Part shown: one piece after another, positions 1-64,000 of the stretch
How positions within the stretch are numbered: position 1 is the stretch's first letter
Layout of the letters: each line of letters opens with the position of its first letter
Assembly (NCBI GenBank): GCA_051294905.1
Contig: CM119372.1
Coordinates: 26,846,001 to 26,910,000, forward strand
Reading direction: 5' to 3'
DNA: 64,000 nucleotides
From: Botryllus schlosseri
Taxonomy: Eukaryota
Position numbers and translations under genes: made by a program
Notes under the pieces: model-generated
The model's database searches: none
What the model saw: the letters and a program-made list of their open reading frames with translations, nothing else
Told to the model about the DNA's origin: nothing

Positions 1-1180
1 AACCGCTGTCCGAGATCAATGATATATATACAATGATTTGAAACTCCAGTGAGATCTGCGTTTGAGCGCGTCGCGAGTCATGCTTCACCACAGAAATGGT
101 TGAGATGTAAACAAAAGGTTCGTCGGCAATCTTTCTCTGGAAACTAGCGTTACCGTGGTGGAAAGTTTCTATCATGACCTCTGTTGAAGGTGAAATGTGT
201 GCGCAAGAGCGACCCACAATAGGTAGAAAGTTCATGCCACTGTCTATTTCAGGTTTGATAGACTTGTGCGCAGCCAATGATATATAAATGATTGTTCACA
301 GCGTATACTTTGTATAGTCATTATAATGTCCTCCGGTATGGCAACTATTACAGTCATAGTTGACTTGCAAGATAGTGACTTCGAAGAAGTGGACGGAATA
401 GAGACAGTCCAACATTCCCCTTCACTCAACAAATTTCCAGACTTACACATCACCATCTATTCCTTCAACAGTCAAGGTGATCATGGGAGAATTTGATCAA
501 ATCCGAGCGTCATAGCAACTTATCTCATCGTATGGGTATTACAGAAGCAAGATTTTGAACACCCAAAATACCCCCCTCACCTCCTCATGGACTCTTAAGT
601 GCGCTGATACTAGTTGTGACTAAATTTCAATGAGGATACCAACACCATAATATCAATGAGAATTTTATGCAAGGTGTAGATATTTCATTTGATATAACTG
701 CATAGCACATTGCTAACGCACTAGGAAACATCTTTTGTTACTATGTCAGAATTTGTTGTTATCAAAATTCAGAATAACAAGAACCAAAATCTTAGTCAAC
801 GGAAAGCATATAAGTCAAGTCAATTTGTAGCAAGAGCAATATGAGTCATTCAATTAATGTACTATGTGCAATGTGCATTGTGCATCAATTTTTGTTGCAA
901 TTTATGAAACTGTGCTGTGATATTATAACCAATCGGATAACTGTGCCTAATAGTTGATAACGTCAATGTTTCTTGTCACGCATCAAATATATATATTCTC
1001 AAATGTTATTTCTTTGCGCGTTCCTGTTCTCTATTGATGACAATAACAGCACTGCAGTTAAATGGTAGAGCAGGGATTTTACATGGCGTGGAGCATGGGT
1101 ATGCACTGTGCATTGAAGCATCAAGTACCGTGCCATTTGAACCCGTAGTATGTTAATGTTTCTTCAAGCCTCTTTAGAAA

Positions 1181-1760
1181 TCAATTACGGTACTCTTTAA
1201 AAACTACCATACCGCAGGTATGGCCAGATTTCCTGATCAGGCAAAAAATGATTCCAATAACGGATCCAGACACAATCTCTTGGTGATAATGAGGTAGTCT
1301 GCTTGATGGATTGGCAAAAATGTCTGTATCAAATTTAATATTGCTGTTGTTTTCTTGTCGCGTTGATAAGTTTCCCTGCTCACGAGTTTCGTTGCTTTGG
1401 GCGTTGCCGTTTCTGTGGCATGAGAATATCTCCAGTTTTGCAGTAGCGTCAAGAAATCTTTTTCGAGGTAGTACAGGTGAAGCAATATTCATTTGTAATG
1501 CAATATGGCTTAGAATGGCAGTTGGAACATGACATTATAGAATGACATGGTGGCTTCCCATGGACTTCCAGCCGTGCCAGGATTCCAGAAGATAATGATT
1601 TGCATTAAGATCACTAAATTCTTGTGTGAAACAGCACTTTCCAATTTCCTCTCGGTTGTGGGTTACTTTGCGGCTGTTTCATTACACGAAGAATCTTTTC
1701 TTGAAAGTTAGAATGGACTACAATTTTGAAATTAGTTAATAATGGTCCTGTAAAAAGATT
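1181..1760 (-). mobile_element. Decayed P-element/THAP9-type transposase fragment (C-terminal catalytic region)
   Basis: Minus-strand frames give KLVSRETY...ILNLIQTFL...DYLIITKRLCLDPLLESFF, then after a frameshift LIRKSG. This matches the P-transposase pattern RLxQDPLExFFGxIR. Upstream HSNFQEKILRV resembles PxNFQKMRV. Stops and frameshifts throughout; no termini identified. Confidence 0.55.
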
Positions 1761-3189
1761 ATGCATTAGACATTGGATATTACAAAATGGAATTTGTTAT
1801 ATCACAGTTTTGCCAGTCAACTACAATTGAAATCAAGTTAAATATTCAAGCCATCAAGTAATTTTCGTACTACCACATATGCCATATATATGAGCATATT
1901 CAAGAGAGAGATTTTTCACTGGAGGACTGTGGAGATACATTGCTGGAAATATATCCTGGGTATTTGACGCAGTATGTACATACAAATACAAGTTGCTGCT
2001 CATGCTTAGGTCATAAAGTGTGATGCAAATGGCGAAAAATCTTGAAGGTAGACACAAAATCCTTTCCCAACCTTTCAATGAATAAGATGCCATAAAAGGT
2101 TGCACGCAAATGCTAAAATTATCTATTTTGTACAATTCTTCCACCTAACAATCTTGACGAATACTCCTTGTCAATTTTCAAGGTTTACAGGCAATTCATG
2201 AGGAACACTTCACGACGTGTAGTTTATATCGAAGAAGTGCCAAAACGTTTACCAGGTATATTTTGAATACATGGGCATTGGTAGAGGTTTTCGCCTACCC
2301 CGGTGTGAAACATTACCTCGCCATGCTGACGCAACCAGCTATTAAGAAGAGCACAACATATCACGCTAGGTCGATGTAAACAATACCAACTATGAAGTGA
2401 TTATCCTCAATGTAATTCTAGTGCATTGTTTTGCCGATGCAATATAGTTCGGAACAATGCCGATTCTCGTCATTGATGGGAATTCAACGTTTTTAACCGG
2501 GAAAAGTTATTTATATTAGTATTCAGCAACCAGTAGCCTACAATGATAGTTTTCGGTTAGTTATGATGTTATATTATGAAGCTGCTATCGCTAAAAAGTA
2601 CTTAGTTGCTCACACAATCATCGTAATAAATTCTTCTCTTTTAGTAAATCAGGTGACGTACATTATGCCGGAAAATTTTCAAATCCTCTTTTACCAATCC
2701 TTGCAGGTTCTGTACATCTATGTTGACGCTCACCCACAGTATCTAATAATTTTTAAGGCTGTGCCGTACATGCATGTACTCCACCGATGCTAAAATGCCT
2801 AGCAGCAAGTCGCTACTTTGATAAATGTGCATCGTTAAAAGTTATATTAAATCCTAGTATGCTGTACTGCCTCACTATGCTCATGAAACCAACTAAAACT
2901 AAACCAATTAGGGAAAATCGGTTAAACATTACGACAGCAAGGTCGATTGCAGCACTCCACCACAGTCGACATAACGCAATTCCGTACTTCCGCTCAAGCA
3001 TATCCCGCGACGGACTGATTTCGCCGCGAACCTATCTTATAGCGTTAAGGATCGTGGCAGCGTGGCAGTTTCCAAATTTTTCGTTCAAAATTGTTGCCTA
3101 GTGTAATCTAAGTCACTCTGAATTGCGCCAAGCGTGAATTGCGCCAAGCGTGAATAAAATTGTAAAGTTAAATTAAAATATCTCAAAGA

Positions 3190-3345
3190 TTTGGGAACCA
3201 ATTGGTTACTTCAAATTGCATGTGGACGGCCGCAACCACACGTTAATTCAATTATGTGTAGAGGCCCTCTACTAGAGGGCCGCATAATCTATGTTTTGCG
3301 GCTGCATGCGACCGTACGTCTGAAGGTTGGTCACTTCTGGCCTGT
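3190..3345 (+). mobile_element. 3' end fragment of a hAT-type MITE (same family as 29617-30450)
   Basis: gacggccgcaaccacacgttaattcaattatgtgt...gggccgcataat...aggttggtcacttctg resembles 30374-30440. Its end is the reverse complement of caggggtgaccaaac at 29617. Confidence 0.5.
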
Positions 3346-6300
3346 CGAAATAAGGCTGCAACGTATTGGAAGTGTTAAATACTAATCAGGGCTCGAGGTT
3401 ACTGGACCACATCCAGCACAGTGGTTCTCAAACACTAGCCGCCGGCTACGCCCCTGCAATTATGTACACTGCGCTATTATAAGCATCTCGCGGGAGTACC
3501 AATTCAAAATGTTTGAGCTCTCTCAGCGATTTCCTCAAGAATTGTTATACACAGGTATCGCAGGCTGACCACATGTCATCTCCATCCTGTTCTACTCCAA
3601 CATGAACCAACAACTCCATTACCAACGTTTAATGATGAGAAGTATTTGATAATGACAGGGTTCTCAACCGGTGTGCTGCGGCACACTAGTGTGTCAATTG
3701 GACTGTTCAGATGTGCCGCGAGCAAATGTGGTAAACTGGGTCAAAGTCAGACATGGAGTGATTACTTTATGAATGTAATCGATTGCGATTACGATTACTT
3801 CTGAATCTCGCGATTACGATTACGATTACAGCAAAATCAGGAAGTAGTCGATTACGATTACATTGAAAAAGTAATCACGATTACTCACGATTACATTCAT
3901 TTCGCTTCTTAGAACTAGTCTTAGAATATATATTGAAGACAATAAGGATGCGATGAAAATGCCCAATGAGATGACAACTTTCTTTATAAATGATACGTCA
4001 TTTGCTTGTTACGTCATAATGTACCCATTGCCCAGCTTTATAGTGGACGATTTATCGCACCCAACGATTTGAATTCTAGCCAGGATCGTAATTGCCGCTT
4101 GTAGCTTGATTTTGAAATGCATACCTCTCCCCTTAAGACAAAACGTGCATAATTTAAAGGCATTTCGGTGCCGGTCATTAACGCGCCACAACGCAACAAA
4201 ATACATATGCAGTTTCGGCTTTCGGCCCACTTGCGACTTCACGAAGTGCGCTACCAAAGAAAGAACTTCACCGAAATGTTGGGTACGCCTGTGCGTCCAT
4301 TATCAATAGCCGCGCAGGGTGGGCGTGACGAATATATAGTGTTGTCCTTCCAATCTGAGCGCCACATTACAAATGTCACTCGGGGCACCCACAGAGGAAT
4401 TAGGACATGACAATTTGTGTGTGCGACGCACACTGTGCGTCTCTCGTCTCAGGAAAATTTTTCATTAGTCTGATACGTTTCGGCAACTACGATATCTTTT
4501 GATTATTTTGATTATATTACAGACGGGAGGTCATGAATTAACAACATATAATAAATTATAGTTATAACAATACCAGATATTATAACTATGAATACGTGCC
4601 CCCAGCTCTACCGGTAAATCTAACCATCGGGGGCTGAGAGAGGATTAGTAATGAATATAGTAATATAATACAATTACCAATATTATTGACGAAACTCAGT
4701 CATCAACTTTAAAATTGACCACCCTATGAGGAACCAAGACAAACGCTTGGAGTGGAGGGGGGAGGGGCGAATTGCTGTTTTGGTCCTGATTCTAGCTACA
4801 ACCCACGCTAACATGGTGTATAAGCGTATAGCTATGGTGACAGGCCCAAATGTTGAGTAAAAAATTGCGAAATAACGTTGACACCCGTTTCAGGTAGAGT
4901 CATATGAGAATAAGATAAAGTGAACATAAAATTTGGTGTTCCACTTAATACAGATAGCCTACTGCAAGCTGCAGTTACGAGAAACGGCAAATAACGGCTC
5001 GGTTATGATAAATATCAGCAGCTGTTGATTTTTATTGCTTCGTTGTGGATATCGTAATGTCTCATTTGACGAGAACAAAATTTCACATCTTTGTTCGATG
5101 TAGGTACGTAAGTATGCCAACGTACATAGGCGAGGCCTATTGCTCGCCAAGCAGCAACGGTCAGACTGCGTTCAATTAAGCATAACCAAACATAACTACA
5201 TAAGTTAGTATTTGACAATATAGGCAGAATGGTGATTATTATGCTGCTGCGAGGTAGTGGTGTGCGGAGTGTATTGATAACCTGATATACAGCATGGCGG
5301 GTGTTCTTGAAACTACACTACAATGTAGGCCTACATCGAATATCTATATATTATGTGTAACTAATAAAGTTATATTCATTCGCAAGTGAACGTCAAATAG
5401 GATGTGAAAGCCAGGGCATGGTATGGTATGGTATGGAACGAGAATTTTCCATACTCCATACTTGCCTTACTCTCTCCATACCATACTTGCAATTTTCCAT
5501 ACCATACCAACATTGTTCCATACCATACTTGATAGGCTACATATTCCATACTTTCAAATACTTCAATATCATAAGTATAGTATACCTTTTCTAGCACCTA
5601 TATTATTGATATTTTGGATGTCGTTATTGCTTAAACTAGCCATGATGCGAATCTAACTCCTGGTAATAGGTTAACAGAGTCTGTTTTGGTGAGGTTTAGT
5701 TCACAGTGGTGAGGTGCCGTGTACCTCTACTCGGCAGCGTCCGCGAGCAAAATGAGATAGTCAGCAGATTGTTATCTAGGAATGTCAACAAAGGGACTGG
5801 CAACATACGGCCCGCAACGAGATTTTGTCCGCCCCGCGGACAGTTTCCCGTCTTACATGATCATGTGGCCCGCGGCCCCAATCTGCCGAGATTCCCCACT
5901 ACTTGCCTAAACATCAAATTTTAGTGACTGCATGTTATTATATAGGTCTGCGCACTGCGCGAGAGTGGAGCTTCAGCTTAGGGGTAAGTCCCTCGAAGCG
6001 AGAAGACTTGCATTATCGGCATTTACGATGTACTCAACCCTAATGAATTGATATCTTGGTACATTTTGGGTAAAGGGGCTTATCAAACGCTTTGAAATCC
6101 TAATTGAGGATTGCACTGTGAGTTAGTTGATCAGAGAGAAGCAGACATGGCGGCGCCTGTATGACAATGCTGTTCTCAAATCCACATTGTATTTTCATTA
6201 TTGGCGAGAAATGGCTTTGAAGTGACATTTCTGTCGATAAAATACAATCAATAAATACGATATATTCAGTGGCGGCTCGTCCTGTAGGGCAACTGGGGCA

Positions 6301-6689
6301 TTGCCCCACCTAAAATTCTGTTCAATAACAATTTAACCATTTATAGACGCAGAGCAATCAGTATATACCGAGATCACGGCGAAACCCGCATTATTCTTGT
6401 GCTTTCGCTAACAAATGCCCATACGTAGCGAAGTCTCTGCGAAAATCGAATTCTCTTCTGTGTTTTCGCTTTGTGAATGCCTAGCCGGGGCTTGCCCCGG
6501 TAGCGCTCATAACAAGCTTTCACTATCTATTCTCTCAAAGCCGCGCACAATAAAGAAACGGTGATTTACTCTCTACTATTCGTAAAATGGCCGAGCAAGT
6601 GGGGCAACTATGCCTGTCGCCCTTAAGGTGTGATGTAACAATCGTATCTATATCTGAACTCGGTTACCGTGATATGCGTTGACTCGACC

Positions 6690-7700
6690 ATGGCTGGTAT
6701 ATGTCGATTTTGACGGTGTTTCGCACCATGATAATTCTTGAAACTTGGTACGATATGTCGTGAAGGTAGTATTTAGCACTGCTCCAAGTTTCAGGCTTGC
6801 TACTCAAAGATAAGGGTGGTAATTTCGTTTCCGAACTTCAGTGTGTGCTGATCTATCATGTACATTGTACAGCAAACAGATTTTACTCAAAAGCCGGTAT
6901 TGGTCTCCATTGATTTTGACGATGTTCCATACCGAGATCGGTCATGATATTTGGCACAGTAAGTCTTAATGTTAGTATCGACCGCTGTAATAAGTTTTAA
7001 GTTTGTCACTGAACTATGTGGGTGGTAATTTCGTTTCCAAAGTCGAGTGAGAGCTGACTCTTCATTTATCGCTAACAGATTTACGCAAAAGCCGTTATTG
7101 GTCTCTATTGATTTTAACGATGTTCCATACCTAGATCTGTCATGAGCTTTTGCTCGGTATGTCTTGATTTTAGTATCGAACGCGGTGCCAAGTCTTAAAG
7201 TTAACGCTCAATGATTGAGGCAGTTATTTCGTTTTCGAGGTCGAGTATGGTAGAGATGCGCGCTGATCTGATACTTAGCCTACCTACATCATTGCGGATC
7301 TCACGGAAAAGCCGGTGTCTGTCTGTGCTAATCTAGTCTGCGTTCCATAACGAGATCGGTGATGATATTTCCAATGGTATATCTCGATGATCGCATGAAA
7401 CAGCTAACTAAGATTCTCGGTTTGCATTCAAATATTCACATAATTTTATGTTCGCCAATGTGCATTTCACTGTGAAATTGTGGCCTTCAAACCATTTGCT
7501 TACAATCCCCTGTCAAATGCGATAGCTATTTCATTTTCGATGTCGGCTAACAGCTGATCATTCGATCAGCCTATTCCTCGATCTATTTTACTCAAAGTTC
7601 GGTGTTCGTCTGTTTGTATTGATTTTGACAGTGTACCATGCCGGAATGGGTTATGAGATTGCGAATGCTACTTCTCGATGATTTCATGTAACAGTATGCT
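6690..7700. repeat. Diverged tandem array of ~200-290-bp units
   Basis: Marker aaaagccggtattggtc...gattttgacgatgttccatac recurs at ~6889, 7087, 7307 and 7594. The same unit occurs inside 21973-23187 (22531, 22754). Confidence 0.75.
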
Positions 7701-9123
7701 AAGTTTACGGCTTTCATTCATGTATTTATTGATTAATATATTTTCCAACGGCGATTTGGCAGCAGACAGTAAGCCGTATGTGTTGCGTCACAATCTCCAG
7801 TTTCAAGGCCAAAATGTACTATGTTGTTCCGAGACCGAAGTTCCGAGGCTGCTGTCCTTAGTTCTTCAAAGACCATTCAAATTGATGTTCTGGATTCAAT
7901 ATGGCAGGCCCAATCTATGAGATAACAATTGCGTATGTGTCCGAAGTCGTTGACCTTTGCAGTTAGGCTTACGCAATCTCTCGAGTTCTAGTCATTGGAA
8001 TTAGTCTGGTCAAGTCAAGTGCGAACATGAATCGTATTGAATCTTTGCTCCGTACGTAGGCTAGTTTACGCAGTTGCCTTTAGAGCGAAAATTAAAGGTC
8101 TAGAAGACTACTCCTTGTCGCTTCGACATATTCCTGTCTTTTCATTGTATCGCATTTTTGTGGTGTATTGAACTGATAAAATTGCTAATAAACCAATGAT
8201 GATGATGATAGAAATTGTCCAGTCCATTGATCCAATCGTACGCCGGGTACCTCCGCTTTGGTTGCCTATCACCTGGTCGTAACTCGTAACCACCAGCTCA
8301 GTGGTCGTAACACACCAGGATCGTGTACGAAACACTTTCGGACGGCCTATCGATTTGCATAATCTCTAACTCTACCATGAAATCATAACGCATGCTACTA
8401 AGGATGACCTGATAATTGATTCGTGGCATAGGGACGATTCTTAGTTCACGTACATTATGTAAAATAATCCTTTGATTAAAAAAAATGAATAAAACATTTG
8501 TTACCACACTTCAAGTCACGGCTCACCGGCAAACCTCTCGCGGCACCTACGTTAAAATCACTGTTGTCGGGAAATTCATGTGACCATCATATTAAAGTTA
8601 CTTTTTTACGTTGGAAAACGCCATTGTGACGTCATGTTGATAAAAGTCGCTCGCAGCCATTGCCCCACCACCCGATATTGTCACGAGCCGCCACTGGATA
8701 TATTCCTTGTATATATGGGCGAATAACTTATCCATTCAGCAATCCGGCCCGCCAAGTACTTAATTTTCCTATATCCGGCCCGCCGACTAGAGAAGTTGCA
8801 CGCCCCTGCTCCATAAGATATCATCGGATTTCCGTTACATTGGCATGAGGCACATGCAAGTTTGAAGTAAATACTCGCAAAATAATTTATAATATAGGCG
8901 CACCCATAATATATCCCAGCTGCAGGCGATCAATACTGCAGCGATCTGCGTGATTATTAGTACAGTATTTGGTTGGGGTTAGTGTGGCGAGAATTTCGAA
9001 CTAGATCTACCCCACTCCCTGATCTGTAATCCTAATGCGAGAGCGTTTGAGACATGACCAATAAGATAGCTCGGTATGTAAATAATATAAATGTGCGGAT
9101 AATGTTCAGAAGAAATGTAATTT

Positions 9124-9524
9124 TAGGGCAAGTTTTTGCAACTTTTGCAACTTTTTTTACAGCTTCCGGCAGCTTCCTAAATACTCGTAAGATATGTAGA
9201 ATGTTGTTTTAAGCTGTTTGAAGGAATCTTATAGTGCAACTTTTTGCAACTTTTGTCCATTTTTTTCATGCAACTCTGCAACATTTTGCAACTTTTTCGA
9301 TTTCTCATGAAAGTTTTGGTGAAATACACGGCCAAATTCGACTGAAGCACCGTAAATCAGCACCGAAGTACGGGTATTTCGGGAGCTGAGCAGGTAAATT
9401 GACCTTTTTTCTTTAGTCAACCGAGCAAAATGTGGTCTTTTAGTGCAAATTTTGCAACTTTTGTCAAAAGTAAATAAATATATGCAACTTTCCGCGGATT
9501 TAACTGCAACAAAAACTTGCCCTA
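9124..9524. mobile_element. hAT-type MITE with TGCAACTTT subterminal repeats (401 bp)
   Basis: TIR tagggcaagttttt / aaaaacttgcccta. Flanks gtaattt(t)/gtaattat are consistent with an 8-bp TSD. Many tgcaacttt motifs inside. Confidence 0.85.
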
Positions 9525-11129
9525 GTAATTATATATCAATCACATTGAGCATTAAGTACGTTGCATCATGATTGCTTGTAAGCTCTCGTCACTCAAGGAA
9601 TGAGGTAGTTGGAGTAGCCAACATTACCAATTATTGCGTCACATGATAGACTATGCTCGGAGACGTCGTGTCCAGACTCAATAGAATATCGGATCAACAT
9701 TACTGTTGTGATTATTACATCACAAAATCATGTCATTCCAAGTGCTCGTAAAACCGTTGCACAAGCTTGTATTTGATCCTACACAGCGTTCAATAGTTCA
9801 CGTTCACACATAACAAAAGCGATCATATTCCGTGAACAGCGAACAACGTACGCTTCTTGAAGATTGCACGATAAAATGTATAAAACACCAAAGTATGGAA
9901 GTATGGAAATGTCGTTCCATACCATAGATTAAAATCTTCCATTCCATACCATACTTGCATTGTTCCATATTCCATACCGAAATATCGATCCATACCATAC
10001 CATACTTCCATACCATACCATACCATACCATGCCCTGGTGAAAGCTACCAAGGTCTTAGGTTTAGATATATCGTCTGCTATCGGCGCAACAAAGCATTCA
10101 TTCTATATTATGTGAGGATACTTCTTACGCAATGACGAGTAAAGCTAACACTTCTGACGTAATAATGAGCAGTGACGATTGGAAGTCAGACGTTTGTGCT
10201 ATCACTAACCTCAACCTGGTATAATATCTCTTCCTTGTTCACGAATGTTCAGTTTATGTCATAGTTCTTGTACGTACAGATTAAAAGTAATCGTTCTTCC
10301 ACTAAGAAATCGATTAAATATTGGAAGTAGTCGATTACGATTACGATTACTTCGGATTTTTCTCGAATGTAATCGATTGTGATTACGATTACTTGAAAAT
10401 GCTGTAATCGTCGTAATCGATTACGATTACTAATCGCGATTATCCCATGTCTGGTCGAAGTATAACAAAAATCCAAATTTTGAGTGTGTCATTGTTGTAT
10501 TTTCTATTGAATTTACTATATCAAGACACCCGATGTACAATCCGATGCAGTGAACAGATACAAGGATGTCGAGACGACCATAGTAACGGTATCTCAATCT
10601 AGTAGCTCAATCAGGCATCCCCATTAGATCATGGATTGGGTCTTTTTCTGGCTTTTTATTGTAAAGACGCTCCGAGCACAGCAACGTATATGGTCGGAGA
10701 ATCTCATAAATCTGCGACGCTTCGTAACTTGTTACTGCACTGCCATGAATGAAGCTGGAGCCTCCACCGTCAATGGGTGTGATACGCTAGTTTGCCAACA
10801 TATGGTAGGACGGTGATAGATAACAGATAACTAAACTCGGGCAATTGGACCGTGATGTTGAGGTGTAGCCGAAGGTGACCTTTTACTTGTCACCCCATCA
10901 GAACCGGAAACAAAACAGGGACATGACGCAGTTGATGACCTTTTTCGTTTCTATTTGTAGTCGTATTCTTGCCATGTCTTCGTTATCGATGATCATTTTA
11001 TACCATACCGATATTCCTTATTTTGATTCTTGAGATGCCAACTTATAGCACGGCCCACTTTTTGTAAGACACTGCTTTTGCAGATCGGAGGACGAGTAGG
11101 AGCCAATGTAAACCTCCAACACCTAGGAA

Positions 11130-11600
11130 GGCATTCCCACCATAGAGAAATGAACTCATTTGGAAGTGATGTTCACGTTTACAAATTAGAATTGCCAACA
11201 GCCATTCACATTGCGATTGTTAAGTAGCGTGTCAGCACTGCAGGTAAAATGTAGACTCAGCGCGCAACGTAATGTTGCAGGTGACAAATTTGAGAATTGA
11301 GAAGTAAAGTTGATCAAATTATATCAGTTAACAAATTTCACCGGCCCTGAGGTTTATTAGCCCGGTTTGTTGGAACTGCAATTGGCTGGCTGCCAGTAAG
11401 ACTTTTGAGGTATTGCTATCCTTACAGAAGCTGTTACACGATCTGCATGGAAATGCGTTTGACTTCCATGTATAAGTACAGACACCTCTCTGCGTCTGTA
11501 TTTGTTGGTGGCGATCGTGATGGAACTCTTCCATGCGACGGTTAATTACATCGACAACGAGGTAGTAGGTAGACTTTATTGTCAAGCCAATCTTATGAAA
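11130..11600 (-). mobile_element. Decayed hAT transposase C-terminal fragment (ZMYM1-like/hATC dimerisation region)
   Basis: Minus-strand YYLVVDVINRRMEEF, then FSNLS..LRCALSLHFTCSA and VNG/LLAILICKRE, resembling hAT motifs (IxxxxxRF; FPNLxxLLxIALTLPVTxAxxERSFS; RLNGLALLxIE). Frameshifted. Confidence 0.45.
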
Positions 11601-11713
11601 TCAACCTCAGCCTGAAGTTTGAACGAGATCTCAGCAGGTCTAAGAAGTAATAGCTGATAATTCAAAACCTCACACGGATTCAGAGAAAGTTCTTATTCCT
11701 GCGAGCAATAAAA

Positions 11714-11830
11714 TTGCAAAAAAATGTCTGGGAAGAATTGAAAACGATCCCCATGTCAAATGATACCATCCGTAGACGTATTTGTAACATGTCCGCAGAG
11801 ATAAAAGAAAACTTAATTTATTCTTGGAAG
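11714..11830 (+). mobile_element. Buster/Charlie (ZBED5/SCAND3-like) hAT transposase fragment
   Basis: EELKTIPMSNDTIRRRICNMSAEIKENLI matches the characteristic LKxIPLSNxTVxRRIxxMSxDIK segment. It lies ~200 bp from the element 3' end, so the element is internally deleted. Confidence 0.8.
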
Positions 11831-13362
11831 CAGAGAAAAGCCTACTTGAGTACTCCGAAATGGCAGAAGTACTTCGTCAGTGACCTCCTATGTAAGACTG
11901 TGGTTGTGCTATACGCATTCTGGTAGTTTGCCTCTGCCGTAAGCCAAAAGAGTTCAGAACCACTGTGCCAGTGTGCCACGAACTATTTTCATTTTCAAAG
12001 TGTGCCACGAGGTCAAAAAGGTTGGGAACCACTGGCTTATGACATCAGAAAAAGAATGTAATTTACAAGCAGCGTACAATAATATGAACAATGGACATTG
12101 TACGATATTGCACACCTGGTCAACATATTCTGAAGGATAAACTCGCCTATTTATCGTGATAGCTAGTCATCGGTCCATTTTAATGCGGATCTGGTACACC
12201 CCGGTACACCCCATCCGAGTGGTACACCCTTTCATAATTTTGGTACATCCTTGGGTGTATAATACACCCGGTTGAAGAGCCCTGATCTAGGGTTACCATA
12301 TATTGGTAATCTGAAAAGAGGACACTTTTTAAAAATCTTCAGGCTTACAATACCGGAGTGAAATGCGAAAAAATTGGTAAATTTATTGCCAGTTTGTAAT
12401 TGTTTGACGAAATAAAAAAGGTTATTTTGCCGACCCAACTCCAGAAATGCACACCGTCATTTAATTTTACGTTGGTTGACTAAAAAAATGAAGGCCACAT
12501 CATGCCACAATGTTTAAGTACATATTGACGTTTTAAACGTCGCTGAATGTATCAACTGGGGCAATCAAATTATATAATAATCCCATAAAATCAATATCTT
12601 CCATCGCTTTGCCGACAATTTCGATTTAGACTTGCATGAGAATATAAGCTTGACGGTCGAGGCCAGACCGGACAATGTATTCGGCGTCTGAGTGTTGCTA
12701 CGTTGATATTGAGCTGGGTGTAAACGGGTTTCTATACTTGTTACGGATATTACCCCATTAACAACTTATACAGCAGTAGCCGACACCCCAATAGCCCGGA
12801 TTTGGTTTTTATGATCCAGTAGACATATGAAGTCAAGATTGACCCCGTATTCTTGCTAGATTTTTGGCATCAGACAACGATATCTATCTCATTGATTGGT
12901 TGAATAAGCATCATTCGCTTACTACATGTGGTATATTTAGCTCTTGATGCTGTGTAATTGCGGATCAAGCTCACAGCAGACAGTCACCAAATATTCACAA
13001 ACGGATAGCTGGACATTTTGAGCAAACTTTTATGACAACGCATGTAAAATTTTTGAGATTGTTAAGGTGCATGCTCGTTTAGTGTTGATTTTCTTATGCT
13101 GCCAGCGCGATACATAGAGTGGCCCGCAGTTGAAATGCAATAAATTTCGACCAAAGATGTTATATTGAAGTGAAAATTGTTATATAGGAAAAAGGTTTAC
13201 AATGCAGAACCTACCAAGGCACGTTTGTGAACGTGAACCTCTAAATTTCCGAAGTTCACACACAGAACGCGAACGTGAACGTTCACACCATCCCTACCCA
13301 ATAACATATGGTGTTTTGTATCGATACGTTGCACGCATTAAAAATATTCTCATTTATGTCAG

Positions 13363-13509
13363 CATCCGCAACATTGGCTGAAGGTGAGCATGTCCATCAA
13401 AAATTTACCAACAGCCCGGTAAACGTCCTGGTCGGAGATGAGATCCATGGGAATAAAATCGTCAATATCACTACTAGTGCTGAATGCGAAGCAACCACCA
13501 AAAACCAAG
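13363..13509 (+). CDS. Candidate symmetric phase-1 exon (49 codons), probable N-terminal exon of the NLR gene
   Basis: Acceptor ttatgtcag|, donor ccaag|gtgagt, length 147 bp, open frame (A)SATLAEGEHVHQKFTNSPVNVLVGDEIHGNKIVNITTSAECEATTKNQ. A paralogous exon follows at 13872. Confidence 0.6.
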
Positions 13510-13871
13510 GTGAGTATAACACCGTTTTATCATGTATGTAAGTATGTCACACTGGTTAAGAACGAACGAAATTTCACCCGTCATGTCATTGTATGTGACC
13601 GACGAAATCGTTGAAAGTCGGACCGTTGGCAGTGGAACGATTTTAGACCAGTCTCGAAATGCTATGTCAGCATTTCGCTTTGCGAGATATCCAGCTGAAC
13701 ATAATATACTCCGCGCCCGGGAAATGTTATGTGAACGACTTCATGCAGGCGCCAGTTCAGTGATTTCTATCCAGCCCCAAAACGACTATTACGCAAGTTC
13801 GGTGCAATTTGGAGTATAGGCATTATCGATACATATACCTTCATTGCATGTAATAACTTCATGTGTCTTAG

Positions 13872-14015
13872 TATCGGCAGCATTGGCTCAAGGTGAAAAT
13901 GTGAATCAAACTGTCGAAGAAATCTCCATTGATGCCCCTGCTGGTGATCACGTCCTTGGGAGCAAGCTAGTATATAACATTACAATTGCCGGTGGCGTAG
14001 CAAGTCATTTTGATA
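13872..14015 (+). pseudogene. Paralogous phase-1 exon truncated by a MITE insertion
   Basis: Acceptor gtgtcttag|. Frame (V)SAALAQGENVNQTVEEISIDAPAGDHVLGSKLVYNITIAGG aligns with the 13363 exon and runs directly into caggggtcgccaac at 14016. Confidence 0.55.
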
Positions 14016-14330
14016 CAGGGGTCGCCAACTTCATACGGGTCGTGGGCCACCTTTCAAATTTCCCAGAGGCTGCGGGCGGCAAGAATGCAATATCGAGACA
14101 GCATAGGCCACACTTTTAGCAACCACGTTTACATCTTTACTTCAGTACATCGCGCGCTATATAACATGGACGAAGGGCATAACTCCAACAAAAGAAGTAT
14201 TTTATTAACGAAGTACAAATTCAACAACATATAACATGATCATAAATTTCATTTTATTTTTAACTATGTGCCACTCAACCCTACCTGACAAACGCATTTT
14301 ATGCGACTAATGAATCGATTCGCGCTAACG
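14016..14330 (+). mobile_element. hAT-type MITE, 5' part (family shared with 29326-29610)
   Basis: caggggtcgccaacttcatacgggtcgtgggccac...atatcgagaca...aaccacgttt... is colinear with 29326 onward. No 3' end found. Confidence 0.7.
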
Positions 14331-14918
14331 ATACACGGTACTAGCTGAACGACTATCTCGTTGTCAAGCTTGATCTTTGGCGGAAGCCCTAAGCCGTGTA
14401 CTAAGCGACTCGAACTTTGCCGTGACTGAGCTATTTCACGACTAGGCAATATGCCCATTAACCAGGCAAAAATAGCTTATATTAGGCCTTTTTCAAAGTT
14501 TATTTTTGGCAATTTCGGCATCGGGATGAATTCAAATTCATAGACTCGAATTAACCATGTAAACTGCTTCAATTTGCTCTTACTTATGAAACGGAAGTCA
14601 CAAAACATGCAGTATCCACAATGTGCCAACAAACAGCAAGATTTAAATCCAAATTGAAAACGATGTTGGAGACCAAATTCACCCGATACAAAACCGAGTG
14701 GTTCTGTAATATCTATTCTCAATAGTCGATTGACTATGCCTGCAAAATTACAGGCATTCATCACAGGTCACAATTCAAAAGGGTTTCTGACACGTTGGGA
14801 TCGCAGTCTTCACTACCCAACCAAATGGTTAGAAATCATGAGTGTCTTTGATAAATCAATATAACATGAAAAACTATCCACCTGGAAATGAAAAACTAGG
14901 AAAGAACGAAATATATAT

Positions 14919-15203
14919 ATAGCTTTCAATACAACATCCATTGCAGTAAAATATTTATTCAACGCGAAGACTTTTCGGGTGCCTCTTTTCAAGAGTTAAT
15001 TGCATACTGAAGGGATTTAAACAGACTGAGAAGCAAAAACCAAAATGGCAAAGTATGACGCAACCATCAGAAATTACATACCATGAAGTCCGCAGTGTAA
15101 CAATGGCAACAATAACAAACTTTGAACTCTTGAAAAGAGGCACCCGGAAAGTCTTCGCGTTGAATAAATATTTTACTGCAATGGATGTTGTATTGAAAGC
15201 TAT
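14919..15203. repeat. Near-perfect inverted repeat: 79-bp arms, 127-bp spacer
   Basis: 14919-14997 and 15125-15203 are reverse complements with one mismatch. The left arm starts in an (AT)5 run. Confidence 0.92.
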
Positions 15204-16499
15204 CTTCAAGGTCTGTACCACGAACCAACTATTTATATATATATATATATATTTACCTATTAGGCTACTTTGGGAGACATTTGCACTTATTTTTGTAGCA
15301 GTTGGGGGACGAAAAAAATTGGGAGACAATTTTGTGTCCCCCTAATTCTTGGCGACATTTTTCCCTCGGTTGCTATCGTCTGTTAAGCAAATCCGTTTGG
15401 GACCACGCTTATTAGTCCCTCATTTGTCCCTTCCAAAAGAAATCAAGTCATGAAGTAGCAGGAATTTCGAGTTACAATGGCGACATTTTGACCCCTGTAT
15501 AAACCCCGTATTTTGAAAAGTGGCATTAAGTCGACAATCAATAGGGGGGATTTTCTTCCACTTTTCGCGTGTATAAAATGACACCGCTTTGCATACATGA
15601 TAGTTTTTGTTTAGGATTTACTCAGTTTAGACCATTCCAGTATATATAGGGATTTTAAGACTTTATACACTGTTTTAAAAAATGACGACATAAAAATTGC
15701 TGACTACCATTGTGATGACTCGACATAAGTTCTAGTTGCGATCTTGGTAGACACCGCGGATCGTACGATTTTAATGACGACTCCTATTATTTGGGCCCTG
15801 ATTAGCTCTTGGCAAAGGCGAAAGGGCACTATACCATCGTTAAATTTTGTTGTTTAACACTCGTGATACATATTGTGAAAAAGAATCCCTGCTTTACCTT
15901 AATACAACTCCATCAAATATATGTATTGGTTATAGCATGATAAATATTCTGTAGTATTCCCCGCACCCAATATATCGAGCTGATAGGTCGTTGATTTGCT
16001 TGTGTCAAGACAGCTTTAAGATGCTCTGTCAGTTGCGAGCGTAAGGCATATACCTTTTGTCAGTTATTCTCAACCTTTCATGTCTTTGCGGACCCCTTTT
16101 GGACCGTCGCGAGCCTCAGCGAACCCCCGACTTTTATTTCTAATTTAGCTCAAATTATTGTTTCCGCTCAAGCCAGACAATGTGCAATGCGGTACTAAAG
16201 ATGCATTGCGACATATTGAACAGAGAAGAGAATGGTAAAACTACCAAGCACGGTTATTATTAATCTATAGCATCCATCTCGGCCTAATCGTGAAGGTGAT
16301 TGGCTCCCATTTTTTCTCTTCAGCTGTGTTTCAGTTGCTTGTCCTGGCAATTCAGTGTTCGCTTTCCTGGCATTCGCAAATCCATGTCTTTGTCGGAGGA
16401 GTAGCCCAGATAAACCAAGGAGGGTTGTTGCTCTAACCGTGCAAATAAGAAAGGATTCACCTTACTAATGCTCAAGAGAGAGAAAGAGAGAAAGCAAAC

Positions 16500-16632
16500 A
16501 AACTTATTTTTATCTTAACCATCGGATACCGTGGATACCAGTTTTCGAATCTTAGGTCTGACCCGCCCGGGGATTGAACCAACGATTTACAGATCAAAAA
16601 GCCGCACGCATCACTGCTACGCTATCTCCCCC
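16500..16632 (-). mobile_element. tRNA-derived SINE fragment, family 2
   Basis: Reverse complement reads gatagcgtagcagtg...ggttcaatcccc...ggtcagacctaaga...aactggtatcca. It has a B-box-like GGTTCAATCC and is homologous to 43030-43190. Confidence 0.65.
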
Positions 16633-16669
16633 ATTCCTGCCACACCCAGATATTCCTACCCCGCTTGGG

Positions 16670-17070
16670 GGAGGGCGAGCTCGAATGGTGCCAAAATTAT
16701 TTCGTGAATGAACACTAATTATTCGCTATTTATTTGAAAATTTTCGTAACTTTTTAATTTTTCTCGCGCTGTACGCGATTTCATGTAGATAAATGTTTGT
16801 TTATTAGGCACCCTTCCTCCACAAAAAATGCGCATCATCTGTAGACGTAGGCATCTAAGCGAGCGTTGGCCATTACCACGCCACGATGTAAAAAGACATA
16901 TAAAGTGTGGGTCAACATGGGTCTCAGAGAAGTGAGCCAAAAAGATCGTCAGCAAGAAAACATTAGCCGAAAAGGATTTCCCTTATGTTGACCGTAAACT
17001 TCGATATAAAAATGTCTTGATCCGGGTACCTAAATTGCTGGCGCCGAATATTCATGTCGTGTCAATCTGG
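16670..17070 (+). repeat. Dispersed repeat, copy also at ~58040-58440 (end fragment near 61550)
   Basis: gagctcgaa...ccaaaattatttcgtgaat...ggccattacc.cgccacga...gccgaaaagga...cctaaat..ctggcg.cgaat is colinear between the two loci. Confidence 0.75.
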
Positions 17071-19411
17071 ACCAGATGAATATAAAATGTGACCTAATAT
17101 GGCCGCGGGTGTAATCATCCCTCTCCACACCCACAATAATTTCGTTGCTAGAGAGAGGAGAACAGCAACGACTAGCATAATAACAATATATCTCGTCGTA
17201 ATTTTCAAATTATGTGCAAGGTCCAACGGACCATGTGACCTCAATCAGCTTTCCATACCTTCGTAAGTTTGTAGCAATTCCCTAAATGATTGTAATCACC
17301 CTATCATCTTACCAGAAACGCATATCTGGGTTGAAAACGCGTGATATCAATCAACCGTAATTTTAACATTAAATTCAACTGACGTAGCTCATGTCATCCG
17401 CTCATACCATGCAGCAGTGTTGCTTGAAAAATCAAACTCGTTTATTCGTCATCACGTACAAGGATAAAATGACTCTGCAAAGCTAACATAAACAAATAAT
17501 GATGATCAGGCTGAAATGTGGCGATATAGGTTCGGAAAGCAGCCAACTGCAAAGTTGACTTGTTTTGTCATTTCATAACGTCACAATGCTGCGGCAAGAG
17601 AGTGTCCATTCAAACACCTATCACTGGCTATCAGACATATTGTGGTATCAGTTGTAAATACCCAGAGTGTCGGTTTCGCACAATGCGCTGGTTACAACGC
17701 TCGGTATAATCTAGGCTTACAACCGATAATCTTACATTATATGCGTTGCACTAACTAAAACATGGGTACAGATATTCTATTTTCCTTATATTAACACACG
17801 GTAAGAAGCAGTCAGATTCGGCTATCAATTACGGCCCCGTCCATTCAAGCCAAGGCAACAATACATATATTGACATTGACAGTCTGATGGTTAAGTGATC
17901 AGACCGTCACGTCATCATCGTTGATCATTATGGCAGACTAGGGAGACCGCAGGCACTTTGATCAGAATTGCTTGACGGCAAATTCATTAAAGTGTCTTCC
18001 CAGCTATCTTGACGTCTCGATTGTTTGCAGTGGCTGAAAAACAAGGCAGCGATCTAATGCCAAATTGTTAGCTCCATGCACAGTACATACGTTTGAAGAT
18101 TATACACAACTCCAGTAAATTTCAAAACAAAAATGCAACATGATAGGTTGCTTCATCAAGATGGAGCTTTATCATAGGCCACACACTTGATTTTGAATCA
18201 ATGAAACGAAAAGGCAGATGTTATCGTAACTATGTGCTCACTCACACAGCGTATATATACGATTTATCAATATTTAGAAAGTATCTAGCTAGTTGAATTA
18301 TTTGAAATTAATCGGGAAACAATATAAAGTTAACGTTACGCGATAAAAGTAGGCCTATTCCCAGATATATTGAGCGTGAAGTCAACATTTTACTAATTGA
18401 GTTCTGTGAACACCTTTTCAAGGACGATTCTAAATCCGTTGCTACTCACATAGACGTTTAATAATCTGTCAGAAAGCACGTTACGCAGTGAAAATCTACC
18501 ACGGCACGAATTGAATTAGTGAGGGAAACATCACAGGACGCAGCCTCCGTTTGGCGACTGTTCTGTCCAGTACTTACCCTTCCGCGTGACGTAGTTAACG
18601 AAATATAATACTTACAACAGAAGGGAAATGCATTCTATACTGAATACTCACTTTTTGTCATGGAAAAGGAGTCAGCGTGGCGATCCAAATTTGTACGCTA
18701 TTGTACGCAGAATTCAGCAGCTATGTAGAATACTCTTCAATACACAGAACGAATCGTTCGATGAAAACACTGATTGGGAAGTAACTCCATCACGCATGTT
18801 TGCGTCTTTAACTTTTCATATAAGATTCGTGTTAAGGATTCATGCTGATATACTTGTCATGAAACTTTAGGGCCATGAGGTGCTAATACATCTTCTGCAT
18901 CATTCTACATCATCTGCTAGTCCATCGTCCAAAGTAACGTCCATTTACAATAACCTGCTAATACGCTGAAACTAATCTTTCAATCACTCGGTGACAGCGG
19001 ACATGAGACCTTACCAGTTGATGGCACGCAATTGGTCGCGCGTACGTATACAATACAAAAGTCATCGACCTAATTCAACATTGTGAATTGTGCCTATCTC
19101 TGTAAGAAAGGCGGCATGTTAAATTTTTTGTGATAAAAGTAGGCTATTCCTAAGCTACTGATCGATCTGTATATTCTGCGAATTCGGTAGCCTTTGGGAG
19201 ACAAAAACCGACTTTTCAGACGCCAATACCGGGCCAACCCCGTGCCCAAGCCGTTGAATCGGATATCATCGCGTTCAGTTCGACGAGAGGAAAACGGGGA
19301 TAACTCTGTCGAACCCCTAAGACCAGCGGTTGTCGATCGGTATTTCGATCTATGTTCTGATACCGACCGATCGAAAAACCAACTGCGTAACCCGTATTGG
19401 CGTACCATCAC

Positions 19412-20065
19412 GGGTTTTTGGAAGAAAACTTTTTTCTACGCGTCTCAGCCCCATTTCCCGGGTATCGTTGGAATTGTAATCGAATTACGCGTCTGCCGGT
19501 ACCCAATTTATCCGGCTACGATATTCGGTTGGCGAGAAATCGGTGATTAAAAAAACTGTGAAAAAAGCGCTATACACTGTTTTTTGAAGGCCGATCCCGA
19601 GTCGGCTGAAAGTTCGATACGATCGTATCGGGTATCGGTCTACGCGGGGCCCGAAGACGAACGCAGCGGTACCTCGTATGGCCCAGTGGTGTGAACGACC
19701 GAGACGGAACCTCGAAAAGCCCGCCTATGAAAAACGTGAACTTCTCGGATGATCCACCGATCCAGGATAATCCGAGGATTATAATCGAAAAACTCACATA
19801 ACTCCGCTTCTACTGGTCGGAATTGAGTCAAATTTGGTTTGCATCGTCTTTGAAGACAGCTAAACAATTTCATGGGGTTGGCAGAAAAATTTGAATTCTT
19901 TTTCAAAATTTCACCTAATAAATTAAAATTTTTAATTTGATCTGCGGAGTCCTTTACTTGTTAGAATTGAACCAACTTTGGTGTGCAGTGTTCTTAGGGT
20001 AACCTGACAATTTAATAAGTCAATGGCTGGAATCCGAAATTTTACTTTATTTTTGAACAGCCCTA
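19412..20065. mobile_element. Fold-back hAT-type MITE, same family as 47806-48390; right arm clean, left arm garbled
   Basis: 19740-20065 matches the centre plus one arm of the 47806 element and ends tttttgaacagcccta. 19412-19740 shows only patchy similarity to the expected arm. Confidence 0.7.
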
Positions 20066-20083
20066 GTGTACGTACGTACAGTC

Positions 20084-20650
20084 CATTTATGATCAGTGCG
20101 GGACTTGAAGCACAGGCCTGCAGGCATAGGCGGAGCCTGGAGCCTATTCAATCATATTACGTCGCATGCCATGCAATACCTCGTTTACAATGATGATGAC
20201 CCCCATTAAACGCCAATGTAATCAAGGAGGTTCGCAATTCGAAATGAAGATAGGTTGGGATTAGTTTATACAGGGTTTGGCGCTTTGGCCATGTTGATAA
20301 TTGTAATTATAATTGATCGGGCAGGGTTATTACCAAAGGAAGTCATATGGGCGAATCGAAACCGTTAGTTGATTTGGCGGAGACAAATACTTTGTAAGTG
20401 GCCGGGATGGTAATATCTAGAGATATCATAATGAAATGCTATTGTCTCACGTACATTTCTACTTGTAAATGTACAGTACGAGTGCACAAGCACATACGTA
20501 CATTTATGATTAGTGCGGGATTTGAAGCACAGGCCTGCAGACATAGGTGGAGCCTGGAGCCTAATAAATCACATAATGTCGCATGCAATACCTCGTTTAC
20601 AATGATGATTATCTCATCATGCGCCAAGGTAATTAAGGAGGTTCGAAACC
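20084..20650. repeat. Direct repeat pair (~150 bp, offset 417 bp)
   Basis: catttatgat.agtgcggga.ttgaagcacaggcctgcag.catagg.ggagcctggagccta...aaggaggttcg at 20084 and 20501. Confidence 0.85.
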
Positions 20651-20868
20651 GCAACTGGCTGGTATCGCAACTGTGGATCATATCACTACGTTTTCTCGCG
20701 ACGCTCTCACTAATTGAGTGGCCTTGAATTCGAGATCTAGACGTGTCTCCGAGTACAGGCGAATGTTGGGTTAGCTTTGCTGGATTTCAGGCGGTGCGTT
20801 CTCTTCGGTATCAAGCAGAATATTCATACACGCATCTGTTTAGAATTAGGTTTGACTAGTCTGACTAT

Positions 20869-20959
20869 ATGATGGATATACTAACCGACTCTGACTGCGA
20901 CAACGAAGCATTTGATCCTAAGCCAATAAAGCTCGGAAGATATGTCTCTTATGACAAAG
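20869..20959 (+). CDS. Candidate first coding exon of the gene inside the (TA)n element
   Basis: ATG start, MMDILTDSDCDNEAFDPKPIKLGRYVSYDK, phase-1 donor aaag|gtacgt, compatible with the phase-1 exon at 23692. Confidence 0.4.
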
Positions 20960-21972
20960 GTACGTACCATGTAATTCCGTATGATTACATGTATTTCAAT
21001 ATATCAGTGGTTCCTAATTATATATTAAACAAGTGTAAATAGTCTAGAGAGTATTAAAGGACAACAGAAAGGTGGTATAACAATCTTTCGATTAAATTAT
21101 GATCGCAAATTTACATTTGACAAATACATCAAGGTACGGCTCGTTCGTTGGGCTTTCTGAGACATAGGGACTATACGCCATGTGTTCGGTCATCGTAATT
21201 TATGTAAAATGTGTGTCATGTGCGTATACAATTATGCATAGTGTTGGTATGTTTCTTCCCTGTACCATCATGAATGATTCAGTTTACTGATATGATCATA
21301 CAGCTTCTTATACGAGTAGCATAATATTAGTTGTTTCGCTTGAAGCAGGCCTACAGTAGGCCTATATCTATGTTGAAGTCGAAACTGGAAGTATTATCTC
21401 TACTCTTTACTCAACTATCAAATGTCTATACCACATTTCAGTTAATTTACTATTCGAACAGAGCAATGATACAAAGTTTTAAATTATTGATTCGAGCCCG
21501 AAATAATTCCAATGCTGACGCCAAGTTTTGAAAACGAACCATTCATCATTATGTCTATTATCAATTGAGTCAATTTGATGAGGAGTAATGTTTCGCAATG
21601 TTTCGATGATCGATGATAGCCTATGGTATATTTCATCAAATAGCGTTGTTATCCACGTACAATGTACATTGTGCAATATGTTTACGGTTTGTTGACAAGG
21701 ATATTACGTGATGTGTTCGCTCCCTTATTACTACCGTGTACCATGAGCCAGGGGTGTCAAACTCGAATTGCTTCGCCGGTCGGATTCAGACCTTCAAATC
21801 GCTCGCGGGGCGGACCAGTTACATCAATCAAAAATGTTACCTCAAAATCAACGCCTCAGTTGAGCACTTGAATACTCAATTATACAGCCCATGTATGATG
21901 CGGTTATACTCTATAAAACCCGTTATTCGCAAACAATATAATTTTTTCAAGTCCGTAATAGAACCTAGTGCA

Positions 21973-23187
21973 ACCTTTGACGACTTTGTTATTGTCGATC
22001 CGTCTGCAACAGTAATTAAAGGCAAAGTCGCTATTGCTCTTCGTTGATTTTAACTATGTTTCATATCGATTTGGGGAACATCATTTCGTATGGTATATTT
22101 TGATGCTGTCATCTTACCAAGTTTCAAGACTATGACTTTATGACTAGCGCAGTAATTTCGCTGTCAAAGTCGAGCATCTAGTAAATCAGCCCGCGCCAAT
22201 ATATGGTCGACTTTGATAACGTAGGCCTACTTACTACTTTAATTATTGGGTCACAGCCTTAAATCTTCATACAATGTTAGATGCCATCATGAAGATATAC
22301 AATCCGAAGTTTTGCCATATAGGAAACAATCAAAATGTACACATACCAATACTGTTTTTCGTGAAAAATCAGTTATGCGGTAGGCTGAAGGTCAGGTGAT
22401 TGCATCTTACACTGAACCAATTTTTGAGGGTGTGACTCGGTGATCAGGATAGTAATTTCGTTATGATAGTCGAGTATATCAAGTACATCGCTGACCTGCC
22501 ATCTAGGCTACCGCATGATAGATTTTTCACAAAAGCCGAAATTGCTATAATGCTATATGTAGGTTTTGAATGTGTTTTATCCCGCGGGGGATAACAAATA
22601 TCGTATTGTATATTCTGATGGAGACATCTAGCACTGTATCGAGATTTAAGGCTGTGACTCAATTATTACGGTAGCAATTTCGTGATTAAAGTCGCGTATG
22701 TCAGGGTGCGCGCTGATTTGGCATTCAGCCTGCCGCATAGCAGATTTTACTGCAAAAGCCAGTATTGGTATGTGTACAATTTAAATATATTTCATACGGC
22801 TATGGATAATCAAATTCATATTGTATATCTTGATGAAGGAATCTAATACTTAACCAAGTTTCAAGGGTGTGACTCTATAATTACAGTAGTAAGTACGTTA
22901 TCAAATTCGCGTATCCAGGGTCTGCGACTCTGCGTGCGCTGGTCGACATTATATCGGCGCGCGCTAATTTACTAGATACTCGACTTCGACAGCGAAATTA
23001 CTATGCTAGTCATATAGCCATAGTCTTGAAAATTGGTACAGCGCAAGATGACAGCATCAAAATATACCATACGAAATTATGTCACTCAAATCGATATGGA
23101 ACATAGTTAAAATCAACGAAGAGCAATAGCGACTTTGCCTTTAATTACTGTTGCAGACGGATCGACAATAACAAAGTCGTCAAAGGT
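21973..23187. mobile_element. MITE with ~240-bp TIRs, ends cctttg...caaagg (piggyBac-like ends; TTAA TSD not preserved)
   Basis: 21973-22210 and 22945-23187 are reverse complements (acctttgacgactttgttattgtcgatccgtctgcaacag...). Interior contains the ~220-bp unit seen at 6.7-7.7 kb. Confidence 0.8.
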
Positions 23188-23691
23188 ATCTGGGCCTGAC
23201 AGTCACGTGGTTTTCCGAGTGTCCACACCACCTTTGAGTTCACGCTGGTCCAACAATCTCCAGTAATATAATGGCAAATACGGTGAGGTGTGCGCACTAT
23301 AATGTGAATTATCTCGCAGTCATTTCTCGGTCATCATCAGCGAATAAATTTTCGAAGATTGATTACCTTGTAAGGAAGGTATCATGTTATGGGCGATTGC
23401 ACGCTACTCGAGAATTATTTAATTTGACACCTTCGAGTGAACTCAACCAACATCTCAAAATGATACGATACATTTATATGATTGTAAAATTGTCTACAGC
23501 ATCACATACATCTGCATGTAGCGTACCAGTTACTCACTGTTAATGTTAAATACAGTATGGGCACTCCTTTTACCAAAACTATCTATTCAAATGCGACGCA
23601 TCAGTCACTCTTGAATCTAAAATGACAGACAACACGATACATGATACATGCAACACGATAGTCTAACCTACGCAAATTCGTTTCATCACAG

Positions 23692-23904
23692 CTAATCGGA
23701 ACAAGCATCTTTCAGATACTGTTGATAATGAAGATGATGTCAATGCCCGGAAGAGGCTTGGATCTTCGCTACATATCATCAGTCAAAATGTGATGCAGAA
23801 TGATAGAGGTGGCTCATGTGAAACACCTCCTATGAATAAAAGACTAAAATCACTCGATCGTCAATATAACGACGGAGAGGCTGGACCCAGTGGACATGAA
23901 GAGG
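23692..23904 (+). CDS. Symmetric phase-1 exon (71 codons), low-complexity charged peptide
   Basis: Acceptor tttcatcacag|, donor gagg|gtgagt, 213 bp, open frame (A)NRNKHLSDTVDNEDDVNARKRL...EAGPSGHEE. Splices in frame to 24159. Confidence 0.7.
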
Positions 23905-24158
23905 GTGAGTTTACAATATTTTGCCACATTTCATTTTCAACATAAGTGTTCAACCTAATATTCTCATATTCAACAGTACCAAAATATATTGATGACAATT
24001 TATTAATTCGTAGTGGTATTACTATTCCAATACATTTATCGTTCTAGCATATAGGTACAATGTACATTGTACATGGTCGGTAGGATTAGTGAAACGTTAC
24101 ACACAGAACTCCTCTATCCCGCAGGAAATGAATAAATACCTAAGGCATCATTTTTCAG

Positions 24159-24790
24159 ATTATGAAATGGACCCAGATGCGCACGAGGAACTAGACGAAG
24201 ACTTTGAGGAGTCATGTATCAGTGAAGCTTCGGAATATGAGCCACAGTCTTCATCTTCGACTACGGACAGTTTCAGTAGCGATGATGGCAGGGAAGAAGA
24301 GAAAACCCGGAAACCCGCAACATCTCAGCAAAAGTCATCCACTTCAGACTGTTGCGACACCAATATCAACAGCAATAATGAGGCAGCCATGGATATCTCA
24401 TGTGGCTCACAGTCATCAACGTGGGCTCCAGATGGTTCAGATTGTGAGTGGACAGACCTGGAAACCTCAACGCCAAAGAAGAAAGCTGTGACTTCAAGGA
24501 TAAAGAAAAAGCGGGCAAGGCCGAAGAAAAAACCGGCAAGGCCATGCCTTTACTGCAAGAAGTTCCAAACGAAACTTAACCGACATTTAATAAATAAGCA
24601 TCCTGAGGAAGATGAAGTCAAAGAAGCTCTGGCTTTAAGTGGAAAATTACGGCTCCGCAAATTCGATTTATTAAGGAAGCAAGCAATCATGCAACACAAC
24701 AAAAAAATGCTACAACTGCAGATGCCATTGGTCTGTGAAAGAAAAAGCCGTCTTTCCCAATTGAAAATTTGCCAGAATTGCCAGGGTTAA
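24159..24790 (+). CDS. Acidic region + basic NLS-like tract + C2H2-like zinc finger; N-terminal part of a zinc-finger/tyrosine-recombinase-type element protein, truncated
   Basis: Acceptor tttttcag| in frame with ORF 24089-24790. Contains KKKRARPKKK and PCLYCKKFQTKLNRHLINKHPEEDEVKEAL...FDLLRKQA...LVCERK...CQNCQG, then a stop. The architecture is recognised from memory of uncharacterised animal proteins with a downstream integrase-like core. Confidence 0.7.
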
Positions 24791-25445
24791 ACTTGGTTTC
24801 TCGTTTCAAGAGCGTCAAGAGCGCCATAGATGGACTCGTGAAGAAACAGCTGAAATCCTAAACAGATTCAAGGATGTAATTTATGAGGAAGGAGACAGCA
24901 ACAAAGGCAGCTTGCCAGGTAGAGTGGAATGGGTTTGTTCGTTTGTGGTATTCATGGTGTTTGTCGACTACTATGGTCATTCCCCCCATAATTGCCGACT
25001 TTTAGCAGGGCCCACTTCTGGGCTTTTATAAGACGCCGCTTACAGGGATGAGATGGCGAGGGGGAATGTAAATTGATGCTGTGTGTTCGCGTAATATACA
25101 TTTATTAGTTATTGATCATGGCAGTGAAGATATCGATTTCTTTGGATCCTACTTCCGAGCTAGGCCAACCTTCGATGTTATATGATTTCTTCTGACCGTC
25201 GTCGTTGAAATACCATTGAACCTTACAATAGTTATATGCAGCTAGTTGCCCAAATTATAGATTTAATGAAATATGCTCGTGTCTTTTTAGGGTACAAAGA
25301 AATTGGAGAATTTGTGGAAAGCAGTGACATCCTGAAAGGTTTACCGGACATGCAGAGGATAAAAATGGTTAAAACCAAAATCTTCAATGAGAGAAAAAGA
25401 TGCCGCTCTGCACTGCATAAGGGGATGTCACAAATGCACGAATAG
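24789..25445 (+). pseudogene. C-terminal SANT/Myb-like exons of the same gene (24789-24918 and 25291-25445)
   Basis: RHRWTREETAEILNRFKDVI...GSLP, donor ccag|gtagag, acceptor tttttag|, phase-matched to GYKEIGEFVESSDILKG...VKTKIFNERKR. Out of frame with the upstream zinc-finger ORF. Confidence 0.65.
24945..25075 (-). mobile_element. tRNA-derived SINE family 1, 3' fragment in an intron
   Basis: gtggtattcatggtgtttgtcgactactatggtca...gccgacttttagcagggcccacttctgggcttttataag matches the other family-1 copies. Confidence 0.8.
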
Positions 25446-26333
25446 TCATGGACTATGACATCAGACTTTCAGCACGTAGCGTCAGTGATCTCTAGCACTG
25501 ACGACTGTAGATTACGATTGAGCAATTTCGTTTAGTACCTGGTGGCAATTTTAAATGTACAATTCGTTTCATGATTTTTGTTGCATTCTCTTCACAACAT
25601 TTTGTTGCGAATGTGTTTTGATAAATTGGTTTCGATCGCATGCTTCGAACTATTTCATTTCTTGGTGTGATTTAGCAGGTTGACATTGGTAGAATCGAAC
25701 GATTTTTTGGCCGCTTTCAGCATTGGCTGGAGGATGCACCCATGGCTCACCATGGGGCGTAGCCTTATTGCTCGAGGTCCGAATTACTTAACAGTGAACA
25801 AGTTGGCGTATGGCTTAAAACAAATGGAAGTTAGCAATTATCAAGTTACCAAGATTATCACGAATCAAGATTCAATGTGATCTGCTGTAGGGTTTTTAAG
25901 AGAAACATGAATTTGGAGCGAAGTTTATACGGTAACTCCTTACAATTTGACGCGGCTATAACATGGCGAGAGTCTGAGATCGGTTTAGAGACATGTTAAA
26001 GTGGTCTTTATTCGGTAATATTGGATCAAAAAGTGTACAGTGCCTTAGTGGAAAAATTGCCTCATACCTGCTAGTAGACTGTATGGTCCATGAGACGTTA
26101 TACTTCCGAGGGATATAAGGGCTGCTTATATTAAACCGAATATATTTATTACCTAATTAGAACTTGGATCTGCTATCGCGACAGAGTAGCCACGGCTGGC
26201 CAACGAATGTCATAGTGATTTGGATACTAGCCGTAAAAAACTGGTGATCTAATCTGCAGCATGGCCAACTGTAGCTTCTTATAAAGACACATGTTCCGTA
26301 TTTTCACAGCAGTTTTCAAACGCAAATATGTGC

Positions 26334-26608
26334 GTGGTGAAATGGCGTGGTCATTGGTATAATCCACAGCTGCAACACCAATGGGTTGTTGGTTCGAGTC
26401 CGGCTGAGGACGACACGAGAATTCCTACCCAAGTGTTGGAGGTTTATCTAGGCTCGTCGTCATCCTGTGATCCGCGTAAGCGGTGATTTATAAAAGCCTA
26501 GGAGTGGGCTGTGCTAAAAGTCGGTGAATACGGAATCAAAAAATGAATATAGGCATACTCTAAAACTACGAAATTAGTCAAAACACCATGAATAAAAAAC
26601 AAACAAAC
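26334..26608 (+). mobile_element. tRNA-derived SINE family 1, full length (~275 bp)
   Basis: A-box-like tggcgtggtcattgg (26343), B-box ggttcgagtcc (26391), body ggaggtttatctaggc...aagcggtg...aaaagcctag, tail caccatgaata...(caaa)n. Confidence 0.85.
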
Positions 26609-27126
26609 GGCGAATTATATATCGCGATCATCGATATCGTACAAGGATGACGTCGTGGATTTCAAATAGTGACGTCAAAAGTGATTGTCATTGGTAAATG
26701 ACTCTTTTGACGAAACTGGTTCCCGAACCTTGTCATATAATACGACGTCAATGTCCACCTTAGTTCAGTAACAGCAATGGTCATGGTCTGGTAATTCAAA
26801 ATGGCGAATTGTCTCCCTAAGTAACAAATGTCCACTAAAGTGGTCTATTAGATATTGAAAAAGTTGGGAAAAATTAGGGCGACCGCAGTTGGAGGACATT
26901 TCGTGTATATTCTAAACGCTGCGATATAAACCGCAAATCACCAGTGACAAAGCGCGGAATCGATATTCCAAAACCAATCGAGTTATTTTGAGACGCCTAG
27001 CTTGTCTCCTTCTGTTGGCGATAACTGTCGCCCAACTGCTTCAAAACAGGACTGTCCACCAAAGTAGTCTAATAGGTAAATATATATATATATATATATA
27101 TATAAATGTATGTATGGCACGTATAG

Positions 27127-27585
27127 CAGGATTGTAACCAAGTCCCAAGGTTCCGAGTCACAAGTCAATCTCATTTTATTAGTTTTGATTCGAGTCTAGT
27201 CGAGTCATATTCAATTCACCACCGTGTCCAGTCCGAGTCCAATTCAACTACATGTAGTTGAGGGTCGAGTCCGAGTCATAGTATTTTGACTCGAGTCCGA
27301 GACCAAGTCATTATGTTCACGTTTCAGTTTTCAGTTCAATCCGGTTCAACCCACTTTTATTAACTCTGCTCGAGTGATAAAGAATAGCTCGCATTCATAA
27401 TTTAGTAATTTTCCTCAGTTTTAACATTTTCTCGCCCTATTTTCCAAGTATCAGGACTGATAGACGAAATACCAATAATGTGGTAACTTTATTATTCTTC
27501 GAAGTTACAATGAACTGTCTGTCTGTCTTGGCCGTCCTTGTCTCGAGTCCTGTGACTTAACTCGAGTCATGTACAATGACTCGCT
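27127..27585. mobile_element. GAGTC/GACTC-rich hAT-type MITE, 3'-truncated (family of 49717-50255)
   Basis: Starts caggattgtaaccaagtc and is colinear with the 49717 copy. Confidence 0.8.
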
Positions 27586-29325
27586 GAAGTTGTGCGCACA
27601 CTGTTGGTGACACGCCGTGTTGCACCATTCTGACAATGTTGTCAACATCACAATATTTTATCATGCGCTTTTTGATAACAAAACCAGTGCCGACGCAGTG
27701 TTGCTTCAGTTAGAATATTGCAGTACATTCATCATAACATCATGTCAAGTCAACTTACCTGTTTCATTTGACCTTTTATGATTCACAATGAGCAGAAAAT
27801 GTGTTGTCTACAACGGTAGGCCTATAAAGTAGGCTACAAGCTGTAAAATGTCAAATGATTAGTCTACCGACCGTGCAAACATCTACGATACAAACGAATT
27901 GCAACAGTAAACAATTTGACAATTTTCTGACCTAACGCTACAATTTTGACAAAATTTTTACTTTTAACTTTTAAAAATCACCCTAGTTATCATAAATACT
28001 AAGCTACTTACGATGAATAGTGATATCACGGGTGTGGCTGGGCCCGTATGTGCCTCACATGTGCCTTACATCTCCTTTCGCGTTTCATTCTCGAAAAAAA
28101 AATATGCATATTGCGTGATTTGGGGAAGATAAATGTTCAAAACCTAGTCGTTCGTGATCATCGATTGAAAATAACAAACCATTGAAGGTTTCACAAATTT
28201 CCCTCACTCATCATCACTTGCCTCCCTTGAACCAACATCACTGACGAATCACACCCCACAGTGGGAATGTAGCCTACTGATGTAGTGATGCTGTTTGGCT
28301 CGACCTACGCACGTAAGCAGTCTTCTCGCATTTAAAAAGCATCAAGACGAACATACGATTTCGTTCAACTGACGAAAGTCTCAAATTTTGTAAGAAGCTT
28401 ATAGACTGACTAATCAGACTATAAAGCCATCAGTAAAACTTTGCAGCACTGAAAGCCGCATTAACTCTAAAAAGCGTGTAAATATTAGATTCACGCTTTT
28501 ACTGTTGTCTACATCTGTTGGAACTCTAAATATTAATTGTCTTAAGCTTCAAAAATATCATATGGCTGTCACTGAAATACAATTAAAAAGATGTAACATG
28601 TAAATGATCCATGTAACTCAAGTTTTGTATGTTCAAATAAAGCAACCAGCATGGATAGTAGGAGTTTTCACAACAAAAATATGGCGCACACGACGAATCC
28701 CATGTCGTGACTTCAAATTAGTGCTATCATGACGTCTGAATGTTCAATTGTGACGTAACAGTTAATTCACATGTATGGCTATTTTGCAGTTACAATGGAA
28801 AATATACGGCCAATACGACTCTTCCAACGACCCCTGCTGTAGTGGAAGATAAGCTATTACGTCACATTGCATAACGCTGAATTTATTTTTATTTGACCAG
28901 GACATGATCAATAGCCTACTTATCAGGACTATGCCCAAGGCTACACTGCTCAATTGCTCTGATATCACATCAATCGTGGTTAAATTCTGAAATATGTTAC
29001 CAAATTGTGGCAGGTCAAACGTCCGCAAAATTATAACGCCACAGCTTTTACGATGTCATGATGCATTGGTACTCTAGCATGGTGTCTATATCTCATTATT
29101 TTGACAAATTATGCTTATCTTCTGCCAAGTACAACAAACAACTCATTCACATATTTAGAAATGTGATTTTGTCATGCCAGTGGTAAATACTCCAGTAAAT
29201 CACATATTTACGATGTGTGTTGACGGGCCTATTTGGAAAGACGTTGAATAGCCCTAATATTGATGCTGCGGCCCCTATGGAAAGTATGAAATTTGATCTA
29301 CATGAAATCTATATGAAATCTACAT

Positions 29326-30807
29326 CAGGGGTCGCCAACTCAACATGGGTCGCGGGCCACTTTTTAAAATTCGCATGACGTCGATATCGAGACAAAAATA
29401 GGCAACGCATATTAACAACCACGTTTCTATAACTCTACATCAGTATAACGCTGTGCTCTCTAACATGTACGACGGGCATAGGTATTACAACAAAAGAAAT
29501 AATATTTTTTCGAAGAAATACAAATACGACAAAAAATATTTCACGATCATCAATTCCATTCCAACATGAACTATGAGCTGAGCACGATACGTGACAACAC
29601 AATTAGGCAACTAAAACAGGGGTGACCAAACTTTTTGCCATTCACGCCGCATTTTGATTACTTATGTAGCCAACGGCCGCATTCCAGTGCATATAGTCGT
29701 AACGAACTAACTAACTGGAGGCCAAATACCTACGCTAAACTATCCATGTCCGTTGCCGGTGAACTCCGGATCAATATATTTACTGATATCGGTTAGTATG
29801 CACACCGAAATCTTGAGCAGTCATGTTAAGAACAGGCACAGGGATTCAATCTGTAGTCGCGCGAAGCTTGAAATTTTTTTATATTCATGAGTGAATCTCA
29901 TCAATAATATTAGTATGGTTTCACATATTACTATCATATATTAATCCTTTCGCAGCCCCTGTGATCAGCTTCACCGGTAGAGCTGATGCTCGGGGTGTCT
30001 TTGAAAAGTTAGGGAAGTTATTATTGCAGTGCTGCATCTTTGGGAGGGGCAATTGGTTTTGCCTTTATTGCATGCTCTTAGGTCTTGACCTCCCATCAGG
30101 ATTATCGGTATAGTGAAAAGACCTTGGATTCGCCCAATCGTAGGCCTAGCAGAAACAAATTTCTTTCGTGGTGAGGATAACACGATTACAAACTGGTATT
30201 TTTATTACGGGGCACTTCATTTCGCTCTGCTGTTCACATCAGTACTATGGTGCTCAAATACTAAAATCGAAAACCAATTGACATTGAACCTTGCGTAGCG
30301 CGATGAAAATTTCAAGAATAATTCAAACCTCTAATTAATTAGAAGTCAATTCGTATATTCAATTTGCATATTGACGGCCGCCAACACATCCTAATTGAAT
30401 TACGTGTCGGCGGCCGCATAATTTTCCTTCTATTGCCGCAGATTGGTAGCGCCCAAGTCAAAATCTCAATTTTCAGTCACGAATCATCAACGCGTCATAT
30501 GTTTTACCATCATTAACTGGTAATGCAACGTAATGGCTGATCTTTCACGGCAAGGTAACTTATGAAAATGATGTGATAATAAGTCTGATGAGTAGTTTCA
30601 GGTTTTTGGAGTAGTTTTAGACCGAATTTAAAGTTCTCAAATAATCACAAGAGATATGTGACACAAATCCGAAATACCGATGCGTTTCGATGAGTAGTTT
30701 CATGTTTTTGGAGTAGTTTTAGAGCAAACTTTATGTTCTCAAATAGAAAAGGAGATATGTGACACAAATCCAAAATGATCTCGCGGGCCGCGTGCTTGAA
30801 ACCCCTG
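29326..30807. mobile_element. hAT-type MITE with a nested MITE (29617-~30450) and an internal 102-bp tandem duplication (30589/30691)
   Basis: Ends caggggtcgccaac / gcttgaaacccctg. Flanks atctacat/atctatga share only 5/8, so pairing of the two ends is tentative. Confidence 0.55.
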
Positions 30808-30935
30808 ATCTATGATGTTTAATGAGTTGATGCGTACTACACCTGCAGATACATATTTTTGATGAATTGGACAGCCGTGATACGTTCCTTTCCAATTTAA
30901 ACAAATCGTACTCGGTGTACATTATTATCTTCCAG

Positions 30936-32375
30936 AAAATATTTCGTCACTGATTGAATCAATAAACAAAAACACAATACAAAAGACAAAGGACAGAATT
31001 CTTCAGGACTTTTGTGCTGAGGAGCTGAGTCAACCGGATTTCGAAGTGAACCCGCAGATGAGAAGAGTGAAAGGGTCGGAATATTTCAAAGGCAAATATG
31101 AACAGGTGCAGGACATGGTAGTCAAAACGAAGACTGGATGGTTTTGGAAACAAAAGAAGCAGGTCGTAAAAAATCAATTTCGAAAAGAGTTTGGATTTTT
31201 CCGCCAACAACTTTAAGATCGCAATTTCATTACACTCGATGAGATTTTGCAACCGGACATACGTGATAATTCTGTGACCGTTATCGTTGCTTCTGCCGGA
31301 TCGGGAAAAACTACTCTCATGCGTAGAATGGCAAGACGTTCACTTGAAGATTCATTTGCAAATCAAGCAACCACTTCAGCCTCTCTACAGTCCATATATA
31401 AATTCGTACATTACGTCGAAGTAAAGGATATACAATGTTCGGAATCAATTAAACCATCCAAATTTCTCTTCGGTGGATTGCTCCAAAACGAAATCGACGA
31501 GGAGCATTTGTATCAATGGATGCTCAAAAATCAATCTGAGGCAATTATATTTTTCGATGGTTTGGATCAGGCTACATGGGAAATCAGTAAAAATACCAAC
31601 AGGAAGATAAATCCTTTTTCTTCGGCCGACGCAGCAACGATCATGGGCAATATCCTCTCACGCAATATTCTTCCAGGTACAAAAATCGTCATCTCTTCTC
31701 GCGAATTTCAAATCTCCGATTTACCTGCGGAAACGTGACCTGACGACATCATCAGGCTTTTGGGATTGACCCTAAATGACGCACAAAAGCTTTTTGTGTT
31801 TCTGATAGGCAAGGAAGGGGTAAATGCATGGGAGAGGATAGAAAGCATGTCACCAAGGCTGCTCAATTTAGTCTCCATCCCTGTATTTCTGGTCCTAACT
31901 GCAGTGATAATGTCCAAGGATCCGACCAAACCTCCTCCGAATACAGTAACCGAGCTCTACAAAAGAATCATTTCCACTCTCAGTGATGTGAAAAACATTA
32001 TAAATGCCGATGATATCGTTATAATTATCAAGAAATTGCAAGCGATGGCATATCGCGGTATGGAGGAAGGGAGAGTTGTGTTTTATGAGAAGGATTTACA
32101 AGTGTTTGGGATCTCAAAAGAAGAAGTTCGTGACCTCATGATGAAGGTTCCCGGAAATAAGCTCCTCAGTCGCAATCTCGTAGAAGGCGATTTTATTTTC
32201 TTTTTCTGTCATCAAAGTTTACAGGAATTCCTTGCGGCGGTGTTTGTAGCTGAAATGGCGATAATAAAGTTTATGATCTTCAACAATAAACACCTTCACA
32301 AAGAGCGATGGTCGGTCGTCCGCAGATTCGTGTGCGGCATCATTTATGACAACTCGCCAAATCAACTGCATGAAG
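30936..32375 (+). pseudogene. NLR-type NACHT domain exon (NACHT + helical domains) with two in-frame nonsense codons
   Basis: Acceptor atcttccag|, donor gaag|gtcagt, 1440 bp, phase 1-1. Walker A ASAGSGKTT, Walker B IIFFDGLDQ, IVISSR, IPVFL, FFFCHQSLQEFLAA, RWSVVRRFVCG. One frame throughout, interrupted by TAA 31214-31216 and TGA 31736-31738. Confidence 0.92.
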
Positions 32376-33535
32376 GTCAGTCTCCTCGGAGAATACATAT
32401 TTCGATAATGTGGCCTGCTTTATTAGAAGTGTAGTCTTATTTTCGGTATTTTCAACACTTTAAAATTCATCGAACAGAGATGTACAAACTATTTCTGTCG
32501 GGACGTATTATTCTCGATGCAGTCGCTTGAATAACTCTGGAATTATCACATCCATGTCCAAGATACGTGTAAAGATAAACCAAACTCTTAGCGAAATGAG
32601 TGTGTATCTCCACCCGTTAACCCCCTCTGATATACGGGTGTGGATATACACTCATGACACACGAGACCAGAACCTACCTCAGACATACACCGCGGTATAA
32701 ATCGAGTACAACATTTTAATCCAAATTAGGCATGAATACAAAAAAGGAGCAAGGTAATACCTTCAGGGTATGCACTAGGGTTGTCCATAATTTGGAAATT
32801 CTCAAAAATGATGCGTATCCATGTCTCATTCTATAGATTATTGATAAAAAAAACGTCAATGAGCCTGCAATGAGCTCACATGAAAGTCGTTAAGATTTGT
32901 CTAAATGCATTTGAAAGTAGCTGCTGTAGAGTGGGCGTGCCAGTGACCGTAGAACGGCGAGAAGAGTAGTAATCACGAAATCACGGCTCTTGATTGGTTA
33001 ATCAGCTATGCTTGAATGATCACGACCGCAGAGGCTTACTAATTATGTACGTGCTTCTACTCATTAAAGAAGTATACTAACGGCTATGATTCTGTGAGCG
33101 CATTGTAGGTTGGTGATTTACCAATAAAATGTGACACCAGGTCATTGAATGTTTTAGTTTTAAAAGTATAGGGCACGATATGTTCAGAGCAACGATAGCC
33201 TGTTGCAGACATGGCAGAGGGGAAATAGTGAATGAATGTGATCTTGTACAACTAAGTATAAATCCGAGAAATATCTATTCTGATATGCTTGCGATTACGC
33301 CCAGTCCTCCTGCTTTTATGGGTGCAGGTAAAATATTAGTCATCGCCAAACTGGTGCAGCACACCATGTGTGATGTATGCTGCACACAATCCTGTATGCT
33401 CAGAAGATGATATGTGGACCGACCAGGCAGCTTAGGCTACATGAGAAATATGAAAAAGTGTAACTGCCGCATCGCTTCAATACAACATTAGACCCATGTC
33501 TGCTTTCATTCAAGCATTACTCGTGATGCAGCCAG

Positions 33536-35482
33536 CAGGGCTGTGGAGTCGGTAAATTTTACCACCGACTCCAACTCCGACTGCGACTCCAGACATTTTC
33601 AATGGACCGACTCCGACTCCGACTCCGACTCCTGAGTCTGTAAACCTACCGTATCCGAGTCCAACCCCGACTCCAACAGTATTACCAATTTACTTCGAAA
33701 ATTATATGTCACAGTGACGGTTAAATGACTATCATATAACCATTAAACATATGCAAACATATGATTAATGATGGCATGCAAAATTGTTTCATTGTGGCAC
33801 AACTCGAATTATTCACTATGCATGAAAGATTGTGTTTCTAAATATTCACCCTTTTTTCATATTTAATTAGTTTTTATAACATTGACTCTCTAATAACCTA
33901 ATATGTATGAATCATTCAAATACGACATAGCCTATATCCCATCATGTATACTTAAAATGTAGATAAAACAATCGAAGTGTTGCTCTTGTGTATGAGTCAG
34001 CAACTATTAGAGAGATGCATCTTACTAATTTTCTCATTACCAGCACACACTCTCGCACACTGCTAATAGACATCGGTCATAAACGAAATTTAGGAAGTAG
34101 TCAAATAGCATATGTCTAGTCTACATGCACTGAGTCAAGTATTCAAGGACTAGGACTTGCAGTCTTTCTTAATCATTTTTTCGACCCAAGCAGCTAAGCT
34201 ACCTTACAAATATTTTTTCATTTGGTCAAGTGGGAAGGAGCGTTTGATTATATTTACATCAATTTTACAACCAGGCGATATATTTGCTCTGTCACAATAT
34301 CATGGTATAATTCCAAACATTGAATCAATTTGTGACTGCATCGCAAAGATGCATATTGTCCCTTTCGTCCTCTATGCAACTGATTAGTAATTTGCAAATA
34401 TTGTCCAATTCTATGTCAGGGGTTGTGCGGGCAACCTAAATGTTGATTGCCTTTTCTTTACTCGTCCGATAGGAACGAACCGGAATAGGTAACATTGATA
34501 ACAAGACTTATTTGACTACGCTTTAAAATTGATAACAATTATGTCATGAAAACTTCGTGTGCAACTGTACAGTGTGCACTGCAGTCATGCCCCGGTCGCG
34601 CGAAGCACGTAACTTTTTCAAAGGTAATGAATGAATTCGATCAATAAATATATTACTTGCATATATTGAGAGTGGCCTCTGTATAGCAATGGGCTCATTT
34701 GGCAAGGACAGGATTATTTAGACATAGCAATATCGAAGGTGTCGGTAAACATGCCTCTATAATTTTGTGCAAATGTTTCATCGCCGGCGATCTCGCTTTG
34801 AGCGCGCAAGCCAAGTCGCATGTTGGACGACACGTTATCTCCTAATTGCGAGTATAGTTGGACTCAATTCTGTAAATTACGCGTATTAATAATTTCCAGG
34901 AGGGGTTCCAATAATAAATGCAAGATATGTGACAATAAATCATTCGAAGTGCTCAGAAAAATTTCAAGTCAAATAAATCTGTTACGGAATATTCTACTTT
35001 TGGTCATATACGAAGATCTGCGATAAATGTGGCTGGCCCCTGGTTACGCCAATGCGTCGAAACTGATGTCTTAGCCATCATCAAATTTTTGCGGTCAGGC
35101 TAATCAAATTTTGGTGGCCTTGCAATTTTACCTGATGTTATATATAATTTCGAGAATTACCTCGCAGGCCACACAAAGCCTTCTCGCGGGGCACATTTGC
35201 CCTAATCGTTATCCTTACTAATAACAGTGATTGATGGTACATAAAAATCCTAATATGGTTATTTTTAGTAATTTAAAGATGCTTTTGAAAGCAATTGTTT
35301 TCATGATAAAGAAGTTGGAGTCGGAGTCGAAGTCAGGGTCATTTTCACAAACTCCGACTCCGACTCCAGTCAGTATTTTTACCACGACTGCGACTCCAGC
35401 CACTACAGTTTTCACGACTCCGACTCCATCAAGCGAAAATTAGCCAAAGTCCGACTCCACCGACTCCGACTCCACAGCCCTG
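33536..35482. mobile_element. hAT-type element with (GACTCC)n subterminal repeats (1947 bp)
   Basis: TIR cagggctgtggagtcgg / ccgactccacagccctg. agccag directly repeated on both flanks. Confidence 0.88.
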
Positions 35483-36309
35483 AGCCAGTAACGACCTATG
35501 ATTCATTTGTGACATGCTAAGCTATAAAAGCAAACTGTAATTTTGCTGATCCTACCAGCATAGTCTGTGCTTACCTTTCGATCTCTTTCTGCCGTACGAT
35601 TGAGGATTTGACATCACTTATTGGGTAGATTCATTATTCAGTAAGAGTCTGACTAGTGCCACGTATAAACGGCTGATTCAGCCCATTCTTAGAGCATTCA
35701 ATACTTCAATTAGGCCTATATACCACGACAAGAGCCTAATAACATCAGACCAAGTAGTGTCATTGTTAAGGTTCATATTTGTATTCGATGATGGTATATC
35801 CCTTCTGAAACTAGAAATTCGTACGCCACTTACATAAGCGCCATTGCAATATTTCTTTGCGTGTTTTTGTGATTTCCTTCGATGAAAACAAGGCATGCAG
35901 ACTACAACGGTTACTTTCACAATACGCCAGTCATGTTTTAAACGTTTTTGGAAAGCAACTATACTTTAATCGTCATTTATTTCGTTACTCAACATATCCT
36001 GAAGTAATCCTAAATCATCATCTGCGGACCAACCGACAATGCGCTTACAGATTCACCGCCGTTAGCAGACTCCTTAAACAGCTGATCACCAAGCCTCAAC
36101 AGTCTTAATCATTCAAGCATATAGCCGTTTAGCCAACCAAGCGCCGTTATTTAGCGATTACTAGTCTTCACGCCGTTCTATGGTCGCTGGCACGCCCACT
36201 CTACAGCAGCTACTTTCAAACTCATTTAGACAAATCTCAACGACTTTCCTGCATGGGAGCTTATTGCAGGCTTATTGACGTTTTTTTATCAATAAGGAGA
36301 CATGGATAC

Positions 36310-37954
36310 TAGGGTTGTCCAAAATTTGGAAAATCTTACAAATCCTCCGTTGTAATGTCTTATTCTATAAATTATTGATAAAAAACGACACTGGGCCTAA
36401 AAGAAGCTCACAGGAAGGCCGTTAAGATTTCGTGCAAAGCGTTTGAAAGTAGCTGCCGAAGAATGGGCGTGTCACCGACCATAGACCGACGAGGAGACTA
36501 GTAATCACAAAACCACGGCTGTTGATTGGCTAATCGGCTATGCTCCAATGATCACGGCAGCAGCAGCTTGCTGATTAGGTGATCAAGGAGTCTGCTTCCG
36601 GCGCCGATTCTGCAAGCGCCTTGTAGGTAGGTTGGCAGATAATGATTTAAGACTAATTCAGGGCATGTTGAGGTACGAAATCCATGATGAACCAAAAACA
36701 GCTGCTCCACAAAAACGTCTCCCATGACCGCTTTATTGTGAAGGGAACCGCTGTAGTCTACATGCCTTGTTTTTTTCATCGATGGAAAGCAAAGGGGCTT
36801 ATGCAAGTGGTGAACGAGTTCCTAGTTTCAGATGCGATATATCATCATTGAATACAAATATAAAGCTTAACAATTACACTACAATTTGTGTGATCTTATT
36901 GGACCCAGGTTCTAGTATGTAGGTGAAGTTTGGGATGCTCTAGGCATCGGCTGAATCAAAAGGCTATGCTTGGCACTTATCAGACGTTTACAGCAAATTG
37001 AATTCACTTGTAAGTGTTTCAAAGTTCCTAATGATGCCGCTGAAACGAGGTGTAAATGTAAGCACAGACTATGCTTGATATGATATCCAAACTATGCTGG
37101 ATACTATGCACTATGCATCATTGTCTGTGCTTACCTTCACACCTCTTTTCTGCGCGATCATTAAGGGGTTCGACATGTTATATCCGGCACATTATGTGCT
37201 TACTACTTTTACACCTCTATTCTGTGTCATCATTAAGGACTTTGACAACACTTGCAAGTTAATACAATTTGATATGAGCATCTGATAAGTGCCAAGCATA
37301 ACCCGCTGATTCAGCCGATCCTTAATCTTTCAAAACGTCTACTATGTATTACAACCTGAGCCCAATAAGATCACACATATTATATAGTGTCATTGGTAAT
37401 CTTTGTATTTGTATTCAATGATGATATATCCTTTCTGAAACTAGGAATCCGTCGCCACTTGCATAAGCGCCTATGCTTTCCCTCGTTGAAACAAAGGCAT
37501 ATAGGCTACGGCGGTTTCCTTCACAATAAAGCGATCATGCTTTACACGTTTTTGTGAAGCAGCTGTTGTTTGTTCATCATGTATTTCGTACCTCAACATA
37601 CCCTGAATCAATCCTAAATCATTATCTCGCAACCTACACACAATGCGCTTTCAGAATCGTCGCCGGTAGCAGACTCCTTGATCACCTAATCAGCAAGCTG
37701 CTGATGCGGTGGTCATTGGAGCATAGCCGATTAGCCAATTAGGAGCTGTGGATTCGTGATTACTAGTCTTCTCGTCGGTCTATGGTCGGTGGCACGCCCA
37801 TTCTTCGGCAGCTACTTTCAAACGCTTTGCACGAAATCTTAACGGCATTCCGGTGAGCTTTTTTTGAGCCCCGTGTCGTTTTTTATCAATAATCTATAGA
37901 ATAAGACATTACAACGGAGGATTTGTAAGATTTTCCAAATTTTGGACAACCCTA
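36310..37954. mobile_element. Younger fold-back hAT-type element (1645 bp, almost wholly palindromic)
   Basis: TIR tagggttgtccaaaatttggaaaatcttacaaatcctccgttgtaatgtc; arms extend to a centre near 37100. Perfect TSD atggatac (36302-36309, 37955-37962). Confidence 0.93.
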
Positions 37955-38802
37955 ATGGATACGCATCATTTTTGAGATTTGTCATATTATGGAAAACGCT
38001 AGGATGCATGCACGTAGGATTTATGGCAGCGATATAGTACTGAGTTCGGTTCTGTTTTCGTGAACCCACCTTTTCGGCCCTTTTGGAGTGAATACACGAC
38101 CTTTTCGCAAAGAGTGCATGGTACATTCAATTTGTAGACAGGTGGTATTCATGATTTAGTATAATACGTATGCATTTTGTTTATTACAATGCCGAATATA
38201 ATAAAATATTGTGAGTTAGTGATGACTAACGGTCCACAGGCAGGAAAAAGGTTTTAGGTCGGAATTGCACGAGACTGATTCCTTGAGTATGACGACACAG
38301 TGAATAACTTCTCGCCATCTGATCCACTTAAACCGTTGTCTTGAAAAAGCCAAGAAGTGTTACAAGTAGGCAGATGCGTAATCGTAATAAAGAATATCTG
38401 AATAATGAAAATGCCCATTGTAGTCGACAAACACCGTGAATGCCACAAATAACAACAGATACAGTGGATAATTATATTATCATTTGTCAAACCCGATAAA
38501 TGAGTTGAAAATTCATTTGGCTGTCGCAGGCGAGAGCGTTATCGTGAGTGCTAAAATGTTTTCTGATATACGGAATAACAGTATTGAGCCTAGTTAGTGA
38601 TTAGATATTTGCTGTCACCTTTGATGCTTAGGAAACGTTGACATGGACTAAATTCCCACTGAATACGAGATGCAGGCCAGTATCGATACGATGGACATTC
38701 AACTAGCAATACTTCGTAAACCAATTGCTATATTCATATGTATCTATTTTTAATTCTTCTTTTATATATTACATCATGTTGTAGCATCATCTGACATATC
38801 AG

Positions 38803-39222
38803 GGTTCAAGGAGTCTTGCTCCGATTTGTCCACCAGTGACCACGGGATGATATCATCTTTATCCACTTGTAACGCCATCTTGCGACGTGAATATGTTTTG
38901 CATGACAGTCTCAAATCGGCTGGTGAAACAACGCGTTCTCGGTCAATCGATTCGATGGCAACACTGGACGAAAACGGATGTTAATGAGGGATACATTCGC
39001 ATGGAACTCTATACAGCAATTTATGAATCAAATGACGACGGACTGATGAAACAACTTTCCGCTATCGATGCATCTGGTATTTCATTGAGTCGTGATGAAG
39101 CTCATATCATTGGATCGCTGGCAGCAAGCAGTAAAAGTCTGATTTGCTTTAATTTATTCAACTGCAAAATGAAAAACGATGTAATTGCGATCATCGCAGG
39201 ATGCCTGGAATATCAAAAAGAT
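38803..39222 (+). pseudogene. NLR exon: end of helical domain and first LRR-like repeat, disrupted at its 5' end
   Basis: Phase-1 acceptor catatcag| matches the NACHT exon donor; phase-0 donor aaagat|gtaagt. ELYTAIYESNDD...IDASGISLSRDEAHIIGSL...LICFNLFNCKMKNDVIAIIAGCL. Stops and a frameshift in the first ~100 bp. Confidence 0.8.
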
Positions 39223-41267
39223 GTAAGTTTAAACACAATGAATTATTGGATTGATACATGGCTAGTGGCTACAGTGGCGCCCAATCTTTTCATGGTCCCA
39301 GGCCAATTTCCGATTTGAAAATGTTCCGCATAGCCCACCGTAAATTTGGAAGGGTGAATACAAATAAAAGTTTAGCACCTCTGCTCAGATTTACTAACGG
39401 TCCATTTGAGAAGCTCAGCAACTTCGCGATCCCCAGTAAATAAGCAAATGACCGCCAGGTTGCAAAACCCAGCTGTTTAGGCCAGCTACAAGCTCTGTGG
39501 ACCACTGAAAACAGCACCGTAACCCATTACTGGGCCTTGACCTATAGAATACAAACCTCATGTCTAGCGCGAGTTTGTCTCGTGTAGCCTCTATGCTGTC
39601 CACGAGGTATAGAGTTGATTGTTATGAGCTCGCAGCATTGATGGTTGATCTCAACGATATCACAGAATTCGCTTATATATTGTGTATTGTTTAGAGATCG
39701 AAACCTTTGAAAGGTTCGGGGTCGTGTGAACACGAACATTTGTAGAAAATGGACTATGAACACGAACCTTTTACGCCTGCCCGTTAAAATTGTCTATCGT
39801 AAACACTGAATCTCCGCAAGGTATAAAGCAGAAGTCGGGCCCTTTTTCGACAGAAGAGCCATATTCACCCTAAATTTTCAATTGTAATTCTTGAGGAGCC
39901 ATACACCGATGTCAAATTTCACGTCACGATCGAAAATCCGTGACGACATTGATGCACCAATTCGAAGTTAACTATACATAAGAGATTCATAAAGGCGTGA
40001 TGTTTTAATGCCCGGTTGCCAACAATCATTGACAACAGTAAACGTGCAAATCAACTGAATATTCTTCAGTAGCACGGCATTCCAAGAAATTCCATACATC
40101 GCGCGCGAGGGTACCATACCTCAATTGTACTACTGAAGAGATGTTCAATCAGTTGCTTCAAGTCGGGAGGAAACTTCCCCGGCGGATACCATTTCAAACC
40201 GATAATATTCGGTTAACTTTACTACTCAAGTTCTTCAGCGCTAACATAACGTCGAGTTACAACCAGGGCTTTGGAAGAGTCGTAAATTTTGAACTGCTCC
40301 GCCTCCAGCTCCGGCTCCAAAAACTATCGAATGATTCTATTGTAGCCGTCGCAAAGAACCGTCATTTTGTGGGTATGCATAGTCCTGTGACGTGTAATTA
40401 CTTCGTGTCGTCTGTCGATGACGTCATAGTCGTACGAGAAACCACTTTTCTCCATGTCTTTGCTATGTACATATTGTACAGCATTAAAGCAGTGACCTGA
40501 CGTTTTCATACCGGCACTGCGCTCGTCAATATCAAGCTATACACTTTAGTTTAATCTTTTGTTGAAGTGTAACTGCAATAATGAGCGCATGTCGCGACCT
40601 TATCAGCAGAAATCCACTTTCTACCTAATACCTAATGGCTTGAAATTCGATATTGGTTCGCTCGCTACCAGCTGGTCCTTTGTCAATCAAGTTTAGTGGA
40701 ATATAGAATTCAAACGAATCGAATAAACTCAGAATTAATGCATTAATGATGTTGCATCAATATTTGACAACTTATTTCAACGCCGTGCACTGTACAAGTA
40801 AGTAACGAATTAAAAGACAAGCTCACAAATGACATTGCGGAACAATGCAGACAAGAATGAATACACAAAATTGATGAGTACACAAAGTGCAAAGCGCGCA
40901 TCCAATCACTAATTGCCCTATTCTATCCAAAACACGGGCAGGGGTTCAAACATCGCATTGACTAGCTCGCATCGCGACAATAGTATGCGGACCATAATGA
41001 TGTTCTGGGCTGCTTCGATGCATTTCCCAATTTGTGTTCGCAAATCGCTGCTGGAGTAAAAACCATGCGTTGGATTGAATTTCAATTCGTAGGCATACAC
41101 AGTAACACATTGTCCAGTGTCGCGCTACAATTAAAAAACATCAAGAACGTGTATTTACTCATCCATTTCCAAATCGACATGTGCAAAAAAGTCACGTTTT
41201 TTTATCCTCTAGCGTTGCTAATTGCTAACTAGGTAAATTGCTCAACCTAACATACGCATCAATCCAG

Positions 41268-41411
41268 TTTGACGACATACATGGTGATCAAGGTGGTTTT
41301 TCCAACCACAGAATTGGCCATCGGATTTTTGCTGATAACGAAATTGCTGGTATGACGAATGCCCATAGTAAAGTAATTACGGAGCAGGCGCTGTATATCC
41401 CGCCTACCCAG
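41268..41411 (+). CDS. Possible phase-0 exon of the NLR gene (48 codons)
   Basis: ccag| acceptor, cag|gtttag donor, open frame FDDIHGDQGGFSNHRIGHRIFADNEIAGM... Only weakly LRR-like. Confidence 0.25.
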
Positions 41412-41516
41412 GTTTAGCACCTATGCATGAACTGAACAATTTAGGGTTTTCCATACTTTGGAAAATCTCAAATGATGCCTATCCAGTATCTATGTCTCAT
41501 GTCTCATATTATGTAT

Positions 41517-42900
41517 CACGCTGGTCAACACATATTTTTAGGCAAACAAAGTAAGAGTGGTTTGGGGTTTTTTGAAGGGCACTGATTTCGAATATTGCCT
41601 TGGTTCTTTTTTTTCAAATTGGCTCTAGTTTTGGGCTATTTCGAATAAAATCTCATATTTTCGATGTATGGGGTTGGATAAAAATTCGGCTCAGTCGTAC
41701 TCTAAAGTTCAGAAATTCAATCTACTTGTAATTTCTACACACTGAAGACTGTTTTATATCAAAATACAGCAGTAGCATCATATTCAGGGTTATTCTATTT
41801 GTCATAGTTGGGGAATTTCACGGATATCATGTGCATAAATAAATTCAGTCATCTATAGAAGTATTTACCTGGATACTCAAACAACATTGCATTAGTGCAA
41901 TCAGCTTTACGACATTTACCTATTGTAAATTCCAAATAATCTGTTGGAATATATCATTAGTAATTTATCGTGAAAAAACATCGTTTCTTGTACGAATTTC
42001 GTTTGTAAGCAATTTAATGCAGATTCACGAAAGGTTGCAGCAATAGTCTGCCGTAATATAATCATCTCATCTGCCCTGATATCTTTCTCCTATTGCTTTA
42101 ATGTCTTGGTGGAATCTTTCCGATTGCAATTCCCTCAAATCAACAAGATCAGTGCTGTTCAACCGTTTTGAGCTCCATTCGCACTTTTATTTTTTATATT
42201 AAATTTCATTCGCACAAACCAACCAATAATTGTTATAAAAAATACGCTGGAGATACTAAACAATATTTTGTTTAGGTGTGCCACAAATTTGCTACTTTAG
42301 CTTGGGCCATCAAGTGTTTCCTTAAAACGGCAACTCTTTTCCCTCGTTTTGATTTCAACTATTTCACTAAAGCCCTTCTCGGCCAAACAAGCTGTTTGGT
42401 TTTGTACAAGAACGTCTACTAGTGCTTGGGTGGCCAGGTCTTGACTACTGTTCGGCACTCCTATTCAAAATACAACGTATTTTCCGCGACTTAAAAATGT
42501 TTGCTGGCAGAAATCGTTTTTTAGAGATGATACAAAGGTACTGGAGGCTCCAGTCCGCCGAAAGGGCGAAAATCCACATGTTTGTGTTGAGGCTTTTGCC
42601 AGAGCTCCAAAATGATAAAGGAGAGTAGGCACATTAGAGCTCACTACCATATGATACGTTGCCCGAACTTGTGTTCTGTTTTTTTAGCGATTTCCAATTT
42701 TCTGTCTCGCGGGTAAATCACAAGATCAAAGAAAGTCACGAGACGATATTCAGCTCTTAAGCTCAATCTAATTTTAAAGCTCATAACAGTTCTATAACCT
42801 TAAAGCAGCTTATAACCTCAATCACGGGACAAACTAGTATTCAAATTAAAAGCATTTCTGGATCAGATTATAGAGCCTATAAATGTAGTCCACGTATTGA
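41517..42900 (-). mobile_element. Internally deleted Chapaev3-like (CMC superfamily) transposon
   Basis: Minus strand ERFHQDIKAIGERYQGR*..TADYCCNL, matching the ERFHQDI...RYQG...ADYCW motif. N-terminal remnant LYF...KTWPPKH near 42420-42500. CAC-like terminus at 41517. Colinear with 63408-64000. Right boundary approximate. Confidence 0.7.
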
Positions 42901-43029
42901 CACTAATAAGTATATTTTATGATCTCTAAATTCCAAAGAACTTTTAACCGACCGGTCAAAAACGCGTTGTGAGCCTCAATTGACCCGCGGGACGTACAGT
43001 GTCCAGGTCTGGTCTACCAACAAGATAGT

Positions 43030-43190
43030 GCAATGATGAAGCGTTCGGCTTCTTGATCAGTTGGTCGTGGGTTCAATCCCCTGCTTGGTCAGACCAAGGA
43101 CCTGATTCGTAACGCTGGTATCCATGACTTCCTTGCTTGACACTCATGCAATTCCGAGATAGCATGGAGAGTTGGTGCAAAACTTATAAA
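43030..43190 (+). mobile_element. tRNA-derived SINE, family 2
   Basis: ggtcgtgggttcaatcccc B-box region, followed by ggtcagaccaaggac...ctggtatccatgacttccttgcttgaacactca, which resembles the conserved central domain of MetaSINE-type elements (from memory). Confidence 0.65.
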
Positions 43191-43769
43191 ATCTTACAAG
43201 GCTGTCTCTGCACCTTCCTTGTCCAGCGGCATATGCACAATTGCACATCATGCACTCTTGGTATTCATTTGCACAGATGTATATCATGAGTCGGTGTATA
43301 TGCCGCAAAAACATCAAGGATAAAAATGAACTACATCCGTGTCAATGTATACGAGCAAGAATGTAAAACTTACACATTTGCAAATAAGAAACTTAAAAAA
43401 TTAGAAACTCTCAATATTTTGCATGAAAGTGATTCGCAGTAACAAATCACTGAGGGCGGGTTTCAAACAATCGACTTATGCCCATTATCGAGCTTAATCC
43501 GTATCATTTAATATTACGTCCGTTCCCATACTATGATTTGAGGAATTTAGCCCTGAAATTCGGGCATTGTTAAGACCGATAGCTGAGCCTGCTATAGAGT
43601 TGGCTAAAGTTGTCGACTGGTTCGTGTGCCATCGGTGTATATTCACACCCGTAAGTCAGCGGTGGTACATAGGTGGAAATACTCTCTTCCTGCGAAGAGT
43701 GCGGAATCCTACATTATTTTCTTTTGTTTTCATATTTTTCATTCGCAGCATCTCGTATTTGGAGTTTTT

Positions 43770-43960
43770 CTATACGAATATGGATTAGAAATATTGGAAT
43801 CGGGATTCGAATATCCGGATTTGGATTCGAATATCCGGATAATGGAAGCAGAAAATATAAATCTGGTTTCAAAGAAGAAATTCAGTTTTGGATTTCAAAA
43901 TTGGACGTAACACTTTTGATAAAATGAATCCAAATTCGTACCTAATCTGGGCTTTTTAAA
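43770..43960. repeat. MITE fragment with palindromic GGATTCGAATATCC motifs
   Basis: gggattcgaatatccggatttggattcgaatatccggat tandem palindromic motif; termini not resolved. Confidence 0.5.
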
Positions 43961-45826
43961 TCCGAAATGAGGGAGGGGCTGGTTAGTTTCATTATGAATC
44001 CTTTGCTGAATAGTTTTATTCGTATTGACTTGACATAACGGGCATAAATTCGCTTCCTGTAGCTGTGTAGCCCTGGTAATATCAATCACTGATAAGAGTC
44101 CTGATATCACAAAGTATGACAACGTCGATTTTAATGTACGCTGTATCGGAGACCATTCGACAGCAACGTAAATGAATACGGATCAATGAATATGTATTTC
44201 GAAGCTGAAGACTTGATCTAATACTGACTTTACCGTTCAGTTCTCGTCCACATTTCAATAAAATCTTTCCATCGTTCCAGGTGCAGGAAGTAAATGTGCG
44301 TCTCAACAATTTCTCAGCAACAGCACTACGTTCACTTCTCGGACATCGCCAGATTGAATCGCTAGCTGGAAAGTTACATTGGAAAGTGAGTTCGGTTCCA
44401 TGATTTAATTTAGTTCATCTACATTTGCTTTGATTGATCCGCATTGTGATTTGACTTTTTTTAGCCCGGATGCCCATCTTGTCGCAACCCCACGCTATTT
44501 ATCCGGGATTGGTACCGGCGTTGATTCAAAACGGATATTGCTATGGAGTGGTTGTGTTTTTGTGAGACAAACTAATAAATAATGCTAGTTGTGTCACAAA
44601 GTTTAATTGATGATTTCTTCGAAAGAACAATGAAACCGTTCGATGTTCCCTTCTGTTTTCAAGTCCATTTTTATGAATGTCTTATTTCCTGATTCCGGTC
44701 GCGGAATCGCTGACGTCACTGTATCCGCGTTATTACGTCACGTTATTTCAGCGATGATCGTTACTTTTCACGATCCAAAGTTTCATATCTGGACAATATT
44801 CAGGTTGTCTTGCTGGATTCAGACGGAGTTTATGGTGTTAAACTGAGGAACGAAGAAGATGCCATCAAGATTACTGGGATACATGTTGACGGGCATTTCA
44901 ACATAGAGGTCGAATATCACTATTATTTGAAGCGATTTGATGCTAATGCTTCAAAGCAAAAGTCTCTATTTCAATCGATCATGTTTCTGTCCGTTTCTTA
45001 CAATTTATATTTTACTTCAGCACCATAATACCTTTATGTTTTAAATTCGTTACGCCCTCGTGTCATTTTCTGTGAAGTGCGAGGTACACGAAAGCTAACA
45101 CGATGAGTTCGAACATTACATTACATTTTTATGTCGTGTATTATAACGAATGTACATATTCGAATAGTTCTTGCTTCATCCTGACTTGGAGGTCAGTAAC
45201 GTTCTGATAGGTTTCAGCGTTGCAACATTAATTGATGGATTGGTCAAGTCCGACCGATATGAGAGTCCTTTCTTATGTGAACAGTTAGCAGTCAAGTGAC
45301 CACACGATGCTTGTCTGATAAATATTCGAATATAAATGGACATATATCGATCATCTCGAAGTTAGCAGATTCGAGTTTGGTTTGCGATTGCGTCCAATAC
45401 CTATGGCGTTATTATCATATTCAGAACATAAATTTAATTGGTTTCGAGACATTTACCTGTTGCTTTGAGGCATTGAATTTCGCGAGGGATGGCTATAATC
45501 ATAACCATGGCTTTATTTCAATATCCAGTATAGTGTACAAATTCTTCTAATTCTAAAAACGAAATCGCCTGAATTTGTAGGAGCTATTACTGGGGTACTG
45601 TATCGAACAAAATTTACCAGATTTTTTTCATGCATCTCAAATGACGACATGAGTCGAATATCGAATGTAGCGCCGAAATTGCGCGCATTGGGCAAATCAA
45701 AGCGCTCCAGTTCCATGAATTGAAGCGCCGATATCCATATCAGGCAATTTCCGGTTTCGGTTGTCTGGTCCAATTGTACCAAGGTTTCTACATGTCCCCT
45801 CTTTTCATGACCTCATGTCCATATGC

Positions 45827-46794
45827 CAGTGTTGGGATGACTCGAGTCATGACTTGACTCGAGTCAGACTCGAGTCACTTTTTCGTATGACTTGACTTGA
45901 CTCGAGTCACTTTGCAAAAATGACTTGACTTGACTCGGTGCTTCAAAAATGCGGATTGACTCGTGACTTGGAGCAAAATTTACGAGTCAATTTCAAGTCA
46001 TCAAGTAAACGATATCAATCAAATCAGTGTATTTTGTGCATATGTTCGTTTTGTTCGCGATACGCTTGTGTCACTTGTGAGAGTAACCAGGCATTCACTG
46101 AATGCACGTTTGAATGATCCTCCATTATTGCATCACAAATATATTGACCACAAACGAATTGATCACAGGTTACGTTGTCGTAGTAGTAGTAGTAGTAGAA
46201 GAAGAAGAAGAAAAATGCAATAGCAATTAACGTATCTATGTTTCTTGGACGGCTCAGTGCTATCATTGCGCAGTGATCACCTTTATCAACCCTCTTGTAT
46301 GATTCAAATCCATAGCAATTTGTTACAACTTCTCGAGGCTTCGTATTCGATCCTATTGGTTGATATAATAACAGACTGCTGCATAGTTATACAGTTAGTA
46401 GCGTATTTTATTTGCGGTTCTACGTGTGCGTGATCGACGCCTTCTTGCATGCCTATTAAACTTTATATAAGTAATTTGAAGCAAGATAAATGGCAAATTA
46501 TTCTGTCTTTCACACAGCTAGCAAAATGTAATGACTTTGAATCGTCGCTGATACTTCGAAAATTCAATTTGACTTGAATTGTGACTTGACTCGTGACTCG
46601 ACTTGACTTGACTTGACTTGACTTGACTTGACTTGACTTGACTTGACTTGACTCGAGTCACATCCAAAAAACGAGTGACTTGACTTGATTCGAGTCACCT
46701 TCGAAAATCGATTGACTTGACTTGACTCGAGTCAAAATGTGTAATGACTCGAGATGACTCGTGACTCGAAGGTAGTGACTTGATCCCAACACTG
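45827..46794. mobile_element. hAT-type MITE with GACTT/GACTC repeats (968 bp), containing (GACTT)10 and an (AGT)n(AGA)n microsatellite
   Basis: TIR cagtgttgggat / atcccaacactg. Perfect TSD ccatatgc (45819-45826, 46795-46802). (GACTT)10 at 46600-46649. Confidence 0.93.
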
Positions 46795-47054
46795 CCATAT
46801 GCTAGTAAATATAGACTTAGTTCTGTGGACATATCAGCATGCGACACTTGAGCATAGCGACTTTGGACCATGGCGACGCGACAGTGGCAGTGACAAAGGC
46901 CTTTAAAAAAATTAGGCTATGCCATAATTGTGTAAATATTTTCCAAACAACATGTCGTATGAGCCTACAGACGATTACCACCGGAAATAGCCGACGTATA
47001 CGATATGGGATGGGTGAAACCCTCGATATAGTTGGTTCAACAGCTATACTACGT

Positions 47055-47320
47055 CTGTTTGTTTTGTGGTATTCGTGGTATTTGTCGACTACTATGGTCA
47101 TTTACACCAGGCCGATATTCTTCATTATTTTCCGTAACAGCCGACTTATTGCACGGCCCTCCTCTAGGCTTTTTGTGAGACACCGTTTATGCGGATGAGG
47201 AGGCGAGGAGGAGCCTAGGTAAACCTCCAACTCTTGGGTATCGGAATTCTGAAGTCGATTATACCGCGGATTATACCACTGCGCTATACCGTGGATTATA
47301 CCACTGCGCTATATCGCCAC
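47055..47320 (-). mobile_element. tRNA-derived SINE family 1 with a rearranged head
   Basis: Body and tail match family 1. The B-box region is replaced by a tandem repeat of gattataccactgcgctata. Confidence 0.8.
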
Positions 47321-47805
47321 AGCTATACAACATAGATAGATCATTGGTCAGGAATGACCGTTCTGATGATAATGACCGCCGACCGTAAATATGCTGCATG
47401 ACGATGTAGTCCTGGTTATACACATTTTGAACAAGGGCCTCATTTTAAACAGGTTTGTTTTAAATTGATCTTTGTGTTATATGCAATCCTAGGCCCGCCC
47501 TTTCTACGTCGTGCTCGATACTCTAATACAGTGGTTCGCAACCTTTTCCATCTCGTGGACCCCTTGAGCAATATTTGAGCCAATATTCCCCACTAGAGAA
47601 ATCAGCACGATTATAAAAAGGTCGCCTTTTCCCGCGCACACATCTGTTAACTGAAGAATACGACGGGCGTTACAGAGTGTTTGTGTCAAGGAGCGCCGCA
47701 ACAATATTTGTCGACCTCCAACAAAACAATGGCATTTGTCCCAATCAACACAATTTCTGGAAGGCTTCGCTATCAATGCACACTACCACAAATACACACG
47801 GTCAC

Positions 47806-48390
47806 TAGGGTTGTTCAAAAATAACTTTTTTTCCCGGATTCCAGCCATTCACTGATTAAATTGTCAGGTTACTCTAGAAAACGCTGCACACCAAATTTGG
47901 TTCAATTCTGACAAGTATAAGCCTCCGCAGCTCCAATTAAAATTTTCAATTTAATATGGAAAATTAAAATAAAAAATTTTCAAATTTTTCTGCCAACCCC
48001 ATAAAACTGTTGAGCTGTCTTCAAAGACGATGCAAAACAAATTTGACTCAATTCCGACCAGTAGAAGCGGAGTTATGTGAGTTTTTCGATGATACTCCTT
48101 GGATTATCTTTAATCGGTGGATAATCCGAGAATTATCAACGAAAAACTCACATAACTCTGCTTCTACTGGTCGGAATTGAGTCAAATTTGTTTTGCATCG
48201 TCTTTGAAGACAGCTCAACAATTTGATAAGGTTGGCAGAAAAATTTGAAAATTTTTTATTTTAATTTTCCCTAATAAATTAAAAATTTTAATTGGAACTG
48301 CGGAGGCTTATACTTGTTAGAATTGCACCAAATTTGGTGTGCAGCGTTTTTAGGGAATCCGGATAAAAAAGTTATTTTTCAACAGCCCTA
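47806..48390. mobile_element. Fold-back hAT-type MITE (585 bp, ~280-bp arms)
   Basis: tagggttgttcaaaaataac... / ...gttatttttcaacagcccta. TSD acggtcac/acgctcac (7/8). Confidence 0.92.
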
Positions 48391-48692
48391 ACGCTCACAC
48401 GCCCTTTCCGCAGCCAACCAAGTCCTATATCACGCGATTCGTACATCTGGCCGTGTTAGGTAACGGTGAACGCAAAACTTATTCATTTATGTTTATCTGC
48501 TCACCATGCACTAATCGCTGATATAACTGCTGTGAAACATCAGTATGCCTAAATTTTACTAGTCGCGTGAATTTTTTTTGTAGTTGATGTAAGAATCCAT
48601 ATATAGCATAAACCTCATCAGATGTCCAGCAGGAGCTCATGGAATTGGTGTGTTCGAAAATTTAGGACACCCATGCCACAGAGTGAGGACTA

Positions 48693-49091
48693 TTATTGAA
48701 GTTTCGGATGGGTCCAGATTACTTTATTGAAGTATGTTGTTATTTCGTGACCTCCGGTAAAGATTGTTGCTAGGCTACTCGACAGATTCAAAATTGTTAT
48801 TTCTTGACTGGGTGATGTTTCCGACCCTTGTTGGGTCGCATTTGTACCGCTGGGTTCAGATTTCAATGGCAGGCAGGAATATTCGTAAAAGTTATTTCGG
48901 AGCCGCGCAGTCATATCAATGTCAACGGTTTCTGTGAATATTTTTCGGTCATTTTGGATTTTAAGTGTAATCACCGCCGTTGATCTTTCTGGGAGAACAC
49001 TCTGCGGATTCGCAGATTTCGCGAAACGTTTATATGTCGTGATGTCACCTAGCTCAGCTTTGCACGTGCCTAATGATCCCGCACTAGCCTA
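48693..49091 (-). other. Unassigned ~130-codon stop-free frame (possible exon or decayed gene)
   Basis: The frame of ORF 48693-48974 stays open upstream to ~49091 and lies in non-repetitive sequence. No recognisable domain. Confidence 0.25.
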
Positions 49092-49274
49092 CTGCACGAC
49101 TCTAGACTAACCCATCCCTACGGCCTCAAGAGAGACTAAAAAAATACCGTCCTCTCATAATTGCAAACACAGTACTCTATTCTGTAAATCAGGCGTATTT
49201 GATGCGTTATTTTATTCCTTTTTAGTTTTCTAGATGCACTAAACCGTGCGAAACGGAAAAAGAAATATTTCAGG

Positions 49275-49550
49275 TTTTGTTTTGTTTTGAGGTATTCATG
49301 GTGTTTGTTGACTACTATGGCCTACTATGGTTATTTACACCAGGCCAATTTCTTAATCTTTATTCCGTAACTGCCGACTTGTAGCACGGCCCACTTCTAG
49401 GCTTTTATAAGGCACCGCTTACACGGATGATATTGCGAGGAGCAGCCTAGATAAACCTCCAACACTTAAGTAGGAATTCTGGAGTCGAGCTCGGTCGTAC
49501 TCGAACCCACAATCCATTGGTGTCGTGGCTGTGGATTATACCACTTTGCC
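49275..49550 (-). mobile_element. tRNA-derived SINE family 1
   Basis: Reverse-complement B-box (ctcgaaccc); body and tail match 26334-26608. Confidence 0.85.
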
Positions 49551-49716
49551 CCAAAATAGTCTATTCATTGCTCATTAAATAAAAATTACAAAAGAATCGA
49601 AGGCATGGTCCCTTTTCCTCTTGTTAATAAATATAGCACAATAAAATGTAGTTCCTCACTTTCCGTTTTGGCAACATTGCACCAGGTTTAGCATGTTTTT
49701 ATCGCTGAGGTAGGTG

Positions 49717-50255
49717 CAGGGTTGTAACCAAGTCACAAGGCTCCGAATCACAACTCAATGTCACTTTTCTAGTTTTGACTCGAGTCAAGTCGATTCCTTT
49801 TCAATTCACCACCAAGTCAAGTGCGAGTCGAAGTCAGCGAGCAGAGGATCGAGTCCGAGTCATGGTATCATGGCTCGAGTCCGAGTCCAAATCATTGTGT
49901 TGACTGCTCAGTTTCCAGTTAAACTGTTGTTAAACCCACTTTTTATAACTCTGTTTGGTGATATCGAATGGTTCGCATTTATAATATACTAATTTTCCTC
50001 ACTTTTAGTAGTTTCTGGTCTCATTTTCAAGTACCAATACATTAAATGCCAATAGTTACTTTACTACTCTTCGAAATTACAAAGAAATGTCGGTCTTGGC
50101 CGTCTGAGTCTCGAGTCAGATGACTTGGTTCGAGTCAAAGTCGAATCAATACACAATTTGACTCGAGTCGAGTCATTTCCGTAAGTCGAGTCATCACCAA
50201 GTCGTTACTTGAGTCGGACTCGAGTCTACTCATGACTCGAGTCATTACAACCCTG
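49717..50255. mobile_element. GAGTC/GACTC-rich hAT-type MITE (539 bp)
   Basis: TIR cagggttgtaa / ttacaaccctg. Perfect TSD ggtaggtg (49709-49716, 50256-50263). Confidence 0.93.
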
Positions 50256-50471
50256 GGTAGGTGTTCAATAAAATAAAGCTAGTTCACTTGTTATCTCTTT
50301 GACTTGAATCGGTGACGTTGAAATGTTTTTCACTAGAGATTTCAAATAGCATTTGAAAATACTTCCGAAAAAAAAACAGCCATAAGGAACATAACCAGAA
50401 GACTACTTGATTGACAGCTTGAAGACGAAACATTTGGTAAATCCGTTGCAATTCTAAAGCAAACTTCCCCC

Positions 50472-52957
50472 CGGGGCCTACGATATTCACGGCCTTATCT
50501 GGTACATTACGCTTGCAAGAGCTAACAGGCCGATGCTCACAAAACAGAAATTCGCGATTATGCGCGATTTCGCTTCACGCTACCAGACGCCTCGCCTCAG
50601 ATAAGCTGTATGTATTCGTACAACAGTTCAAATTAGTACCTTACCGTCAGAAAGTGACAAGAGACGCAGTTATCCACCGATTGCAGAAGTAGGCTAAGTA
50701 GTGAGAAAACACCGACATACTCATGTAAACCATTTTATTGCATGGTAAAATCAAGTCAAGCACGTGAAGAAGAATTGGTACACATGTCATATTAGAAACT
50801 CCTTGCAATAACCAACTTGTATCAAAAACAAACTTGCAGCATACAAGCTACGACCACAAGTACCGGTAATGAGAACGAAATGCATCACCGAAGTATGCCA
50901 GCTGCGTCTTGCTCAACTGTCGTTGTTTTAAAGTCCGTTTTTAAAGCATTTTTCTGACAGAGGCATTAACTAGCTTCTGCTTGTTATTGAAATATATATA
51001 TTCGCAATGATTTTGTCGTCAATTTCAAAGCTTGATCTCGATGATCATAACATGCAAAGTGCAAAGCCTTCAAGCCCCCCACCAAAAAATAAATAAAATA
51101 AAAATAAAAAACGAAACGACGCAAAACTTATTCACTGCGACTTAGGGTGAGGGCAGATGATTTTATCAGAACAGTCTAGGATCAAAAATCTGTATGAAAC
51201 AAACTCGGCAAGTGGTTCTGCGGGAGTAAGCAGTCCCCCACGATCTCGAGTAAGTCGAATTAGCGTCAACTTGCTTTCCAAGTTACCCAGTCAACTACAG
51301 ACACCTTCTCACTGTAAGGAGATAGAAATGATTCGGTAATTTCAATAGCCACTTCTTCAATGACTTTTTTGAAATGGTAAAAATTAGTTGAGCTTGATGT
51401 CATATTTTAGGATGGAACAGAGCAGAATTATCTTTTCAGAATCGGTAACTTCTGTTGAACTAACCAGAAACCTCCCCCCACACATTTGCCTATAGCATGA
51501 GAATCGTCAACCAAGCATTAATCAGGTTCAAGAATGAAGCCATATATCTTCCGTGAGAGGCAAGTAACTTTTGCAAGCTTCAATAGTCGACTCATAGAAT
51601 GGAGCAAGAGCTAAGTTGACATTCTGCTTGGATGTAGTAACGAGGCATATCACTTTTGGCGCTTTCCACAAATTTGAATCATTATCATGACATTCCCTGA
51701 TTTTGTGAAGATTGCTCCATGCAATAAATCCGCTGGGTGATGATACACCTGAACAATAAACGGCGAATGAGAATGGAGGAAAGACAAATTTCCTGGCTCG
51801 AAAAGTTCTTCCAGTAAATCGTGCTCGGATTGTCTCGCTCGGATTTGTCTCATACATTTTTGAGATATTTCGGTAAGTTGAATAATGTGCCACGTCACAT
51901 GCACCTAGTCATCATTGAATTCCATACCGTGGAAAATTACACATTGATTACCCTCTTTTGTACATGGCATAGCTTTCTGTAGTGTGGGACTCGGTCAAAT
52001 CTTATAAACTGCTCATTTTATCAGACAGCTCAAAATCTTTTAACTGATCATTCTGAAATATCCTTCTCTTCGGTGGTTTTCTGCAAGGGGTCATAGTCGG
52101 AATCAATGAAGGCCGTTGCAGGTCATGATCCGATCGGATGGTATGAACTGGTTTTCTATCCAAGAGCAGTTATTTTTTCGAAAGCCACAGTCTTTAATGT
52201 ACTTTGCTTCGAAGTGCAACGCACAAATCACATAATTCTTCGTTGGCTTCCAATCACGTCCATTCACGAAAGATATCCATTTTTTGTAACTCCAAATCCT
52301 CAAATGGAAATTGAAACGTTTTGTTTAGTTATCAAATATCCAGCCATGCAACCATAAGCACAGCATTTATTGACCATTATCAATTATTTTACCTTACCCT
52401 AAACCTGAGTCATCAAGTATATACAACCAGTCAAAATTAACTGGAAGAAAGGCCACATGAAGCTGACCACCAATTCTTCACCATATACATAATACGCACC
52501 ATAAAGAATTATTAAACCACTGCATAGCGGTATCCTACGTCACGCTGTAAGCCGGTCAAAACAACAGCTAAACGTTTTCCACTATATACGGAATATCGTC
52601 CCTGGAGCATTTATCTAGCTCAAAGCTCAAAAACATCAACTCAAACTTGAGGGGTCAGCTACAGAGTATTTAAATCGCATTACTGTAGCCTGTCTAATAG
52701 TATAAGACGGTAAATTGACATCTTAAAACATAGCTATCAACCTTCAACTCGAAAACTCGCTTTAAAATGCGAAGAGTCCGGTATGAGAAGCGAAATCGAG
52801 ACAATCGCCGATTGTCACGTTGAGAGTAATCGTCCTATCAAAACTTTCGCCCATTATTACGTCAAGAGTAATCGCGAATTTCTGTTTCGTGAGCATCGGC
52901 CTGTTAGCTCTTGCAAGTGAAATGTACCGGACAAGGCCGTAAATATCGTAGGCCCCG
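50472..52957 (-). mobile_element. P-element-superfamily (THAP) transposon with intact ends and decayed transposase (2486 bp)
   Basis: ~90-bp TIR cggggcctacgatatt.acggcctt.tc.ggtacatt...; 7-bp TSD ttccccc (50465-50471, 52958-52964). THAP domain MVNKCCAYGC / FQFPFED / KWISFVNGRDWKPTKNYVICALHF at 52376-52140. Transposase segments WKAPK...KQNVNLALAPFYESTI and GGRFLVSSTEVTDSEKII. Frameshifted. Confidence 0.9.
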
Positions 52958-53269
52958 TTCCCCCCTAAAAATTTCAAAATTCCCTCGGTTTGGAATTACT
53001 GTTCTGATGTGACTAAGTTTGCTTAATTACTCTTTACTTAATCAATACGAAAAAGACGAAAATGCGTGAAATAGAGAAATTTTCAATACTAAAAAAACGT
53101 GATACTGCAAATTTGAGTTCACATTGAGAATCAGGGGCGGAAAACATCAGTTGACAGAATCAAAACAAGACAAAAACCGTGAGATGCCAATAAAACTCAA
53201 ATTTTTGTCGCGGTGTAAAACGTTTAAGAATCACTGTTTAAGGTTATTGAACTGCTATGAACTTTCAAG

Positions 53270-55330
53270 TTAGCTTGAGCTAACGAGTCGAGCACGCGGT
53301 ATCGTGACTTTCTTTTCTCTTCACATTTACTTGTGAGACAGAAAATAGGAAATTGAAAAGGAAACCGAACACAAATTGAAGCAGCGTATTACACTGTTCC
53401 GCGTTTGAAAATTAATTTTTAAAGGTCAAAGATGTTTTAACCGTTTTTGGATCAATTTTTTGCGCTGTACTCAAAAATGCAACCAATTTTACTCAATCAG
53501 GTAACGTTTTTTCTCCACGGCATATTCAAATATGCTAGCTTTTGGTCATTATTCTACACAAAGAAACTAATTTCTGTGGCAGGCTAATTGGTCATGCATG
53601 TTGACAATTTTTGCAAGATGGTATTTTTATTTGAATTCAAGGTTTTACAATGACAGCCGTTTTAAATACTACTAAAATATAATAACAATGTTGAAATAAA
53701 CGCACTTAAAACTAACCAAGAAATCAGAATTTAGTTCAATGGCGCTCAAATTAACAGAAGAAGGCAGAAGTTAATATGTTACATTATAGATAAGTAAACA
53801 CTTAACATCACAAATGCGTTTTAAATGCGAAATCCTTGCCAACATCAATGTGGAAAGTGTGAAATGAAAACGCAGTGTTCAAAATAGCTTAACTAAGAAA
53901 GCGTTGTGCGGAACCAGATGATATAAGAAACTGACACTGATATTCCGACGATAAATACAATATCAATATAAGACACAAATAATTTACGCTGACAATAAAT
54001 GTCGCTACAAAGATTATCTTCCATGTTTGGAGTTATGTGCGGATCTCTCTTTAAGCACCAACGGTTATCTGCAAACATGTTTACGTTCCTGTCCTTGATA
54101 CCCGTCTTCCATCTGGCGAAGGTCTTGGTGGAATCTCTCTCCTTGTTGTTCGCTGTAATCACCACAGTTGAATGGAAAGTAATCCTAACGAGAACTCAGA
54201 ACGTGCATTTTCACAGACATCATCAGGGTTCCAAGGGATTGAAAGCTTTCAAGCACCTCTTTGACCTGTGCTTCGTAATCACGGCTTCTATGCTTTCATG
54301 GGAATTTTAAATAACTACTCGAAAAGCTGCTCATGGTCATTTTCTACTGCACCCATGTGTGCAGTGAAACCTTCGCCTTTGATCAGTTCACAGATCTGTG
54401 GCCTATGCCCAAAGCTGATATAAATCCTTAAACGTCTTTACAGTATACTATAGGGCAGTGGTTCTCAAACGTTTTTAGACACGTTCCCATTTTTATGGTG
54501 GAAAATTTCGCGATCCGTTCTCGTGATATTACAAAATATTACAGAGAGAAATCAGATTGCTAGCAATCCCAACGGATAGTTTGATGGCGTTGAAGGTTAT
54601 CGCTATTGATGAGAGAATTCTAAATTATGAAATTCGGACAATATACAATAGACACTAGAAATACCATGAGCTGTGGATAAATCGCGCTAAGCGCGAGAAA
54701 AATTTAGGTAACAGCGGCTTCTCGCCCCCTTAACATGCTTTCGCACCCCCCACTTTGAGAACCACTGCTATAGGGAATGGTGTTCGTCATAATTGAAATA
54801 TTTTCTAAACTTTTCATCAAAACATCATTGCTACATCCTTTTCATGACGTCATACATCTTAATCGCATAACGCTGAAAGCTGCAGTTTTTGTGAATTCAA
54901 ATGCAATTGGCCAAAACTCTGGACCTGATTGAAGAAAACGGATAACAGTTTTGGATTCAGCATCAAAAAGTACACTAAGGACCGTCAATACTTCAGTAAC
55001 CTTAAAATTAATGCCGCACAGTGTTATAAGTCTAATAGCCCATTCTCCTTGATAGTTTTGGAGCTTATTTGCCATGCCATCATGCAAATGCATTAAAACA
55101 TACATGTGGGATCTGCAACCCTTCGACGAACTGACGTCTCCGAGAGTCCGAGACCTTTGTGTCATTGCTTCCAGCAAACATTTTTCACTTGCGAAACATA
55201 CGCTGTATTTTGGATAGGAGTGCTGGATGGTTATTTTCTAAAGACCTGGCCGTCCAAGCACTAGAAGAGGTTCACAAATAATGCCAACGCTTATTTGGCT
55301 GAAAGAGGTTTTGGTGTACCATATTTGAAA
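53270..55330. mobile_element. Mosaic of Chapaev3-like transposon fragments
   Basis: Minus strand 54040-54447: VYCKDV..ISALGI / PQICELIK / LGTLMMSVKMHVL...DYFPFNCGDYSEQQGERFHQDLRQME..YQG / NVNMFADNRWCLKRD. Plus-strand N-terminal remnant at 55000-55300 is homologous to 42420-42640. Confidence 0.8.
54456..54767. mobile_element. hAT-type MITE (312 bp) inserted in the Chapaev-like transposase
   Basis: TIR cagtggttctcaaa / tttgagaaccactg. Perfect TSD ctataggg. Confidence 0.93.
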
Positions 55331-55540
55331 TCAAAACTAGGAAAAGAGCTGACCCGTAGCCTACTTGTTGTACGTAAGAATAAAACGTTGCTACGTATCT
55401 TCATTTTCTTTGTGTAAAACAATTTTTGGTTGAATTGTGCGGATGAATTTTTTTTTTCAATAATGTGCGGATGGTGCTCAAAAAGGCTGAAAAGCACTGA
55501 ACTATGTTATTACTGCTCCAAATAAGTCTGTTGTCGTTCT

Positions 55541-55819
55541 TGTTTATGGTATTCATGGTGTTTGTCGACTACAATGGTCATTTACAGGCAGCAGGCCGAT
55601 ATTCTTTATTTTTAATTCCGTAACCGCCGACTTGTAGCACGGCACACGTCTAGGCTTTTGTAAGACATCGCTTCCTTACGCGGATGAGATGGCAAGGAGA
55701 CGCCTGGATAAAACTCCAACACTTTGGTAGGAATTCTGGAGTCCACCTCGGTCGGACTGGAACTCCCATCCCATTGATGTTGTAGCTGATTGGATTATAC
55801 CAACGCGCTATCTCGCCAC
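55541..55819 (-). mobile_element. tRNA-derived SINE family 1, full length
   Basis: Reverse complement begins gtggcgagatagcgcgttggtataatcc; body and tail match the other copies. Confidence 0.85.
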
Positions 55820-55950
55820 TCTTGAATAAGTTCGTCTTTTAAGGGGTGGTTTGAAGCCCCGGCGTAGAGTAGACGTTCTAATTCAATCTGCAATAACAAG
55901 TTTGTTGTGGGGGTGATTGTGACGTAACTAAGGATACTTGCTTTTCACAG

Positions 55951-56100
55951 GATTCTACGCTAGTATTCAAATCGTGTGCCAACCTTCCTCAAGCGGTATA
56001 TTTGGAAATTCTTTTCGAAGCAAATGGTATTCAATTTCCTGAATATCTATATGCCACGCACGGGAATTTGTCGGAGTTATCGAAGACCAAATTGGGAAAG
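55951..56100 (+). CDS. Candidate phase-0 exon (50 codons), possibly LRR region of the NLR gene
   Basis: Strong acceptor tgcttttcacag|, donor ggaaag|gtcagt, exactly 150 bp, open frame DSTLVFKSCANLPQAVYLEILFEANGIQFPEYLYATHGNLSELSKTKLGK. Phase matches the donor at 39222. Confidence 0.5.
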
Positions 56101-56173
56101 GTCAGTGACTGATATATTTCGCTTAATATTTATAGCTTCTGGTGTGGATTAACCATTGATCAGATTCAGTGTC

Positions 56174-56585
56174 AGTATCGAATGTAAACATGGAATGGCA
56201 ACGGCAACGACGGTTTATTATGGATTGTTTCGCGGCGGCGACTGTAGGATCTCTGACAATCCATTAAGTAGCCGTCCAGGAAGCGGAAATTACTGAAACC
56301 TGTCTTAGTCGAAAGCTATCGTCGCAGTGATTCTGAAAATATAAATTAAAATATCATCAGGACGCTGGAACCACCCGAATTCACCCCCAAAGCCTGAACT
56401 ATCGCGATTTTCCAAACAATCGGAGAGCTGCAATTGTTCTTTGTTATGGTCATTGTTTTAGTGGTCATCCCATTGTTCTGAACAATGCAGATTTCAAACC
56501 CTACAGTCGCTGCCGCAATTGCAGCTTCAATTGAACGAAGCAAAAAAAAATCGGTCGTTGCCATTCCATGTTTACATTCAATACT
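56174..56585. mobile_element. MITE with ~30-60-bp TIRs, superfamily undetermined
   Basis: agtatcgaatgtaaacatggaatggcaacg / cgttgccattccatgtttacattcaatact; inner gcggc.gcgactgtagg is also inverted. Confidence 0.75.
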
Positions 56586-56979
56586 TTCAGGCTGACGGAA
56601 TATTTGCCTGAAATTGAGGGTGTGTTTGAAAATTTATTTCCATTTAGACCTGGCTTAAGGTCAGTCAATGAATTGCCTAAGTTGCCAGGCTCTGACGGTC
56701 TCAAATCCGTTTAAAATCTGAATTTGCCGGCGGGCTCGGCCGAGTTCGCCTGTAAGTGCGCTTAATCCGTAAATTGCGACGATTGACCATCTACTCCGTC
56801 GCTGTAGCGAGGTCAAAGCGGTAAGGGGTCAGATTGAGTTGGTGAAATTTGCTGACGATGACCAGAACGGAACGCCAAGGAAGTTTCTGGTAGATGCTCA
56901 GCACCCTTTCGCAGAGTATTCAACGAAAGAGTGCAACTGCGATTCTGATTATTAAAGACACCACTGCCTAGAGATGTGG

Positions 56980-57520
56980 CATGTTAAATGATGAAGATTA
57001 TGCTCTTGATGGATGTAGGCTCTTGAAGATACTTAATCCACACTGAGGACTTACTTACTCTCTTACTTACTACTAATTTCTTCAAGAACATTGACCAAAA
57101 TAAAATCACTATTGTATTCATATTGTGTCCTAATTTAGCATAGAGCAGTGCTTTCGAAGTTGAGAAGAAGATCTTGCGCATTGGGTATACCTTTCAAGGA
57201 CCTCATGATATCGTTGTGACAATCGCTATGCCGGCGCAGTGTACTATCTAGCAATTCAGACAAGACAAATGAAGCATTATTTGATGAATTACTTGAAGCA
57301 GAAGCATTTGAACACACTCATGTGGTATCGACTCCCAGCGAAAAATCTACACGACAAAGCACGATCTTGAGATATTTTTCTAACGAGCGTCCTTGGATAT
57401 TCTTGTATGCATTGCATTTCATTACATTCCAAAACATACTACTGCTTTGTGACATTTAAAAATGAGGTCAAATGTGCAATGCGGCCGTAAGTAGGCTAAG
57501 TTTAATTTTATAAATTTGCA
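56980..57520 (-). mobile_element. Possible 3' remnant of an L1/Tx1-like non-LTR retrotransposon
   Basis: Fragments SCRFFAGSRYHMSVFKC (CCHC-like) and NTIVILFWSMFLKKLVVSKR resemble ORF2 C-termini. Heavily decayed. Confidence 0.3.
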
Positions 57521-58658
57521 GCACAGTATAGAATGAGATGTACAAATACATGTTTTGACTCTTGATTCGGCGAGGCAGTGGTTCCCAACCTTTTTGTCTT
57601 CATTGCCCACTTCAGATTTATTCCGAGTCTTCATTCCCCACTACCCTAAACTATCGTCGTATTTCCTTTTGACTTTTGTCATTACGGAGCAGCTATTTGC
57701 TTGTTTCAGTACCCAAGACACACAACCACAACAGTAGGCAAGACAATCGCCTATGACTGTAACATAAAACGTATTGTGAGTCGATACCGCGTGAGCGGTA
57801 ACCCTAAAAACTTAGCGAAAGTGTTCTTTCACGTCACGTTTGTGACCCCATCATTGGTTATCCACAGTTAAAAATGAGTCGCAACAACGCGCAATATAAT
57901 TTTCGATACATATCCCAGATCAGTTAACTGGTTACGGTAATCGCGCATGTGTCTCCGGTTGGGAACAACTGCTGGGCGATTGTAAAATTCATGTTGTCCT
58001 GCACAGCACCGTAACTGCCGCACCCCAAACCCCCAATTGGGGGGGCCCGAGCTCGAAGGGGGCCCAAAATTATTTCGTGAATTAGCATAAATTATAGAGT
58101 ATTTTTTGAAAATTTACGCAGCTTTTTCAAAAAAATTTTGCGCTCCGCGCGATTTCAAGTTTCCAAATATCTTCATTATTGGGTACTCTTCATCCAAGAA
58201 CATATATACGCAAGATTTATAGAAATAGGCATATCGGCGTCGGCCATTACCGCGCCACGACGCACCAAGATATAAAGTTTTAGGCCATGTAACATGCGAC
58301 TCCAAGAGGTGTGCCAGAACGATCGGCATCGAGAAAACCTTGGCCGAAAAGGACTGCACTTATGCTGATACATATAGGTTTAATTGTCCATAGGCGCCTA
58401 AATGACTGGCGACGAATGTTCCTGTCTTTGCAATCTGAACCTCACAAGACAAATATTACCCCGCACGGAAAAATTATATGCCGGTGAAGAAATACCAATT
58501 TTGAATCGTGTGCGTCTTTTAGTTTAGTACGTTAATGCGATTCTACATTTTTTGATATTGCTGAGGTTACGAAATAACATCATGTAACTGACTCATACCA
58601 ACGGGTCCGCCCGTCGGAAGATGTTTAATTATTATTTACGGGCCCTACAGTTTCCAAG

Positions 58659-59305
58659 ACACCTCAGTCAGCTCTACCGGTAAATCTGATTACGCGAGCA
58701 GAGAGGACAAGAAATTGATTGCAATATATATGCAATTCCAGATCTTATTGACCGATTTTATTATGAATCATCGAAAATTTTGGCGCTTCGCGCGTGCTCA
58801 TTAAAGAGTGCAACTGATGTCGCTGTAAAATCGAACAACGTGATGAGAGGGGGAGTCGGTTTATCCCCCTATGGGAGCCCACGACCCAAGTACTTTTTTG
58901 GGGCCTGACGAAGTGCTGTTTCGTTCCTGCCAACAGGTATACGCCCGGAGATGTTTAGTTATTATTATTGAGTGGTCCTACTTTTTGAAACACACCTCAC
59001 TCCGCTCTACCAGTAAATCTGATTACGTGAGCAGAGAGAGGATAAAAGTTGGTAGCAATATATATGAAATTCTCGATGATATTGACCGATTCAATCATGA
59101 ATTATACATTTTTTTCGCGCTCCGTGCGGTCAGACGAGAAATCGTAGTCACTAAACGGACACCCTATATAGATGGTTAGCAGCGGTAAACTGCATACCGG
59201 CTGCGCCCCCCAGAAGTTCGGTTTATCACTCTATGGGGGGCCCAAGACCAACGTTTTTTTTTGGGGGGGGGAGGCTGACGAAGTGCTGTTACGGCTCTGG
59301 TCCTG
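58659..59305. repeat. Two diverged tandem units (~333-bp period); related fragment near 4600-4700
   Basis: acacctca...gctctacc.gtaaatctgattacg.gagcagagag...gcctgacgaagtgctgtt at 58659 and 58992. Confidence 0.8.
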
Positions 59306-59316
59306 CATCTTCTAAA

Positions 59317-60010
59317 CATGGGTGGGCAGACCTGCTTTATGCGCGAGCCGCATATCAGAAATCATACTTTGAAAAGAGCCACGACACAAAAGTTCAAAAA
59401 TACAAATTTATGACGTCACAATGACCTGTAAGCTATCGAATGAAGTTTATTATTTTGTAGTGATAAGATGCGTCTCCAACTGGATCGTGGGCTGCAAGGT
59501 GTTTGAAATCAGGCCAATATGACGTCTAAGCAGTGCGGAACAGTTCCTTCAAGTGCTGATGAGAATTTAAGGAATCTTTCAGCTCGGTAAATCTCGACGA
59601 CATTTACTTGGCCAAACTCTGCCGTTATTGCTAGCCTATACAGTACAAATGGAAGAGTTGTATGAACCATTGCTACCCCGGAAAGGATTGTGATCTCCGC
59701 TGGCGCATTAATTATCAAGTTCATTGTTGAACACAATGATTTGTCATTGATTGATGACCAGGCTCGATTCGAGAGTTCAATTGCCAATTTATAGCCATGT
59801 ATAGTTCCATTTCCCCCTAAATTTTTCGAGTCTTGCGTGAACCCTAACGAAAGAAACAACACGAAGACAATATGCATAACGTTACGCGATAAAAAGCATC
59901 AATTTATAATCTGGTTAAACCTTTCTAGCATAATGGCGAAACGCATGTACTGTGCAATAATTAAAGAGCCGCAATCAAAGGCTGAAAGAGCCGCAGTTTG
60001 CCAACCCCTG
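59317..60010. mobile_element. hAT-type MITE (694 bp) enclosing an exon-like ORF
   Basis: Ends catgggtgggcagacc...gagccgc / gagccgcagtttgccaacccctg. Flanks share ttctaaa (59310-59316, 60011-60017). Confidence 0.7.
59509..59843 (-). other. Exon-like open frame with weak fibronectin type III resemblance
   Basis: Polypyrimidine tract and ttag| acceptor, then FTQDSKNLGGNGTIHGYKL...LPFVLYRLAITAEFG, similar to FN3 motifs NGxIxGYxL and LxPxTxYxxxVxA. Confidence 0.35.
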
Positions 60011-60949
60011 TTCTAAAATGATTAACTTTGAGACCTTGCTCAACTAGTTTTATTCTCTTCTCCATTATCACAGATGTCCGAGTATTGTTTAGCTTTGCTC
60101 TTCTCAAATTTAGTGTAAAAGTACATAAATCTTCGCTGCATCATTGCTAACTTTGGGCCTGGAATTGAGTGAGCTGTTCGTAGAGATATAAATGATGAAT
60201 TTCGAATGATTTTTTAATGTTTATACTGCTACAATACATAGCCTACAAGACTCCATAATTTATTGCAGTAGGCTTACATATCGTCAGACAACAATACAAA
60301 TTCCCATTTCAATAATGAGATAACGAATGGACAATTGGTGAACTAGGAATGAATGCAAATTTTCCTTGATATGATTGGAAATGTTGCCCACAAAACAACT
60401 AGCAAATGCAGCTCCCAACTGCTACTTCATGTGTTGGCGGATCAGGTGCGTCAGCATCTACCACAATATAACTCATCAAGCATGGTATAAATGTGAATGG
60501 AAATGGCATACTTACAGCCTAGTGTTGGTATCACCGTGTGGGGGACTAGACAAAGCTCCATCAAAGGGCTTCCAGAAAAACCATAAGATATATTGTATTG
60601 GATATTGGTATGCGCATGCCCATTCACACATATATGCAATATACATATAGATACATACCCAGAGTTGCCATCGACATGGACCCAAAAATATGGACAGTCG
60701 AAACAATTAGATTAGCATGAAAAGTGTTTTTGTACATACTTCGTATTTATACGAGCCGTGGCATATCACATTCCATACTTTTCGCCAGAAACAATCTGCT
60801 CCAGCAACTCCTTGTTATTAGAAAGTGCTTTATGGATCTCACGACAGCTCAGGTCTAGGTTTACCTTTACTCAGGACCGAAACAGCACTTGGTAGGCCCC
60901 CCTACCCGAAAAAAAGAAAACATTGGTCTTGCACCGCCCCCCTTATAGG

Positions 60950-61352
60950 GTGATAAACCAAACTTGGTCCAGGCCGAAGATAACTTATTTGCGATGTTGG
61001 AATTGGGGAATATTGCTTTGAACAATTACGATGTGCGGTAGTTGGCGAGGAATGATTGCTGGTGTTTGACAGTATGGAATGCCCAGGTACCATCTGCAGC
61101 AGCTGCCTTGTAGTCTGTGGTCGTTGGTGCTGATCGACTTGTGGAAATATTATTCATCGACTGGCTCAAATTAATCATTTTGACACACTTCTTGTGTTTT
61201 GGGGTACCAATGTGAGTTGAAATATCGGTCTTTCCTAAAGCATCCGGGTTAATGTCACAATTGCAGATATTGCAATGTGCGGAGTGCCCCCCCCTCCCGC
61301 TTTTGAATTCTCTCTCATAATCGTCACGAAAAACGCTTTTACGCCTGGTCAT
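60950..61352 (-). mobile_element. N-terminal fragment of a hAT transposase with BED-type zinc finger
   Basis: AHCNICNCDI...GKTDISTHIGTPKHKK...AAADGTWAFHTVKHQQSF, continuing after a stop as LFKAIFPNSNIANKLSSAWTK. Candidate termini: cagagttgcca at 60660 and gtatggcaaccctg ending 62878 (aaataaggac subterminal repeats); TSD not convincing. Confidence 0.8.
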
Positions 61353-61419
61353 TTTAACTAATCAGATTTACCCTTATTAGTAGCTAAAACTATACGCGCA
61401 AGTGCAATATAATTTAGAT

Positions 61420-62423
61420 CAGGGGTCGGCAAACCCCGGCACGCTTGCCATTTGTGGCACGCGAGATGATTTTTCATGGCACGCCAAATTGGGAGCATGT
61501 TTTTGCAAAAAGTGAAACAGAAGTTTCCAAAATGTACAAATATCGTAGGCGATTCAAAATTATTTCGTAAATCAACATAAAATAGAGTCTTCTAAGGCAG
61601 GTTTTATTTCTCTTGAAATTTTTTACCGCGCTTCGCGCGATTTCTTGAAACGTGAACGCTCTCTCATTCGAAATTTCATGTTGGTGACGTCATATTTTGT
61701 GATACGATTGTTGATATGCAATGTTCTTTCCAACTCTCTACTTATTGCTGACGATTATCCCTGACTTGTTTCAGCCGAGAATATTCCGGTTCATTTCAAT
61801 ATTAATATGCTATTAAATTGTATATTGAAGTTCTGTATACCTCCAAAAAGCTCTTCAAATGCGAATTTGGAATCGTGTTCGCCTCTCGAAAGGAGATATT
61901 CTATTAGTTTCATCTGATGTGCAAGCGATTCCAATATATCTGGAGCAATCTATACCGCTTTACCGCGACATTTCAAGACAAATTTAGTGTCAGACCAACC
62001 TTAATGTGACACCAAACCGACTTGAATGATACAGGGGGGCACATTTTTCATCATGCTCAGACCATATAATCGTAACAACACTGATTGGCCTGTCACTTAT
62101 TGGATATGGTACCAAATACAGTAGACTTGGATACGACCAAATCAACCACGGAAGATCGATCATTGCGTGACTTAAAATAAATTATGTAAATATTACGTAC
62201 ATGTAAGCGATAGGTCAGATGCGGTAGCGACCAAAAGTTATTCCCGTCTCGACCAATAATTCAAGAATCACTGGCGTAACGGATGCCGTTGACAAACTGT
62301 TGGTGGTAATCCTTGCTTGCGACGTTAAATAATAATAAATTTAATGTTTGGCACGCAAGCTGGTAAAAAATTGACATTTTTTGACATTCCGGCACGCCGC
62401 ACACAAAAGGTGGCCGGCTCCTG
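61420..62423. mobile_element. hAT-type MITE (1004 bp)
   Basis: Ends caggggtcggcaaac...ggcacgc / ggcacgcc...aggtggccggctcctg. Perfect TSD atttagat (61412-61419, 62424-62431). Confidence 0.9.
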
Positions 62424-63407
62424 ATTTAGATAAATTTATCAATGATTTATATTTCACTACTGTTTAACCAATTTGTAGACTGCACTGCGCCTTTTTTACT
62501 ACACAATAAATGCTGCCTTCCCCACAGCTTGAGCTTATTCTGCTGTGGACCAAATAGCAGGAACCTGGTACTGCTGTTTACTGCTAAAATGACGTCCGCT
62601 GTGGTAGTTTGGTCCAGACGAGACTGCTATATTACCACTCACTGCCCCAGCTATCTCATTACTTGGAAGTCAAATCTTGTAGTGTCTACGTCACGAGAGT
62701 TCCTTTCATTTATGATGTCATAAAATCTCGACGCAAAAGCATAATTTGAGAACAATATGCAACACATATACCAAAGGAAGACGATCGAAGTTCTGTAGTG
62801 GTTGAAAATAAGACAAAATAAGGACGCAAGGCGAAAATAAGGACAAATCTTAGAAATAAGGACGGTATGGCAACCCTGGATATAAGGAATGTTTTCCAAC
62901 CGTTTGCCACAGAGCAGACGTTAATGAACTACCGAAGAGGTATCAAGTGATTTTGTTCCGACTGCAAACCAGACATTGCGGATTACAAGTGCACCTATTC
63001 AAATTGGAAATAACAGATTGGGGAAAATTGCTCAACGGGCCGTCAAGAAGAGAGTGTCAGCCATTATTTATTGACATGTCGCAATTATATACACCAGAGA
63101 AGAGTCCTCATGAGCACGTGTCGATAGAAGAATATCGTTCCCATCGTAATGAACTTGTTGGTTGACGCGCTGATTTTTCCAAACGTTATGGAATTTGTTC
63201 TCGCTACGAAGCCATACATTTGACATTAAATTTTGTAATGTAATGTAATGCACATCCCTAGAAGATAAAAAGATTTTTTTGATATGGCGAAAAAAACCAC
63301 TTGCGTTATAATCGCCAATCAATAAAAAAAAATCAACAACTGCCTTGTCGTACCACAAACGACATCGTTACATATCCGGCGTTGGATACAGCGTATATTA
63401 CTCAATA

Positions 63408-64000
63408 CACTAGTCTACATATATTTCTAAGCAGATAAAGTAAAGGTGGTTTTGGGGGTTCTGAAAAGCACTGATTCCGAACATGACATTAGTTTTTTTT
63501 CAAATTGGCTTTGATTTTGGAGATAACTCATGGGGCATTTTTCCCTAACATCTCATCTTTTCGCTCTATGGACTATAGTAGAAAAAAGCTTAGTGGTATT
63601 ATAAAATTCAGAAAGTCAATCTACTTGTTATTTTTACACAGTGAAGACTGTTTTAAATCAAAATACACCATCATCATTATATTTAGGGGTATTAAATGTA
63701 TCATAATTGAACAATTTCACGGATATAATGTACATAATAAAACCCCAATCATCAGTATCAACCTAGATACTTAAATAACGCTGTAATTATTCAATAAGTT
63801 TTATGTCAAAATAATATGTAAATTCAAAATAATCAGCTGGATTATAATATTGATAATTTATCTTGAAACAAAATTATTTCTTGTACGATTTTCGCTTGTA
63901 AGCAATTTAGTGCAATCTCGCGAAAGGTCCCAGCAATAGTCTGTCATAATACGCTCATCTCATCTGTTCTGAATACTTTGTTTTGTTGTTTTGATGTCTT
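63408..64000 (-). mobile_element. Chapaev3-like transposon 3' end (continues beyond window)
   Basis: CAC terminus (cactagtctacatatattt); colinear with 41517-42110; minus strand QDIKT...IMTDYCWDLSRDC. Confidence 0.75.

Follow-up and report, generated by a model that had tools for sequence, protein, structure and literature searches.

A TA-repeat-inserting mobile element family in Botryllus schlosseri, probably moved by a zinc-finger-bearing tyrosine recombinase

We found that positions 15252–27080 of the window, which is the whole 64-kb stretch of Botryllus schlosseri DNA analysed here, hold a genuine mobile element, active in recent times, whose insertion sites are TA repeats. The copy in the window is non-autonomous and arose by deletion: the gene that it carries is broken and lacks its core, and it is still transcribed and spliced. 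It is probably the internally deleted form of a 13.6-kb transposon that encodes, as its own enzyme, a tyrosine recombinase (YR) with zinc fingers.

Ends of the element and its family in the genome

The element is approximately 11.8 kb long and is bounded by 22-bp terminal inverted repeats (TIRs) with one mismatch (G/A, position 13). Read directly, the order is (TA)9, TTTACCTATTAGGCTACTTTGG (15252–15273), the interior, CCAAAGTAGTCTAATAGGTAAA (27059–27080), and (TA)12. The letters thus bore out a preceding sequence-only reading, which had placed such ends against (TA)n on both sides. That reading had also described further subterminal inverted similarity, and this was recovered: GCAGTTGGG(G/C)GAC occurs at about +45 at both ends, and a TIR-like near-copy lies approximately 228 bp inward of the right end. 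At the left end, TTGGGNGACA-type motifs were located at 15270–15281 and 15319–15330, with an inverted one at approximately 15335 and variants near 15349 and 15477. Ten of the 13 GGRGACA matches in the 64-kb window fall inside the element. TA repeats are self-complementary, so inverted-repeat calls around them are inflated. The parts common to the copies are as follows.

15234..15251, no strand: left flanking (TA)9 run, target or crossover sequence (direct reading; family ends show the same layout in 56/59)
15252..15273, plus strand: left TIR TTTACCTATTAGGCTACTTTGG (sequence; kept in every copy examined)
15252..15500, plus strand: left subterminal cluster of TTGGGNGACA-type motifs, putative recombinase-binding sites (motif scans)
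15252..20260, no strand: conserved left arm, present in every copy and subfamily, without recognisable coding capacity (blastn against 10 full copies)
21973..23187, no strand: internal inverted-repeat structure with arms of 143 nt, 97% complementary (copy and repeat comparison)
25942..27080, no strand: conserved right arm, common to all copies, with inverted TTGGGNGACA-type motifs and the internal TIR-like near-copy (copy comparison, motif scans)
27059..27080, minus strand: right TIR, reverse complement TTTACCTATTAGACTACTTTGG (sequence)
27081..27104, no strand: right flanking (TA)12 run (direct reading)

Each 200-bp terminus gave at least 40 scored matches (74–78 candidates) with 94–100% identity in the 495.5-Mb genome. 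The genome search of termini and flanks that the sequence-only reading had proposed showed that the termini were always paired, 8.1–20.7 kb (about 8–21 kb) apart on many contigs or chromosomes, and nearly always TA-flanked: 56 of the 59 family termini had 6 nt or more of alternating TA directly beside them, compared with a background of 88 among 51,969 window positions (0.17%). Dozens of copies were found on many contigs with unrelated flanks, and the family sequence was present in RNA and DNA runs from several studies. At the window site, the assembly contained only the filled site and no empty (TA)n allele.

The TA runs at the family ends were variable and unequal in length (2–38 nt), which is inconsistent with a fixed-length duplication. 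The right run has a family-wide mode of 20–21 nt; a run of 20–22 nt was observed on the right side of 12 of 23 insertions and on the left side of 4 of 23. Given this mode, the right run may be element-borne, and the clustering of its length agrees with a donor sequence carried on the element, as the Crypton model supposes (PMC9977147), rather than with cut-and-paste.

The left arm showed identities of 98–99% in the main subfamily and 80–93% in a second one (blastn, 10 full copies), and it contained no ORF longer than 120 aa and no significant Pfam match. The inverted-repeat structure at 21973..23187 is probably a nested foldback or MITE, and the deletion breakpoints of the shorter copies lie inside it. 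Independent deletion derivatives with breakpoints 22275/24788, 22611/24912, and 24786/24788 all come from the gene-bearing form. An identical 1,826-bp deletion is carried by three copies at different loci, namely the window copy and two more, which points to a recombinase-less derivative mobilised in trans.

Broken gene of the window copy and intact gene on contig C8

The sequence-only reading had proposed a plus-strand multi-exon gene inside the element. This was borne out in part: splicing and a poly(A) site were RNA-supported, and the zinc-finger and C-terminal parts are joined in this copy by a deletion instead of by splicing. The gene in the window copy was laid out as follows.

20930..20959, plus strand: 3' end of an upstream exon, donor AAG/GTACGT (RNA read consensus, placed in the window and in copies L044-L046)
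24089..24786, plus strand: truncated first coding exon, codons 1–233 of the full gene (ORF; the C8-copy DNA is 97.5% identical and its frame is open there)
24787..24787, plus strand: deletion junction, where a single T stands in place of 1,826 bp (C8 copy aligned to the window)
24813..24918, plus strand: exon with the first half of the conserved C-terminal module (RQERHRWTREETAEILNRFKDVIYEEGDSNKGSLPG), acceptor inferred (tblastn of homologue tails; donor RNA-supported)
24919..25290, plus strand: GT..AG intron of 372 nt (6 raw RNA-seq reads with 4 start points, run X24)
25291..25640, plus strand: last exon with the second half of the C-terminal module (YKEIGEFVESSDILKGLPDMQRIKMVKTKIFNERKR...) and the 3' UTR (RNA depth; homologue tails align)

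The truncated first exon encodes an acidic/Ser-rich N-terminus, a basic stretch, a C2H2-like finger CLYCKKFQTKLNRHLINKH, and the beginning of a second finger; it is the only part of the window protein that homologues match. The deletion removes the remainder of exon 1, where all catalytic boxes lie, together with intron 1, exon 2, and part of intron 2, and its junction was crossed exactly by two RNA reads. The exon at 24813..24918 joins the next exon in frame, and the stop codon lies at 25443–25445 in the last exon, where RNA depth was 90–130x. A poly(A) site was located near 25640 by 43 reads with poly(A) tails (L064:3078). The upstream exon ending at 20959 was spliced to the last exon in 137 RNA reads.

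In a 13.6-kb copy on contig C8, the same gene is intact. It has a 682-codon first exon within an open frame of 707 codons and reads through 854 codons without interruption once three introns are removed, two of them RNA-supported and one inferred. Two zinc fingers, a YR core, and a small module at the C-terminus make up its product; a YR core between the zinc-finger and C-terminal peptides had been predicted for full-length copies from the window letters. The first exon contains ARRGGEP, GKG, MRHRAST, and MGHS...NVY. R493 (ARRGGE), K541 (GKG, beta hairpin), R616 (MRHRAST), H642 (MGHS), and Y651 (NVYQ) were invariant or at least 90% conserved among 39 sequences. The canonical His-II of YRs was not conserved, its position being occupied by Thr/Ala with a nearly invariant H590 nearby, so that five of the six catalytic residues are present.

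The AF2 model of the core (pLDDT 88.1, pTM 0.79) is predicted to adopt the two-domain YR fold, with a helical core-binding domain and a catalytic domain. All significant Foldseek matches in the PDB were YRs: XerA (E=1.6e-4), XerH, Tn1549 Int, IntI, XerD, Cre, lambda Int, and Flp. The alignments covered both domains (about 390–440 of 443 residues), and the matches included Tn1549 Int bound to circular-intermediate DNA. At the sequence level, Pfam Phage_integrase (PF00589) remained below its gathering score (E=0.02–0.04, 14–15 bits vs a cut-off of 27.1); weak matches to it were obtained in 11 of the 39 homologues (best E=1.7e-4), and phmmer and hmmsearch against the PDB detected no similarity to bacterial or phage YRs. 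The C8 copy holds the only intact YR gene in the genome. Its catalytic exon had no reads in the raw RNA run and was covered by low-depth contigs from other runs.

Relatives in other animals, proposed mechanism and rival explanations

The homologue set comprised 7,103 cluster representatives, almost all unannotated, as expected of a mobile-element protein; the nearest homologues were tunicate proteins. Homologous genes of a sea cucumber, a periwinkle (snail), and a clam each lie within 12–17-kb elements with inverted ends beside (TA)n. In the sea cucumber, (TA)n runs at a distance of 16.8 kb enclose the YR ORF; CATTAGGRGACAA stands in inverted orientation at the ends, and GGAGACAAT motifs form clusters. 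In the periwinkle, the YR ORF lies between the arms of an inverted repeat of 56 nt (about 47–56 bp, 89%), each of which adjoins (TA)n. In the clam, (TA)n followed by TTTAGAYCARTG is found at both ends, 12.4 kb apart, with a TIR of about 12 bp. In an abalone, the right end, the only one found, adjoins (TA)11 and carries GACCTTTGGGCGACA. Among the nine foreign loci, four were without clear boundaries. The TTGGGNGACA-type motif also occurs at element ends in the sea cucumber, clam, and abalone. The YR gene, inverted ends, and (TA)n flanks occur together in three phyla at protein identities of 34–40%. A C48 peptidase is associated in one relative (Mya), with a weak match.

We propose the following mechanism. 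The recombinase would bind the 22-bp TIRs and TTGGGNGACA-type subterminal motifs, probably via its zinc fingers and/or the C-terminal helical module. Excision would yield a circle closed through a TA-repeat spacer, with one of the inverted ends on each side of it, a junction resembling those of lox/FRT or Tn916/Tn1549. In reintegration, strand exchange would take place between the TA spacer of the circle and any genomic (TA)n tract, which would provide the crossover homology, leaving TA repeats on either side and no true target-site duplication (TSD). The window copy would move only with recombinase supplied in trans, because its 1,826-bp loss includes every catalytic residue; the most likely source is the single intact C8 copy. 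If the circle spacer were approximately 20 bp, it would set the TIR arms too far apart for a classical 6–8-bp core site.

TIRs with subterminal repeats are a hallmark of DDE cut-and-paste elements and count against a YR-driven reading, and the TA-rich target is also typical of DDE elements. We weighed a TIR family moved by a DDE transposase (Ginger2-like, MULE-like, Tc1/mariner-like, or unknown) that is encoded elsewhere or in long copies, with the YR as cargo or as an accessory resolvase as in MarCry-1_FO or Tec1/Tec2. Precedents exist, since Ginger2 favours RTATAY (PMC2836005), a Ginger2-like integrase drives nimavirus (AT)n insertion (PMC10871703), MuTAnT MULEs target TA microsatellites (PMC4486113), and MarCry-1_FO is a Crypton YR carried in a mariner with a TA TSD. 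For Tc1/mariner elements, MarCry included, a 2-bp TA duplication would be indistinguishable from the TA-run flank, and the element yielded no such transposase. From the remaining 8.8 kb, 23 frames of at least 65 codons gave no Pfam match at or near the gathering threshold and no transposase family, in a scan that left out six frames of 62–65 codons, that short exons could escape, and that did not include the 19–21-kb copies on C7 and C6, which might hold another gene. The same 8.8 kb showed no tblastn or tblastx similarity to the remaining parts of homologous proteins, and DDE genes were absent from the called gene sets of the foreign elements. The YR was thus the sole recognisable transposition enzyme in the element scanned, where neither a reverse transcriptase nor a DDE transposase was found. 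In addition, the termini are without the Ginger TGTNR pattern and its 50–180-bp TIRs, and left TA runs as short as 5–7 nt beside unique sequence exclude exact 8–10-bp TSDs of the hAT/MULE type. The modal TA run on one side is unexpected under cut-and-paste, and the joint recurrence in three phyla is hard to explain for cargo. We consider DDE-driven movement unlikely.

It is much less probable still that an unrelated large repeat surrounds or has captured the zinc-finger/YR gene, which would then belong to the host or be domesticated. Among the homologues, some carry annotations as multi-isoform host genes or have a SET-domain fusion, and Crypton YRs have been repeatedly domesticated in animals (PMC3212892). 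However, all genome matches were at the same internal family position or were decayed fragments, with no stand-alone locus, and the deletion derivatives with differing breakpoints all descend from the gene-bearing form. The catalytic residues are invariant in the 39 homologues, unlike in domesticated DUF3504 proteins, and the number of cluster representatives fits a mobile-element protein. The homologues are multicopy mobile-element genes, not the single-copy conserved host genes that the sequence-only reading had said would speak against it. A chance or assembly origin of the inverted ends and TA flanks, for which only the self-complementarity of TA repeats could be cited, is refuted by the many copies with unrelated flanks and by the runs from several studies.

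To our knowledge, no class of eukaryotic transposons is understood less well than YR DNA transposons, and we know of direct observation of their activity only in Chlamydomonas. Their ends are usually too cryptic for definition. The Botryllus family combines sharp ends, a simple and abundant target, dozens of young copies, and non-autonomous derivatives moved in trans with one apparently intact, spliced, and polyadenylated gene, and the same architecture is seen in relatives of three phyla. End recognition, microsatellite choice, and the circular intermediate are hence opened to direct test. We raise tentatively the possibility of a large, essentially undescribed clade of animal YR transposons that, unlike textbook Cryptons, have inverted ends, arrays of a conserved TTGGGNGACA-type binding motif, and lox-like integration into (TA)n. 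If true, Tn916-type integrative elements would have their eukaryotic equivalent in this clade, of which the Botryllus genome carries one apparently intact copy that is expressed. A recombinase able to insert large DNA at (TA)n tracts with no double-strand break could be of interest to builders of genome-engineering tools, and it would help account for some TA-microsatellite instability and length variation in marine invertebrate genomes.

Comparison with known systems

Ginger2/TDD and MuTAnT elements resemble the Botryllus family in being TIR-bounded and preferring TATA-like or (TA)n targets, and they differ in having their own DDE transposases, none of which was found in the Botryllus element. 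Ginger elements have TGTNR termini and 4–5-bp TSDs, and MULEs have 9–10-bp TSDs, which the short left TA runs exclude here. As candidates, both were rejected: for Ginger2/TDD, there was no rve/integrase match, and the termini begin TTTACC with 22-bp TIRs vs TGTNR and 50–300-bp TIRs (PMC2836005); for the Mutator-like MuTAnT, the left flanks CTCTTGATATA and CACAGATATATA were not duplicated on the right, and no MULE domain was detected. Endogenous nimaviruses share microsatellite-specific integration, as their YRs with C2H2 and SAM-like domains insert in (TAACC)n (Kawato et al. 2023, PMC10871703). In contrast, these are viral genomes of more than 200 kb that target (TAACC)n or 28S rDNA, and the (AT)n-targeting nimaviruses use a Ginger2-like DDE integrase instead of a YR (PMC10871703).

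Tn916/Tn1549 and Cre/Flp/Xer share the two-domain YR fold and were the top structural matches. Tn916-type elements prefer AT-rich, deformable targets. By analogy with Tn916/Tn1549, the Botryllus element may also form a circular intermediate with inverted end sequences around the crossover region. Unlike the Botryllus family, these are bacterial or phage systems, with no sequence similarity detected, and the mechanism proposed here is inferred.

Cryptons (CryptonF/S/A/I) share more features with the family (Goodwin 2003; Kojima & Jurka 2011, PMC3212892; active CryptonF-1_cRei, PMC9977147). In both, a YR is the sole recognisable enzyme and there is no reverse transcriptase; an identical, target-matching short sequence flanks both ends without a true TSD; insertion is explained by a sequence on the element recombining with a target that resembles it; and non-autonomous derivatives outnumber autonomous copies. 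The association with a C48 peptidase is a further likeness, here weak and in the Mya relative only. A search for CryptonA gave no DUF3504 match at E<=0.1 in 39 family members. According to published descriptions, Cryptons have no TIRs and only direct repeats of 4–6 bp (PMC3212892, PMC8969392, PMC13465315), whereas the Botryllus family and its relatives have TIRs of 22–56 bp (about 12 bp in the clam) and subterminal motif arrays. The family also differs in its 12–17 kb size with relatives, multi-exon gene, N-terminal zinc fingers, and C-terminal module.

CryptonV is, in the description given by a citing paper, a YR DNA transposon group first reported from cnidarians, with some families reported to be microsatellite-specific (Kapitonov & Jurka 2012, Repbase Reports 12:2034; cited in PMC8869645). 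Our element had been called uncharacterised from its letters, which holds only in part, as a microsatellite-specific YR group is already named in Repbase (PMC8869645). As far as that citing description goes, CryptonV and the Botryllus family are alike as YR-encoding DNA transposon lineages with microsatellite-specific insertion; the latter differs in residing in a 495-Mb animal genome, in having tunicate nearest homologues, and in recurring in echinoderms and molluscs. Placed by the citing description alone, the closest known kind is thus the Crypton, specifically the microsatellite-specific CryptonV.

Terminal repeats and TA flanks of the element

The two ends of the 11.8-kb element (15252-27080) were read from the sequence as follows.

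15252-15273, left end, TTTACCTATTAGGCTACTTTGG, with (TA)9 directly outside
27059-27080, right end, CCAAAGTAGTCTAATAGGTAAA, with (TA)12 directly outside

As the sequence-only reading had stated, the ends are 22-bp inverted repeats with one mismatch and are accompanied by subterminal inverted similarity; a TIR-like near-copy was also located approximately 228 bp inward of the right end. The expectation of further paired copies in TA flanks was confirmed by a search of the 495.5-Mb genome. Each 200-bp terminus gave at least 40 scored matches (74-78 candidates) with 94-100% identity on many contigs, and the pair distances were 8.1, 9.3, 9.5, 10.0, 10.2, 11.8, 13-14, and 19-21 kb. Of the 59 termini, 56 adjoined an alternating TA run of 6 nt or more, compared with 0.17% of other positions in the window. 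The flanking DNA was unrelated between insertion loci, except for one segmental duplication: the copies at C2:20681242 and C2:20764595 (loci L009, L010, L032, and L033) are 83 kb apart with both flanks identical, and hence are not separate insertions but a duplication that took in the element. The copy number and the unrelated flanks ruled out that the end pattern is a palindrome arising by chance at TA repeats.

Left TA runs were as short as 5-7 nt and lay beside unique sequence that was absent as a duplicate on the right, which excludes the 8-10-bp duplications of hAT or Mutator type. The right TA run was 20-22 nt in 12 of 23 independent insertions (left, 4 of 23). This clustering suggests a (TA)~10 donor sequence borne by the element on one side, as has been proposed in the Crypton model (PMC9977147). 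The empty-site allele that the earlier reading had suggested looking for was not found in the genome, where the only 100% match to the right flank was the filled site. The right flank (27122-27583) is a very abundant repeat of ~460 bp with 6,872 candidate copies at 83-87% identity, and the (TA)n target may belong to its edge. Just left of the insertion is a 79-nt inverted repeat (14919-14997 and 15125-15203; 99% complementary, 127-nt loop), which may be a small foldback or MITE. An Rfam search of the element detected no RNA family.

A sister copy with a tyrosine recombinase gene

The window copy was compared with ten full copies. All ten shared with it the segments 15252-20260 (left, ~5 kb) and 25942-27080 (right, ~1.1 kb), and open frames did not exceed 155 codons in any of them. 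The middle part was variable, with internal deletions (breakpoints 22275/24788 and 22611/24912) or a different 2-kb segment. An inverted-repeat structure at 21973-23187 (143-nt arms at 97%, plus further arm pairs) contains the breakpoints 22275 and 22611 of the shorter copies. The zinc-finger ORF (24089-24790) was found in only four copies, one of which, the 13.6-kb copy at C8:20560537-20574127 (C8 copy), has a 707-codon open frame. Three natural loci that overlap one another served to reconstruct the right part of the C8 copy. Relative to it, the window copy lacks exactly 1,826 bp and has a single T at 24787 instead. The identical deletion was present in two more copies, at C8:8.32 Mb and C2:35.95 Mb (99.3-99.6% identity), indicating that a recombinase-less derivative was copied to new sites and therefore required mobilisation in trans. 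Every derivative retains the left 5 kb, a segment with no recognisable coding capacity.

The C8 frame encodes a C2H2-like finger (C-x2-C-x12-H-x4-H) and a second finger (C-x2-C...H-x4-C), followed by ARRGGEP, GKG, MRHRAST, and MGHSAEMNKNVYQ. The zinc-finger and C-terminal modules had been proposed to flank a missing integrase-like core, and the C8 copy indeed has a tyrosine recombinase (YR) core at that place. Pfam gave only a sub-threshold Phage_integrase match for the C8 frame and no match for the window ORFs alone; the zinc-finger region alone had no match in the protein database. With the core as query, more than 139 homologues, nearly all unannotated, were retrieved from 5.8 billion proteins. 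The best were proteins of the tunicate Styela clava (50-54% identity, E=1e-142), followed at 35-46% by those of scallop, clam, abalone, periwinkle, oyster, sea cucumber, urchin, crinoid, and brittle star. One homologue, P0046, is labelled as a protein of a 'Candidatus Thiodiazotropha endolucinida' metagenome-assembled genome and most likely stems from DNA of the host clam that was assigned to the symbiont bin. Among 1.84 billion cluster representatives, a profile search gave 7,103 matches at E<=1e-3 and 1,431 at E<=1e-30.

Alignment of 39 cores showed that R493, K541, H642, and Y651 (C8 numbering) were invariant and R616 was conserved in at least 90% of them; Thr/Ala occupies the canonical His-II position. 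PDB searches with the protein sequence and with the profile gave no recombinase match. For the AlphaFold model of the core (pLDDT 88, pTM 0.79), the only significant structure matches were tyrosine recombinases, covering both domains: XerA, XerH, Tn1549 integrase on circular-intermediate DNA, IntI, XerD, Cre, lambda Int, and Flp. The longer-tailed homologues have in common a two-part C-terminal module, which maps to window ~24813-24918 and 25291-25442. It matched no Pfam family, and its fold matches were non-significant (E>=2) and mostly homeodomains; a helix-turn-helix DNA-binding domain is thus only a lead.

In this genome, the best match to the Styela homologue was only 50% identical. The same whole-genome search found no intact family gene besides that of the C8 copy, the other matches being fragments or containing stop codons. 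Two decayed and more divergent YR remnants (36-53% protein identity, 84% DNA identity over 400 bp), with several stop codons, lie at C3:1377510-1378696 and C3:1649112-1650560. They are evidence that related families were active in this genome at an earlier time.

Splicing was investigated using RNA data. In the C8 gene region, a 186-nt GT..AG intron was located shortly upstream of where the long ORF ends (one contig of run X4, 99.6% identical). A 372-nt GT..AG intron corresponds to window 24919-25290 (six raw reads, run X24), and a poly(A) site is at window ~25640 (43 reads). If one more short intron is inferred, the C8 gene reads as four exons with 854 uninterrupted codons, close to the 864 aa of the Styela homologue. 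Two RNA reads crossed the window-type deletion junction exactly. In 137 reads, an upstream exon ending at window 20959 was spliced to the last exon, as would be expected of the abundant shorter derivatives. The splicing described earlier was partly correct; in the window copy, however, the two modules are joined by the deletion. In three runs, the contig sets covered a 40-bp piece in the intron (24941-24981; L064:2379-2419 in the C8 gene region) at a depth of ~10,000-19,000. The sequence was divergent on both sides of it, and one flanking consensus recurs near window 47101. This piece belongs to a repeat or transcript of extreme abundance.

Related elements and the probable role of the recombinase

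Comparable ends were identified around YR genes of other species. In the sea cucumber Apostichopus, the YR ORF is bounded by two (TA)n runs separated by 16.8 kb, CATTAGGRGACAA is common to both ends, and all 14 GGRGACA motifs of the 30-kb locus are inside the element, inverted and clustered at both ends. In the periwinkle Littorina, a 56-nt inverted repeat (89%) adjoins (TA)n on both sides of the ORF, defining a 15.2-kb element. The clam Mya has (TA)n followed by TTTAGAYCARTG at each end, 12.4 kb apart, and its right end carries CTTTGGGAGAC and TGTCGCC motifs, like the window element. For abalone, only the right end was obtained, which adjoins (TA)11 and carries GACCTTTGGGCGACA. Directly upstream of the abalone ORF (L062:12483-15453) are ~28 tandem units, mostly ~97 bp apart, each with ATTAGACCTTTGGGYAACA, the same motif as at the right end. 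For urchin, scallop, Holothuria, and brittle star, no boundaries could be resolved by the GGRGACA scan or by the inverted-repeat and TA-flank scan. The stricter pattern TGG[GC]NGAC was only modestly enriched, in most species at a single end.

In scallop, Holothuria, and Mya (L061:5478-6607, L069:5794-8863, and L070:1-9328), the recombinase gene has a SET-domain gene as its immediate upstream neighbour, and Mya also gave a weak C48 peptidase match. A single protein carries both the SET domain and the recombinase in Styela, a crinoid, Haliotis rufescens, and a Holothuria gene model (P0006, P0058, P0062, and P0079). Neither SET-domain nor other N-terminal homologue parts were found in the left 8.8 kb of the element by tblastn and tblastx.

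A related end motif recurs where the only shared protein is 34-40% identical, and this sequence comparison points to the YR protein as the end-binding factor. We consider it likely that the YR also drives transposition. Alternatively, and less probably, a DDE cut-and-paste enzyme may move the element; it might be encoded in long family copies, such as those of 19-21 kb (C7:11783108-11802023 and C6:4807735-4828463) or those at C5:20706407-20719541 and C8:8201954-8214073. Several points weigh against the YR: TIRs with subterminal repeats are classic DDE features, (TA)n-targeting DDE elements exist (Ginger2-like, PMC10871703; MuTAnT, PMC4486113), neither circle junction, excision, nor empty site was seen, and no reads of a raw RNA run covered the catalytic exon of the C8 gene. 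The foreign loci with unclear or one-sided boundaries also weigh against it. However, the called gene sets of the foreign elements contained no DDE gene, and no significant Pfam match to another enzyme was obtained in the 8.8 kb upstream of the gene for 23 of the 29 open frames of 62 codons or more (every frame of 65 codons or more). Besides this, the YR as the element's own transposase is supported by the independent recurrence of YR gene, ends, and (TA)n in other species, by the short left TA runs, and by the clustering of right-run lengths, which fits an element-borne donor and is not predicted by cut-and-paste. A resemblance of the element end ...CTAATAGGTAAA to the published nimavirus Ginger2 TIR (...CTAATAGGTAACG) was rejected, as the viral motif sits at the inner TIR end and TGTNR is the terminus of Ginger elements.

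By analogy with Tn916/Tn1549 and the Crypton model, we infer that the recombinase would bind the TIRs and TTGGGNGACA-type motifs, perhaps via the zinc fingers, the C-terminal helical module with its weak homeodomain-like fold matches, or both. A circle with a right TIR-(TA)n-left TIR junction would be excised and then reintegrated through an exchange of strands inside the TA spacer and a (TA)n tract of the genome, the latter providing crossover homology and easily deformed DNA. This model would account for the unequal TA runs on both sides and the lack of a fixed duplication. With a spacer of really ~20 bp, the distance between the arms is too great for a classical core site, and the details must then differ.

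Comparison with known systems

Published Cryptons (F, S, A, and I) are described as having no TIRs, only 4-6-bp direct repeats, and animal CryptonA and CryptonI as having no terminal repeats at all (PMC3212892, PMC8969392, PMC13465315). CryptonA YRs match DUF3504, whereas Pfam gave no DUF3504 match in this YR family. The nimavirus YRs, which have C2H2 and SAM-like domains and target (TAACC)n (PMC10871703), are a functional analogue of the YR described here. CryptonV is a YR-encoding lineage from cnidarians (Repbase Reports 2012), some families of which are microsatellite-specific according to a citing paper (Kojima, PMC8869645); going by this description, we regard it as the closest named kind. 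'Uncharacterised', in the earlier proposal of a (TA)n-specific YR element, is thus only partly true, as a microsatellite-specific CryptonV had already been named. We rate the element as a Crypton-class, microsatellite-specific YR transposon, set beside CryptonV by description only. Compared with Cryptons, this family has defined TIRs, motif arrays, a length of 12-17 kb, and a multi-exon gene, and it is spread across deuterostome and mollusc genomes.
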